This document shows, in pieces, positions 1-64,000 of a stretch of DNA of 64,000 bases (its first letter is position 1; every line of letters begins with the position of its first letter). The translations under genes and the position numbers were made by a program. Location of the stretch: assembly GCA_963840695.1 (NCBI GenBank), contig CAWIZW010000011.1:51238-115237 (forward strand). The letters run 5' to 3'. This DNA is from an uncultured Acidimicrobiia bacterium (GTDB lineage Bacteria; Actinomycetota; Acidimicrobiia; Acidimicrobiales; JACDCH01). The notes beneath the pieces were generated by a model. It had not been told where the DNA came from. It searched no databases and was given only the letters and a program-made list of their open reading frames with translations.

Positions 1-295
1 GCCCGAGGACGCCACGCCGATGACCAAGCGGTCGTCGTCGTGGATCACGCACCCCTTCGCGCTCTGGGAGTCGCCCGCCGACTCCGACAGGAACATCGAG
101 TGGGCCCGCTCGTTCCGGCGCGACATCGCCCGCTACGCGAACGGCGGCGTCTACCTCAACTTCATCGGGAACGAGGGCCAGGACCGCGTCCGGGCCGCCT
201 TCGGCGAGGAGAAGTACCGCAGGCTCGCCGCCGTGAAGGGGGAGTGGGACCCGGAGAACCGCTTCCGCGGGAACCAGAACATCACGCCCGCCTGA
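1..295 (+). CDS. FAD-linked oxidoreductase, C-terminal BBE-like domain (5' truncated by window)
   Basis: YLNFIG...RLAAVKGEWDPENRFRGNQNI is the typical berberine-bridge-like C-terminus. Confidence 0.85.
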   Translation, partial: PEDATPMTKRSSSWITHPFALWESPADSDRNIEWARSFRRDIARYANGGVYLNFIGNEGQDRVRAAFGEEKYRRLAAVKGEWDPENRFRGNQNITPA

Positions 296-332
296 GCCCG
301 CACGCCTCCGCCGCCGAAGGAGGCCGGCGAGC

Positions 333-1229
333 ATGAGCCCGTCCACCTACGACCCGGTCCCCGCCTCCCTGCCGCTCAGCCGACAGTCGGTGTCGTGGAA
401 GGTGCTGGCCGAGCCGGCCGCCTTCCTCGGCGGCGGCCGCGCCGTGCTGCTTCAGGTCGCCCACCCCAAGGTCGGCGCCGGCGTCGAACAGCACTCCGGC
501 TACGCCCGCGACCCCTGGGCTCGCCTGTTCCGTACGGTCGACGTGATGGCGAAGCTGTCCTTCGCCTCGCCCGAGGTGTCAGCGCGCCAAGCCCGCCTGC
601 TCGAGCGCGTGCACCGACGCGTCGTGGGCACGACCGACGACGGCCAGCCCTACGAGGCGCTCGACCCGTCACTCCTGGTCTGGGTCTGGGCGACCCTCGT
701 CGACACCGGGCTGCTCATGTACGAGCGGGTCTTCCCGCCCCTCTCCCGAGCCGAGCGCGACCAGTACTACGAGGAGTGGAAGCTCGTCGCCTACGGCTGC
801 GGGGTGCCCGAGGGGCGGTGCCCCGAGTCGTGGGACGACTTCGAGGCCTACGTCGACACCGTCGTGCACGACGAGCTGCGGGTGACAAGGGCAGCGCGCT
901 CGGTCGCCCATGCCACGATGGTCCCGCCACTGCCCTGGCCCCTCGGGCGGGTTGCGGCCCGACGCCTGCAGCTCGTCACGAGCGGGACCTTCCCGCCCCA
1001 CCTCCGCCCCGCCTTCGGCTTCGAGTGGGACGACGGGATGGCGAAGCGGCTCGACCGGTTCTTCGCCGTGGCTCGCGGCGCTGTCCGGCTCACGCCGGCG
1101 GTCGTGCGCCAGGCCGGCTTCCGTTACGTCATCCGCCGCGACGAGGCGCTGCGCATCCCGTGGCTGCAACGACGCGGCGCGTCGATCACCGCGAAGCGCA
1201 TGGCGAGCTTCGAGCCCGACGGGGGGTAA
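333..1229 (+). CDS. MpaB/DUF2236 family oxygenase-like protein
   Basis: LLQVAHPKVGAGVEQHS, VHRRVVG, YEALDPSLLVWVWATL motifs. Confidence 0.85.
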   Translation: MSPSTYDPVPASLPLSRQSVSWKVLAEPAAFLGGGRAVLLQVAHPKVGAGVEQHSGYARDPWARLFRTVDVMAKLSFASPEVSARQARLLERVHRRVVGTTDDGQPYEALDPSLLVWVWATLVDTGLLMYERVFPPLSRAERDQYYEEWKLVAYGCGVPEGRCPESWDDFEAYVDTVVHDELRVTRAARSVAHATMVPPLPWPLGRVAARRLQLVTSGTFPPHLRPAFGFEWDDGMAKRLDRFFAVARGAVRLTPAVVRQAGFRYVIRRDEALRIPWLQRRGASITAKRMASFEPDGG

Positions 1230-1304
1230 CTGGTTCGCGCCGCCGCCGTCCTGGCGCGCCCACCGACCACGAACCTCCCGAGTACCTTGCGCTCCGGGGG
1301 TGGC

Positions 1305-2903
1305 ATGGCAGCACATCGAGAGGTCGACGTCGTGGTGGTGGGGGCGGGCTTCGCCGGGCTCTACGCGCTCCACCGCCTGCGGGGCGCCGGCTTCTCGATC
1401 CACGTCTTCGAGGCCGGAAGCGGCGTCGGCGGCACCTGGTACTGGAACCGCTACCCCGGTGCCCGCTGCGACGTCGAGAGCCTGGAGTACTCCTACCAGT
1501 TCGACGAGGACCTCCAGCAGGAGTGGGAGTGGACCGAGCGCTACGCCGGCCAGGCCGAGATCCTTCGCTACCTCGAGCACGTCGCCGACCGGTTCGACCT
1601 CCGTCGCGACATCCAGTTCGACACGAGGGTGACCGGGGCATCCTTCGACGAGGGCGAGCGCCGATGGCACGTCGAGACCGACGACGGCGCGACGACCACC
1701 GCGCACCACGTCGTCATGGCGACCGGGTGCCTCTCGTCGGCCAACGTGCCGGACATCCCCGGCCTCGACACCTTCGCAGGGCCGGTGCACCACACCGGTC
1801 GCTGGCCCCACGACGGCGTCGACTTCACCGGCCGCCGCGTCGGGGTCATCGGCACCGGGTCGTCGGCCATCCAGGCCATCCCGATCATCGCCGAGCAGGC
1901 CGGACAGCTGGTCGTGTTCCAGCGGACACCGAACTACTCGGTGCCGGCGCGGAACCGGCCGCTCGATCCCGAGGAGCAGCGGGCGGTCAAGGCCGACTAC
2001 GCGGGGCTCCGGGCCCGCAACCGGATGATGCCGACCGGATTCGGCTCCCGCACGAAGTTCCCGGTCATGTCGGCACTGGAGGCCGCCGAGCACGAGCGGC
2101 GCGTCGAGTACGAGGAGCGGTGGGAGCGGGGCGGCTTCGGCTTCCTGGCCGCGTACACCGACCTCACGATCGACCGGGGGTCGAACGACACGGCCGCCGA
2201 CTTCGTCCGCGAGAAGATCCGTGGGATCGTCGAGGATCCGGCGGTGGCGGCCGTGCTCACGCCGAGCCAGGTGATCGGCTGCAAGCGGCTCTGTCTCGAC
2301 TCCGGCTACTTCGAGACCTTCAACCGGCCGAACGTGCGCCTCGTCGACATCGCCGCCGAGCCCATCGAGGCGATCACGCCGACGGGGGTCACGGTCGGCG
2401 GCGAGGAGCACGAGCTCGACTGCCTCGTGTTCGCCACGGGGTTCGACGCCATGACCGGGACGTTGCTGTCGATGGACATCAAGGGCCGCGCCGGTCTGAC
2501 CCTCGGAGAGGCGTGGCACGCCGGGCCGAGGACCTACCTCGGCCTCGGCGTGCCCGGGTTCCCGAACCTGTTCCTGATCACGGGGCCCGGGAGCCCGTCC
2601 GTGCTCACGAACATGGTCGTGTCGATCGAGCAGCACGTCGACTGGATCACCGACTGCCTCGAGCACCTCAGGGCCGAGGGGATCGAGACCATCGAGGCCG
2701 AGGAGGAGGCGGCGGCACGCTGGGTCGCCTACGTCAACAGCGTCGCCGACCTCACGCTGTTCCCGACGTGCAACTCGTGGTACCTGGGGGCGAACATCCC
2801 GGGCAAGACCCGGGTGTTCATGCCCCTGCCCGGCTTCCCGCCCTATGCCGAGCAGTGCGCCGACGTCGCCGCCAACGGTTACCGCGGCTTCGTGCTGAGC
2901 TAG
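1305..2903 (+). CDS. Baeyer-Villiger monooxygenase (cyclohexanone/phenylacetone monooxygenase family)
   Basis: GAGFAG, GGTWYWNRYPGARCD, BVMO fingerprint FAGPVHHTGRW, GTGSSA, SWYLGANIPGK. Confidence 0.93.
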   Translation: MAAHREVDVVVVGAGFAGLYALHRLRGAGFSIHVFEAGSGVGGTWYWNRYPGARCDVESLEYSYQFDEDLQQEWEWTERYAGQAEILRYLEHVADRFDLRRDIQFDTRVTGASFDEGERRWHVETDDGATTTAHHVVMATGCLSSANVPDIPGLDTFAGPVHHTGRWPHDGVDFTGRRVGVIGTGSSAIQAIPIIAEQAGQLVVFQRTPNYSVPARNRPLDPEEQRAVKADYAGLRARNRMMPTGFGSRTKFPVMSALEAAEHERRVEYEERWERGGFGFLAAYTDLTIDRGSNDTAADFVREKIRGIVEDPAVAAVLTPSQVIGCKRLCLDSGYFETFNRPNVRLVDIAAEPIEAITPTGVTVGGEEHELDCLVFATGFDAMTGTLLSMDIKGRAGLTLGEAWHAGPRTYLGLGVPGFPNLFLITGPGSPSVLTNMVVSIEQHVDWITDCLEHLRAEGIETIEAEEEAAARWVAYVNSVADLTLFPTCNSWYLGANIPGKTRVFMPLPGFPPYAEQCADVAANGYRGFVLS

Positions 2904-3688
2904 CCGGCGAGGGGCTGGCCCGTCTCGAGCAGCGTCTTGAGGCCCGAGAGGATCAGGGGCCAGCCGCCCTGGACCTGCTGGTAGGTGTCGCTGTGGTCGT
3001 CGGCCGACCAGCCGTCGTGGACGACGGTGAGCAGGCACATCGACCCTTGCGCCTCGATCTCCCAGGTGACCCGGGTCGTGGGCACGTCGTCACCCTCGCC
3101 GTCCCAGTGCTTGCGCCAGCTCTGGACGAGACGGTGGGGGGCCTCGGCCTCGAGGACCTCGCCCTCGATGGCGACGTCGCCGTCGATGGCCATCGTGTAC
3201 GGCGTGCCCGGCTCCCACGTCGACTCGATCGTGCTGTGGAAGAAGTACTGCAGCGTGAACTCGCTCTCGGTGATGGCGCGCCAGAGCTGGTCGGGGGTCG
3301 TGCGGATGTAGGTGCGGAGCACGTGGGCCGGCGGTGCGCCCGGCTCCGTGGCCGCGTCGGTCGTGTCGGTGGGCATGGTCGCCTCCAAGGCGTCGGTCAG
3401 GTCGGCCAGCAGGCCGGCCGCATGGCGGAACCGCCCGACCCAGCGGTCGGCCACCCGCTGGATCGGAACGGGGTTGAGGTAGTGCCGGCGTTCCCGACCG
3501 ACCTTGCGGGCCGTCACCAGCCCGGCCTCCTCGAGCACCTGGAGGTGCTTGCGGACGCCGAACCGGGTCATCGACAACACCGACGTCAGCTCCGTGAGCG
3601 ACTGGCCATCACGCCCACGCAGCCGATCGAGCAGGAGTCGACGCGAAGGGTCGGCGAGCGCCCGGAACACTCCCTCGTCGTCCTGCAC
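2900..3688 (-). CDS. ArsR-family regulator fused to SRPBCC (Aha1-like) domain
   Basis: VFRALADPSRRLLLDRL..KHLQVLEEAGLV HTH, then YIRTTPDQLWRAIT..GGWPLILSGLKTLLETG. Confidence 0.9.
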   Translation of the reverse strand: MQDDEGVFRALADPSRRLLLDRLRGRDGQSLTELTSVLSMTRFGVRKHLQVLEEAGLVTARKVGRERRHYLNPVPIQRVADRWVGRFRHAAGLLADLTDALEATMPTDTTDAATEPGAPPAHVLRTYIRTTPDQLWRAITESEFTLQYFFHSTIESTWEPGTPYTMAIDGDVAIEGEVLEAEAPHRLVQSWRKHWDGEGDDVPTTRVTWEIEAQGSMCLLTVVHDGWSADDHSDTYQQVQGGWPLILSGLKTLLETGQPLAG

Positions 3689-3695
3689 CCGATAA

Positions 3696-3723
3696 AGGTG
3701 ACTGAATGGTCACCTGTTGTCAA
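3696..3723 (-). promoter_or_regulatory. Candidate ArsR operator and -35 box
   Basis: Perfect inverted repeat AGGTGAC-N6-GTCACCT (3696-3715) next to TTGACA on the minus strand (3718-3723), just upstream of the GTG start. Confidence 0.65.
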
Positions 3724-3750
3724 GGCATGATCGCGGTCCAGGAGGTGCCC

Positions 3751-4603
3751 ATGACCGAGACGCCGTTCACCGCCATCCGCTACGAGGTCGACGGCCGCAA
3801 GGCCTACGTCACGCTCGCCCGGCCCGAGCGACTCAACGCCATCGACGGTCGCGATGCCGGGGGAGATCCGCGCCGCCGTGGAGCTCGCCAACGACGACCC
3901 GGCGGTCCACGTCATCGTCGTGCGGGGTGCGGGCCGGTCGTTCTGCGCCGGCTACGACCTCAAGGCCTACGCCGAGGGTGGCATCGGCACGCAGCCCACG
4001 GTGTGGGACCCGATCAAGGACTACCGCGGCATGAAGCGCAACACCGACGACTTCATGACGCTGTTCCGCTCGCTCAAGCCGACGATCTGCAAGGTCCAGG
4101 GCCACGCCGTCGCCGGCGGCAGCGACATCGCCCTCTGCTGCGACCTCGTCGTCATGGCCGACGACGCCCGCATCGGCTACATGCCGGCGCGGGTGTGGGG
4201 CTGCCCGACGACGGCGATGTGGGTGTACCGGCTCGGCGCCGAACGGGCCAAGCGCATGCTGCTCACCGGCGACACGATCGACGGTCGGCAGGCCGCCGAC
4301 TGGGGTCTCGTGCTGGAGGCGGTCCCGGCCGAGGAGCTCGATGCTCGCGTCGAGGCCCTCGCCGACCGCATGGCCGGCGTGCCGGTCAACCAGCTCGTGA
4401 TGCAGAAGCTGATGGTCAACCAGGCCTACGACAACATGGGCCTCAACGGCACCCAGATCCTGGCCACGATCTTCGACGGCATCACCCGGCACTCGCCCGA
4501 GGGCCGGTGGTTCCAGCAGCTGGCCGCCGACGAGGGCTTCCACGCCGCCGTCGAGTGGCGCGACTCCGGCCGCCCCATCCCCGAGGGCGGCGTCGAGCAG
4601 TAG
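3751..4603 (+). CDS. Enoyl-CoA hydratase/crotonase family protein (frame break near 3850)
   Basis: RPERLNAI, SFCAGYDL, VQGHAVAGGSDIALCCD. Confidence 0.88.
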
Positions 4604-4630
4604 CGTCCGGCGCGGACGAGAGGAGCTGGT

Positions 4631-5575
4631 GTGGAGTCGTTCGAGGGGCGCGTGGCCGTCGTGACCGGCGGGGGCACCGGGATGGGGCGTGAGCTGGTCG
4701 TGCAGCTGGCCGCCGAGGGGTGTTCGGTCGCCATGTGCGACGTGAACGCCGACAACATGGCCGAGACGGCGCTGCGGGCCGAGAAGGAGGCGCCTCCCGG
4801 GACCCGCGTCACGACCCACCTCTGCGACGTGTCCGACGAGGCGCAGGTCATGCGGTTCCGCGACGAGGTCGTCGCCCAGCACGACACGAACCACGTGAAC
4901 CTGGTGTTCAACAACGCCGGCATCGGCGGTGGAGGCAGCTTCCTCATCGGCAAGCGCGACGAGTGGGACCGCACCTTCGGGGTCTGCTGGGGCGGCGTCT
5001 ACAACTGCAGCCGGGCGTTCGTGCCCCTCCTCGTCGAGAGCGACGAGGGCTACCTCGTCAACACCAGCAGCGTGAACGGGTTCTGGGCCTCGCTCGGCCC
5101 CGGTCTGCCGCACACCGCGTACAGCACGGCGAAGTTCGCGGTGAAGGGCTTCTCGGAGGCGCTGCTCGAGGACTTCCGCATCAACGCCCCACACGTGAAG
5201 GTCGCCGTCGTCATGCCCGGGCACATCGGGACCGACATCGTCATCAACAGCCGGCAGATCCATGGGAACGAGGAGCCCGACCTCGTCGAGGTCCGCGCCG
5301 ACCTCATCCGCCGCGGCATGCCCCTCCAGGACGTGTCCGACGACCAGCTGCGCGAACTGATCGAGATGTTCGGCGAGCTGTTCCGCGACAACGCCCCGGT
5401 CTCGGCCGCCCAGGCGGCGACGGTGATCCTCGACGGTGTCCGCGCCGGCAAGTGGCGGATCCTCGTCGGCGACGACGCCCACGCCCTCGACGAGGCGGTT
5501 CGGGGCGACCCCGAGCGCGCCTACGGCCCCGACGGACTCGACCTCGGAACAATCAGCGGGATCACCTCGGCCTGA
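4631..5575 (+). CDS. Short-chain dehydrogenase/reductase
   Basis: TGGGTGMG, NNAG, YSTAK. Confidence 0.92.
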   Translation: MESFEGRVAVVTGGGTGMGRELVVQLAAEGCSVAMCDVNADNMAETALRAEKEAPPGTRVTTHLCDVSDEAQVMRFRDEVVAQHDTNHVNLVFNNAGIGGGGSFLIGKRDEWDRTFGVCWGGVYNCSRAFVPLLVESDEGYLVNTSSVNGFWASLGPGLPHTAYSTAKFAVKGFSEALLEDFRINAPHVKVAVVMPGHIGTDIVINSRQIHGNEEPDLVEVRADLIRRGMPLQDVSDDQLRELIEMFGELFRDNAPVSAAQAATVILDGVRAGKWRILVGDDAHALDEAVRGDPERAYGPDGLDLGTISGITSA

Positions 5576-5598
5576 GCCGAACCACCCTGGAGGTGGCC

Positions 5599-7089
5599 AT
5601 GAAGCAGCTTTCCGGTCTCGACGCCTCGTTCCTCTACATGGAGACGGCCAACCAGTTCGGCCACGTGTCGAGCCTGTCCCTCTACGCCCGGCCGGAGAAC
5701 GATCCCGACTACGAACCCTTCCCGGCCTGGCGAGCGCAGGTCGAGCGCCGCCTCCACCTCCTCGAGCCCCTCCGGCGCCGGCTCCGCGACGTGCCCTTCG
5801 GCCTCGACCACCCCTACTGGGTCGAGGATCCCGACTTCGACCTCGACTTCCACATCCGGCACACCGCGGTGCCCCCTCCCGGCAACGACCAGCAGATCGC
5901 CGAGCTCGTCGCCCGGATCGTCGGGCGGCCGCTCGACCGCCGCCGTCCCCTGTGGGAGTCCTACGTCATCGAGGGCCTGCCCGACGAGCAGTTCGGGATC
6001 CTGACCAAGGTCCACCACGCCACCATCGACGGCGCCTCCGGCGCCGAGCTGCTCGTTCTCATGCTCGACGGCGACCCCGAGGGCGATGCCGTCGCCGTGC
6101 CCGCGGACGGGTCTCCGACGGAGCGGGTGCCGTCTGACAGCGAGATGATCCTCCGGGCGTCGGCCAACCTGCTGCGCAAGCCGGCCCGGGCGGTCGTGCT
6201 CGGCGCCCGCACGGTGCGCGAGCTCGGCCAGGCGACCCGGAACCCGATGATGGTGGCGGCGGCGAACCAGGTGCGCGACGGCCTGCGCGGGCCGCTCGGC
6301 GCCGTGCTCAATCGGGGAAGGGAGCGCTCGCCCGAGGGCGAGGTGAGTGGCCCACTGCCGACGGCCGCGCCCCGCACTCCGTTCAACGCGGCGATCACCG
6401 CGCACCGCCGCTTCGCGTTCCGGTCGACATCGCTCGACGGCGTGAAGAGCGTCAAGAACGCGCTGGGCGCGACCGTGAACGACGTCGTCATGGCCATGTG
6501 CGCCGGCGGGCTCCGGACCTGGCTCACGGCGCACGACGCGCTGCCCGAGCTGCCCCTCGTCGCCATGGTCCCGGTGTCGATCCGCAGCGGCGAGGAGACC
6601 GAGAAGTGGACGAACCGGGTGTCGGCGATCTTCGCCACCCTGCCGACCGACGAGCCCGATCCGCTCAAGCGGGTCGCCCGCGTCCACGAGGCGATGGTCG
6701 ACGCCAAGGGCCTCTTCGACGCCGTCCCGGCCGACGCACTGACCGACTTCGCCCAGTTCCCGCCGCCCGCCGTGTTCGCCCGCGCCATGCGCACGGCCAC
6801 GCGGCTGACCGCATCGCGGTTCATGCCGCCGGTGAACGTCACCATCTCCAACGTCCCCGGCCCCCGGCACCCGCTCTACACCGCCGGCGCCCGCCTGCTG
6901 CACTACTACCCGGTGTCGACGATCGTCGACGGTCAAGGGCTCAACATCACCGTGCAGAGCTACCTCGACACCCTCGACTTCGGGTTGGTCTCCTGCCGCG
7001 AGCTCGTGCCCGACCTCTGGGACCTCCTCGACGCCATCATCGACGACCTCGGCGAGCTCGGGAAGGCGACCGGCGTCGACGTGAGCTGA
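5599..7089 (+). CDS. Wax ester synthase/diacylglycerol acyltransferase
   Basis: MKQLSGLDASFLYME start after GGAGG RBS, HHATIDG catalytic motif, NVTISNVPGP. Confidence 0.93.
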   Translation: MKQLSGLDASFLYMETANQFGHVSSLSLYARPENDPDYEPFPAWRAQVERRLHLLEPLRRRLRDVPFGLDHPYWVEDPDFDLDFHIRHTAVPPPGNDQQIAELVARIVGRPLDRRRPLWESYVIEGLPDEQFGILTKVHHATIDGASGAELLVLMLDGDPEGDAVAVPADGSPTERVPSDSEMILRASANLLRKPARAVVLGARTVRELGQATRNPMMVAAANQVRDGLRGPLGAVLNRGRERSPEGEVSGPLPTAAPRTPFNAAITAHRRFAFRSTSLDGVKSVKNALGATVNDVVMAMCAGGLRTWLTAHDALPELPLVAMVPVSIRSGEETEKWTNRVSAIFATLPTDEPDPLKRVARVHEAMVDAKGLFDAVPADALTDFAQFPPPAVFARAMRTATRLTASRFMPPVNVTISNVPGPRHPLYTAGARLLHYYPVSTIVDGQGLNITVQSYLDTLDFGLVSCRELVPDLWDLLDAIIDDLGELGKATGVDVS

Positions 7090-7108
7090 CGCCCCCGGCC
7101 GCGCTCGC

Positions 7109-7894
7109 TCAGCTCATCGTCGGACGCGCCTGCGCGAACGTCCAGCGGCGGCCCTCGAGGTCCTCGGCGACGTACGCCCTGAACCCGTGGTGCTTGATCG
7201 GCTCGACGATCGTCGCCCCGGATGCGCTCGCCTTGGCGAAGTGGGCCTCGAGGTCGTCGACGTACACGAACGGCTGATGAGTCACGCCGGTCGCGTCGCC
7301 GACGGCCGGATACAGCATGACGGCGCCGTTGCCCACGCGGATCTCGATCCACGTGAAGCCCTCGGCGTCGTCGTCGGGAAGCGATGTCGAGGTCTCGAAC
7401 CCGAACGCATCGCACAGCCAATGGGCCGCGGCGACGGGCTTCTCGTAGTGGACGATGACGTTGAGGCGGGACAGCTCTGGCCGCGGCGCCGGCCGCCGCT
7501 GGATCCACTTCGGGAGCCATTCGGGCGTCATGCGCACGAACGACAGGCCGGCGCCGCCGATCGCGCCGTCGGGCACGACACCGTCGACGCGCACCCGGGT
7601 CCCGGCGGCGATCGGCTCGAAGGACACCTCGATGACGACGTCATCGACGGAGCTCTGCCAACAGACACGTGCGCCCGGCTCCCACACCGTCACCCGGCCG
7701 AGCTCGAGGGCGTCGTCCTGGTAGAGCTCGAGCAGCCGTCCGCCGACGCCAGGCTCCAGTCGCCGGCCGATGCAGCGCGACGAGTCCCACGCGTCGATGG
7801 GACCGTTCCCCCACCACTGGCCGAGCTCGTCGGTGAAGGCGGTGAACGCGGTCATGACGTCGACCTCGACGTCGATGGTCGAGGTGACCTTCAT
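7109..7894 (-). CDS. SRPBCC domain fused to VOC/glyoxalase domain
   Basis: AFTAFTDELGQWW..VTVWEPG (SRPBCC), then WLCDAFGF..YVDDLEAHF..AEDLEGRRWTF (VOC). Confidence 0.8.
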   Translation of the reverse strand: MKVTSTIDVEVDVMTAFTAFTDELGQWWGNGPIDAWDSSRCIGRRLEPGVGGRLLELYQDDALELGRVTVWEPGARVCWQSSVDDVVIEVSFEPIAAGTRVRVDGVVPDGAIGGAGLSFVRMTPEWLPKWIQRRPAPRPELSRLNVIVHYEKPVAAAHWLCDAFGFETSTSLPDDDAEGFTWIEIRVGNGAVMLYPAVGDATGVTHQPFVYVDDLEAHFAKASASGATIVEPIKHHGFRAYVAEDLEGRRWTFAQARPTMS

Positions 7895-8205
7895 CGGTTC
7901 GCCGCCTCCACGTGGGCCTTGAACGAACGGAGCTGGATGTTCCACTCGGCCTGGAGCTGATCGAGGAACGCCCGCACCGCCACCAGGGACTGCGGCCGCA
8001 GCTTGAAGACGCGCACGCGGGCGTCGGCGCGGACCCGCTCGTCCTCGACGACGCCGGCGTCGAGAAGGGTCTTGAGGTGTCGACTCATGGCCGGCGGCGA
8101 CATGCCGGCAGCGGCGGCGAGCTCACCGGCTCGATGCGGGCGGATGCTGAGCATCTGCACGACCTGTCGGCGCCTCGGGTCGGCGAGGGCCTCGAACACG
8201 TCCAC
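7891..8205 (-). CDS. ArsR/SmtB-family transcriptional regulator
   Basis: VFEALADPRRRQVV..MSRHLKTLLDAGVV; 4-nt overlap with the downstream gene. Confidence 0.88.
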   Translation of the reverse strand: MDVFEALADPRRRQVVQMLSIRPHRAGELAAAAGMSPPAMSRHLKTLLDAGVVEDERVRADARVRVFKLRPQSLVAVRAFLDQLQAEWNIQLRSFKAHVEAANR

Positions 8206-8216
8206 TGGCGACAATA

Positions 8217-8243
8217 GTTCACGCAGACGTGAACCAGTGTCAA
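8217..8243 (-). promoter_or_regulatory. Candidate ArsR operator and -35 box
   Basis: Perfect inverted repeat GTTCACG-CAGA-CGTGAAC (8217-8234), TTGACA on the minus strand (8238-8243). Confidence 0.6.
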
Positions 8244-8284
8244 GCCGCACGATCCGCCGGCGCCTGCCGCGCCGTAGACCCGCC

Positions 8285-8428
8285 ATGAACCTGGGTGGTC
8301 CTGAGCTCCTCATCGTCCTCGTCGTGGTGCTGCTGCTCTTCGGGGCGAAGAAGGTGCCCGACCTCGCCCGGAGCCTCGGCCAGGCCAAGCGGGAGTTCGA
8401 ACAGGCGGGGCGTCAGGACACCGCCTGA
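8285..8428 (+). CDS. tatA: Twin-arginine translocase TatA/E subunit
   Basis: MNLGGPELLIVLVVVLLLFGAKKVPDLARSLGQAKREF. Confidence 0.92.
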   Translation: MNLGGPELLIVLVVVLLLFGAKKVPDLARSLGQAKREFEQAGRQDTA

Positions 8429-8994
8429 GCCCTCGCCCGCACGCCGTCGACGAGCAGTTCGACGAGCAGTTCGAACGACGCGTCGATGTCGCCGGGGATC
8501 CCGAAGCCGCCGCTCGCCTCGAGGGAGACGAAGCCGTGGAGCGCGCTGCGGAAGCCGCGGATCACCGGGATCGTCTCGGCCGGGTCGACCCCGAGGCCGT
8601 CGAGCGCCCCCACGACGACCGCCAGGGCGTCGGCGAAGGTGGCATAGACCTCCTCGTCGACCTCAGGGCTGGGCGTGGTGAGGATCGTGGCGTAGGACCC
8701 GGGATGTTCGACGGCGAACCGGCGGTAGGCGTGGGCGAGGGCTTGCAGCGCGTCGAAGCCCTCGTGCGTCCCGACGGCCTCGGCCATCGCCTCCCCCAAC
8801 TGGCGGGCGGTGTGGAGGGCCAACGCTCGCCTGAGCCCGGCGACGCCGTCGACGTGGGCGTACAGCGACGGGGAGCGAACGCCGAGCACGGCAGCCACCC
8901 TCGCGAGCGTCACCGCCTCGAGCCCCTCCTCGTCGGCGACCGTCGCCGCCGCCGCCACGACGTCGTCGACGCGGATGCCGACCTTCCGCGCCAT
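8413..8994 (-). CDS. TetR/AcrR regulator (WHG-like C-terminus)
   Basis: VTLARVAAVLGVRSPSLYAHV HTH; SALHGFVSLE. Confidence 0.9.
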   Translation of the reverse strand: MARKVGIRVDDVVAAAATVADEEGLEAVTLARVAAVLGVRSPSLYAHVDGVAGLRRALALHTARQLGEAMAEAVGTHEGFDALQALAHAYRRFAVEHPGSYATILTTPSPEVDEEVYATFADALAVVVGALDGLGVDPAETIPVIRGFRSALHGFVSLEASGGFGIPGDIDASFELLVELLVDGVRARAQAVS

Positions 8995-9440
8995 CAGTGG
9001 CCGGCAGCGACGCTGGCCTCGGCGCGGGCCTTCAGCGCCTCGTTCATGGCCACGAAGCCGGCCCGGGTGCCACCGTCGAGCCAGCGGCCGAGCAACGGCA
9101 CGAGGATGCCCGTGAACTGCTCGCGTTGCACGAACCGGGTGCCGGTCGGCGTGCGATGGAGCTCGAAGCGGTGGCGGCCGTCGAAGATGCCGCGGACGCC
9201 GAGGGTCCCGAGCCACTCGAGCGTCTCGCACGGCGCGAGCGCCGTGACGGTGGGGCGGAGCGTGGCGCCCCGACTGTTCGGCGGCTTCAGCCTGACGTGG
9301 AGCCGGCCCCCCACGGCCAGCTCGCCACGCAGTTCGGGGACGAACGGGTTCCAGTCGCCGTAGCGGTCGGTGTCGGTGAGCACGGCCCAGACGGCGGCCG
9401 GCTCGGCGTCGATCTCGATCTCGGTGTGCAGCTCCTTCAT
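8994..9440 (-). CDS. SRPBCC/polyketide cyclase family protein
   Basis: TEIEIDAEPAAVWAVLTD..WNPF..MNEALKARAE; AGGAG RBS. Confidence 0.88.
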   Translation of the reverse strand: MKELHTEIEIDAEPAAVWAVLTDTDRYGDWNPFVPELRGELAVGGRLHVRLKPPNSRGATLRPTVTALAPCETLEWLGTLGVRGIFDGRHRFELHRTPTGTRFVQREQFTGILVPLLGRWLDGGTRAGFVAMNEALKARAEASVAAGH

Positions 9441-9451
9441 GGCCTTGTCTC

Positions 9452-9499
9452 CTGTCTAAGCGTCTTAGACAGTATGTCTAATCACCATAGACATGTCAA
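9452..9499 (-). promoter_or_regulatory. Sigma70-type promoter with two tandem palindromic operators
   Basis: Minus strand TTGACA-N17-CATACT; palindromes CTGTCTAAG-CGT-CTTAGACAG (9452-9472) and ATGTCTA-N7-TAGACAT (9474-9494). Confidence 0.75.
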
Positions 9500-10685
9500 G
9501 CTCGTCGATCGAGGCCGCCCCGAGCAGGGCCATCGTCCGTCGGACGTCGGCATGGAGCAGACCGAGCACGTGGTCGACCCCCCGCTCGCCGCCGGCGGCC
9601 AGGCCGTACAGGTAGGCGCGACCGGCCATGCAGGCGTCGGCGCCGAGGGCGACCGCCTTCACGATGTCGCTTCCGCGGCGCACGCCGCCGTCGCAGATGA
9701 TGGCCAGCCGTCCGCCGACGGCGTCGGCGACCGGAGCGACCAGGTCGAGCGCGGCCGGTGCGCCGTCGAGCTGGCGTCCCCCGTGGTTCGACAGGGCGAT
9801 GGCCTCGACGCCCGCCTCGGCGGCGAGCTTCGCGTCGGCGACGCTCTGGATGCCCTTGATGACGATGGGCCCGTCCCAGACCGAGCGCATCCACTCGACG
9901 TCGTCCCACGACAGGTTGGCGTCGAACTGCCGGGCCACGTGGTCGGCGAGGGAGACGGCGGTGCTGCCGTCCTCGACCTCCCGACCGACGACGTTGGCGA
10001 AGCGGATCGGCTCGCTCCGAACGAAGGCCCACGTCCACGCCGGGTGCAGGGCGCCGTCGACGAGCGTTCCGAGACCCAGCTTCGGCGGCAGCGTGAAGCC
10101 GTGGCGCACGTCACGATCGCGGCGGCCGAGAACGGCGGTGTCGACGGTGAGCACGAGCGCCTCGTAGTCGGCCGCCCGGGCCCGCAGGATCATGTCCTTG
10201 ACGAGGCCTCGGTCCCTCCAGACGTAGACCTGGAACCACTTGGGCCCGTCGCTCACGCCGGCGACCTCCTCGATCGACCGGGTGCTCATCGTCGAGAGCG
10301 TGTACGGGAGCCCGGCGCGGGCAGCAGAGCGGGCGACGGCCAGCTCACCCTGCGGGTCGGCGATCCGCGTGAAGCCCGTCGGCGCAAGGACGAGCGGGTA
10401 GGGCAGGGCCCGCCCGAGGAGCGTCGTCGACGTGTCGATCTTGCCCATGCTGCGGAGCACGCGTGGCACGAAGGTCCGCTCGGCGAACGCCCGCGTGTTC
10501 GCCGCCAGCGTCCGCTCGTCCTCGGCGCCGCCGTCGATGTAGTCGAACACGCCCGCCGGAAGGCGCCGCCGGGCGATGCGCCGGAGGTCGGAGACGCCGG
10601 CGGCGCGCCGGAGCCGGCGGGTGACCGGATCGAGCTCGATCGGTTCGAAGCGCAGGACCGAGCGCAGGGTGTCGTAGATGCCCAT
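9465..10685 (-). CDS. FMN-dependent alpha-hydroxy acid dehydrogenase (L-lactate dehydrogenase-like)
   Basis: FDYIDGGAEDE, LTVD, IKGI, SNHGGRQLD, DGGVRRGSDIVKA. Confidence 0.92.
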   Translation of the reverse strand: MGIYDTLRSVLRFEPIELDPVTRRLRRAAGVSDLRRIARRRLPAGVFDYIDGGAEDERTLAANTRAFAERTFVPRVLRSMGKIDTSTTLLGRALPYPLVLAPTGFTRIADPQGELAVARSAARAGLPYTLSTMSTRSIEEVAGVSDGPKWFQVYVWRDRGLVKDMILRARAADYEALVLTVDTAVLGRRDRDVRHGFTLPPKLGLGTLVDGALHPAWTWAFVRSEPIRFANVVGREVEDGSTAVSLADHVARQFDANLSWDDVEWMRSVWDGPIVIKGIQSVADAKLAAEAGVEAIALSNHGGRQLDGAPAALDLVAPVADAVGGRLAIICDGGVRRGSDIVKAVALGADACMAGRAYLYGLAAGGERGVDHVLGLLHADVRRTMALLGAASIDELDMSMVIRHTV

Positions 10686-10714
10686 CGGGACTGCAGCCTC
10701 GCGCCGGGCGCCGC

Positions 10715-11938
10715 TTGGGGCACGATGCATCGATCGGCACGATCGACCTGCGGGATCCGGCGAACGACGAAGACCCGCACGCCCTGTTCCGGACCTTGCG
10801 CGACGAGGCGCCCGTGCACTGGAGCGACACGCACCGGCGTGGGTCGCGGTCTCCTACGCAGCGGTGCGCGACGGCTTCAACGAATCGTGGCTGTCGTCGG
10901 ACCGCATACCGGTGTTCGAGCGGGCCGCCGCCACCCGGTCCGAGGCCTTCGCCCGCGTCGTCGACCTCCTGCGGGGCTGGATGGTGTTCCGCGACCCGCC
11001 GGCTCACACCCGCCTGCGCGACCCCGTGCGGCGGGCGTTCACGCCCCGCCGGCTCGAGGGACTGGTGCCGACGATCGAGCGGACAGCAGCGGAACTGCTC
11101 GACGCCGTCGAGGGACGTGGCGGCGGCGACCTGCGCGCGCTGTACGCCGGCCCGCTCCCTGCCCTGGTCATCGCCGACCTCCTCGGCGTTCCGCGCCAGG
11201 ACAGGGACGCCTTCCAACACTGGTCCGACGACCTCGCCGGGGTCGTGTTCGCGGCGGAGTCACGGGGGCTGGCGGTCGAGGCCGCGGTCCGGGCCACCGA
11301 CCGGTTCACGGCGTACTTCACCGACCTGGTCGCGGACCGGCGGCGACACCCCGGCGACGACCTCGTGAGCGCCCTCGCCCTCGCGTCGGGGCCCGGTGCG
11401 CCCGAGCCGGCCGAGCTCGTCGGCGCCTGCACGCTGCTCCTGTTCGCCGGCCACGAGACGACGGCGGGGCTGATCGCCAACGGCGTGTCCCTGCTCCTCG
11501 ACGACGACGATGCCCGCCGCCGCCTGGCCGGCGACGGCACCGCGTGGCCGTCGGCGGTCGAGGAGCTGCTACGTCTCGAGGGACCGACGAAGGTCATGGT
11601 CCGCAAGGTCGCCGCCGACGCGCCCACCGACGCCCCGTGGCACGGCGTCGACACTCCGGCCGGGCGACACCGTCTTCCTCGCCGTCCTGGCGGCCGATCG
11701 CGACCCCGCCGTCTTCGTCGATCCCGATCGACTCGACGTGGCCCGGGAGCCGAACCCGCACCTCGGGTTCGGGTGGGGCCTGCACCACTGCCTCGGCGCG
11801 GCATTGGCCCGTCTGGAGGCGCGGATCGCGCTCCAGCGCCTCTTCGAGCGCTTCCCCGGCATGCGACGAACGTCCGCGGCGCGCTGGGGCGGCGGCGTCG
11901 TCGGACGCGGCGTGGCCCGCGTCGACGTCGACCTGTAA
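10715..11938 (+). CDS. Cytochrome P450 (frame breaks near 10840 and 11660; start uncertain)
   Basis: DPPAHTRLR, AGHETT, EELLR, FGWGLHHCLG heme-Cys motif. Confidence 0.88.
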
Positions 11939-11968
11939 CGGCCGGCCGGGCGGCGGGGACCGGACCGT

Positions 11969-12601
11969 GTGGAGGGGGGCACGGCGCTCAGATCGGTCCT
12001 AGTGTCCGATTTCGTGGCCGACGAGGTGGTGGGTCTCGTCGACCGGCTCCGGGGCGGCGACGAGCAGGCGTTCGTCGAGCTCGTGCGCCAATACCAGCCG
12101 AGCCTGCTGCGGTTCGCCCAGAGCCTGGTCGGCAGCCGCGCCGTCGCCGAAGAGGTCGTGCAGGACACGTGGCTCGCGGTGGTGCGAGGCGTCGACCGCT
12201 TCGAGGGCCGTTCGTCGTTCAAGACGTGGCTGTTCCGCATCCTCGTGAACCGTGCCCGTTCGGCTGAGGGGCGTGAGCAGCGCGCCGGCCGGCCCGAGGT
12301 GCTCGACGACGTCGCCGGTCGCTTCGATGCCGACGGTGCCTGGTCGACGCCGCCGGTGCCGTGGGCGGACCGGGCCGAGGACCGCATCGTCGCCCAGCGC
12401 CTGGCCGAGCGGGTGCGCAGCCTGCTCCCCGAGCTGCCCGACAACCAGCGTCAGGTCGTCGTCCTGCGCGACGTCGAGGGCCTCGGCGCAGCCGAGGTCG
12501 CCGCGCTCCTCGGGATCTCCGACGGGAACCAGCGGGTGCTGCTGCACCGGGCCCGGGCCCGGGTGCGGGGCTTGCTCGAGGCCGAGATGGGAACGGCGTG
12601 A
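11969..12601 (+). CDS. ECF RNA polymerase sigma factor (start uncertain)
   Basis: AEEVVQDTW..FEGRSSFKTWLFRI..QRVLLHRARARVR. Confidence 0.92.
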   Translation: MEGGTALRSVLVSDFVADEVVGLVDRLRGGDEQAFVELVRQYQPSLLRFAQSLVGSRAVAEEVVQDTWLAVVRGVDRFEGRSSFKTWLFRILVNRARSAEGREQRAGRPEVLDDVAGRFDADGAWSTPPVPWADRAEDRIVAQRLAERVRSLLPELPDNQRQVVVLRDVEGLGAAEVAALLGISDGNQRVLLHRARARVRGLLEAEMGTA

Positions 12602-12864
12602 TGGTGCGTTGGTGGCGTGGCCGTCGTCGGGGCCTGGTGTGCCGCGACGCCGTGGCGCTCATGGCCGGGTACCTCGACGGCGCCCTGCCGGATCGGGACC
12701 GGGCGCGGCTCGAGGCGCACCTCGGTGCCTGCCCGCACTGCAGCGAGCACCTGGCGCAGCTGCGGGTCACGATCGAGGTCCTCGGCCGGGCCGAGCCGGA
12801 GGCCCTCCCCGACGACGCCCTGGACGACCTCGTCGCCGTCTACCGCCGCTGGCAGGCGGACTGA
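12601..12864 (+). CDS. Zinc-finger (zf-HC2/ZAS) anti-sigma factor
   Basis: HLGACPHC motif directly after the sigma gene. Confidence 0.88.
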   Translation: MVRWWRGRRRGLVCRDAVALMAGYLDGALPDRDRARLEAHLGACPHCSEHLAQLRVTIEVLGRAEPEALPDDALDDLVAVYRRWQAD

Positions 12865-12887
12865 GCCCCTCACACGGAAACGTCGGG

Positions 12888-14434
12888 TCAGCGGACGTTG
12901 ACGCGCACGGTGTGGTGGCCGCTGGCGCCGTTCGGAGCGGGCGCCGTGCGCTGCGCGGTCTGGACCTCGCCGGTTCCGTCGGTCGCCCTGACCTCGATCG
13001 TGTGCGGCCCCGGTGTCGCCTCCCATGCCATGCGCCCATTGGACCCAGGTGTTCGTCGACAGCGCGCCCGACAGCTCCGCCGGCTGCCAGGTTCCGTCGT
13101 CGATGCGGACCTCGACCGCCTCGATGCCACGCGTCGGTGCCCAGGCGACACCGGCGACGGCGACACGGCCCGGGGCGATCGTCCCGCCCCGCGGCACGTC
13201 GATCCGTGACTGGGTCTTGATCGGACCGTCCTTCGACCAGCCGCGAGGGATCCAGTACCCGTCGAAGGCGTCGAGCGTCGTGAGCTCGATCTCGGTGAGC
13301 CACTTCGTCGCCGACACGTAGCCGTACAGGCCCGGCACGACGAGGCGGGCCGGGAACCCGTGACGGACCGGGAGCGGCTCGCCGTTCATCGTGATGGCGA
13401 CGAGGGCGGGCCGGCCGTCGTCGAGGGTCGCCGTGGGGAAGCCCGCCGTCCAGCCGTCGACCGACCGACCGACGATCTGGGTGGCCGACGGGTCGACGCC
13501 CGCAAGGTCGAGGACGTCTCGCAGCATCACTCCGGACCACAGAGCGTTGCCGACGAGGTCGCCGCCGATCTCGTTCGACACGCACGACAACGTCACGAAC
13601 GCCTCGGTGCGCTCCATGGCGAGGAGGTCCTCGAAGCCCAGCGTCACCTCCCGGTCGACCATGCCGGTGATCCGCAGCGACCAACCGTCGGGTGCGACCT
13701 GTGGGACGAGCAGCGCCGTGTCGATGCGGTAGAAGTCGTCGTTCGGCGTGATGAGCGGGCTCAGCCCGGGCACCGCGCCGTCGAACGAGGCGACGCCCGC
13801 CGGCACCGTCGGCGGGGTACCGGGACCGAGCCGGGTCTGCAGCGCCGACCGCGCCTCGGCGACGTCGCGCGACCGGCGGAGGCGCCCGCCGAGGCCGCCG
13901 CCGACGACGGCCCACGCCGCCGCCGCCCCACCGGCGACGAGGAACCAGCGCCGGCCCGAAGCCGGATCGCCGTCCGGCGGTCCGTCGGGGCCGTCGAGCA
14001 CCCGAGCGATCGCGGGTGGTCGGAGCACGAGGTGCAACGTCGTGACCCCCGCCCCGGCGGCGACGGCTGCGGTCACCCACGACCACCCGGTCGGCGCGCT
14101 TCGGGCGGCGGCGACGGCCCCGACCACGCCGAACGCACCGAACCCGGCGGCCGCCGAGCGCGAACCGGCGGCGGGCGAGCAGACCGAGCGCGGCGCCGAC
14201 GAGCAGCGAGACGACGACGACGCCGGTGATCAGGATCCGCTTCTGGCTCGAGCCGAAGGTCTCGATCGACCAGCGCACGAGCCCGCCGGGGGCGTCGTCG
14301 ACGAGCACGTCGGCGACCGCCACCACCAACGACGGCGCCGACCCGAAGAGGCCCGACAGCAGCTCGGCGGTCCCCATCGCCACGCCGGCGGCGAGCACGC
14401 CGGCGATCGCTGCTCGCAACGGGCTCATCGTCAC
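12888..14434 (-). CDS. Membrane-bound molybdopterin-dependent oxidoreductase, sulfite oxidase family (frameshifted)
   Basis: N-terminal TM helices; FYRIDTAL, TLSCVSN, HGFPARLVVPGLYGYVSATKWL. Confidence 0.88.
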
Positions 14435-14523
14435 AGTCCGACGGTACGGCGTGCGACGGATGACCAGTTGTGCGCCGGGCTCGTGCCGAACGCGTTACCG
14501 CACGTGCCGCGAGCTCGGGCTGA

Positions 14524-15119
14524 TCACACCGCTGACTCGGCCGCGGTGGAAGGCGAGGAGGACCTGGGCCGAAGGCGCCTGACGGCGTCGCCGGTTCGGA
14601 TGGTGCCCGGCTCGACGACGCGGGCGTTGATGCCACGCAGGTTCAACTCGCGGCCGGCGGGCGCGTTCACGAGCCGGGAGGCGTCCGCGGCCGAAGCGCT
14701 GCCGGAACTTGGCGCAGCCGGTGTGCGGCTCGACCGAAACCTCGACGACGGCGTCGCCGATGCCGAGTCGGCGTCCCGGCGGGCAGGTTCGCCGCGGAGA
14801 TGTCGAGGTCGACGTAGAGCTGGTCGCCGGCCTCCGGCCACCGGGCCCGATCGCCGGCGAAGAGGGCGATGGCCCTGGCGTTCATGATCGTGAGCTGGCG
14901 CCCGGGCTCGGCCGAGCCGTCCTCGGTGTGGCGGCTGCCCCGTGCCCGCCAGTTGTCGCCGACCACCCCCTCGTCGAGGGAGAGCTGCGCCTCCTGGAGC
15001 ACCTCGCGCTCCTCGGCGACCGGCCGGCGCACGATCAGCTCCAGCACGCCGTCGTCGCTCGGCGCCCTCCGGATCTCGTCGAGACCGGCCTCGAGCTCTT
15101 CGGCGGAGCGGTGGTCCAT
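14524..15119 (-). CDS. MOSC domain protein (frameshifted; 3' end approximate)
   Basis: GVVGDNW, AGDQLYVDLD, LRGINARVVEPGTIRTGD. Confidence 0.8.
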
Positions 15120-15239
15120 GACCCCATGGTGGCCGATCGAGTCCCTCCCGGCCGCCCGAGTTGGCCCCTCGGTGGGTGTCTCCGCCACCGGCACCGCGAC
15201 CTGACGCTCGCGTCACCTGCGAGGGCTACGGTCGGCGCC

Positions 15240-16976
<1,737 letters not shown>

Positions 16977-16980
<4 letters not shown>

Positions 16981-18005
16981 CCGACACCGAGGAGCGCGTC
17001 CTCGAACCGCTCGAGCCGGGTTGCGCGTGGCGCGCCGCCGACGTGGACGACTACTCGTGGCGCTTCGACGATGGGGAGCTGGCCGAGCTCGATGCGGCCC
17101 TCGAGCATGCCGAGGCCCACACCGACCACACCCTCGACATCACCGCCGACCTCTTCCCACTGCCGACACTCGGCCCGCGCCTCGCCGCCGTCGCCGAGGA
17201 CCTCGTCAACGGACGCGGCGTCGCCCTCCTCCGCGGCGTCCCCGTCGATCGCTACGGCCCCGACCGCGCCTCGGCGGTGTACTGGGGGATCGGCACGCAC
17301 CTCGGCCGGCCGTGGCCCCAGAACCACAAGGGCCACCTGCTCGGCGACGTGACCGACCAGGGACGGGCGCCGAACGACCCGCGCAGCCGGGGCAACGAGA
17401 TCGGTGGCATCGCCTTCCCGTTCCACAGCGACGGCTCCGACCTCGTCGGGTTGTTCTGCCTCGACGCCGGCGCGTCCGGCGGTGCGAGCCTCGTGGCCAA
17501 CGCCGTCACGATCCACAACGAGCTCGTGACCGACGCGCCGGAGCTCGCCGCGTCGCTGTACGACGACTTCGCCTACGACTTCCGAGGCGAGCAGGACGAG
17601 GGCGCCAAGCCGTGGTACCTGCTGCCGGTCTTCAGCCGGCGCCGCCACCGGCTGTTCGTGCGCTACATCCGCCCGTACATCCTCGCCGCCGCCCGCCACG
17701 CCGACGCCCCGCGGCCGTCGCCGGTCGCCGTCGAGGCGATGGACCGGGTCGACGCCCTGTGCGCCGACCCCGACCACCACCTGTCGATGCAGCTGGAGCC
17801 GGGCGACATGCAGTTCGTGAACAACTACCACGTGCTCCACGCCCGAAACGCCTACGAGGACGATCGCGCCAACGGCCGGGTCCGCCATCTGAAGCGCCTG
17901 TGGTTGGAGACCTCGGTCCTGGGCGACGACGACAAGCCCGAACCGTTCCGGCTCAACCGGACGACCACCGGCTGGTGGAGAGCGGCGGCACAGTCGCGGC
18001 GGTGA
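16977..18005 (+). CDS. TauD/TfdA Fe(II)/2-oxoglutarate dioxygenase
   Basis: FHSD, NNYHVLHAR, RHLKRLWL. Confidence 0.88.
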
Positions 18006-18047
18006 GCACCGCTGAGTTGGCGGTGGTCACCGGCGCAGACCGAAGGA

Positions 18048-18927
18048 TCACCGCCGATGCGAAGTTCGGCAGTTGGTGACGATGGTGTCGACGACCTGGT
18101 CCCAGAGGGGCTCGGGGAGGTCGTGGCCCATGCCAGGGACGATCACGAGCTCGGCGCCGGGGATGGCCTTGGCGGTGAGCTCACCGCCGCTCGGTCGCAC
18201 GAGCGGGTCGGCGTCGCCGTGGATGACGACGGTCGGCACGTCGAGCTTCCGTAACGCCTCGGTCCGGTCGCCCGAGGCCCGTATCGCCACGAGCTGGCGG
18301 GCGATGCCGGGCGGGTTGAAGCACCGGTCGTACGTCGCCGCGGCGCGTGCCCGGAGCTCGGCCTCGTCGGCCGGGTAGGCCGGCGACCCGATGACCTTCG
18401 ATGCCGCCACGCTGGCCTCGATGGCGGCGTCGCGGGTCGTCGCCGGTGTGCGCAACAGGACGGCCATGGCCTCGACGGTCGGGGGCTCGGCCTCGGGATG
18501 CCCGGTCGTCGACATGATCGAGCAGAGGGTCAGCACGCGCTGCGGGATAGCCGATCGCCATCGTCTGGGCGATCATGCCGCCCATCGACGCGCCGACGAC
18601 GTGGGCCGAGTCGATCCCGAGGGCGTCGAGCAGCCCCATCCCGTCGGCAGCCATGTCCTCGAGGGTGTACGAGGCGCTCGACGTGTCGCCGGCGAAGGCG
18701 GCGACGACGTTCGGCCTCGGCCCATCGGTGATCTTCGAGGAGAGGCCGACGTCGCGGTTGTCGTAGCGGACCACGTGGAAGCCCCGTCCGGCGAGCAGCT
18801 CGCAGAACCCGTCGGGCCAGGCGGTGAGCTGGGCACCGAGGCCCATCACGAGGAGCAGCGTCGGGTCGGCGGCGTCGCCGATCGTGTCGTACTCGATGGT
18901 GATCCCGTTGGCGGCGGCGTTCGGCAT
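18048..18927 (-). CDS. Alpha/beta hydrolase (frameshifted; 3' end approximate)
   Basis: MGLGAQL, YDNRDVGLS, GASMGG nucleophile elbow, HGDADPLV, GMGHDL. Confidence 0.88.
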
Positions 18928-18963
18928 GGGCACGAACCTAGGCGGCATGCGAACCTGTCACCC

Positions 18964-19776
18964 ATGCTCGACATCGCACCGCTCACGGCCACGATCGGCG
19001 CGGAGGTGGGCGGCGTCGACCTCGCCGACGATCTGGACGACGGGGTCATCGAGGAGATCCGCGAGGCGCTGCTCGAGTGGAAGGTCATCTTCTTCCGCGA
19101 CCAGCTCCGCCTCGACCGCACCGCCCACGTCGCCTTCGGCCGTCGCTTCGGCGACCTCGAGATCCACCCGATCACGCCGGCCGACCAGGACCAGCCCGAG
19201 GTCTTCGTGCTCCCGGCCGGGGGTGCCTTCCGCGCTCCCGACAACTGGCACTCCGACGTGACCTGGCGGCCGGAGCCCTCCCTCGGCTCGATCCTCCGCG
19301 CCGTCGAGCTGCCGCCGCTCGGCGGCGACACGCTCTGGGCCGACATGGCCAAGGCCTACGACCTCCTCGACGACGGCACCAAGGAGCGGATCGACGGGCG
19401 CAAGGCCACCCACGACTACGCCTCGGCCTTCGGGTACGGCAAGCCGGCCGAGGTCCAGGAGAAGATGCGGCTCCAGCACCCGACCGTCGAGCACCCGATC
19501 GTCCGCACCCACCCCGAGACCGGGCGCAAGACCCTGTTCGTGAACTTCTCCTTCACCCGCTCCGTCGTCGGGATGGACGAGGCCGAGGGCCACGCGCTGC
19601 TGCAGCGGCTGTACCGGCAGGCGACCATCGTCGACGTGCAGTGCCGCTTCCGGTGGCGGCCCGGTTCGGTTGCCTTCTGGGACAACCGGGCAACGCAGCA
19701 CGTCGTGTCGAACGACTTCCTCCCGGCCAAGCGGGTCATGGAGCGGGTGACCATCGTCGGCGACAAGCCGTTCTGA
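18964..19776 (+). CDS. Taurine dioxygenase (TauD) family protein
   Basis: WHSDVTW, GGDTLW, HPETGRK, FWDNRATQH. Confidence 0.92.
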   Translation: MLDIAPLTATIGAEVGGVDLADDLDDGVIEEIREALLEWKVIFFRDQLRLDRTAHVAFGRRFGDLEIHPITPADQDQPEVFVLPAGGAFRAPDNWHSDVTWRPEPSLGSILRAVELPPLGGDTLWADMAKAYDLLDDGTKERIDGRKATHDYASAFGYGKPAEVQEKMRLQHPTVEHPIVRTHPETGRKTLFVNFSFTRSVVGMDEAEGHALLQRLYRQATIVDVQCRFRWRPGSVAFWDNRATQHVVSNDFLPAKRVMERVTIVGDKPF

Positions 19777-19868
19777 GGCGGGCCGTCCGCCGCGGCGGCC
19801 GATGGACCAAGAAGGGGATTAACGAAAGCCTACTCTTGCGTTATGGTGACTCAGAGAACGGAGGCACC

Positions 19869-20597
19869 ATGAACGTGGCACTGATCACCGGAGGCTCCAA
19901 GGGGTTCGGGCGGGCGCTCGCCGCCGACCTTGCCGGCGAGGGGTGGACCGTCGTCCTCGACGGTCGTGACGCCGAGGCCCTGGCCGCCGTCGGTTCCGCC
20001 CTCGACGACGCCGGTGGGGGCGAGGTCGTCGCCATTCCCGGCGACGTGGCCGACACCGCCCATCGCGAGGCGCTGGCGGCAGCCGTCAACCGCCTGGGCC
20101 GGCTCGACCTGCTGGTCAACAACGCCAGCACGCTCGGTCCGCTCCCGATGCCCGGCCTCGACGCCTACCCGCTCGATGCCCTCGAGCAGGTGTACCGGGT
20201 CAACGTCATCGCCCCGCTCGCGCTCGTCCAGCTCGTGCTCCCGCTGCTCGAGGCGAGCGGCGGCGCCGTCGTCAACATCTCCTCCGACGCCGCCGTCGAG
20301 GGCTATGAGGGCTGGGGCGGGTACGGCTCGTCGAAGGCGGCGCTCGACCAGGTGAGCCGGGTGCTCGCCGCCGAGCACCCGGCGTTGCGGGTCTACGGGT
20401 TCGACCCGGGCGACATGCGGACCCAGATGCACCAGGACGCCTTCCCGGGCGAGGACATCTCCGATCGCCCCGAGCCCGAGACGGTCGTGCCCGCGCTGCG
20501 GCGGCTGCTCGCCGGCGCGCCCCCGAGCGGCCGCTACCGCGCCGCCGACGTCGCCTTGTCCGAGCTGACCACGACGGTCCCCGGGTCGCAGCCATGA
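19869..20597 (+). CDS. Short-chain dehydrogenase/reductase
   Basis: TGGSKGFG, NNAS, YGSSK; GGAGG RBS. Confidence 0.9.
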   Translation: MNVALITGGSKGFGRALAADLAGEGWTVVLDGRDAEALAAVGSALDDAGGGEVVAIPGDVADTAHREALAAAVNRLGRLDLLVNNASTLGPLPMPGLDAYPLDALEQVYRVNVIAPLALVQLVLPLLEASGGAVVNISSDAAVEGYEGWGGYGSSKAALDQVSRVLAAEHPALRVYGFDPGDMRTQMHQDAFPGEDISDRPEPETVVPALRRLLAGAPPSGRYRAADVALSELTTTVPGSQP

Positions 20598-21657
20598 CCG
20601 GCGGGGCCGTCACGACGGCACGCCTCGACGTTCGACGTGCCGGCCGATCTCGAGGCGGGCGAACCGCCCGAGGCCCGTGGCCTGACCCGCGACGCCGTCC
20701 GGATGCTCGTCGCCCGAGGTGACGACGGCTCGCTGACCCACAGCACCTTCACGCTGCTGCCCGCCTTCCTCGAGCCGGGCGACCTCGTCGTCGTGAACAC
20801 GTCGGCGACGATCCCGGCGGCCGTCTCGGCCGTCGGGGACGACGGTCGGGCCATCGTGCTGCACCTCTCCACCATGCTCGACGACGGCCGGTGGGTCGTG
20901 GAGCCCCGCCGTCCCGACGGCCGGACGACGACACGTTGGGACGGCGCGGCCGCCGCCCCGTCACCTCCTCCTCGCCGAGGACGCCCGGGCGACGGCGACG
21001 TTGCTCGAGCCCTACGGCGCCGCCGGCCGGCTGTGGGTCGCCGCCCTCGACCTGCCCGTGCCCGTCCTCACCTGGCTGGCCGTGCACGGCCGGCCCATCC
21101 GCTACGGCTACGTCGAGCGGCCGTGGCCGATCTCGGCCTACCAGAACGTCTACGCCACCGAGCCCGGGAGCGCGGAGATGCCGAGCGCGGGCCGGCCGTT
21201 CACGCCCGAGGTCATCACCCGCCTCGTCGCCAAGGGCGTCGGCGTCACCCCGATCGTGCTGCACACCGGCGTGGCCTCGCTCGAGGCCGACGAGCTGCCG
21301 TACCCCGAGCGGGTGCGCGTGCCCGCCGCCACCGCCGAGCGGGTCAACGCGACGCGATCCGCCGGTGGGCGCGTCGTCGCCGTCGGCACGACCGTCGTTC
21401 GGGCGCTCGAGAGCGCGGCCGGCGTCGACGGCGTCGTGCGCCCCTACGACGGGTGGACCGATCTCGTCGTCACCCCCGAGCGTGGCGTGCGCGTCGTCGG
21501 CGGGCTGCTCACCGGCTGGCACGAGCCGGAGGCATCGCACCTCCTGATGCTCGAGGCCGTCGCCGGTGACGACCTGCTGCGGCGGTCGTACGACGCCGGC
21601 CTCGCGGAGGGCTACCGCTGGCACGAGTTCGGCGACGTCCACCTCCTGCTGCCGTGA
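20594..21657 (+). CDS. QueA-like SAM:tRNA ribosyltransferase-isomerase family protein (frameshifted)
   Basis: GDLVVVNTS, YQNVYA, GSAEMPSAG, AVGTTVVRALES, LLTGWHEP, EFGDVHL. Confidence 0.85.
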
Positions 21658-21828
21658 CGGTTCGGCGCCGGCGGCCGCCGTGGTGCCACGGTGCTCGTTC
21701 GTCGCCGGCTTCAACGGAGCCATCGCGGACGCCGAGTTGCTCGCCCGCTACGAGCTCGGCTCGGCCCGAGCGATGAGTTCGGGCGCGAGGTCGGCGTCCA
21801 AGGGCCACGAGCGGTCGAGGAGATCACC

Positions 21829-22146
21829 ATGCCCAACGACGTCGTGCGCTACCGGACCAAGCCCGAGCGGGCGGACGAGAACCAGCGGTTGGTCGAGGAC
21901 GTGTTCGCCGAGCTCGAGGAGCTCGACGCCACCGGCTTCGCCTACGCCAGCTTCCGGCTCGAGGATGGCGTGTCCTTCGTGCACGTCGTCGTGGAGGATG
22001 AGGGCAAGGGCTCAGTCTCGCTGGCCGATGTGCCGGCCTTCCGCCGGTTCGTCGCGCGGCATCGAGGAGCGATGCGACGAGCAACCGGTCGCCATGGCGC
22101 GACCGTCGTCGGCGCGCACCGGATGCCGGGGCGGCCGCGCCGCTGA
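21829..22146 (+). CDS. Small hypothetical protein, probably dimeric alpha-beta barrel (3' frameshifted)
   Basis: GAGGAG RBS; VVRYRTKPERADENQRLVEDVFAEL..YASFRLEDGVSFVH. Confidence 0.65.
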   Translation: MPNDVVRYRTKPERADENQRLVEDVFAELEELDATGFAYASFRLEDGVSFVHVVVEDEGKGSVSLADVPAFRRFVARHRGAMRRATGRHGATVVGAHRMPGRPRR

Positions 22147-22156
22147 CGGGACGCCC

Positions 22157-23391
22157 TCAGTCGACGAGGGCTTGGGAGACGAGCTGCTTCAACTGCGTGC
22201 GGATCGGATGGGTGCTCGACGGCAGCAGCTGCGTGAGGAACACGACGGTGATGTCCTCGACCGGGTCGACCCAGAAGGCGGTGCTGGCGGCGCCGCCCCA
22301 GGCGAACTCGCCGACCGAACCGGGTGTCTTGTTCTTCACCGGGTCGTCCACCACGGAGAAGCCGAGCCCGAAGCCGATCCCGTCGAAGGTCGTCTCCGCG
22401 AAGAGCGGCCGGCCGAAGGCCTCGAGGTCGGCGCCGCCGGGCAGGTGGTTGCTCGCCATGTACCGGACCGTGCGGCTGCCGAGCAGCCGGGTGCCGTCGA
22501 GCTCGCCGCCGCGCCGCAGCATGTCGGTGAAGCGCAGGTAGTCGGCCGCGGTGGTGACGAGGCCGCCGCCGCCGGACAGGAACGTCGGCACCCCGGTGGC
22601 GACGTCGCCGCCGCTGCTGAGCCTCATGGCCTTGCCCGTCGCCGGGTTGGGGACGTACAGCGAAGCCAGGCGGTGCCGCTGGTCCTCCGGCACGCCGAAG
22701 GCGGTGTCGACCATGCCGAGCGGTTCGAGGATCCGCTCGGCGAAGAACCGGTCGAGGCTCTGGCCCGACACGACCTCCACGACGCGGCCGAGGACGTCGG
22801 TCGCCACCGAGTAGTTCCACTCCGACCCCGGCTGGAACACCAGCGGCAGCGACGCCCAGGTCTCGCAGGCGGTCGCCAGGTCGACGCCGGCAGGCGTGCC
22901 CCACTCGTACCCGGCGGCGCGGTACATGGCGTCGACCGGGTGGCTGTAGAGGAAGCCGTAGGTCAGGCCGGCCGTGTGGCTCAGGAGGTGCCAGAGGCGC
23001 ATCGGCTCGACCTGGGGCTCGAGGAGCGGGTTCTGGCTCGACCCGCTGCGGAAGACCTTCGTGCCGGCGAAGGCGGGGATGTACTCGGCCACCGGGTCCT
23101 TCAGCTCGAAGGCCCCTCCTCGTGCAGCATCATCGCCGCCACCGACGTGACCGGCTTCGTCATCGAGTAGGCCCGGAAGATCGTGTCGAGCTCGACCGGT
23201 GTGGCCGACTCGACGTCGCGGTGACCGCAGGTGGCGACGTAGGCGACCTTCCCGTGCCGCGCCACGGCGACGAGCCACCCCGGCAGGCGCCCGTCGTCCA
23301 CGTAGCGGGCGAAGTGCCGCTCGATGCGAGCCAGCCGCTCGGCATCGAAGCCCACCTCGGCCGGATCGACCTCGACCTGGAGCTCACCCAT
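22157..23391 (-). CDS. Serine hydrolase, beta-lactamase/esterase family VIII (frame break near 23110)
   Basis: SMTK motif, LLSHTAG, WNYS, WGGAAST. Confidence 0.9.
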
Positions 23392-23490
23392 GCCGCGACC
23401 CTAGAGCGCCGGGCTGGCGCGCTCGGCCGTGGGCGTCGGGAGGGCTTCGCACCGGTCAGGCCCGTGCCCTGCCCGGTAGGGTCGCTCGGC

Positions 23491-23772
23491 GTGTGCCGGA
23501 ACATCACCGAGCTGCGGGGGCTGCAGCCCCCGGCCACCGCCGAGGAGATCGAGGCGGCGGCGGTCCAGTACGTCCGGAAGGTGAGCGGGGTGCGTCAGCC
23601 GCTGCGGAACGAAACGGCGGCGGCCGCCTTCGACGACGCCGTGCGCGACATCGCCGCCATCACCACGCGCCTGCTCGCCCTCATGCCGCAGCGGACGCGG
23701 CCGCCGGCGAGCCTGCCGCCGCTGCGCCGTCCCGAGGTCCTGGCCCGCATCGCCGCCAAGAGCGCGGGCTGA
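23491..23772 (+). CDS. DUF2277 family protein
   Basis: MCRNITELRGL..AAAVQYVRKVSG. Confidence 0.8.
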   Translation: MCRNITELRGLQPPATAEEIEAAAVQYVRKVSGVRQPLRNETAAAAFDDAVRDIAAITTRLLALMPQRTRPPASLPPLRRPEVLARIAAKSAG

Positions 23773-23774
23773 TC

Positions 23775-24681
23775 GTGGCCGCCGTCACCGAGGTCGAACT
23801 GTCGAGCCGCGCCCGTGCGCTCGCCAGTGCCGTGGAGCCCTTCGCCGGCCAGGTCTACTTCTCAGCCGGAGTGCCACGAGGGCTACGCCGCCCTCGGGTT
23901 CTCGCCGAGCCCCTTCACCACGGAGAGCGGTGTCCAGGTGCCCGACGGCCCCGCCTACTTCACGAGCCGCGGGTCGGCGCTCGGCCAGGTGCCCGGCGAG
24001 GTCGTCGCCGCCGCCTTCGGCGTCTTCGACCCGAGGATCGTCGTCCCCGCCGTCACCCACGGGTGGTCGATCACCGACGCCACCACGATCGCCGCCGCTC
24101 GGACCGATGGCGCCATCGGCCAGCTCGCCCGGATCCTCGGCCAGGAGCCCGACGGCGCCGACCGTGCCGCCGATCTGCTCGAGCAGGCGGGCGAGGGCCT
24201 GGCGCCTGCGGGGCGGTCGTTGTTCGCCGGGACGCTCGCCCAGCCCGTGCCCGACACGGCGCTGGGCCGGGCGTGGCGGATGGCCGACCGGCTGCGGGAG
24301 TACCGGGGCGACGCCCACATCGCGGCGTGGACCGCCGCCGGGTTCGACGGCTGCTCGATCAGCCTGATGACCGAGCGGTGGTGGGGCCTGCCGCTGCGCT
24401 CCTACAGCCGCACACGGGGGTGGACCGACGACGCCTTCGACGCTGCCGCAGAACGGCTCCGAGCCGACGGGCACTTCGACGGCGACGACCTGACCGAGGC
24501 GGGACGTGCGGCACGCGAGCGACCTCGAGGCGGCGACCGACCGCCAGTGCCGGCCGATCGTGGAGTCGCTCGGCGACGAGCTCGACGAGCTCCTCGGGAT
24601 CCTGCGCCGTGGGGCGCCGACATCCGCGCCGCCGGCGGCTACCTCCCGTCGGGCCCCCACGACCTGGCCCGCCGCCCTTGA
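23775..24681 (+). CDS. SCO6745-like conserved actinobacterial protein (frameshifted)
   Basis: YFTSRGSALG, AAFGVF, LREYRGDAHIAA. Confidence 0.7.
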
Positions 24682-25505
24682 GCTTCGCGGCCGACACCGC
24701 CCACCGCGCCGCAGCCGACGGGGGGTACGACGCCGACATCGCCCCGGGGTGGGACATCGGCGGCAACGCCAACGGCGGCTACCTGCTCGCCATCGCCGGG
24801 CGGGCCATGGCGGCGGCGGCCGGTCGACCCGATCCGGTGACCATCACCGCCCACTACCTGTCACCCGGCAAGCCCGGACCCGTCCACGTGGACACGTCGG
24901 TCGTGAAGGAGGGCAAGCGGTTCGCCACCGTGCAGGCGACCCTCCGCGACGCGTCGCCCGGCGGCGGGGGCAGGGCGCTCCTCGCCCTGCTGGGCACCTT
25001 CGGTGATCTCGGCCCGGCTGGTGGCACCGAGGGGTCACCGATCCGGGTCGATGCGGCGCCGCCCGACCTGCCGCCGCTCGAGGAGTGCGTTCGCATCTCG
25101 CCGCGCGAGGGCGCGCCGTTCCCGCCGCCGTTCAGCGCCACGGTCGAGGCCCGACTCCACCCCGACGACGCCGGCTTCGCCACCGGCTCCGGACCGAGCG
25201 GCGAGCCGCGGGTGCGGGGCTGGTTCCGGTTCCCGGGAGACGAGACGGTCGACACGGCCGGGCTGCTCGTCGTCGTCGACGCCTTCCCGCCGACGATCTT
25301 CAACGCCCACCTGCCGATGGCGTGGACACCCACGGTCGAGCTCACCGCACACGTCCGCGCCCGGCCCGCCCCGGGGTGGCTCCGGTGCGTGTTCACGACC
25401 CGCTTCGTCACCGGCGGGTTCCTCGAGGAGGACGGCGAGGTCTGGGACGCGACCGGCATCCTCGTCGCCCAGTCCCGTCAACTCGCCCTCGTCCCCAAGG
25501 GCTGA
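24678..25505 (+). CDS. Double hot-dog acyl-CoA thioesterase family protein
   Basis: NGGYLLA, TAHYLSP, DAFPP, PTVELTAH, LVAQSRQL. Confidence 0.85.
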   Translation: MSFAADTAHRAAADGGYDADIAPGWDIGGNANGGYLLAIAGRAMAAAAGRPDPVTITAHYLSPGKPGPVHVDTSVVKEGKRFATVQATLRDASPGGGGRALLALLGTFGDLGPAGGTEGSPIRVDAAPPDLPPLEECVRISPREGAPFPPPFSATVEARLHPDDAGFATGSGPSGEPRVRGWFRFPGDETVDTAGLLVVVDAFPPTIFNAHLPMAWTPTVELTAHVRARPAPGWLRCVFTTRFVTGGFLEEDGEVWDATGILVAQSRQLALVPKG

Positions 25506-25515
25506 CCGGCCCCGC

Positions 25516-27358
25516 CTACCAGGTGTCGATGCAGGGGCGCTTCTTGCCCGACGGCCCCCGGGGTGCGGGCGGCGGCGCCGACGCCAGCATCGAGACGATC
25601 CACCGCCGGGAGTCGGCCGGGTCGATGACGTCGTCGATCTCGAAGTACGTCGCCGTCGACACCGCCTTGCCGTGCTCGTACATGCGGTCGACCATCGTCT
25701 CGAACGTCGCCTCCCGCTCCGAAGGGTCGTCGATGGCGTCGAGCTCGCGGCGGTAGCCGAGGCGGACCGCTCCCTCGAGGCCCATCCCGCCGAACTCACC
25801 CGTGGGCCACGCCACGCAGAACAGCGGCGCCTTGAAGCTGCCGCCTGCCATGGCCTGGGCCCCGAGGCCGTAGCCCTTCCGGAGCACGATCGTCCCGAAC
25901 GGGACGGTGAGGCTCGCGCCGACCACGAAGAGCCGGCTGGCGTGGCGGACGAGCGCCGTCGCCTCGGCGTCGGGCCCGACCATGATCCCCGGCGTGTCGC
26001 ACAGGAACAGCACCGGCACGTCGTGGGCGTCGCACAGCTGGAGGAACCGGGCCGCCTTGTCGGCGCCGTCGGCGTCGATGGCACCGGCGAGGTGCATCGG
26101 GTTGTTGGCGACGATGCCGAGCGGCCGGCCGTCGACCCGGGTGAGCGAGGTGACCATGCCGAGGCCGAACCCTGCCCGCAGCTCGAGCACCGAGCCCGTG
26201 TCGGCAAGGGTCTCGATCACGGCGCGGACGTCGTAGACCTGTCTGCGGTTCTCGGGGATGAGGGTGCGCAGCCGGGCCTGGTCGCCGGCGACCCAGTCGT
26301 CGGTCGGACCGGTGAAGTACGACAGGTACTGGCGGGCGGCGGCGACCGCCTCGGCCTCGTCGGCCACGACGATGTCGACGACGCCGTTCGCCGTCTGCAC
26401 GTCGAGTGGCCCGATGGCCTCGGGCGGGAAGACGCCGAGGCCGCCGCCTTCGATCATGGCGGGGCCGCCCATCCCGATGTTCGACCCGTGGGTGGCGATG
26501 ACGACGTCGCAGCAACCGAGGATGGCGGCGTTGCCGGCGAAGCAGCGGCCCGACGTGATGCCGACCATCGGCACGAGCCCCGACAGGCGTCCCCACCACC
26601 AGAAGGCGAAGCAGTCGAGGCCCGACACGCCGTTGCCGTCGGTGTCGCCGGGACGGCCGCCGCCACCCTCGGCGAAGAAGACGACGGGGAGGCGCTGGCG
26701 TTCGATGACGTCGAACAGCCGGTCCTTCTTGCGGTGGTTCTGGAGCCCCTGGGTGCCGGCGAGCACGGTGTAGTCGTAGGACAGGACGGCCGTCGGCCGG
26801 CCTCCGACCGTGCCCACGCCGGCGACGAGACCGTCGGCCGGCGTGCGCTCGACGAGCTCCTCGACCGAGCGCCGCCGGCGCTGGGCGGCGATGACGAGCG
26901 GCCCGTACTCGACGAAGCTGCCGGGATCGAGGAGGTCCTCGACGTTCTCGCGCGCCGTGCGCTGCCGGGTGCGCCGGCGCCGATCGACGGCGTCGGGCCG
27001 GGCCGCATCGAGGGTGCGCTCGTGGCGGTCGACGACCTCGGCGAGATCAGCACGGAGGCCGTCGCTCGCCGGTGCCCGTGGCGTCCTGAGCTGGCGCATC
27101 GGCGTGGGCCACGCGGTCGGCGGCGGTGCTGTCGGCGACGGTGTCGAGCACGACGAGGAGGTCGCCGGCGTTCACGTTGTCGCCGGCCGCCACCCCGACA
27201 TGGCCGACGACGCCGTCAGCCCCCGCTTCGACGGTGTGCTCCATCTTCATCGACTCGATCACGACGACGGTCGCCGTCGCCGTGACGTTCGTGCCGACGG
27301 CTGCGATCCGGATCACGGTGCCCTGCAGCGGAGCGCGGACCTCCACCGGTTCGCTCAT
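25516..27358 (-). CDS. Biotin carboxyl carrier plus carboxyltransferase protein (frame break near 27100)
   Basis: IESMKMEH biotinylation motif, then YDYTVLAGTQG, EGGGGRPGD, DTPGIMVG, GGMGLEGAV. Confidence 0.85.
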
Positions 27359-27514
27359 GCCCCGGCCATGGTTGCGCACGTCGGGATGGAGTCGACGCCC
27401 AGGGCGTCGGCTCCCTGCCGGGCCGACCGGTAGCGCTCGACCGTGGTGTCCTGCGGGTGGAGCGGCAGCTCGACCTGGAACGGGGCCATGCGCGGTCGAA
27501 GCTAACCGCGGCGC

Positions 27515-28905
27515 CTAGTTGGCGAGGGCGGAGGGGAGGCGCCGTGCGAGGACCGACCCGGCGACGGCGACGGCGCCCGTCAAGGCGAAGGCAGCGGTGA
27601 GCGACGTCGTCACCGGCCAGTCGCGCGCCTCGCCGAGGGCGACGAGGGCACCGCTGGCGCCCGTGCCGAGCGCGACGCCGAGGACGTCGGTGAGCTGCAG
27701 GGACGAGGTGGCCTTGCCCTCGCTGCCGGGGGTCGCCGTGCCGAGCACGGTGACCGAGAGCGGGGCGTAGGCCAGGCCGGTACCGAACCCGGCGATGCTC
27801 CAGAGGGGGATGGCGATGAGCAGCGGCGCGCCGTGCATGAGGAGGAGGGCGCCGCCGGCGCCGACGGCGACGAGCGCGCAGCCGACGGCGACGAGCCGGC
27901 GGGGCCCGTCGTGGTGGATGCGGTGCTGCTGGATCCAGGCGGCGGTCGTCCAGCCGATCACGGCCGCAGTGAGGGCGAGGCCGGCGACCCAGCTCGGGTC
28001 GCCCCGGCCGTCGGTCACGGCGAGGGGCACGAAGGCATCGGTGCCGAAGAAGGCGAAGGTGAGGACACCGCGCACGGCGATCGCCGCGGGCAGGCCCGGC
28101 GCCGCCCGAGCGGTGCCGGGCGGGACGAGACGGAGGAACGCCCAGGCCGCGATCGGGAAGCCGGCGACGACGAGGACGGCGGTCAGGAACGGCGCCCCGG
28201 CGGCGAGGCCGCCCACGATGAGCCCGGCGCCGAGAGCGAGGATCACGGCGTCGCGGGGCGGGTGTCGGGCGCCGGGTCGGGCTCGCCCTCGGGACGGTCG
28301 GCGGTCCGGGCCAGGGCCGGCAGGGTCATCACGCCGGCGACGGCGACGAGCGGGAGGATGGCGAGGAAGACGGCGCGCCACGACAGCGCCTGCTCGATGG
28401 CGGTGGCGGTGGCCGGCCCGATGAGCCCGGGGACGACCCAGGCGGTCGAGAACACGGCGAAGACGCGGGGACGCAGCGCCGGCGGGTAGCCGCGACCGAC
28501 GCTCGTATAGGCGATCGCCGGGATGGCACCGGCGCCGAGGCCCTGCACGACGCGGGCGGCGACCAGCACCGTCATGGTGGGTGCGGCGCCTCCGATGGCG
28601 AGGCCCACGGCGAAGAGGCCCAGACCGGCGACGAACGGGGCCGCCGTGCCCCGACGGTCGGCGGCCCGCCCGGCGAGCACGGCGCCGACCATCGTGCCGA
28701 GGAAGAACCCCGAGAAGACCCAGCCGTAGAGCTCGACGCCGCCGAGGTCGTCGGCGACGACCGGCATCACCGTCGAGATGGCGAGTGACTCGAAGGCGAC
28801 CAGCGTCACCGTCAGGACGAGACCGGCGGTGAGCCGCCGGCGCTCCGGCGCCCAGACCCCACCGCCCGGGGCCAGAGGATCAGCGGCCAGGGTCACGTCC
28901 GTCAC
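27515..28905 (-). CDS. MFS transporter (frame break near 28255)
   Basis: Many TM helices; GRAADRRG motif A; ARVVQGLGAG. Confidence 0.88.
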
Positions 28906-29019
28906 GGTCGCACAGTCTGGGTGACCAGCGCCGAATAACGCAAGCGATCTCTTGTGGAAGGCGCCGGTTCTGGGTGCGACCCCGGGGGATCGGCGCGCAC
29001 CTGCGGCGGCCGTCGGTGC

Positions 29020-31692
29020 CTACGAGTCGAGGCCGAGGGCTCGGCGGAGGCCGGCGCGGCCGGACGTGCCGAGCTTGTCGTAGGCGCGGTGGAGGTGGTT
29101 CTCGACCGTTCGGCGGGACAGGTACAGGCGCTCGCCGATGTCCTTCGAGGTCAGCCCCTCCGCGGCGAGCAGGGCCACCTCCCGTTCCCGCTTCGACAGG
29201 GGAGCGGCGTCCTCGGTCAGCACCAGCGCCGGTGTCGCCGCGCCCTCGCACTCGGCCGCGAGCTGGCGCGCCCGGTTGGCGTGGAGGCGCGCCTCCCGGG
29301 CCGAGCCGGCTCGCTGCGCGGCGCGGGATGCGTCGGCGAAGGCCTCGGCGGCGTAGAGCCGGGCACCGCAGGTGTCGAAGCGCTGCGCGACGTCGGCGAG
29401 CGCAGCGGCGTCGTCGGCCGCCGCCGCGAGCACGTGGTCGCACCGCGCCAGCAGGAGAGCGCCTTCGACCGTGGGGCGCAGCGCCGCCGCCCGCTCCTCG
29501 GCGGCCTGCGGCTGGCCCAGCCGGGCCATCGTGTGCAGCGCGAGCGCCGTGTTCGACCGCGCTCCGGCGTCCTCGCTCGCGGCGACGGCCTCCTCGAGCA
29601 GGGCCAGGGCGTCGGTGGGCCGCCCGTCGGCCGCGGCGAGCAGCGCCCGCGCGCACAGCTCGGCGGTGCGCGTGAACCGCACGGCCGAGCCGGCCTCGGT
29701 GGCGAGGGCGATCTCGGCTCCCCTCGCCGCCTTCACGTCGCCGAGCGTCGCCCAGGCGAGGACGAGGCCGGCGAGGGGGAACCGCCGCCGTTGCCTCGGT
29801 CCGTCGCGGTCGTAGAGCGGCAGGGCCCGGCCGAACCACTTGGCGGCGGTCCGTGGCAGACCTCGCTCGGTCGCCACCAGGCCTCGTTGCAGGGCCATGG
29901 CGGCGATGGCAGGACCGCGCTGGGACTGCAGCGCCATCGCGTGCATCGCGGCCGCCAGCTTCTCGGCCTCCTCGAGCAGCCCGGCCTGCGTGAGTGCCAG
30001 CAGCTCGGAGAACACGTGCACGCTCGGGTCGGACTGGAACAGGTCCTGCTCCCACACGCCGAGGTGCGAGGCGAAGGCCTTGCGGGCCAGCTCCAGTCCC
30101 TCGAGCGGCCGGCCGTCGAAGGCGGCGGTCACGGCTCCGGCGATCGCCGCCTCGACGAAGGTGCGCACGGAGGGGCTGGCGAGGAGCGGAGCCACGACGG
30201 CCCGGGCCTCGCCGACCTCCCCGTGCAGCATCACGAGGGTGGCCCGGTGGCCGACGAGCTCGGCGCGCCAGTCGGCATCGTGCACGTCCGCCTCGGCCGC
30301 GGTCACCACCGCGACGGCCTCGTCGTAGCGGTCGATGCGGAACAGGTTCTCGCTGCGCGCCATCGCCACCAGCACGCGGTGGCGGTCGTCGAGCTCGAGC
30401 CGGCTCACCTCGGCGAGGACGGCCTCGGCGGCGTCGTGCTGGGCCAGGTGGCAGCGCAGGTGGCCGAGCAGGTGCCCGGCCGCGACCGAGCGGTCGGCCT
30501 CCCAGGCCGCCTCGGCGAGTGCCGCGGCGCGCCGCTCGTCGAGGGCGACGTAGGCCTGCCGCGCCGCGTCGAGGAGCAGCCCGGGGTCGTCGCCGTCGCC
30601 CAGCTCGAGCCGCCACAGCGCCAGCCGCAGGACGTCACCGGCGCGGTGGCCGCCGGTGGCCGCCAGCCCGTCGGCGAGCATGCGCAGCACCCGTCGCCGG
30701 CGGATCCGTGGCAGCTCCGCCCGCACGACCTCGCCGTGCAACGGGTGGGCGAGCCACACCTCCAGCCGGCGCCGGTCGGAGCGGACGTCGACGAGCTTGC
30801 GCTGCTCGAGGACCTCCACGTCGGCCGCCGAGACCATCCGGTCGAGCAGGTCGACGCCGAGCGGCTCGCCGAGGGCGACGAGCTCCAACGCGAGGCGCGG
30901 CCCGGGCTCCAACGTGCCCATGCGCTCGGACACGAGCTCGGACAGGCGTCGCGGGACGGTCAGCTCGCCAGGAGCCCGCCACACGCCGTCGTCGAGCGTC
31001 ACGTCACCAGACTCGACCGCGCCGAGCAGCAGCTCACGGAGCGCGAGCGGGTTCCCGTCGGCGAGGGACCGGAGCCGGGCCGCGGTGATGTCGTCGACAT
31101 CGGCGACGTCGGAACGGCCGTCGTCGCCCGGTTCCGTGGCACCGCCCACCCCGGCGAGGATCAACGCCGCCAGCTCGTCCATGTCGTCGTCGGGCAGCTC
31201 GGTCACCTCGATGCGACGCGCCAGCCCGTTGCGCCAGAGCGTCGTGACTGCGTCGGGGGTGTCCTCGCCCCGGCGGACCGTCGCCACGACGAAGACGGCC
31301 GGGTCCTCGGCGAGGTGCAGCAGGAGCGTCGCCGAGACGTCGTCGAGCAGATGGGCGTCGTCGACGAGAAGGAGGAGGCGGCGGTCGCCGGCCCGTGCCC
31401 GCAGAGCATGGCGGGCGGCCCCGAGGAGGTCGACCGAGGGCGCCCCCAGCTCCGGAAGAATGGGGGCGAAGGCGCCGAGCGGGACGTCGGCGGCCGACCG
31501 GGTCGCCGACACGCGCGCGGTCGGGTCGCCACCGGCCTCGCCGAGACGGAGGCACTCCGTGGCGAGGCGCGTCTTGCCCACGCCGCGGGGACCCACGAGG
31601 ACGACGCCCTCGATGCCGGGCGTGGCGAGGGCGTCGGCGATGGCGGCCAGCTCCCGCCGTCGGCCCACGAACCCCCAACCTGGGTCAGCCAC
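29020..31692 (-). CDS. Large ATP-binding LuxR-family regulator
   Basis: Walker A GPRGVGKT, Walker B LLLVDDAH, C-terminal LSKREREVA..TVENHLHRAYDKLG. Confidence 0.92.
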   Translation of the reverse strand: MADPGWGFVGRRRELAAIADALATPGIEGVVLVGPRGVGKTRLATECLRLGEAGGDPTARVSATRSAADVPLGAFAPILPELGAPSVDLLGAARHALRARAGDRRLLLLVDDAHLLDDVSATLLLHLAEDPAVFVVATVRRGEDTPDAVTTLWRNGLARRIEVTELPDDDMDELAALILAGVGGATEPGDDGRSDVADVDDITAARLRSLADGNPLALRELLLGAVESGDVTLDDGVWRAPGELTVPRRLSELVSERMGTLEPGPRLALELVALGEPLGVDLLDRMVSAADVEVLEQRKLVDVRSDRRRLEVWLAHPLHGEVVRAELPRIRRRRVLRMLADGLAATGGHRAGDVLRLALWRLELGDGDDPGLLLDAARQAYVALDERRAAALAEAAWEADRSVAAGHLLGHLRCHLAQHDAAEAVLAEVSRLELDDRHRVLVAMARSENLFRIDRYDEAVAVVTAAEADVHDADWRAELVGHRATLVMLHGEVGEARAVVAPLLASPSVRTFVEAAIAGAVTAAFDGRPLEGLELARKAFASHLGVWEQDLFQSDPSVHVFSELLALTQAGLLEEAEKLAAAMHAMALQSQRGPAIAAMALQRGLVATERGLPRTAAKWFGRALPLYDRDGPRQRRRFPLAGLVLAWATLGDVKAARGAEIALATEAGSAVRFTRTAELCARALLAAADGRPTDALALLEEAVAASEDAGARSNTALALHTMARLGQPQAAEERAAALRPTVEGALLLARCDHVLAAAADDAAALADVAQRFDTCGARLYAAEAFADASRAAQRAGSAREARLHANRARQLAAECEGAATPALVLTEDAAPLSKREREVALLAAEGLTSKDIGERLYLSRRTVENHLHRAYDKLGTSGRAGLRRALGLDS

Positions 31693-31762
31693 GTCGTCGA
31701 TCGTTGCACGCCGGCCTGTACATCGGTTGCGTTCTTTACATTGGATGCGTTAGAAAACTGCG

Positions 31763-32356
31763 GTGGCCACCCAGGAGCAGCGGCGCGCCGACACCCGACG
31801 CCGCCTCCTCGACGCCGCCGCCGAGCTGTTCGCCGAGCGCGGCGTCGAGGGCGCGTCGATCGACGCCATCGCCGAGCTGGCCGATCGGACGTCGGGCGCC
31901 ATCTACGACCACTTCGGGGGCAAGGAGGGGTTGCTGTTCGCCCTCCTCGAGGGGTGGGTCGACGACGTCGCCGCCGTGATCGGCGCCGAGCTGGCCACGG
32001 CCACGACGCTCGACGAGCGGTTGTCGGCGCTGTGGCGCAACGTGGCCGAGCCGCCCTCGGGCGATGGTCGGTGGATCGCCCTCGAGCACGAGCTGTGGTC
32101 GTGGGCCGCCCGCCACCCCGAGGCCCGCGAGCACCTGGCCCGTCGCTACCAGGCCGCCTTCGCCGGCGTGGAGCTGGCCGCGACCGAGTGGCTGGGCGGG
32201 CGCCCGGCACCAGGCACCGGCGCGACGGTGATCGGGCTGCTGCTCGGCCTGGAGATGATGCGGCGGATCGACGGCAGCGCGGTCGACGAACGGGTCGCGC
32301 TGGCCGCGCTGAAGGCCGCCGTGACGGGCATGCACGAGGGAGTGGCGACCGGATGA
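31763..32356 (+). CDS. TetR/AcrR regulator
   Basis: ASIDAIAELADRTSGAIYDHFGGKEGL. Confidence 0.9.
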   Translation: MATQEQRRADTRRRLLDAAAELFAERGVEGASIDAIAELADRTSGAIYDHFGGKEGLLFALLEGWVDDVAAVIGAELATATTLDERLSALWRNVAEPPSGDGRWIALEHELWSWAARHPEAREHLARRYQAAFAGVELAATEWLGGRPAPGTGATVIGLLLGLEMMRRIDGSAVDERVALAALKAAVTGMHEGVATG

Positions 32357-33587
32357 GCGAGCCCGCAGGGCGAGCGAACGATCGGCCCACGATCGACGGG
32401 CTCGACCTGCTGGCGGCGACGTGGGAGCAGGGTGTGCCCTACGACCAGTTCGACCGCCTCCGGCGGGAGGCGCCCGTCGCCTGGCACGAGGAGGCTGACG
32501 GGCCGGGGTTCTGGGTGATCTCGAAGCACGCCGACGTCAAGGCGATCAGCCACGACTCGGTCACGTTCAGCTCCGAGCTCGGCGGGACGTTCATCGACAC
32601 CCAGACCGACGCCCAACTCGCCGCCATGCGCCTGTCGATCCTCAACATGGACCCGCCGAAGCACCACCGCTACCGCCGGCTCGTCAACCGCGGCTTCACG
32701 CCCCGGGCCATCCAGGCGCTGCTCGACTCGATCGACCGGCGGGCGGCCCGCATCGTCGGCGACGTCGTCGACCGGGGTGAGTGCGACTTCGTCGAGGAGA
32801 TCGCCGCCCTCCTGCCCCTCGAGATGATCTGCGAGATGATCGGCCTCCCGGAGCAGGACTGGCCGCGCATGTTCGAGCTGTCGAACCGCATGGTGGGCTT
32901 CGACGATCCCGAGTACCAGGCCAGCCCCGACGACGGCATGGCCGCCGCCTTCGAGATCTTCACCTACTGCGACGCCGTCGCCGCCGACCGCAGGGAAACC
33001 CCCGCGACGACATCATGACGGCGCTCGTGCACGCCGAGGTCGACGGCGAGACCCTCACGCCCGACGAGCTCAACCTCTTCTTCGTCACCCTCGTCGTCGC
33101 CGGCAACGAGACGACCCGCAACCTGATCAACCACGCGCTGTGCGCCGTCATCGACCACCCCGACGAGGCGCAACGCCTCCGCGACGACCCCTCGCTCTGG
33201 GAGACCGCGCCCGACGAGATGCTGCGGTGGGGGACCTCGATCCACAACTTCCGGCGCACGGCGACCGTCGACACCGAGGTCCGCGGCGTGCCGATCGCCG
33301 AGGGTGACAAGGTCGTCATGTACTACCTGTCGGCCAACCGCGACGAGGAAGTCTTCGCCGACCCGTACCGCTTCGACCCCGGGCGCCGCCCCAACGACCA
33401 CGTGACCTTCGGCGGCGGCGGCGTGCACTACTGCCTCGGCGCCAGCCTCGCCCGGGCCGAGATCGGGGCGCTGATGCGCCAGGTCGTCGAGCGCCTGCCC
33501 GACATCGAGCTCGCCGCCGAGCCCCGCCGGCTCCGATCCGACTTCATCAACGGCATCAAGCACATGCCCGTGACCTGGAAGAACTAG
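32353..33587 (+). CDS. Cytochrome P450, CYP124/125/142-like (frame break near 32995)
   Basis: MDPPKHHRYR, AGNETTRN, DEMLR, FGGGGVHYCLG. Confidence 0.9.
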
Positions 33588-33602
33588 AGGAAGGCCGCCA
33601 CC

Positions 33603-34726
33603 ATGCGCACACCGATCTGCGACGAGCTCGGCATCGAGTTCCCGATCTTCGCCTTCACCCACTGCCGCGACGTCGTCGCCGCCGTGTCCAAGGCCGGCGG
33701 CTTCGGCGTGCTCGGCGCCGTCGGCTTCACGCCCCGAGCAGCTCGAGATCGAGCTCGCCTGGATCGACGAGCACGTCGGCGACAAGCCCTACGGCGTCGA
33801 CATCGTCATCCCCGGCAAGTACGAGGGCATGGGCGACATGGACCCCGAGCACCTCGCCAGTCGCTGCGGGAGATGGTGCCGCAAGGCCACCTCGACTTCG
33901 CCCGCAAGCTCCTCGCCGACCGCGGCGTGCCCGAGCTGCCCGCCGAGGAGAGCAACGAGATGAAGCTCCTCGGGTGGACGGCGGCCACCGCCATGCCCCA
34001 GATCGAGGTGGCGCTCGCCCACCCCAAGGTCCGCCTCATCGCCAACGCGCTCGGCACGCCGCCGGCCGACGTGATCGAGCACATCCACGACGCCGGGCTC
34101 AAGGTGGCGGCGCTGTGCGGGTCGCCGTACCAGGCCCTGAAGCACAAGGAGGCCGGCGTCGACATCGTCATCGGCCAGGGCGGCGAGGGCGGCGGCCACA
34201 CCGGCGAGGTCGGCTCGATCGTGCTGTGGCCGCAGATCGCCAAGGCCATCGCGCCCACGCCGATGCTCGCCGCCGGCGGCATCGGCTCGGGCGAGCAGAT
34301 CGCCGCGGCGCTGGCCATGGGCGCCCAGGGCGTGTGGGCGGGCTCGCTGTGGCTGACCGTCGAGGAGGCCGACCTCCCGCCGGCCCAGAAGCAGCAGCTG
34401 CTCGACGCCACGTCACGCGACACCGTCCGCAGCCGGAGCTTCACCGGCAAGCCGTGCCGCATGATCCGCACCGAGTGGACCGAGGCGTGGGAGGCCCCCG
34501 ACGCCCCCGAGCCGCTGCCGATGCCCCTGCAGTACATGGTCTCGGGCGACTGCGTGGCCCGCAGCCACCGCTACGCCGACAAGGCCCTCGTCGGTGATGT
34601 TCAACCCGGTCGGCCAGGTCGTCGGCCAGCTCGACCGGGTCGAGAAGACCGTCGGCCGTGATCCAGCGCCTCGTCGAGGAGTACCTCGAGGCCGTCGACC
34701 GCCTCAACGTGCTTTCCGACGTGTAG
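33603..34726 (+). CDS. Nitronate monooxygenase/FabK-like flavoprotein (frameshifted)
   Basis: [40 protein letters not shown]. Confidence 0.85.
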
Positions 34727-34919
34727 TCCGGTTCGCTCCGCGCCATCGTGGCGCTCGCTCACATGGATTCCTGTCGTGCCGGACCGCGTGCGGACTGGGG
34801 AGCGCATCCTGCGCCATGTACACTCTGCGGGTCCGGCGGCCACCGTCGCCTGACGAGGCAGGTTCGAGCGTTCGTTTCGAGTCGGCTTCCTCCCTCGAAA
34901 CGAAAGTCGCACAACCTCC

Positions 34920-36281
34920 ATGTCTTCCTCCTTCGCGGAGCTCGGCGTCCCCGCCGCGCTCGCCTCCCACCTCGCCGTCCCGCGGCATCGACGCGCCGTT
35001 CCCCATCCAGGCCGCCGCGCTGCCCGACGCCCTCGCCGGGCGCGACGTCTGCGGCCGGGCCCCGACCGGCTCCGGCAAGACCCTCGCCTTCGGCCTCGCC
35101 ATCGCCGCCCGGCGCGAGGTCGCCGCCCCGCGCCGTCCCTGGGCCCTCGTGCTCGTCCCCACCCGCGAGCTGGCGGCCCAGGTGGCCGACGAGCTGGCCC
35201 ATGCTCGCTCCGCGTCGCGGGCGGCACGGTGCTCGCCATCTACGGCGGCACCGGCTACGAGCAGCAGCGCCGGCCGCTCAACAAGGGCGTCGACGTCGTC
35301 GTCGCCTGCCCCGGTCGCCTCGAGGACCTCGTCGGCGAGCGGCGCCATCGAGCTCGGTGACGTCCGTGTGGCTGTCCTCGACGAGGCCGACCGCATGGCC
35401 GACATGGGCTTCCTCCCGGCCGTGAAGCGCCTGCTCGACCTGGCGCCCGACGACCGCCAGACGCTGCTGTTCTCGGCGACGCTCGACGGCGAGGTCGACG
35501 CCGTCGTGAAGCGCTACCAGCGGAACCCGGTCGCGCCACGACGTCGTCGGACGCCGACGACGCCGGTGACGTCGACCATCACTTCTGGACCGTGCACCAG
35601 GACAAGCGGCTGGCCCTCACCGCGTCCATCGTGGCGGCCCAGGGTCGTTCGATCGTGTTCTGCCGCACGCGCCACGGCGCCGACCGGGTCGCCAGGCAGC
35701 TCAAGGCCGCCGGCATCATCGCGGTCGCCCTCCACGGCAACCGCACGCAGGCCCAGCGCGACAAGGCCATCGCCGCCTTCGCCGCCGGCCGGGCCACGGC
35801 CCTCGTCGCCACCGACGTCGCCGCCCGCGGCATCCACGTCACCGACGTCGCCTGCGTCGTCCACTTCGACCCGCCCGCCGACCACAAGGACTACGTGCAC
35901 CGCTCGGGGCGCACCGGCCGCGCCGGCGCCGACGGCGTCGTCGTGACGCTCGTGACCCCCGAGAAGGCCAAGGACGTCAAGGCGCTCCAACGGGCCCTCG
36001 GATCGAGCGCTGCCGTCGTGCCCGCACCGCGGCTCGACGGTCCCAAGCGAGCGCCGCGCCGCACGCACCGTGTGTCGACCCGGCCCACCGGGACGGTGAA
36101 GTTCTTCGATGCCAAACGCGGCTTCGGGTTCATCGAGCGCGAGGGCAGCACCGACCTCTTCGTGCACGTGTCCGCGGTCGAGGCCTCGGGCCTCCGCGGT
36201 CTCGAGCCCGGCCAGAGGGTCGACTTCGACCTCGAGCCCGGCCGCCGCGGTGAGGAAGCCCAACGCCTTCAACTCCTCTAG
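34920..36281 (+). CDS. DEAD-box RNA helicase with C-terminal cold-shock domain (several frame breaks in the N-terminal half)
   Basis: [41 protein letters not shown]; then [19 protein letters not shown]. Confidence 0.9.
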
Positions 36282-36309
36282 ATCCGCCGCCCGCTCGTTC
36301 CGGCGGCAG

Positions 36310-37507
36310 CTATCGACCGCTCAGGTCCACGACTGCCGCCAGAACGGCGATGGCGGACTCGATCTGGGTGTCGGTGAGGTAGGGCGCGGGACCGAGCCGG
36401 AGCGTCGTCGCCGCGGCTGTCGGTCATGACGCCGCGGGCGGCCAGCTCGCGTTGCAGCTCGCTCGGCGTGCGGCGACGTCACCGCCAGGAACGAGCCGAA
36501 CCGGTCGAGCGGCGTCTCCCGATCGCGGGTGAGGACGTCGTCGGGGAGCGCGAGCTCGTCGACCAGTCGCGCCAGCAGGTCGACCTGGCGCCGGTAGGTC
36601 ACCCGGAGCCGCTCCGCTGTGAGCCCCTGGGCGGCGAAGAAGTCGAGGACCCGGGCCGCCCGGTAGTTGCTCGTCGTGTCGTAGGTGGCGGTGGCGAAGG
36701 CCGCCGCGCCGCGCGGGGTACTGGACGTCGCGCCCGCCCGGCGAGCCCGACAGGTCGGCGAACTCGGCGAACCAACCGGTGACGGCCGGGCGGAGGTGGT
36801 GGGCGTGCGGCGGCAGGCGGAGGTAGGCGTTGCCCTCGCCCCACTGCAGGTACTTGTAGCCGGCGCCGACGATCCAGGCGTCGCCCAGCCCGTGGGTGGC
36901 GAGCGGGAACGGCATGGCGCCGACGGCGTGGTAGGCGTCGACGACGAGCTCGACGTTGCGGCGCCGGCACGTGTCGGCGACGACGTCGAGGTGCGGGACG
37001 ATGCGGGCGTCCTCGAAGAGGACGGCCGAGACGAGCACGCACGCCGTCGCCCCCACCACGTTCGCCGAGAGGCGCTCGGTGAGGGTCTCGACCGGCCGGG
37101 CGGGCACGGCGACGACCTCAACGCCTTCCTCGGCGAGGCGGGCGAGCTGACGTCGCGCCGAGTGGAACTCGCCGTCGGTCGTCACGATCCGCGGCCGGCC
37201 GCGCAGCTCGATGGCCGAGAGCAGCTTCACGAGGAGGTCGTGGGTGTTGGCGCCGAGCGCCACCTCCGCGCCCGGATCCTCCAACAGGCGCCCGTACGCC
37301 GTCGCGCACCCGGTCGGCCTTGGCGAAGGCGCGCTCCCACTTCTCGTCGACGTGGCGGGCGGCGTCCTCGAACGCCTCCACCATGCCGTCGAGGGCGACG
37401 TCGGGCCACGCCTGGTGGGAGTGTCCGGTCAGCAGCAGGCGATCGGCGACGCCGAAGCGCCGGTAGTGGGCGGCGAGCAGGTTCGGCGGTGCCGCGTCGG
37501 ACGTCAC
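36310..37507 (-). CDS. kynU: Kynureninase (frameshifted)
   Basis: LLTGHSHQ, EFHS, VDAYH, GYKYLQWGEG PLP lysine, GWF; overlaps the TDO gene. Confidence 0.8.
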
Positions 37508-38259
37508 AGCGCGCTCCGGATGGCCCACAGGTCGGGGAACACCGGGCGCAGCAGGGTCGTCCGGAGGTAGGCGGCGCCCGGCGACCCGCCCGTGCCCGGC
37601 TTGTCGCCGATCGTGCGCTCGACCATCTTCACGTGGCGGTAACGCCATTCCTGCATGCCCTCGTCGAGGTCGACGAGACGCTCGCACACCTGGGCCGGCT
37701 CGCCGTCGTCGCGGTACACCTCGAGCAGCACCGCCTGCACGTCCGCCGACGGCGTCCAGGGCTCGCGCACGTCGCGCTGCAGCGCGTCCGCCGGCACGTC
37801 GTAGCCCTGTGTCGTCAGGTAGGCCAGCAACGAGTCGAACACCGACGCCCGCTCCGCCGCGTCGGCCGTGCTCCGCTCGTCGCGCCGGCCGAGCACGGTC
37901 TCGAGGGCGCGGAACTGCACCGACTGGAAGCCGCTCGATGCCGCCAACCGATCGCGGAACGACGTGAACTGCCTCGGCGTCATCGTCTCGAGCACGTCGA
38001 TCTGGGCGACGACCGTCTTGAGGATCGTCAGGATGCGGCGGGACGTCGACAGCACGTGGGCGGTGTCGCCGGCCTCGAGCCGCGCTTGGAGGTAGCCGAG
38101 CTCGTGGAGCAGCTGCTTGAACCAGAGCTCGTAGACCTGGTGCACGACGATGAACAGCATCTCGTCGTGCTCGTCCGAGCGCGGCCGTTGGGCACCGAGG
38201 AGCTCGGGGAGAGCGAGGTACGACGCGTACGTCACCGCCGGGTCGGCTTCTGCTGCCAT
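37504..38259 (-). CDS. kynA: Tryptophan 2,3-dioxygenase
   Basis: TYASYL, HDEMLFIVVHQVYELWFK, SGFQS, KPGTGGSPG. Confidence 0.93.
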   Translation of the reverse strand: MAAEADPAVTYASYLALPELLGAQRPRSDEHDEMLFIVVHQVYELWFKQLLHELGYLQARLEAGDTAHVLSTSRRILTILKTVVAQIDVLETMTPRQFTSFRDRLAASSGFQSVQFRALETVLGRRDERSTADAAERASVFDSLLAYLTTQGYDVPADALQRDVREPWTPSADVQAVLLEVYRDDGEPAQVCERLVDLDEGMQEWRYRHVKMVERTIGDKPGTGGSPGAAYLRTTLLRPVFPDLWAIRSAL

Positions 38260-38309
38260 CGGGCCCAGGATCGCACCCCTGGAGCACACCCGTTGAGGGT
38301 GCAACCATT

Positions 38310-40188
38310 GTGCCGATGACGGTGCGCCCGGCGACGACGGATCTGCTCGGCCAAGCGGCGTTCCCGTCGATCGCCGACTACGGGTTCCTCTCCGACTGCG
38401 AGACGACCGCCCTCGTCGCGCCGAGCGGCAACGTCGAGTGGCTGTGCCTGCCCCGCATCGACTCCCCGAGCGTGTTCGGGGCGATCCTCGACCGCGATGC
38501 CGGCGGGTTCCGCCTCGGCCCCGACGACATGCTCGTACCGACCGACCGTCGCTACCTGCCCGGCACGAACATCCTCGAGACCAGCTGGGGCACCTCGACC
38601 GGCTGGATCATCGTCCGCGACGTCCTGCTGATGGGGCCGTGGCACCACGAGGACGAGCTGTCCGGCACCCACCGGCGGGCGCCGACGGACTACGACGCCG
38701 AGCATGTCCTCCTCCGCATGATCCGGTGCGTCAACGGCGAGGTCCAGGTGTCCATGCAGTGCGAGCCGCAGTTCGACTACGGCCGCCGGGCGGCGCACTG
38801 GTCCTACACCGACCGCGGGTACCACGAGGGGCGGGCGACGGCGCCGGGGATCGACCTCCAGCTGCGCCTGACGACCGACATGCGCATCGGCTTCGAGGGG
38901 CCCAGAGCCATCGCCCGCACGCTGCTGAAGCAGGGCGACCTGCGCTACGTCGCCCTCTCGTGGAGTCAGCACGATCCGCCGTACACCTACGACGAGGCCT
39001 ACGGACGCCTCGTCTGGACGGCACACCACTGGCAGCACTGGCTCGCCCGCGGCAACTTCCCCGACCACGGGTGGCGCCGCCACCTCGAGCGCAGCGCCCT
39101 CACGTTGAAGGGCCTCACGTTCGCCCCCACGGGTGCCCTCGTGGCGGCGGCGACGACGTCGCTCCCGGAGACGCCCGGCGGCGAACGCAATTGGGACTAC
39201 CGCTACACGTGGATCCGCGACACGACGTTCGCGCTGTGGGCGCTGTACACGCTCGGCTTCGACTGGGAGGCCAACGACTTCTTCTGGTTCGTGGCCGACG
39301 TCGCAGAGCGCGACGAGGAGCTCCAGGTCATGTACGGCGTCGGCGGCGAGCGCGACCTCGAGGAGCGCATCCTCGAGCACCTCTCCGGGTACGGCGGCGC
39401 CCGGCCGGTGCGCATCGGGAACGGGGCGGCCGAGCAGAAGCAGCACGACGTATGGGGTGCCTTCCTCGACTCGGTCCTCATCCACACGAAGACCCGCGAT
39501 CACCTCGACGACCGCATGTGGCCGATCCTCTGCCGGCAGGTCGAGGCGGCGCTCGACCACTGGCGCGAGCCCGACCGCGGCCTGTGGGAGGTGCGGGGCG
39601 AACCGAAGCACTTCACCTCCTCCAAGGTCATGTGCTGGGTCGCCGCCGACCGCGGCGCCCGGCTCGCCCGCATCCGCGACGAGCTCGACCTGGCCGCGGT
39701 GTGGCAGGCGGCGGCCGACGAGATCAAGGCCGACGTCCTCGCCCACGGCGTCGACGAGCGTGGCGTCTTCACCCAGCACTACGACACCAAGGCGCCTCGA
39801 CGCCTCGGCGCTCCTCGTGCCCCTCGTCGGTTTCCTCCCTCCGGACGACCCGCGGGTCAGGGCGACGGTCCTCGCCATCGCCGACGAGCTCTGCGAGGAC
39901 GGCCTCGTGTTGCGCTACCGCGTCAAGGAGACCGACGACGGGCTCTCGGGCGAGGAGGGCAGCTTCACGATCTGTTCGTTCTGGTTGGTCTCCGCCCTCG
40001 TCGAGATCGGCGAGGTCAACTGGGCGCACGGGTTGTGCGACAAGCTGCTCTCCTTCGCCAGCCCGCTCGGCCTGTACGCCGAGGAGATCGACCCCCGGAG
40101 CGGGCGGCACCTCGGCAACTTCCCCCAGGCCTTCACGCACCTGGCGCTGATCAACGCCGTCATCCGTGTCATCGAGGCGACGAGCTGA
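38310..40188 (+). CDS. Glycoside hydrolase family 15, trehalase/glucoamylase-like (frame break near 39795)
   Basis: IADYGFLSDC, ERNWDYRYTWIRD, GLWEVR, LGNFPQAFTHLAL. Confidence 0.92.
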
Positions 40189-40252
40189 TCGGGGCCGGTC
40201 AGGGTCATCCCTGATACCCACGCCGGCAGGGCGCTGGCAGACTGCGAAGCCC

Positions 40253-41176
40253 GTGGACGCCGCCGCCCCTCTCCTCCGCACCGACGGCCTGACCCTCCGT
40301 TACCCGGGTGGGACCACCGCGCTGGATGGGCTGACCGTCACCGTGCCCCGCGGCTCCATCGGGCTCGTCGGCGCGAACGGCGCCGGCAAGACGACGCTGT
40401 TCCGCCTCGCCCTCGGCCTGCTGCGCCCGACGGCCGGTTCGATCGAGGTCGTCGGCATCCCGGTGGCCGAGGACCCCGTCGGCGTCCGTCGCCAGCTCGG
40501 GTTCATGCCGGAGCACGACTGCCTCCCGCCCGACCAGACGGCGGCCGACGTCGTCGCCACGTTCGCCGAGCTGGCCGGACTGCCGCCGCGCTCGGCTCGC
40601 CAGCGGGCGTCGGAGGTCCTCGACCTCGTCGGCCTGGACGAGGCCCGGTTCCGCCCCACCGGAGGGTTCTCCACCGGGATGCGGCAACGGACCAAGCTGG
40701 CCCAGGCGCTCGTCGCCGATCCGCAGCTGCTCCTGCTCGACGAGCCGACGGCCGGCCTCGACCCGCTCGGCCGCGAGGAGATGCTCGCCCTCGTCGGCCG
40801 GCTGGCCGGGTTCGGGATATCCGTGATCGTCGCCACCCACCTGCTCGACGACGTGCAGCGTGTGTGCGACGAGGTCGTGTTGATCGACGGCGGCAAGCTC
40901 CTGCACGCGGGCCCGACCGACGTCCTGCTGTCACGCACGGGTTCGGTGCGGGTCGAGGTCGACGGCCGGGCCGACGAGCTCGTCGCCAGGCTGTCGGCCC
41001 GCGGCATCACCGCCGTCGCCATCGACGACGCCACCGCCGATGTCGCGTCCGACGTGCCGGAGGCGCTCGACGCCATCCGCGACACCGCCGATGACCTCGG
41101 GCTGGCGCTGCACGCCATGACCGGGCGCCGGCACTCCCTCGACGAGCTGTTCGTCGGCGACGGGGCCCGCGCATGA
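40253..41176 (+). CDS. ABC transporter ATP-binding protein
   Basis: GANGAGKT, FSTGMRQR, LLLDEP. Confidence 0.92.
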   Translation: MDAAAPLLRTDGLTLRYPGGTTALDGLTVTVPRGSIGLVGANGAGKTTLFRLALGLLRPTAGSIEVVGIPVAEDPVGVRRQLGFMPEHDCLPPDQTAADVVATFAELAGLPPRSARQRASEVLDLVGLDEARFRPTGGFSTGMRQRTKLAQALVADPQLLLLDEPTAGLDPLGREEMLALVGRLAGFGISVIVATHLLDDVQRVCDEVVLIDGGKLLHAGPTDVLLSRTGSVRVEVDGRADELVARLSARGITAVAIDDATADVASDVPEALDAIRDTADDLGLALHAMTGRRHSLDELFVGDGARA

Positions 41177-42064
41177 CCGAGCTCGCACGGCGCCGTCTAC
41201 GACCGCGGGTACCGCCCCTACGACGGCGAGCGCGGCGGTCGTGGCGCGTCGCGCTGGGCGCTGTGGCGCGTGTCGGTCCGCCGAGCGCTCGGGCTGCGGC
41301 GGCCGTGGCGCCAGAAGGTGTTCCCGTGGTCGCTGCTCGCCATCGCCACGATCCCGGCGATCGTCAACGTGGGCGTCGGCTACCTCACCAGGAACTCGCC
41401 GCTCGAGGGCTTCGAGTTCATCACCTACCGCGAGTACGTCGGGGTGTCGACGACGCTGCTGCTCTTCGTCGCCCTCACCGCGCCCGACGTCATGTGCCCC
41501 GACCGCCGCAACCGCGTCTTGCCGCTCATCTTCGCCCGACCGCTCGACGGCAACGACTACGCGCTCGTCAAGCTCGGTGCCATCTTCAGCATCGTCTTCG
41601 GGTTCTCGTTCATCCCGCACGTCGTGCTGTTCGTCGGCCAGATGCTCGTGACGTCCGACGGCGCCCTCGACTACCTCCGCGACAACGCCGAGGTGCTCTG
41701 GCAGGTGCCGCTCGCCGTGGCGATCCTCTCGCTCCACTTCGCCGCCATCGGCGTCGCGCTCGCAGCGACGACGTCGCGCCGCGTCGTGGGTGGTGTGGCG
41801 ATCCTCGCGGTCGTGTTCGTCACGCTCGTCGTCGCCGGCGTGCTCACCGAGGTGTCGAACGAGGGGACGTCGATGTGGGCCGTCATCAGCGTCATCGACC
41901 AGCCCTTGTTCATCCGCGACCTCATCTTCCTCGGGCATCCCGGCGAGGACTCCCCGCTCGAGGGGATCGACGGGTCGGCGGCCGTCGCCATCGCCGTCGA
42001 GGTCGTCGTCGTCGCCGCCTGCCTCCTCTACCTGCTTCGCCGCTACCGCCAGGTCTCGCTGTGA
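41173..42064 (+). CDS. ABC transporter permease (frame break near 5' end)
   Basis: Multiple TM segments between two ABC ATPases, overlapping stop/start codons. Confidence 0.8.
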
Positions 42065-43011
42065 CCGAGGTGCTGGCCGCGCCTTTGGATCCCGCCTTCG
42101 TCGAGGCGCCGACGGTCGAGGTGCGCGACGTCTCGGTCTGGTTCGGGGCGAAGGTGGCGCTCTCGGAGGTGTCGTGCTCCTTCGGTCCTGGCGTGACGGG
42201 CCTGCTGGGGCCGAACGGGGCCGGCAAGACGACGCTGATGCGCGCCGTCTGCGGGCTCCTCCCGCCGAACCTCGGGGCCGTCCGCGTCGTCGGCCGTGAT
42301 CCGCGCGTCGACCGGGCCACCCATCGGGCCGTCGCCCTCATCCCGGAGGAGGACACGGCGCCGCCCACGCTCACCGCCCGGCAGCTCGTGCGCTACCTGG
42401 CCGCCCTGCACGGGGTGACCGACCGTGCCGTACCCGACCAGTGCCTGGCCACCGTCGAGCTGCTCGACGTCGCCGACCGCCGGCTGGGCGCGTTCAGCAA
42501 GGGCATGCGCCAGCGCGCCCGCATCGCCGGCGCGCTCGTCAGCGGACCCTCGGTGCTCGTGCTCGACGAGCCCCTCAACGGCGCCGACCCCGTGCAGCGC
42601 GTGCACCTGATCGACCTCTTCCGCCGCCTCGGCGACGAGGGCCGCACCGTGATCGTGAGCTCGCACGTCCTCCACGAGGTGGAGCGGCTGGCGCGGCGCC
42701 AGGTCGTGCTCGTCAGCGGGCGCTTGGCGGCCGCCGGCGACCACCGCGCCATCCGCAACGCCATGGGCGACCGTGCCCGGCGGGTGCTCGTGCGGTCCGA
42801 CTCGCCGCGGGTCCTGGGCGCCGCGCTCGTCGGGGTCGATGTCGTCGCCGCCGTCGCCTTCGACGGTGACGGGCTGGTCGTCTCCTCGACGCGGTCGCTC
42901 GAGATGGCCAGGGCGCTCCCGGGGGTCGCCCGCCGCGCCGGCGTCCGCCTGCTCGAGGTCCGACCGCTCGACGACTCCCTCGAGTCGACCTTCCGGGAGC
43001 TGCTCCGGTGA
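42061..43011 (+). CDS. ABC transporter ATP-binding protein
   Basis: GPNGAGKT, FSKGMRQR, VLDEPLNG. Confidence 0.92.
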   Translation: MTEVLAAPLDPAFVEAPTVEVRDVSVWFGAKVALSEVSCSFGPGVTGLLGPNGAGKTTLMRAVCGLLPPNLGAVRVVGRDPRVDRATHRAVALIPEEDTAPPTLTARQLVRYLAALHGVTDRAVPDQCLATVELLDVADRRLGAFSKGMRQRARIAGALVSGPSVLVLDEPLNGADPVQRVHLIDLFRRLGDEGRTVIVSSHVLHEVERLARRQVVLVSGRLAAAGDHRAIRNAMGDRARRVLVRSDSPRVLGAALVGVDVVAAVAFDGDGLVVSSTRSLEMARALPGVARRAGVRLLEVRPLDDSLESTFRELLR

Positions 43012-43099
43012 GCGAGCGCAGCGAGCGAACCATGGGCCCGGACACGCCACGGCGAAGCCGTGGCCCGCTCATCGGGCGACCGCCGAAGGCGGGCGTCGG

Positions 43100-43831
43100 A
43101 TGAGCGCGTTTCCCGCGATGGTGGGCTACGGGCTGCGGGTCTGCGTGCCGCCGAAGCGCTGGCTGCTCCTGCTGCTCCCGGCGGCGGCCGCCGTCCTGTT
43201 CGGGCTCCTCGCCCACGTCGCCGACGAGCCCACTGCCGGCGAGCGGTTCGCGCCGATCGCCGGTGAGGCTCTGTTCGCGCTCGTCCTACCCCTCGCCTGC
43301 CTGGTCGTCGGCGACGCCGTCCTCGGGGCCGAGGTGCGCTCGGGGACCTTCAGCCTGACGTGGCTGTCGCCGGTGCCCTTCTCGCAGATCGTGCTGGCGC
43401 GGTGGCTGTCGGGCTGGCTCCTGGCCTGCGCGGTGCTCGTGCCGGCGAACGCCCTGGCCGCCATCGTCGCCGGCGTGCCCGAGGCGGTCGGCGCCATGAC
43501 GGTCGCCACCGTCGCCGGCGCGGCCGCGTACATCGCGCTGTTCGTGTTCATCGGCGCGACGGTGCGGCGGGCAGCGCTGTGGTCCCTCGGCATCGTGCTG
43601 CTCGGCGAGCGGCTCCTCGGTGCCGCGCTCAGCGGGATCGCCCAGCTCTCGCCGCAGTGGGAGGCCCGTCAGATCTACGGCGAGCTCGGGCCCGACGCCG
43701 ACGAGCTCCTGCGCGACGGCCTCCCCCAGGGCTGGGGCGCGGTGGTCCGCCTGGCGATCATCACCGTCGCCGCCCTGGCGCTGGCCTCCTGGCGGGTCCG
43801 CAAGCTCAAGCTCACCGGCAAGGAGGATTGA
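43100..43831 (+). CDS. ABC-2 type permease
   Basis: About six TM helices; EVRSGT motif. Confidence 0.8.
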   Translation: MSAFPAMVGYGLRVCVPPKRWLLLLLPAAAAVLFGLLAHVADEPTAGERFAPIAGEALFALVLPLACLVVGDAVLGAEVRSGTFSLTWLSPVPFSQIVLARWLSGWLLACAVLVPANALAAIVAGVPEAVGAMTVATVAGAAAYIALFVFIGATVRRAALWSLGIVLLGERLLGAALSGIAQLSPQWEARQIYGELGPDADELLRDGLPQGWGAVVRLAIITVAALALASWRVRKLKLTGKED

Positions 43832-43857
43832 CCCCGGCGTTCCAACGAACACGGGGC

Positions 43858-45376
43858 TCAGCCCGGGAGGAGCGCCTGGACGGACTCGATCGTGTCGGCG
43901 TCGGCGGGGGACTTGTCGTCCCGGTACCGCTTCACGCGGGCGAAGCGGAGGGCGACACCGCCGGGGTAGCGGGTCGAGCGCTGCACCCCGTCGAGGGCGA
44001 TCTCCACGACGAGCTCGGGCCGGACGAAGACGACGTGGCCCTCGCGGTGGTCCTCGAGCGCGAGGAGGGCGCTCGGTCTGCCACGCCAGCAGCTCGTCGG
44101 TGAGCCCCTTGAACGTCTTGCCGACCATCACGAACCCGTCGTCGACGTCGACGGCACGGGCGCCGAGATGCAGGTTCGACAGCCAGCCCTGCCGCCGGCC
44201 GCTGCCCCACTCGACGCCGAGCACGACGAGGTCGAGCGTGCGCACCGGCTTGACCTTGCGCCACGACCCGCCGCGGCGCCCGGCGTCGTAGGTCGACGTC
44301 AGGGCCTTGACCATCACGCCCTCGTGGCCGCGCGCGAGGGCGTCGTCGGCGAACGCGGCCGCCACCTCGGCGTCGGCGGTCACGACGCGCGGGATGGCCG
44401 CCGGACCGCACACGGCGTCGAGCACCGACTGCCGCTCCGCGAGCGGACGGTCGAGCAGGTCGACGCCGTCGTGGTGGAGCACGTCGAAGAAGCGGGCGCC
44501 GAGGGCCCCGCCGGCATCGCCGGACTGCCGCGAGAACCGGCTCATGGCGTCCTGGAACAGCTCCGGCGACTCGTCTTCTGCCCAGCCCACGGCCTCGCCG
44601 TCGAGCACGAGCGTCGTCGCCGGGAACGACCGCACCAGGGCCACGATCCTCGGCAGCCGCTCGGTCACCTCGTTGAGGTTGCGGGTGAAGAGCCGCACCT
44701 CGTCGTCGCGGCGGTGGGCCTGGATGCGGGCGCCGTCGAGCTTCCACTCGACCGACGCCTCGCCGGTCAGCTCCAGCGCGTCGGCGACCGTGGGTGCCGA
44801 CGCCGCCAGCATCGGCTGCACCGGGCGGCCGACCGTCAGGCCGAAGCCGCCGAGGTCGATGCCACCGAGGGCGGCGCGGGCCACGACCGGCAGCGACCCG
44901 GCGAGCATCGCCGCCCGCCGCACCTCCGCAGCGGGCAGGCCGGCGGCCGCGGCCACCGCCTCGCCGACGAGTGACTCCAGCGCGCCCTGGCGCAGCTCGC
45001 CGGTCAGCAACCGGCGCAGCAGGTCGGCCTCGATCGCCGTGGCCCGGCCGAGCAGTTCGCGCAGCACGGCATCGCGGGCCGCCACCGAACCGGGACCGCT
45101 CGTCGTCGCCAACGTGGCGAAGCCGGCCTCGACGTCGCCGACGGTGAGCGACGCCGGGCCGTCGTGCACGACGGCATCGATGAGGCCGGCGACGGTCGCC
45201 CAGCCGACGCCGAGCCGGCCCTGCCGCGTCTCCCCCGAGAGCCACGCCACGACCGGCTCCACCTCGTCGGGCTCGAGGGCGCCCAGGAGCGCGGCGAAGG
45301 CACTCACCTTGGCCTTGCGCGACCGCGTGGCGGATGCAGCGGCCGACGCGGCGGCGACATCGGCGAAGAGGGTCAC
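43858..45376 (-). CDS. ligB: ATP-dependent DNA ligase, LigB-type (frame break near 44070)
   Basis: EWKLDG adenylation motif, [27 protein letters not shown]. Confidence 0.88.
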
Positions 45377-45404
45377 GCCGGGCAGCGTGCCACGGTGCCG
45401 CCGG

Positions 45405-46262
45405 TCACTCGGGCGCGACGGTCACCGTGACGGGGTCGTTCGTCGCGAACGCGCCCTCGTTGTGAGCCTGTGAGCGGATGAGGACCGTGAGCGCCTCGCC
45501 GACGTGCTCGGCGAGCGACGGCGCGGTCGCTCGGAGGATCCCCTCGTCGACCACGTCGACGTCGGTGCATTCGACGGGTCCGAGGAACACCTCGGTGTCG
45601 TACTTGAAGTAGCCGCCCCGCACCGTGATGGCGCCGCCGTCGGGTCCGAGCACATCGGGCTCCACCGACAGGACGAGCAGCCCCGGTTCGGTCTCCGCCG
45701 GCCGGCCCCGGGTGGGGACCGACAGCGTGGCGGGCTGCCCGTGCGCGCCGTGCACCTCGAACACGACCTCGGCCCCAGGGTCGGCGTGGAACGCCGCCCC
45801 GATGCTGACGCGCAGGCGGCTGTCGTCGTAGCCCTCGAAGCGAAAGGCGTCGTTGCCGGACATCACCGCGATCACCGACGTCAGCCCGGACCCGATGAGC
45901 CAGTAGTCGGCGTCTTCACCGAGGACGATCTCCTCGGGCACGATGCCGGTGAGCTCCGGCACGAGGTGGTCGTCGTCGCCCCCACCGGGCGCGAGCACCT
46001 CCAGGGCCTGCGACCCGTCGACGCAGTCGCTGCGTTCGTTGCCGGCGGCGACGACGACCCAGTGGTTCCCAGGCGGGAAGTCGTCGGGGATCGTCAGGGT
46101 GACCGTCGCGTCGTCGCCCGTCCCGTCGACGCGGTGGTCGACCGCCGTGTCGCCGACCTGCGCGGCGGTGACGTGCTCGAGACCGGTCCCGTGGACGAAC
46201 ACGAAGTGGGTCTCGCCCCCGTGGATCCGGTGCTGCGAGAGGTCGGTGATCGACGGCGCCAC
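45405..46262 (-). CDS. Acidic protein with about three IPT/TIG (Ig-like) repeats
   Basis: Repeat starts PSITDLSQ..VHGTGL, PELTGIVP..LIGSGL, VLSVEP..GGAITVRGGYF; no signal peptide seen. Confidence 0.65.
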   Translation of the reverse strand: MAPSITDLSQHRIHGGETHFVFVHGTGLEHVTAAQVGDTAVDHRVDGTGDDATVTLTIPDDFPPGNHWVVVAAGNERSDCVDGSQALEVLAPGGGDDDHLVPELTGIVPEEIVLGEDADYWLIGSGLTSVIAVMSGNDAFRFEGYDDSRLRVSIGAAFHADPGAEVVFEVHGAHGQPATLSVPTRGRPAETEPGLLVLSVEPDVLGPDGGAITVRGGYFKYDTEVFLGPVECTDVDVVDEGILRATAPSLAEHVGEALTVLIRSQAHNEGAFATNDPVTVTVAPE

Positions 46263-46265
46263 GGG

Positions 46266-46335
46266 TCAGCCTGCCGCCTCGAACGTCGCCCTTGGTGACC
46301 CGGTGCTGTGAGAGACCTTCGATGACTGGCGTCAT
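46266..46335 (-). pseudogene. Putative internally deleted paralog of the downstream IPT gene
   Basis: MTPVIEGLSQHRVTKGD resembles MAPSITDLSQHRIHGGE; immediately followed in another frame by TFEAAG-stop three nt before the next GTG. Confidence 0.45.
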
Positions 46336-46491
46336 GCTCTGCACGCTCCCCGGCCCCGACCGGGCGCGTCAAGGTCCGATCTGAGGGTGAGCCGTCAGGC
46401 GAACCCTCCAGACGGCACAGTGCAGTGTCTCGGCCGGCCTCGCCGGCCGATAAGGATGACACCGGTAGAACGACGAGCGACCAGCGAAGAG

Positions 46492-47454
46492 CTACGGCAG
46501 ATCGAAGGTCTCGCCGACGAGCTCCTCAGACCGGGTCCAGAGGGCCTCGGCCTTGGCGGGGTCGACGGCGTAGGCGTACACCCCGACCGCGCTGCGGGGG
46601 TCGTCGGTGACATCGGAGACGCCGCAGTCCTCGGCGTAGCGCCCGCCGACCTCGTCGGCGGCCGCGACCGCACCCGCCCACACCGACGTCGCCGCTCCCG
46701 CCGGGATCGACTTCCAGCGCAGCTCGCGGTCGCCGCGGGCCGCCTGCAGGGCGGCGAGGGTCTCGTCGGTCAGGTGGCGGCCGAGCTCGGTCATGATCCC
46801 GCCCGGATGGACGGCCGTCGCACGCACGCCCCGGTCGCGCAGTCGCCGGTCGAGGCCGACGGCGAACTGCACGTTGGCGGTCTTGGCTCGCCCGTAGGCC
46901 CGCCAGGGGTCATACGGCGTGCGCTCGAACCCGGGGTCGTCGAGGTCGACGTCGCTGAAACGGTGCCCGGCCGACGACAGCACGACCACCCGGCTCGGCG
47001 CGCCGGCGAGCAGCAGCGGCACGAGCCGGTTCACGAGCACGAAGTGGCCGAGGTGGTTGGTGCCGAACTGAGTCTCGAAACCGTCGGCGGTCGTCCCCTG
47101 CGGGCAGGCCATGACCCCGGCATTGGCGATCAGGAGGTGCAGCTCGTCGTGGTCGGCGGCGACGCCGTCGGTGAAGGCGCGGACGGAGGCGAGGTCGGCC
47201 AGGTCGACCTGGCGCAGCTCGACCTCGCCCGACCCCGCCGACGCCGAAGCCGCCGCCCGCACCGGCTCGGCGGCCGCCTCGCCCTTGGCGAGGTCGCGTA
47301 CGCCGAGGATCAGCGATGCCCCGTGGGCGGCGAGGGCGCGCGCCGTCTCCTGCCCGAGCCCGGCCGATGCCCCCGTGACGAGCGCCCACCGTCCCGTCAG
47401 GTCGATGCCCTCGAGAACCTCGTCGGTCGTCGTCTCTGCTCCGAAGGCGGCCAT
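46492..47454 (-). CDS. SDR, retinol/protochlorophyllide reductase-like
   Basis: TGASAGLG, NAGVM, QFGTNHLGHF, YGRAK. Confidence 0.92.
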   Translation of the reverse strand: MAAFGAETTTDEVLEGIDLTGRWALVTGASAGLGQETARALAAHGASLILGVRDLAKGEAAAEPVRAAASASAGSGEVELRQVDLADLASVRAFTDGVAADHDELHLLIANAGVMACPQGTTADGFETQFGTNHLGHFVLVNRLVPLLLAGAPSRVVVLSSAGHRFSDVDLDDPGFERTPYDPWRAYGRAKTANVQFAVGLDRRLRDRGVRATAVHPGGIMTELGRHLTDETLAALQAARGDRELRWKSIPAGAATSVWAGAVAAADEVGGRYAEDCGVSDVTDDPRSAVGVYAYAVDPAKAEALWTRSEELVGETFDLP

Positions 47455-47491
47455 GGACGGGCAGCCTCGCGGATCGCGCGAAGGTGCGCTG

Positions 47492-48371
47492 ATGGACGTC
47501 GGCGTGTTCGTACCGATCGGCAACGGCAACGCGAGCTCCGAGCTCCTCCGGGCGCTCGGCCCGGCCGTCGAGGAACGGGGCTTCGAGTCGATCTGGGTGG
47601 CCGAGCACGTCGTGCTGTTCGACGAGTACGAGTCGCAGTACCCCTATGCCGAGAGCGGCCGGTTCCCGGGCGGCCCGGAGAGCGGCTTGCTCGAGCCGCT
47701 GACGGCGCTGACCTACCTGGCGGCGGTCACCGACCGTGTCCGCCTCGGCACCGGCATCTGCCTCGTGCCCCAGCGCAACCCGGTCTACACGGCGAAGCAG
47801 GTCGTCGACCTCGACGTGCTGTCGGGCGGCCGGGTCGACTTCGGCATCGGCGTCGGCTGGCTGCGCGAGGAGTTCGAAGCCGTCGCCGCGCCGTTCGAGC
47901 GCCGTGGCCTCCGGACCGACGAGTACCTCCAGGTGATGCGGTCGCTGTGGTGCGACGACGTCTCGACGTTCAAGGGCGAGACCTACGAGCTTGCCGCCGT
48001 GCCGCATGTACCCGAAGCCCGTCCAGCAGCCCCACCCGCCGATCCACGTCGGCGGCGAGAGCGACGCCGCCCTACGGCGGGTCGCCCGCTTCGGCCAGGG
48101 CTGGTACTCGTTCAACCGCCTGCCCGACCAGCTGGGCGAGCCGCTCGGCCGGCTCGACGCCCTGCTCGAGGGCGAAGGCCGCGCCCGTCGCGACATCACG
48201 CTGACGGTGTGCCCCTACTTCAACCCCGTGACGCCGCCGATGGTGTCGGCGTACGCCGAGGCCGGTGTCGACCGCCTCGTGGTGCTGCTGCTCGCCTTCG
48301 ACCGCGACACCATGCTGGCGATGGCCGACCAGCTGGTCACCGACGTCGTCGAGCCGGCTCGCTCCCTCTAG
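47492..48371 (+). CDS. LLM-class, probably F420-dependent oxidoreductase (frame break near 47995)
   Basis: WVAEHV, RLGTGI, LDVLSGGR..GVGWLREE, PKPVQQPHPPIHVGG. Confidence 0.88.
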
Positions 48372-48400
48372 CGAGCCGCCGGGAGCCAGAGGCTGAACGG

Positions 48401-48607
48401 CTAAGTGTCCTCGTACTTGAAGGACACGGACAGCTTCGTCCTGTACGTGAGCGAGCCGTCGTCGCCGACGTCGAGATCCTGCCGCACGACCTCGGCGACT
48501 CGAAGGTCGCGCAGCGTCTCGCGCGCCTTGCCGACGGCGGATGCCGCTGCGTCCTCCCACGACTGGGAGCTCGTCCCGATGATCTCGATGACCTTGTAGA
48601 CGCTCAT
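48401..48607 (-). CDS. Dodecin (flavin-binding) family protein
   Basis: SVYKVIEIIGTSSQSWEDAA..YRTKLSVSFKYE. Confidence 0.9.
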   Translation of the reverse strand: MSVYKVIEIIGTSSQSWEDAAASAVGKARETLRDLRVAEVVRQDLDVGDDGSLTYRTKLSVSFKYEDT

Positions 48608-48719
48608 CACGCTTCCCTTCCGACGCCTGTGAACGGCGCCACGTCGGACCCTACGCCCGCGCCGGATCGCTCGCGCCTGGAGCGCGGACCGGCCCCGGTG
48701 GTGACCGAGGCCGGGGGAG

Positions 48720-48790
48720 AGCGGGTGACGGGAATCGAACCCGCGTTCTCAGCTTGGGAAGCTGATGTTCTGCCGCTGAACTACACCCGC
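48720..48790 (-). tRNA. tRNA-Gly (anticodon CCC), CCA end not encoded
   Basis: Minus strand GCGGGTG acceptor pairing with CACCCGC, TCAGC-TTCCCAA-GCTGA anticodon arm, GGTTCGATTCC T-arm. Confidence 0.96.
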
Positions 48791-48903
48791 GGGGAGCGGA
48801 GCGTCGATGTTAGCGCCGGCGCCCGTCGGCGACCGGTGTGTCGGGGATCGGCCTCGCAGAGCCGTCGAGCTGGACACACCCGGCCGCTAGGTTCGGCCGG
48901 ACC

Positions 48904-50430
48904 ATGGCTGTCCTGTCCGACCGCACCCTCCGCGAGCAGATCGCCGCCGGGCGGATCGTGCTCGAGCCGCTCGACGAATCCTGCATCCAGCCGGCATCGA
49001 TCGACGTCCACCTCGACCGCTTCTTCCGGGTGTTTCTCAACCACACGATGGCCGTCATCGACGTGAAGCAGGACCTGTCCGGTCTCACCCAGGCCGTCGA
49101 CGTCGAGGAGGACGGCGTCTTCGTCCTGCACCCCGGCGAGTTCGTCCTCGGCTCCACGCTCGAGCTCATCGGTGTCCCCGACGACCTCGTCGCCCGCGTC
49201 GAAGGCAAGGCGCTGGCGACGGAGACCCCGATCCCCACACCCTCCGGGTGGACCACGATGGGCGAGCTCCAGCCCGGCGACTGGGTCTTCGACCACCTCG
49301 GTCTGCCGGCGCCGGTGATCGCGGCTTCGGACGTGCTCACGGACCGCCTGTGCTACGAGCTGAAGCTCTCCGACGGGACCGCGGTCGTCGCCGACGCGGA
49401 TCACCAGTGGTTCGTCCGCACCAAGCAGGATCGCGCCGGCAGGAAGCCCGGACGGATCCTGACGACGAGAGCCATCGCAGCGACCCTTCGCGTCGGTCGT
49501 GAGTGGAACCACAACATCCCCCAATGCGAGCCGCTGCGGCTTCCCAGGGTCGACCTCCCGATTGACCCGTACGTGCTCGGTGCCTGGCTCGGGGACGGGA
49601 CCTCGACATCGGCGCCGGTGGCCGCGACGGGCCGGTTCGGAGCCGATGGCTCGCTGAACAGCACCCTCCGGCGTGAGGGGCTCCTCGGTCACAAGGGAGT
49701 CCCGCCCCAGTACCAGCGCGCATCGGCCGAGCAGCGGCTGGCCTTGCTGGAGGGACTGATGGATACCGACGGCTATTGCGACAAGTGGGGCCGTTGCGAG
49801 TTCACGACGGTGAGGCGCTCGCTCGCCGACGAGGTCATGGAGCTGGTCGCTGGGCTCGGCTTCAAGCCCGTCCTGGCCGAGAAGCGAGCGATGCTCAACG
49901 GACGCGACTGCGGCCCGAAGTACGACGTGACGTTCACGCCGCACCGGCCCGTGTTCCGCTTGCGAAGGAAGCTCGCCCGCCAGAAGTCGACCGACCGTGG
50001 CTTCTTCAAGATGGGAAGGGCCGTCGTCGGTGCACGCGTCGTCAGGTCGACGCCGGTCCGTTGTATCCAGGTCGGGACGGCCGACGGGATCTTCCTCGCG
50101 ACGCGGGCCTTCGTGCCGACGCACAACAGCTCGCTCGGCCGGCTCGGCTTGCTGATCCACAGCACCGCCGGCTTCGTCGACGCCGGGTTCTCGGGTCACA
50201 TCACCCTGGAGCTCTCCAACGTCGCCAACCTGCCGATCACGCTCTACCCGGGCATGAAGATCGGGCAGATCAGCTTCCTGGAGATGACGACGCCGGCGGA
50301 GCACCCGTACGGCTCCGGCGCCCTCGGCTCGAAGTACCAGGGCCAGCGGGGCCCCACGCCCAGCCGCTACTGGGAGAACTTCACCGACCCCGCGTCGAAG
50401 GCACCGCGCTCGAGCTGGTCGCGCCGGTAG
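48904..50430 (+). CDS. dcd: dCTP deaminase interrupted by an intein (spliced product about 202 aa)
   Basis: [24 protein letters not shown]|[35 protein letters not shown]. Confidence 0.95.
49210..50127 (+). mobile_element. Class 3 intein (306 aa) with shortened LAGLIDADG endonuclease
   Basis: Starts [24 protein letters not shown]; block B DADHQW; block F VRCIQV; ends VPTHN before Ser; LGAWLGDG and LEGLMDTDG motifs. Confidence 0.93.
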
Positions 50431-50870
50431 CGAGACCGCTCCTCGTCCTCGCGGCCGAGGGCCGACGCCACCGCCGCCACGAGGGTGTCGGCGTGGAACG
50501 GGCGGGCGACGAACTCGTCGATCCCGGCCTGCCAGGAGAAGATGGCATTGGAGTTGGTGGAGCTCACGAGCACGACCCGCGTTCCGGAGATGGCCGGGTC
50601 GTGGTGGCTGCGGATGGCGTCGAGCAGCTTCAGGTTGCCGCCGACGCCGCCGACGGCCACGTCGAGCACGACGCACTCGGCCGGCCGCGGGGTCATCAGC
50701 CGGTCGGTCATCTCCAGGAAGTCGTGGGACCGGTCGACCTCGTGCCCGGCCTTGGTGAGGATGCGCACGAGCAGCTCGCAGCCGTCGGGCTCGTCGTGGA
50801 CGATCAGCACGCGCGCCGGGCCGACCGGCTTGGCGGTGGCCTCGTGCTTCTTCGCCCGCCGGCGTGCCAC
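50367..50870 (-). CDS. Single-domain response regulator (atypical receiver)
   Basis: [27 protein letters not shown]. Confidence 0.8.
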
Positions 50871-50878
50871 GGGGAGCC

Positions 50879-53101
50879 TCAGTCCTCGGCGGTGGCGAAG
50901 GGGGAGCCGATGACGCGGGCCCGGCCGAGCCCGTCGGCGTCGACGCGCTCGAGGGCCTCGAGGACGTGCATCGAGATGTCGGCCACGCGCACCTCGTCGT
51001 CCTCCTTCCCCGCGGCCTTCACGCCGTCGTCGATCATGATGTAGCAGAACGGGCAGGCCACAGCGACGCGTGTGGCGCCCGTGTCGACGAGCTCCCTGGC
51101 CCGCACGTCGTTGACCTTGGAGCCGATCGACTCCTCCATCCACATCCGCGCGCCGCCGGCACCGCAGCACATCCCCTTCGTCCCCGACCGCGGCGCCTCG
51201 ACGACCTCGACGCCACCGAGCGAACCGATCACCCGCCGGGGCGCCAGGTAGACGTCGTTGTGCCGGCCGAGGTAGCAGCTGTCGTGGTACACGACCCGTT
51301 CCTCGAGACGGGCGTCGGTCATGTCGAGCTGCCCCGACGCGATGAGCTCGTCGAGGAACTGGCTGTGGTGCACGACCTCGTAGTCGCCGCCGAGCTGGGG
51401 GTACTCGTTCAGCAGCGTGTTGAAGCAGTGGGGGCACTGCGTGACGATCTTGCGCACGCCCATGCCGTTCAACGTCTCGACGTTCTGCATGGCGAGCATC
51501 TGGAAGATGTACTCGTTGCCCGACCGGCGGGCGGGGTCGCCGGTGCACATCTCGGCCGGCCCGAGGATGGCGAAGTCGATGCCGGCTCGCTTCATCAGCT
51601 TCGCCATCGCCAGGGTGACCTTCTGGTTCTTGTCGTCGAAGCTCCCGGCGCAGCCGACCCAGTACAGGTACTCGTGCTCGAGCGGCGACGAGCCGTCGAC
51701 GATGTCGATCCCTTCCAGCTTGCTGGCCCAGGCCCCCCGGTCGCCCTGGCTCATGCCCCACGGGTTGCCGCTGTTCTCCATCGACCGGTAGGCGGTGCCG
51801 AGCTCGGTGGGGAAGTTCGACTCCATGAGCGACAGGTAGCGCCGCATGTCGAGGATCTTGTCGAGGATCTCGATGTTGACCGGGCAGATCTCGTCGCAGG
51901 CCTTGCAGGACGTGCACGCCCACACCTCCTCTGGCGTGATCCGCTCGAAGAGCGAGTCGGCGCTGACCGTGATCTCCGGGTCGAGCCCGATCGGCGGCGA
52001 CACCGGCGGTGTTCCGGTCAGGGCCATGACCTCGCCGGTCTTGAGCACGATCTCCCGGGGGTCGAGCGGCTTGCCGGTGGCGTGGGCGGGGCAGACCGAC
52101 GTGCACCGGCCGCACATCGTGCAGCTGTCGGTGTCGAGCAGCTGCTTCCACGTGAAGTCCTCGACGGTGGAGGCGCCGAAGCTCTCGAGCTCGGTCTCCA
52201 TGAGGTTGGGCATCGGCTTCATGGCGCCCTTGGGGCGCTCGCGGTCGCGCAGGTACATGTTCGTCGGCGACGTGAACATGTGGCGGAGCATGGTGACCGG
52301 CAGCATCAGCAGGAACCCCAAGAAGCAGGCCACGTGGGCGATCCACCAGACCTGGTGCCAGCCGGCGAGGTCGCCGGTCTCCTCCATGAGCAGCGACAGC
52401 GGGTAGCCGACGAAGCTGAACTTCTCGTAGTCGGGCCGGCCGGCGAGGGCGATCCGGTACGCCTCGGCCATGAAGCCCGACACGCCCAGCGCGAGGAACG
52501 TGCCGAGGATCACGGCGTGCTCGGGCTTGGACTTCGTCCGGATCCGGTAGGGCCGTTGCACGTAGCGCCGCACGATCGCCCACACGATGCCGGCGAGCAG
52601 GACGACACCGGCGCCGTCGCCGACGGCGGCGTAGGCGCGGTAGACGTCGCCGTGCAGGAACTTGGCGTCCTCGGGCATCTGGTGGTCGATCTCGAGGACG
52701 GTCGTCACCGCGAACAGCACGATGAACGAGTAGTAGATGAGGCTGTGCATGACCCCCGCCGCGGGGTCGCGCAGCAGGGTCTGCATGTAGACGCCGGCTC
52801 GGAAGTCGCCGAAGCGTCGCTTGGCGTTCTTCGGCGTCAGCGCCCGGCGGTCGGGAGCTCCCCGCTCCCAGTTGCGGAACCGATCGGCGAACTGGGTCCC
52901 GATCCACACGAAGGTGACGACGATCGCCGAGTAGAAGGCGACCTTCCACGGCGCCGGGATGTTGCCGAACACCTCGCGGCTGACCGGCGAGTCGTCGTGC
53001 CACTGGACGATCGTCGGGAGGATCCCCGATCCGGCGGCGAACAGTGCGATGCCGATCCAGAACCCGAGGATGAGGTGGTGCGGGCGGATCCGGCCGTTCA
53101 T
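50879..53101 (-). CDS. Membrane Fe-S oxidoreductase (FadF/EtfD, Rv0338c-like; HdrD/GlpC CCG domains)
   Basis: TM region, CTMCGRCTSVCP and CTSCKACDEICP, CPHC, HDSC, CCGAGG, ACPFC. Confidence 0.9.
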   Translation of the reverse strand: MNGRIRPHHLILGFWIGIALFAAGSGILPTIVQWHDDSPVSREVFGNIPAPWKVAFYSAIVVTFVWIGTQFADRFRNWERGAPDRRALTPKNAKRRFGDFRAGVYMQTLLRDPAAGVMHSLIYYSFIVLFAVTTVLEIDHQMPEDAKFLHGDVYRAYAAVGDGAGVVLLAGIVWAIVRRYVQRPYRIRTKSKPEHAVILGTFLALGVSGFMAEAYRIALAGRPDYEKFSFVGYPLSLLMEETGDLAGWHQVWWIAHVACFLGFLLMLPVTMLRHMFTSPTNMYLRDRERPKGAMKPMPNLMETELESFGASTVEDFTWKQLLDTDSCTMCGRCTSVCPAHATGKPLDPREIVLKTGEVMALTGTPPVSPPIGLDPEITVSADSLFERITPEEVWACTSCKACDEICPVNIEILDKILDMRRYLSLMESNFPTELGTAYRSMENSGNPWGMSQGDRGAWASKLEGIDIVDGSSPLEHEYLYWVGCAGSFDDKNQKVTLAMAKLMKRAGIDFAILGPAEMCTGDPARRSGNEYIFQMLAMQNVETLNGMGVRKIVTQCPHCFNTLLNEYPQLGGDYEVVHHSQFLDELIASGQLDMTDARLEERVVYHDSCYLGRHNDVYLAPRRVIGSLGGVEVVEAPRSGTKGMCCGAGGARMWMEESIGSKVNDVRARELVDTGATRVAVACPFCYIMIDDGVKAAGKEDDEVRVADISMHVLEALERVDADGLGRARVIGSPFATAED

Positions 53102-53238
53102 CGAGGGCGAAGCTAGTTCCGGCCGTTTCGCCGGAGCGAACAGGCGCCCATCAGGTCAGACGGGCGAAAGAAACCGTACGCCTGGCGGTCATGCGCGACA
53201 CACAATCGGGAAACGTGGGCTTCGTACCGTGGGACCCG

Positions 53239-53580
53239 GTGGCTCATCTCGTGACCGCGATCATCAAGCCCCACCGGCTCGACGCCGTGAAGGAGGCGCT
53301 CGGCGGGGCGGGCATCGCCGGCCTGACCGTGAGCGAGGCCCAGGGCTACGGCCGGCAGGGCGGCAAGACCGAGACGTTCCGGGGCTCGGAGTACCGCGTC
53401 GAGTTCGTCCCGAAGCTGCGCATCGAGGTGCTCGTCGTCGACGCCGACCTCGACAAGGCCATCGAGCTCATCGCGTCCAGCGCCCGCACCGGCAAGATCG
53501 GCGACGGCAAGCTGTGGGCCATCGACCTCGACCGCCTCATGCGCATTCGCACGGGCGAGATGGGCGACGAAGCGGTCTGA
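53239..53580 (+). CDS. glnB: P-II family nitrogen regulatory protein
   Basis: AIIKP, GYGRQGG..RGSEY, PKLRIE, TGKIGDGK, RIRTGE. Confidence 0.9.
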   Translation: MAHLVTAIIKPHRLDAVKEALGGAGIAGLTVSEAQGYGRQGGKTETFRGSEYRVEFVPKLRIEVLVVDADLDKAIELIASSARTGKIGDGKLWAIDLDRLMRIRTGEMGDEAV

Positions 53581-53598
53581 GGCCAGGCCGCCGTCGGC

Positions 53599-54024
53599 TC
53601 AGCCGTAGAGCTTGGCGTCGAGGTCGCGGATGCGGCTGGCGAGGGAGCTGAGCAGCTTGTGCGAGATCCCCGGAACGTCGTCGAGGACGCCGGAGAACTC
53701 CCGGGCCCCCATGACGAGCAACGTGCACTCCGTGTCGGCGGTGACCGTCGCCGTGCGGGGACCGCGGTCGAGCAGCGACAGCTCGCCGAAGGCGGTGCCG
53801 GGTCCGAGCGTCGCCACCTTGCGCCCGTTGCGCTTCGCGGTCGCCTCGCCGCCGACGAGGATGAACATCTCCCGCCCGACCTCGCCCTGTCGGACCAGCT
53901 CGTGGCCCGCCTTCACCGTCACCTCGTCGGACGCCCGTGCGAGCCGTTGGAGCTCCTTCTTCGACAACGCGCTGAACAGCGGGACAGACGCGAGATGGTC
54001 CAGGTATGTGTCCTTGCCACCCAT
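53599..54024 (-). CDS. Stand-alone cyclic nucleotide-binding domain protein
   Basis: VPLFSAL, RQGEVG, FGELSLL..PRTATV phosphate-binding cassette. Confidence 0.9.
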   Translation of the reverse strand: MGGKDTYLDHLASVPLFSALSKKELQRLARASDEVTVKAGHELVRQGEVGREMFILVGGEATAKRNGRKVATLGPGTAFGELSLLDRGPRTATVTADTECTLLVMGAREFSGVLDDVPGISHKLLSSLASRIRDLDAKLYG

Positions 54025-54079
54025 TCTGAAACCCCCCGATGTCCGGTTCGCGGGGCGGGACCGTACACGGCGCGGACGG

Positions 54080-54122
54080 TTCACGGTGGCGAAACAGTGG
54101 TGAAACAGGGCCTCCGTAGGTT
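54080..54122 (+). promoter_or_regulatory. GlnR/OmpR-type direct repeats and -10 box
   Basis: TTCAC-N6-GAAAC-N6-GAAAC (54080-54106), TAGGTT at 54117-54122. Confidence 0.55.
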
Positions 54123-54131
54123 CGGCTGGGC

Positions 54132-54638
54132 ATGGATGTCGTGTTGGTGCGGTGGCCAGGGGACGAGTCGTCCCGTTCGCGGCTCCGCGACGCGGGCGTC
54201 CCTCGCCTTCTCCTCGTCGAGGAGTCGGCGTCGCCACCGGCCGTACACGACGACCTGGAGGACTGGATCCGCATCCCCGCCGACGAGGTCGACCTGCACG
54301 CTCGCGTCGAGACGCTCGACCGGAGGGCACGGGAGCGGACCGCGTCCATGCCGGAGCTCGACGAGAACGGCGTCCTGCGCGTCGGCGGCGGCTGGGTGCC
54401 GCTCCCGCCGGTCGAGGCTCGCCTCACCAGTGCGCTGCTGGATCGCTACGGGGCCGTCGTGAGCCGTGACTCCCTCGGGCGTGCCGGGTGGCCCGACGGG
54501 CCGCCAGGGCGCAACGCCCTCGACGTGCACGTGCTCCGCCTCCGGCGCCGCCTGGCCCCCCTCGGGCTGGCCATCCGCACGGTGCGCTCCCGCGGCTACC
54601 TCCTGGAGTGGTCCGGTACGAACGGCATCTCCCACTGA
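54132..54638 (+). CDS. OmpR-type winged-helix regulator with degenerate, truncated receiver
   Basis: LPPVEARL..VVSR..NALDVHVLRLRRRL..IRTVRSRGY; short N-terminus lacks a full receiver. Confidence 0.85.
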   Translation: MDVVLVRWPGDESSRSRLRDAGVPRLLLVEESASPPAVHDDLEDWIRIPADEVDLHARVETLDRRARERTASMPELDENGVLRVGGGWVPLPPVEARLTSALLDRYGAVVSRDSLGRAGWPDGPPGRNALDVHVLRLRRRLAPLGLAIRTVRSRGYLLEWSGTNGISH

Positions 54639-54702
54639 CCCCCCTGAATTGGCGGTGGTTACCGGCGCAGAGGCCGAACAACCACCGCCAGTTCGGGTCG
54701 TA

Positions 54703-55452
54703 TCAGCCGGCTTGGGCCGCGACCTCGGCCGCCCCGCGCGCCGCGGCCTCGGGGTCGAGGTAGCGGCCCCCGCGGTGGATCGGCCGCAAGGTCGTGTCGT
54801 CGAGCTCGTACACGAGCGGGTTGCCCGTCGGGATGTTGAGCTCGGCGATCTCGGTCTCCCCGATCCCGTCGAGGTGCTTGACCAGAGCCCGCAGTGAGTT
54901 GCCGTGGGCGGCGACGAGCACGACCAGGCCCGCCCGCAGGTCGGGCACGAGCGCGTCAGCCCAGTACGGCAGGGCTCGCGCCAGCACGTCGGCCAGGCAT
55001 TCGCTCAGGGGAATGACCTCGGGCGGGAGGTCGGCATAGCGCGGATCGTCGGACACGTCGTACTCGCTGCCCCGCGCGATGGGCGGCGGCGGCACGTCGT
55101 ACGAGCGCCGCCACACCTTGACCTGCTCGGCCCCGTGTTCCGCCGCGGTTTGCTTCTTGTCCTTGCCGGTCAGACCCCCGTAGTGCCGCTCGTTCAGTCG
55201 CCACGATCGCCGTACCGGGATCCAGGCCCGGCCGCAGCCCTCCAACGCCATCGTCGCGGTCCGGATCGCACGGATCTGCAGCGACGTGTGGACGACGTCG
55301 GGCAGGACGCCGGAGTCGGCGAGGAGCTCGCCGGAGCGCTGGGCCTCGGCCTCGCCCGCCGGCGACAGGTCGGCATCCCACCAGCCCGTGAACAGGTTGG
55401 CGTCGTTCCAGGTCGAGCGGCCATGGCGCAGCAGCACGAGGGTCGACGCCAT
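54703..55452 (-). CDS. gpmA: 2,3-bisphosphoglycerate-dependent phosphoglycerate mutase
   Basis: [34 protein letters not shown]. Confidence 0.95.
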
Positions 55453-55479
55453 CGCCGACGAGCGTACGCTCGAAGCCTC

Positions 55480-56007
55480 GTGGTCCCGAAGCTGGTACGT
55501 GTGGCGCTCGTGGCCACCTGCTCGACGATCGTCGTCGCCGGCGGGTGTGGCGACGACGGCGGTGATGACGACGCCGCGCTGGGCCCCGGCGCCGTCTGCC
55601 CGGTGGCCCCTGCGGCCATCGAGGACGTCCTCGAGGCCACCGTGGAGGTCGGCGACGACGCCGCCGCCGGACGCTGCACGTACTCGCTGATCGCCGACCC
55701 GCCCGCCGAGGGCGAGAGCCCGGGCCGGTTGGGCGCCCGGGTCCTCGTCGACGTCCGTCCGCTCGAGGACGGCGACTACGGGCAGGCGCTCGAGATCGTG
55801 GAGCGCCGTGCCGGCCCCACCGAGGCGCTCGGCGACGGCGAGGTCGCCGGCGCGGAGCGCGGGTGGGTCAGCACGGTCGGCCGCGCCGTCGCCGTGGGGG
55901 CGGCCGATGCGGACAGCCTCGTGCGGATCGTCGTGCTCGACCCGACCCTCGACTCGGCCACCGCCCGTGAGGCGGCGCTGCGCATCGCCGGCGAGGCCCT
56001 CCGATGA
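55480..56007 (+). CDS. Putative lipoprotein
   Basis: Hydrophobic leader ending VAGGC then GDDGGDD; two further Cys. Confidence 0.6.
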
Positions 56008-57338
56008 GCACCACGACGGGCACCACGACGACGACCCCTGGCACCGCCGGAACGATCCCGACGCGACGGGCCTCGCCGCCTGGGCCGCCGCGGCTGACCG
56101 ACGAAGCCGGGCGCCGGCGAGCGCTCGCCGCCATGCGCCGCCGGGCGACGGGCCTGCTCATCGCCATGACCGTCGTGTTCGTCGTCGCCCGCGGCGCCGA
56201 GGAGGGCGGGGCCGCCTGGATCGGCTACGTCCGGGCGACGGCCGAGGCGGCGATGATCGGCGGTCTCGCCGACTGGTTCGCGGTCACGGCCATGTTCCGC
56301 CACCCGCTCGGCCTCCCGATCCCCCACACGGCCATCATCCCGAGCCGCAAGGACCAGATCGGCCGCAGCCTCGGCGAGTTCCTCCAGGCCAACTTCCTGT
56401 CCGGACCGGTCGTCGCCGAGCGGGTCCTCGCCTCCCGCCCCGGGGAGCGCCTGGCCGAGTGGCTCGCCCGCCCGGGCAGCGCCGAGATCGTCGCCCGCCA
56501 CGCCGCCGACGCACTCGTCGCCGTCACCGGCGGCCTCGACGACGAGGAGATCAACACCGCCCTCCAGGACCTCGTCGTGGCCCGCCTCCGCGCCGCACCC
56601 GTCGCCCCGCTCGCCGGCCGGCTGCTGGGCGCGGTGACCCAGGACGGCAGCCATCAGGAGGTCTTCGACGGCCTGCTCCGGGGGATCGACCGGTACCTGG
56701 TCGAGGAGCAGCCCCACCTCCGGCAGCGCCTGGCGCAGGAGTCGCCGTGGTGGGTTCCCGAGCCGGTCGACGACCGCATCTTCGAGAAGATCTTCGGAGG
56801 CCTGCGGGCGTTCCTCGCCGAGGTCGTCGCCGATCCCCACCACGAGGTCCGGGCTCGCCTCGACGAACGGCTGGCCCAGCTCGTCGAGCGGCTCCAGGCC
56901 GACCCGGAGATGATCGCCCGCGGCGAAGACTTCAAGGAGGAGCTCCTCGCCCATCCCGCGCTGCGGGAGTGGACGTCGTCGCTGTGGGCCGACCTCAAGC
57001 GCACGATCGCCGAACAGGCCGTCGACCCGGCCTCGATGCTGCGCCAGCGCCTGGCGTCCGCGGTCACCGCGGTGGGAGAACGCCTGGCCTCCGACCCTGC
57101 CCTGCAGGCCCGGGTCGACGCCGGCCTGGCCCGCTTCGCCGCCTACGTCCTCGACGAGTACGCCGACGACCTCTCCGAGATCATCCGCCAGACGGTCGAG
57201 CGCTGGGACGCCGGGGTCGTGACCGACCAGCTCGAGATCCTGCTGGGCCGCGACCTGCAGTTCATCCGGATCAACGGCACGGTGGTCGGGGGGCTCGTCG
57301 GGCTGGTCCTCTACGCCGTCAGCGAGGCCATCGCCTAG
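56004..57338 (+). CDS. DUF445 family membrane protein
   Basis: [38 protein letters not shown]. Confidence 0.92.
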
Positions 57339-57448
57339 CCGACGTCGACGGAACGAGGCTCCGGACTCAGACCTTGCGCAGGCAGTCGCCCTCGGGTTGG
57401 AAGGAGACCTCGACGTCTGTGACCAGCCTGCCGGTTCCCGGCGCCAAA

Positions 57449-57494
57449 GTTGCTAACAAGAGACTCAACTTCTACAGTGGCCGGACACTCACTG
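57449..57494 (+). promoter_or_regulatory. dnaK promoter with HAIR-like HspR operator(s)
   Basis: TTGCTA-N17-TACAGT; GTTGCTA-N7-ACTCAAC matches the right half of CTTGAGT-N7-ACTCAAG; second ACTCAC at 57487. Confidence 0.65.
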
Positions 57495-57522
57495 CAGCCC
57501 GTCCCCCCACGGAGGCCCTCCC

Positions 57523-59370
<1,848 letters not shown>

Positions 59371-59379
59371 GAGCCGGCC

Positions 59380-59949
59380 GTGCCCGACGACACGCCGAAC
59401 GGCTCGGCGGCCGTCCCCGAGGTCGACTTCGACGAGCTCAGTGCGGCCCCGGAGTCGGGGGCGGCGCCCGCGGCGGGCGTCCGCGGTGCGCCCGATCCCG
59501 GGACCGACGCGCCCGAGCCCGAAAAGGTGGAGGTCGACCTGCCCGCCCTGCTCGCCCAGCGCGACGAGTACCTCGCGCTGGCCAAGCGGGTGCAGGCCGA
59601 CTTCGAGAACTTCCGCAAGCGCACGCTCAAGCAGCAGCAGGAGGTGGCCGCCTCCGGGGCCGCCCGCCTCGTCGAGTCGCTGCTGCCGGTGCTCGACGCC
59701 TGCGACAACGCCATCATCCACGGCGCGTCCGACGTGGCGCCGATCTACAAGTCTCTGTTCGAGACGCTGACCAAGGCCGGCCTCGAGGTCGTGCCGACCG
59801 ACGGCGTTCCGTTCGATCCCAACGTGCACGAGGCGGTGCTCCACGAGCCCGGCGGCGGCGGCGAGCCCCACATCGTCGACGTGCTGCGGACGGGCTACCT
59901 GTGGCAGGGCAAGGTGCTGCGCGCCGCCATGGTGAAGGTCAAGGACTAG
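59380..59949 (+). CDS. grpE: Nucleotide exchange factor GrpE
   Basis: [29 protein letters not shown]. Confidence 0.96.
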
Positions 59950-59960
59950 GGCCTGCGCCG

Positions 59961-61091
59961 ATGGCTGCGCAGCGCGAGTGGTTCGAGAAGGATTACTACG
60001 CGGTCCTGGGGGTCGCCGACAGCGCGTCGGCGAAGGAGATCAAGTCGGCGTACCGGAAGCTGTCGCGCCAGTTCCACCCCGACGCCAACGCCGGCGACGC
60101 GTCCGCAGAGGAGCGGTTCAAGGAGATCTCGGCCGCGTACGACGTCCTCGGCGACGAGGCCAAGCGCAAGGAGTACGACGAGGTCCGCCGGCTCGGTCCG
60201 ATGGGCAACCCCTTCGGCGGTGGCGGCGGGCCGGGTGGGTTCCGCTTCACCGACGGGGGCGGCGACCTGGGCGACCTGTTCGGCGGCCTGTTCGGCCGCG
60301 GCCGGGCCCGCAACCGTGGGGCCGGCCGGCCGCCGGGGAGCACCGGGCCCCAGCGCGGCGCCGACCTCGAGTCCGAGCTCCAGCTCTCCTTCGAGGGGGC
60401 GGCGAGCGGTGTCGAGACGACGGTCAACCTCACCTCCGACGTCGCCTGCTCCACCTGCCACGGCTCGGGCGCCAAGCCCGGGACGACGCCACGGGTCTGC
60501 CCGGTGTGCGACGGCCGCGGCGTGACGAGCGAGGACCAGGGCTTCTTCAGCTTCAGCGCGCCCTGCCAGAACTGCCGGGGCCAGGGCTACCTCGTCGACG
60601 ACCCGTGCCCGACGTGTCGGGGCACGGGAGCCGAGCGCCGCGCCCGTCAGGTCAAGGTGCGCATCCCCGCCGGCGTCAAGGACGGCCAGCGCATCCGGCT
60701 CGCCGGTCGTGGCGCGCCGGGCCGCAACGGCGGGCCCACCGGCGACCTCTACGTGGTCGTCCGGGTGGCGGGCCACCCGCTGTTCGGGCGCAAGGGCGAC
60801 GACCTCACCATCGCCGTCCCGATCACCTTCCCGGAGGCGGCGCTGGGCGCGGAGATCGCCGTGCCGACCCTCGACGGCCCACCGGTGACGATCAAGGTCC
60901 CTGCGGGCACGCGGTCGGGCCGGACCTTCCGTGTACGGGGGAAGGGCATCGACACCGCCAAGCGCACCGGCGACCTCTTGGTCACCGTCGAGGTCGCCGT
61001 TCCTGCGAAGCTGTCGCGGGAGGAGCGCAAGGCCGTGGAGGCGCTCGCCGCCAGCACCACCGAGTCGCCCCGGACCCATCTGGGAGTGTGA
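59961..61091 (+). CDS. dnaJ: Chaperone DnaJ
   Basis: HPD J-domain, G/F region, four CxxCxGxG repeats. Confidence 0.97.
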
Positions 61092-61096
61092 GGTCG

Positions 61097-61492
61097 ATGG
61101 CGAACCCCGACCACGAGCGTGTCCGGGCGGTCTACGTGATCTCCGTCGCCGCCGAGCTCGCCGGGGTCCATCCGCAGACGCTGCGCATCTACGAGCGCAA
61201 GGGACTCGTCGATCCGGCCCGCACCGCCGGCGGCAGCCGCCGCTACAGCGAGGCCGACATCGACCAGCTGCGTCGCATCCAGGAGCTGACGAACGACGGG
61301 TTGAACCTCGCCGGGGTGCAGCGCGTCATGGAGCTCGAGGCGGAGCTGGCCGACCTGCGACGCCAGATCGAGGAGCTGCGGCGCGACGCCGACAGGGCGG
61401 TCGAGGACACCGAGAAGAAGTACCGGCGCGACCTCGTCCCGCTCCAGCAGAGCATGGTCCTCTGGCGCGGCCAGGCCGCCCGCCGGCGCTGA
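61097..61492 (+). CDS. hspR: Heat-shock repressor HspR (MerR family)
   Basis: [25 protein letters not shown]; last gene of the dnaK operon. Confidence 0.95.
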
Positions 61493-61546
61493 GCCCGTCC
61501 CCCGCCCCGCCGGACACGGGGGTTGGGTCGATCTAGGTTCATCGTC

Positions 61547-62192
61547 GTGGCCACACCGCTCGTGATCGTCGGGGCCGGCGGCCACGGCCGGGAGGTCCTC
61601 GACGTCGTCGCCGCGTGCATCCTCGACGGGGCGCCGTACGAGTTCCTCGGCTTCCTCGACGACGGCGAGCCCGACGTGGGGCTCCTCGCCGCGCTCGGTG
61701 TCGAGCTCATCGGGACGGTGGACGATCTCTCCCGGCTCGGACCGGTCGCCGTGTTGCTCGGCCTCGGCGTCCCGGTCGTGCGACGGGAGCTGGCGCAGCG
61801 GCTGGGGCGATCGGCCGCTCGAACCGCCCGCACTCGTCCACCCGCTGGCATCGGTGGGGTCGCGCTGCACCCTCGGACCGGGGACGATCGTCGCCGCCGG
61901 TGCCCGGCTCACGACGAACATCACGACCGGCGCGCACTGCTACGTCGGCCCGAACGCGACCGTGGGCCACGACTGCGTGCTGCGCCGCTACGCCACGATC
62001 TACCCCGGCGCCGCGGTCAGTGGGCACGTGCGCATCGGCGAGGCGGCGACCGTCGGCGCCGGCGCGTCCGTGCGGCAGGGGCTCACCCTCGGCGAGGCGT
62101 GCATCGTCGGGCTCGGCGCGGCGGTCGTGCGGAGCGTGCCCGACGACGCCACGGTCGTGGGCTCGCCGGCCAAGCGGCTCCGCCGGCGTTGA
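61547..62192 (+). CDS. NeuD/PglD-like sugar acetyltransferase (frame break near 61815)
   Basis: [13 protein letters not shown], hexapeptide repeats, VGHDC, VVGSPA. Confidence 0.85.
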
Positions 62193-62280
62193 CCGGGCCG
62201 GCCCGCCGGCGTCGAGGGGTCGCTCGAGACCGCCCGTAGAGTGCCGCTGCCGCCTGCACCAGTCCCGAAAGGTCGTACCC

Positions 62281-63278
62281 GTGTCCTCCCTGCCGCTGTC
62301 GGTCCTCGACCTCGCCTGGGTCGGTCGCGGCGAGTCCGTGCGGACGAGCCTGGAGGCGAGCGTGCGGCTCGCCCAGCGGGCCGAGCAGCTCGGCTACGGC
62401 CGGGTCTGGTACGCCGAGCACCACAACATCGACTCGATCGCCTCGTCGGCCACGGCCGTGCTCATCGCCCACGTCGCCGCCCACACCGAACGGATCCGGC
62501 TCGGCTCTGGCGGGATCATGCTGCCGAACCACGCGCCGCTGACGATCGCCGAGCAGTTCGGGACGCTGGAGACCCTGCACCCCGGCCGCATCGACCTCGG
62601 CGTGGGGCGCGCCCCGGGCACCGACCAGCACACGCTGCGGGCGCTGCGGCGCGACCCGAGCGCCGCCGACGCCTTCCCGCAGGACGTGCTCGAGCTCCAG
62701 GGCTACCTCACGCGGCGACACGCGGATCCCGAGGGTGCACGCCACCCCGGGGCGGGGCACGAACGTCCCGCTCTACATCCTCGGCTCGTCGCTGTTCGGG
62801 GCCCAGCTCGCCGCCATCCTCGGCCTGCCGTACGCCTTCGCCTCCCACTTCGCGCCGGCGGCGCTGCACGAAGCGGTGGCGCTGTACCGGCAGCGCTTCG
62901 AGCCGTCGGCGCAGCTCGACCGGCCGTACGTGATCGCCGGCGTCAACGTCATCGCCGCCGACACCGAGGCCGCCGCCCACGAGCAGCTGCAGCTCACGCG
63001 GCGAGCGCGGGTGCGCCACCTGTTCGGCCGCGACGGGCGACCGATCTCCGACGATGACGCCGATCTCATCCTGCAGTCGCCGCGGGCGGCGGCCGTCGAC
63101 CAGATGATGACCTACACCGCCACGGGCCTCCCGGCCGCGGTGAAGGAATTCATGGACGACTTCGCCGATCACTCCGGCGCCGACGAGCTGATCGTCGTGC
63201 CTCAGGGCGCCACCGCCGCCGACGCGCCTCCGCTCCCTCGAGCTCCTCGCCGACGTGGCCGGGCTGGTCCCGGTCTGA
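62281..63278 (+). CDS. LLM-class luciferase-like flavin oxidoreductase (frameshifted)
   Basis: [35 protein letters not shown]. Confidence 0.88.
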
Positions 63279-63294
63279 CTTCCGGGGCGGTCGG

Positions 63295-64000
63295 TCAGAG
63301 CCGCTCGACGCCCGGGCCCTCGACGCAACGACGGGTGTCGAGCACGTGGGTCGCGGCAGCGGCGACGGCCGGGAGATCGAAGCGGTCGTGGTCGACGAGC
63401 ACGACCACGAGGTCGGCCGCCGCGGCCTCCTCGGGGGACGCGTCCACCAGGGTCGTGCCCGGCGGGACCTGGTCCTCGCTGACGTGCGGGTCGGCCACGC
63501 GTACGTCGGCTCCGAGGTCGACGAGCTTGGCGGCGATGGGCCGCGACGGCGCTTCACGCGCGTCGCCGGTGTTGCGCTTGTAGGCCAGGCCGAGCAGGAG
63601 GATGCGCCGCGACTTCACCGCCAGGCCGCGCTCGTTGAGGTGCACGACGATCCGGCGCACGACGTAGTCGGGCATGTGCTCGTTGACGTCGTTGGCGAGC
63701 TCGACGAATCGGAACGCGGTACCGAGGCGATCGCGCACCCGCCACGAGAGGTACGACGGGTCGATCGGGAGGCAGTGGCCGCCGACGCCGGGGCCGGGCG
63801 TGAAGCGCAGGTACCCGAAGGGCTTGGTCGAGGCGGCGTCGATGGCGGCACCCAGATCGATGCCGAGGTCGTGGGCGAACATGGCCAGCTCGTTGACGAG
63901 GGCGATGTTCACGTGCCGGAAGGTGTTCTCGAGCAGCTTGGTGAGCTCGGCCTCCTTCGGTGTCGGCACCGGCACCGTCGTGTCGACCAGCCGGTCGTAG
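63295..64000 (-). CDS. UDP-N-acetylhexosamine/nucleotide-sugar dehydrogenase (5' part beyond window)
   Basis: AELTKLLENTFRHVNIA, PGPGVGGHCLPID, GLAYK..DAREAP. Confidence 0.92.
   Translation of the reverse strand, partial: YDRLVDTTVPVPTPKEAELTKLLENTFRHVNIALVNELAMFAHDLGIDLGAAIDAASTKPFGYLRFTPGPGVGGHCLPIDPSYLSWRVRDRLGTAFRFVELANDVNEHMPDYVVRRIVVHLNERGLAVKSRRILLLGLAYKRNTGDAREAPSRPIAAKLVDLGADVRVADPHVSEDQVPPGTTLVDASPEEAAAADLVVVLVDHDRFDLPAVAAAATHVLDTRRCVEGPGVERL

Follow-up and report, generated by a model that had tools for sequence, protein, structure and literature searches.

How does a bacterium come to carry a dCTP deaminase gene (dcd) whose coding sequence is broken in frame by 306 additional codons, and can the encoded enzyme still be made? 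This question was raised by a 64,000-nucleotide stretch of DNA from an uncultured Acidimicrobiia bacterium (hereafter, the window). Our analysis indicates that the locus is very probably a dcd gene with a class 3 intein at a P-loop-like site, and that this intein probably belongs to a single family spread by homing and is here most likely immobile but still splicing.

The dcd frame is open throughout its 508 codons, from an ATG at 48904 to a TAG at 50428-50430, and a longer version starting with GTG (48838-50430) was also present in the list of open reading frames. Translation of 49210-50127 gave 306 residues with zero stops, flanked by ...ARVEGK and SSLGRLGL.... Pfam DCD matched the precursor in two stretches (E = 9.7e-42), as did TIGR02274 (dCTP_deam), which allowed for the insert and scored 196.8 bits against a curated cut-off of 92.8; no intein-aware model was among the matches of the NCBIfam scan of the precursor. 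Both exteins aligned end to end and without gaps to residues 2-102 and 101-187 of the Mycobacterium tuberculosis Dcd Rv0321 (PDB ID: 2qxx, 4a6a; E = 1.3e-67), from which the locus differs in that the mycobacterial gene has no intein and the window protein has approximately 14 additional C-terminal residues. The in-frame split of dcd given in a preliminary description, which had been made from the sequence alone, was thus reproduced by translation, by both domain models, and by the alignment to 2qxx. The coordinates of all features are collected in the table.

Table. Features of the interrupted dcd gene in the window (aa, amino acids; residue numbers are those of the intein unless marked otherwise).
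Feature	Position	Strand	Evidence
dcd precursor ORF, 508 aa and stop	48904..50430	+	TIGR02274, 196.8 bits; 2qxx, E = 1.3e-67
N-extein, 102 aa	48904..49209	+	Gap-free alignment to 2qxx residues 2-101; Gly-Lys at -2/-1 in 121/121
Class 3 intein by sequence criteria, 306 aa, ALATETP...FVPTHN	49210..50127	+	Translation, homology, conservation, model
Ala1, block A, non-nucleophilic first residue	49210..49212	+	Ala in 121/121
Cys48, homologue of Msm DnaBi1 Cys48	49351..49353	+	Gap-free alignment of 1-68 to 6bs8; 120/121
Block B His65-Gln66-Trp67 (B:10 to B:12)	49402..49410	+	His 121/121, Trp 121/121
First LAGLIDADG motif, acidic Asp129	49570..49602	+	Asp 115/121; Gly130 121/121; model helix 120-128
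Junction of 38-aa in-frame deletion, after residue 137	49618..49623	+	Length comparison, AF2 model
Second LAGLIDADG motif, acidic Asp187	49741..49776	+	Asp187 120/121; Gly188 121/121; Pfam
Cys285, block F:4 in VRCIQV, predicted initiating nucleophile	50062..50064	+	Cys in 121/121
Block G Thr304-His305-Asn306	50119..50127	+	Each 121/121
+1 Ser, C-extein nucleophile and Dcd active-site Ser	50128..50130	+	Alignment; Ser in 121/121
C-extein, 100 aa, and stop codon	50128..50430	+	Alignment to 2qxx 102-187 (within precursor 408-494 against 101-187)

The intein lies between Lys102 and the active-site Ser of the host enzyme (GK|SS). This +1 Ser (Ser409 of the precursor) aligned with Ser102 of 2qxx and with Ser111 of Escherichia coli Dcd (PDB ID: 1xs1), the latter being the equivalence that the preliminary description had proposed. 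Ser102, Asp119, Glu129, Gln148, and an aromatic residue at 117 (M. tuberculosis numbering) were all found in the window Dcd, in which the position of E. coli Arg126 is occupied by the aromatic residue and not by Arg. Ser102, Asp119, Gln148, and an aromatic residue replacing Arg126 have been used to recognize bifunctional Dcd:Dut enzymes (PMC3360063), and by this alignment the product is probably a dCTP deaminase:dUTPase closest in kind to the mycobacterial enzyme. Since that study lists Ser102 among the residues essential for dUTPase catalysis by the bifunctional enzyme, "catalytic serine" is a slightly loose label for the +1 residue. The same source reports the M. tuberculosis enzyme to be dispensable. 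A separate Dut-like match is present in the source genome, and because that assembly is 52% complete, it may also encode a second, uninterrupted dcd. Most genomes of the same family use a long two-domain DCD that is different from the dcd of the window.

We compared the insert with the class 3 definition given by Tori et al. (2010). Position 1 is neither Cys, Ser, nor Thr, Trp is present at B:12 (the Trp codon of DADHQW is 49408-49410), Cys at F:4, and Thr at G:5 followed by His-Asn, and Ser follows at +1; the Ala first residue, the Trp of DADHQW, the Cys of VRCIQV, and the PTHN end all lie where the preliminary description had located them. All 121 dcd-intein sequences compared have Ala1, His65/Trp67, Cys285, Thr-His-Asn, and Ser+1 without exception, and likewise the Gly-Lys at -2/-1, although the overall identity of these sequences was just 55-88%. 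Searches with phmmer related the splicing domain to crystallised class 3 inteins (6rix, E = 3e-25; 6riy, E = 1.7e-24; 6bs8, E = 2.1e-23). Residues 1-68 aligned to 6bs8 with no gap (E of approximately 1e-19 for that stretch), HQW aligned with HQW of 6rix and 6bs8, and Cys285 aligned with the catalytic Cys of both structures (Cys124 in 6rix, Cys118 in 6bs8) within VRC[VI]E/QV. The AlphaFold (AF2) model of the intein had a pLDDT of 93.7 and a pTM of 0.90, with values of approximately 95-98 pLDDT in the HINT part, and Foldseek superposed it on class 3 DnaB mini-inteins (TMt 0.83-0.84) and on PI-SceI (TMq 0.71-0.77). By every sequence criterion the insert is assigned to class 3, and homology to 6rix and 6bs8 and superposition of the model upheld the same call in the preliminary description; a splicing route through a branched intermediate would be expected. 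A composition-based argument for foreign origin was dropped, the difference in GC3 between intein (0.88) and exteins (0.93-0.98) being too small, and no second copy of the intein was found in the 52%-complete source genome.

The class 3 set used for comparison comprised the mycobacterial DnaB inteins (Msm DnaBi1, 6bs8/6own; M. chimaera DnaB1, 6rix/6riy; Mle DnaB). These share Ala1, Cys48, His65, Trp67, the F:4 Cys in VRC(I/V)xV, PTHN, and Ser or Thr at +1 and, like the window intein, directly follow Gly-Lys. Their host, DnaB, has a true Walker A P-loop, whereas the host in the window is a deaminase of the dUTPase fold. Moreover, the crystallised DnaB inteins are mini-inteins of 139-146 residues, whereas the window intein retains a truncated LAGLIDADG domain, and the zinc ligand Tyr128 of DnaBi1 is replaced by Phe.

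From these homologues we infer a splicing mechanism in four steps. A 508-residue precursor would first be made, which is presumably inactive because its GK-SS active-site loop is split by 306 residues; that the enzyme stays inactive until spliced is a reasonable expectation. Cys285, aided by His65 and Trp67, would then attack the Lys102-Ala1 bond and form the branched thioester at block F. The N-extein would subsequently be transferred to the side chain of Ser+1, and cyclisation of Asn306 with an O-N shift would release a Dcd of approximately 202 residues with the restored sequence ...VEGK-SSLGR.... The precursor could conceivably splice by a route other than that of class 3, for example with Ser+1 directly attacking the N-terminal junction as in class 2 inteins of the KlbA type, which likewise have no N-terminal nucleophile. 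We consider such a route highly improbable, as the Trp-Cys-Thr triplet that is invariant here is described as absent from class 2 inteins (PMC2807308), and Ser+1 is reported to have been unable to start splicing in other class 3 inteins studied before. The block F Cys was shown to be required in the proven class 3 inteins to which the insert is homologous (PMC5222942 and PMC2807308).

Next, we focused on the endonuclease part of the insert. LAGLIDADG_3 matched within it (E = 1e-5), covering intein residues 174-225, and the model contained both LAGLIDADG helices (120-128 and 173-187) with the acidic residues Asp129 and Asp187 in place. The window intein has 306 residues against a median of 343 among dcd inteins, and a 38-residue segment after residue 137 is gone relative to 116 of 121 homologues; P0003, a homologue with an intein part 95% identical to that of the window, retains this segment. 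In the AF2 model, pLDDT fell below 50 at residues 138-145, and strands were absent between helix 120-128 and helix 173-187, while the second endonuclease half retained its strands, such that a complete β-sheet DNA-binding saddle was not seen in both halves. According to the model, the deletion removes the β-sheet of the first LAGLIDADG half, and for this reason the window copy is probably immobile. Taken together, the deletion and the model indicate that the window copy is most likely an immobile, still-splicing remnant that has lost endonuclease activity, although both LAGLIDADG acidic residues remain. This deletion, the P-loop-like character of the site, and the wide, patchy distribution described below were absent from the preliminary description.

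Decay of the endonuclease part in the window copy could also be taken as a sign that the insert has ceased to splice, which would make dcd a pseudogene or the insert a fixed, non-splicing domain. The dcd intein at another genome locus (L039) contains a stop or frameshift, and the short dcd might be dispensable, given the long two-domain DCD of most same-family genomes. We nevertheless regard a loss of splicing as very unlikely, because the 508-codon frame is open, the splicing residues and the extein residues at the junctions are invariant in all 121 sequences at 55-88% overall identity, and the deletion is in frame and limited to the endonuclease, with the HINT part modelled at high confidence. 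The invariance across the 121 sequences implies that selection to keep splicing exists, and this selection may be weaker than assumed. In the favoured reading of an intein that still splices, the window copy most likely stays intact because Dcd activity needs its excision.

To place the intein among its relatives, we examined the best 120 of 5322 matches, all of which were dcd-plus-intein proteins, the weaker matches being possibly those of other intein hosts. At the genome level, dcd was the host gene at 33 of the best 80 loci, 7 of the 80 being mis-delimited, with a match that did not start at residue 1. The dcd intein is widespread yet patchy in Actinomycetota and Armatimonadota and common in soil actinobacteria; harmless cultured carriers include Micromonospora marina DSM 45555 and Paraconexibacter sp. 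AEG42_29. Genes with these inteins are at present annotated simply as "dCTP deaminase". Among 41 related genomes, only 3 carried the intein, and dcd was uninterrupted in 16 genomes of the same order. In metagenomes, a scan that sought the P0003 contig recovered empty-site dcd alleles in its place, and eleven such alleles occur there. The patchiness for which the preliminary description had proposed a survey is seen in both the genome and the metagenome results.

From the 80 genome loci, the intein tree omitted 20 (near-duplicate DnaB loci, mis-delimited loci, and L039, which has an internal stop), and it grouped 48 actinobacterial dcd inteins in one clade with a support of 100 (FastTree). The Armatimonadota trio fell outside this main clade in both free trees (FastTree and IQ-TREE), and one sequence, P0196, fell outside it in two FastTree runs and inside it in the IQ-TREE tree. 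Several independent invasions of dcd were considered and dropped, as IQ-TREE drew P0196 into the clade and the approximately unbiased (AU) test did not reject one clade: a tree uniting all 18 sampled dcd inteins had a log-likelihood 12.2 above that of the free search (p-AU = 0.745). These data suggest that the dcd inteins constitute a single allelic family spread by homing, the AU result meaning that a single origin is not rejected. As sister to the dcd clade, one FastTree analysis gave the terminase inteins (support of 42), and a large mixed group took this place when more rows were included; any statement on the donor host protein was rejected on account of this shift and of weak deep branches. 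The tree proposed in the preliminary description thus yielded a well-supported actinobacterial dcd clade without a stable sister group.

We then surveyed the junctions of related inteins, of which 162 could be delimited in the 150 best-scoring proteins among 17132 representative matches; 3 of these proteins lacked a complete N-terminal piece, and the survey was limited to inteins of 250-480 residues. GK preceded 113 of the 162 inteins and K preceded 131, and the +1 residue was Ser or Thr in 160. A Pfam scan of ten surveyed proteins identified five as terminase large subunits and one each as FtsK, a Toprim-containing protein, and Dcd, the other two matching endonuclease families only. Lys|Thr has been called the "classic" P-loop intein insertion (PMC5050341), an early survey located most class 3 inteins in ATPase P-loops (PMC2807308), and for this class 3 group it has been proposed that exteins are switched between nucleotide-binding sites that resemble each other (bioRxiv 10.1101/2025.01.02.630785). 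By its sequence, the dcd intein is part of a very large class 3 family whose members almost always lie within the Walker A P-loop of phage terminases, DnaB, or other NTPases, at the Lys|Ser/Thr junction. The GK|SS of dcd copies this junction in a non-P-loop fold, and the likeness is most likely the reason for its colonisation.

Class 3 inteins of actinobacteriophage TerL (TerL1-a) and Cas4 matched residues 1-306, endonuclease included, at 36-39% identity and follow the same Lys|Ser/Thr junction rule, but unlike the dcd intein they have viral hosts and ATPase or nuclease exteins. No phage or viral dcd intein of this type was found among 30 listed phage rows or the best 80 viral contigs. An intein in a phage dCTP deaminase has nevertheless been published: gp069 of cyanophage vB_AphaS-CL131 self-splices after expression in E. 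coli, and that report cites two bacterial cases (Proteobacteria/Chloroflexi; PMC6293099). The CL131 intein and that of the window interrupt the same enzyme in the same active-site loop. It differs in being a class 1 intein (Cys1, C-terminal Asn, Cys+1) of 351 residues with an HNH endonuclease, and its junctions (...GKSTYAR|CFTG... and ...FVKN|CGII...) lie five residues downstream of the window site, such that site, class, and endonuclease type all separate the two; these differences point to an independent invasion. The view of the preliminary description that dCTP deaminase is an undescribed intein host is accordingly not supported, whereas this site and class may be unreported: we found no published description of a class 3 intein in dcd, although the WCT list of Tori et al. 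(2010) and the host tables of Novikova et al. (2016) could include one, and a figure legend of the latter has a "deaminase" host category.

A further proposal is that the intein is not simply a parasite that the host tolerates but reversibly switches the maturation of Dcd in response to redox state or zinc, either by a disulfide between Cys48 and Cys285 or by a metal bound to Cys285; if true, oxidative or metal stress would throttle the supply of dUMP and dTTP from dCTP. The precedent is the closest solved relative, Msm DnaBi1: H2O2 blocks it reversibly by way of a disulfide between Cys48 and Cys118, as does zinc when bound to Cys118 (PMC6195587 and PMC7360933). Cys48 of the dcd inteins occupies the same position in the gap-free alignment of residues 1-68 and is kept in 120 of 121 sequences, and the insertion is located in the active-site loop of Dcd. 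However, Cys48, the disulfide partner of the catalytic Cys in DnaBi1, is also needed there for splicing itself (PMC6195587), so its conservation requires no regulatory explanation. The zinc-binding Tyr of DnaBi1, which acts through its hydroxyl, is Phe in 101 of 121 dcd inteins, including the window copy. Moreover, relatives thrive with an uninterrupted dcd, the patchy, homing-like distribution is consistent with a selfish element, and the Dut-like match elsewhere in the genome and the reported dispensability of the M. tuberculosis enzyme weaken the case for control at this step. We therefore consider such a switch doubtful. A broader scenario, in which a class 3 lineage moved from the P-loops of phage terminases and replicative helicases to dcd, encoding a cellular metabolic enzyme of an entirely different fold, via GK|SS, spread through Actinomycetota into Armatimonadota, and now serves as a redox or metal gate (Cys48/Cys285) on the flux from dCTP to dUMP and thereby on the dTTP supply for replication, appears somewhat less likely still.

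The intein of the window is thus most likely an immobile but splicing member of a homing-spread class 3 family. In the literature consulted, helicases and terminases, together with a small number of further phage proteins, account for nearly all descriptions of class 3 inteins; the dcd intein adds a case that is abundant in nature and resides in a housekeeping enzyme of nucleotide metabolism with a non-P-loop fold. This one site offers a natural series of the homing cycle, with full-length, endonuclease-deleted, and empty alleles. If Cys48-Cys285 behaves as the corresponding pair does in the mycobacterial DnaB intein, dcd would provide a second, independent system in which to test conditional splicing. 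Because the Gly-Lys|Ser junction is kept in a non-P-loop fold, the dcd case gives concrete support to the view that the places to which class 3 inteins can move are set by short motifs at the junction and not by the fold of the host.

The dCTP deaminase of the window is encoded by a single open frame, with a longer GTG-start form in the ORF listing, and a tRNA gene lies directly upstream in divergent orientation. The deaminase itself comprises precursor residues 1-102 and 409-508. The Pfam DCD match to the precursor fell into two stretches (E 9.7e-42), and the TIGR02274 score was 196.8 bits (cut-off 92.8). Alignment of the exteins with M. tuberculosis (Mtb) 2qxx was gapless at residues 2-102 and 101-187 (E 1.3e-67) and placed the first Ser of the C-extein at Mtb residue 102, equivalent to E. 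coli Dcd residue 111; Asp119, Glu129, Gln148, and the aromatic residue at 117 (Mtb numbering) were all found in the exteins.

Coordinates of the dcd intein, its surroundings, and related loci in the same and other genomes
Feature	Location	Coordinates	Strand	Description
dcd precursor ORF	window	48904-50430	+	single open frame, 508 codons
dcd, longer form	window	48838-50430	+	GTG start
Insert	window	49210-50127	+	306 residues between exteins; first ALATETP, last PTHN
tRNA-Gly(CCC)	window	48719-48790	-	upstream of dcd
L012	G000 contig C17, outside the window	142-2529	-	RecA ORF, 795 aa
L008	G008, same family	1445-3787	+	DnaB with intein
L009	G004, same family	1239-3839	-	DnaB with intein
L010	G022 contig C346	635-2959	+	775-aa open frame reaching past contig end
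L039	uncultured Solirubrobacterales MAG	2001-3024		dcd intein match, 1024 bases

In class 3 inteins, by definition, the N-terminal nucleophile is missing, Trp at B:12, Cys at F:4, and Thr at G:5 make up a dispersed triplet, and Ser or Thr stands at +1; the block F Cys is described as absolutely required (PMC2807308, PMC5222942). Sequence searches matched the insert to the class 3 DnaB inteins of M. chimaera (6rix, E 3e-25; 6riy, E 1.7e-24) and M. smegmatis (6bs8, E 2.1e-23); residues 1-68 aligned to the solved DnaB inteins without gaps, and the final 33-36 residues aligned across VRC(I/V)xV...PTHN. We aligned the window protein with its best 120 database relatives, all of which were dcd-plus-intein proteins of 483-601 aa with 55-88% identity. 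Ala1, His65, Trp67, Cys285, Thr304, His305, Asn306, the +1 Ser, and the preceding Gly-Lys were each present in 121 of 121 sequences. An AlphaFold model of the intein, built from an alignment of 84 sequences, had a mean pLDDT of 93.7 and a pTM of 0.90, and Foldseek related it to PI-SceI and other endonuclease-bearing inteins (TM by query 0.71-0.77) and to the class 3 mini-inteins 6rix, 6riy, and 6bs8 (TM by target 0.83-0.84). The insert is thus a class 3 intein by every sequence and fold feature, as the preliminary description had called it with exact positions for Trp of block B (49408) and Cys of block F (50062), and class 3 chemistry is predicted for it.

The same description had suspected that dCTP deaminase was not yet described as an intein host, which did not hold: gp069 of cyanophage vB_AphaS-CL131 is published as a dCTP deaminase with an intein that splices in E. 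coli, and the same report mentions that intein-bearing dCTP deaminase genes were already known in two bacteria, a proteobacterium and a member of the Chloroflexi (PMC6293099). Examination of the CL131 gene sequence showed that its intein, unlike that of the window, starts with Cys, ends with Asn followed by Cys+1, contains HNH, and has its insertion point behind GKSTYAR, which lies five residues downstream from the window site; judging from these sequences, a class 1 intein invaded this dcd loop independently. Full-text literature searches turned up no paper on a class 3 dcd intein, and one may be listed in a catalogue of intein hosts. Proteins of this kind are abundant in databases, annotated merely as 'dCTP deaminase'. 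Both the splicing class and the host enzyme were known before; we rate their combination, and the site, as new.

The window intein is one of five short copies (293-306 aa) among the 121, the other 116 having 336-347 aa (median 343). It lacks 38 residues straight after residue 137, at a point closely following the first LAGLIDADG helix; the nearest relative, P0003, retains this segment and is 95% identical across the intein and 88% across the whole protein. The model showed no beta-strands in the first half of the endonuclease, where pLDDT was below 50 at residues 138-145, and the second half retained its sheet. Both LAGLIDADG acidic residues, Asp129 (115/121) and Asp187 (120/121), were kept. 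Together, the alignment and the model suggest that the homing endonuclease is decaying in frame while the intein is still obliged to splice, which would be the expected late stage of a homing cycle.

Among records with one genome per species, 163 stretches encoded a relative of the intein. Of the best 80, 33 lay in dcd, in Acidimicrobiales and Microthrixaceae, Solirubrobacterales (among them the isolate Paraconexibacter sp. AEG42_29), Gaiellaceae and Gaiellales, Micromonospora marina DSM 45555, a Pseudonocardia MAG, and three Armatimonadota (two Armatimonadales and one Capsulimonadaceae); 40 of the 47 non-dcd loci were preceded by Gly-Lys, mostly in DnaB-type P-loops. Within the order of the window, whose own assembly is 52% complete, 3 of 41 genomes carried the dcd intein (that of the window, one same-family, and one same-order genome) and 16 had an uninterrupted short dcd. 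Long Dcd, with two tandem DCD domains in one frame of ~390-480 aa, occurred in 12 of 17 other same-family genomes (G001, of the same genus, G003, G004, G007-G014, and G017), in none of which short dcd was found; within the family, short dcd was confined to the window genome and G006, with the intein in both. The short intein-bearing dcd may have been acquired or retained separately. A metagenome scan yielded 11 empty-site alleles (185-190 aa) with N-exteins 56-73% and C-exteins 83-93% identical to those of the window, and 8-17 of 60 flanking DNA positions differed. No dcd host was found among the best 80 of 555 viral-contig relatives, THNSSLGR being one of the two scan patterns.

Phylogenetically, 48 actinobacterial dcd inteins formed one clade (support 100), apart from the Armatimonadota trio. 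An AU test on 55 rows including 18 sampled dcd inteins was compatible with all 18 forming one clade, which it did not reject (p-AU 0.745), and the constrained tree had a log-likelihood 12.2 units better. The simplest reading of these sequences would be a single colonisation of dcd followed by homing, also between phyla. The Armatimonadota inteins (L051, L053, and L061) have 365 aa, ~20 aa above the actinobacterial length, and form their own tight clade (support 100). The L039 match, whose length is not a multiple of three, contains a stop in translation, the sign of a decaying allele with a frameshift or else of an error in the assembly. Elsewhere in the window's genome, RecA (L012) carries a separate class 1 intein with the junctions ...VKNK/CFAAGT...IVASN/CSPPF... 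and the LAGLIDADG-like motif LLGYLIGDGY; its Pfam Intein_splicing match (E 2.5e-5) is below the family cut-off.

The dcd intein could also be read as a regulatory element placing splicing under redox or zinc control, which we consider unlikely. In Msm DnaBi1, H2O2 is reported to induce a reversible Cys48-Cys118 disulfide that blocks splicing (PMC6195587), and the corresponding residue of the window intein is likewise Cys48, conserved in 120 of the 121 dcd inteins, so that a redox trap would be chemically plausible. However, splicing of DnaBi1 itself is reported to require Cys48 (PMC6195587), and splicing alone accounts for this conservation. Zinc is described as bound there by Cys118, the Val119 backbone, and the Tyr128 hydroxyl (PMC7360933); a zinc site is somewhat less plausible because the window copy, unlike DnaBi1, has Phe at the Tyr128 position, as do 101 of the 121 in all. 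Relatives moreover manage with no intein, and dispensability has been reported for the bifunctional enzyme of Mtb (PMC3360063).

An intein-only search of 1.84 billion cluster representatives (E <= 0.001) matched 17132, 3833 of them at E <= 1e-30. Among 162 inteins delimited in the best 150 of these proteins, Gly-Lys preceded 113 and Lys 131, Ser or Thr followed 160, 137 started with Ala, and 127 finished with PTHN. A Pfam scan of ten survey proteins identified five terminase large subunits, one FtsK, one Toprim-containing protein, one dcd, and two with endonuclease families only. Many top representatives (P0124-P0153 and others; 1100-2250 aa, 4-7 matched stretches) had two or three class 3 inteins per protein, for example terminase large subunits in which one intein follows RGxGK and another lies between ...GE/GD and SG. 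Intein relatives occurred in 721 phage records, with at least 80% query coverage in 505; the best 30, all below 60% identity, bore terminase, exonuclease, or DnaB-like helicase annotations. The sister group of the dcd inteins differed between trees, one showing terminase inteins (support 42) and another a large mixed group, and no donor was identified. In L010, a class 3-like intein (Ala1, AEHLW, VCIQV, VTHN/T) follows ...AFMRGR, not Gly-Lys, with flanks PhoH-like by eye.

In same-family genomes, the P-loop of DnaB holds related class 3 inteins (SMGK/ALSLDTP...PTHN/TAF); those in the Walker A loops of L008 and L009 (SMGK/ALSLDTP...IPTHN/TAFALG) comprise one of 263 aa, its endonuclease mostly gone, and one of 382 aa. 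The founding class 3 paper places the majority of such inteins in ATPase P-loops (PMC2807308), and a mycobacteriophage survey describes the 'classic' insertion as between the invariant Lys and Thr of Walker A (PMC5050341). In sequence, the dcd loop ...EGK/SSLGR... reproduces the same junction in a host enzyme outside the P-loop NTPases. A preprint from 2025 makes the case that class 3 phage inteins can switch exteins where nucleotide-binding sites resemble one another (10.1101/2025.01.02.630785), and the dcd intein fits this idea.
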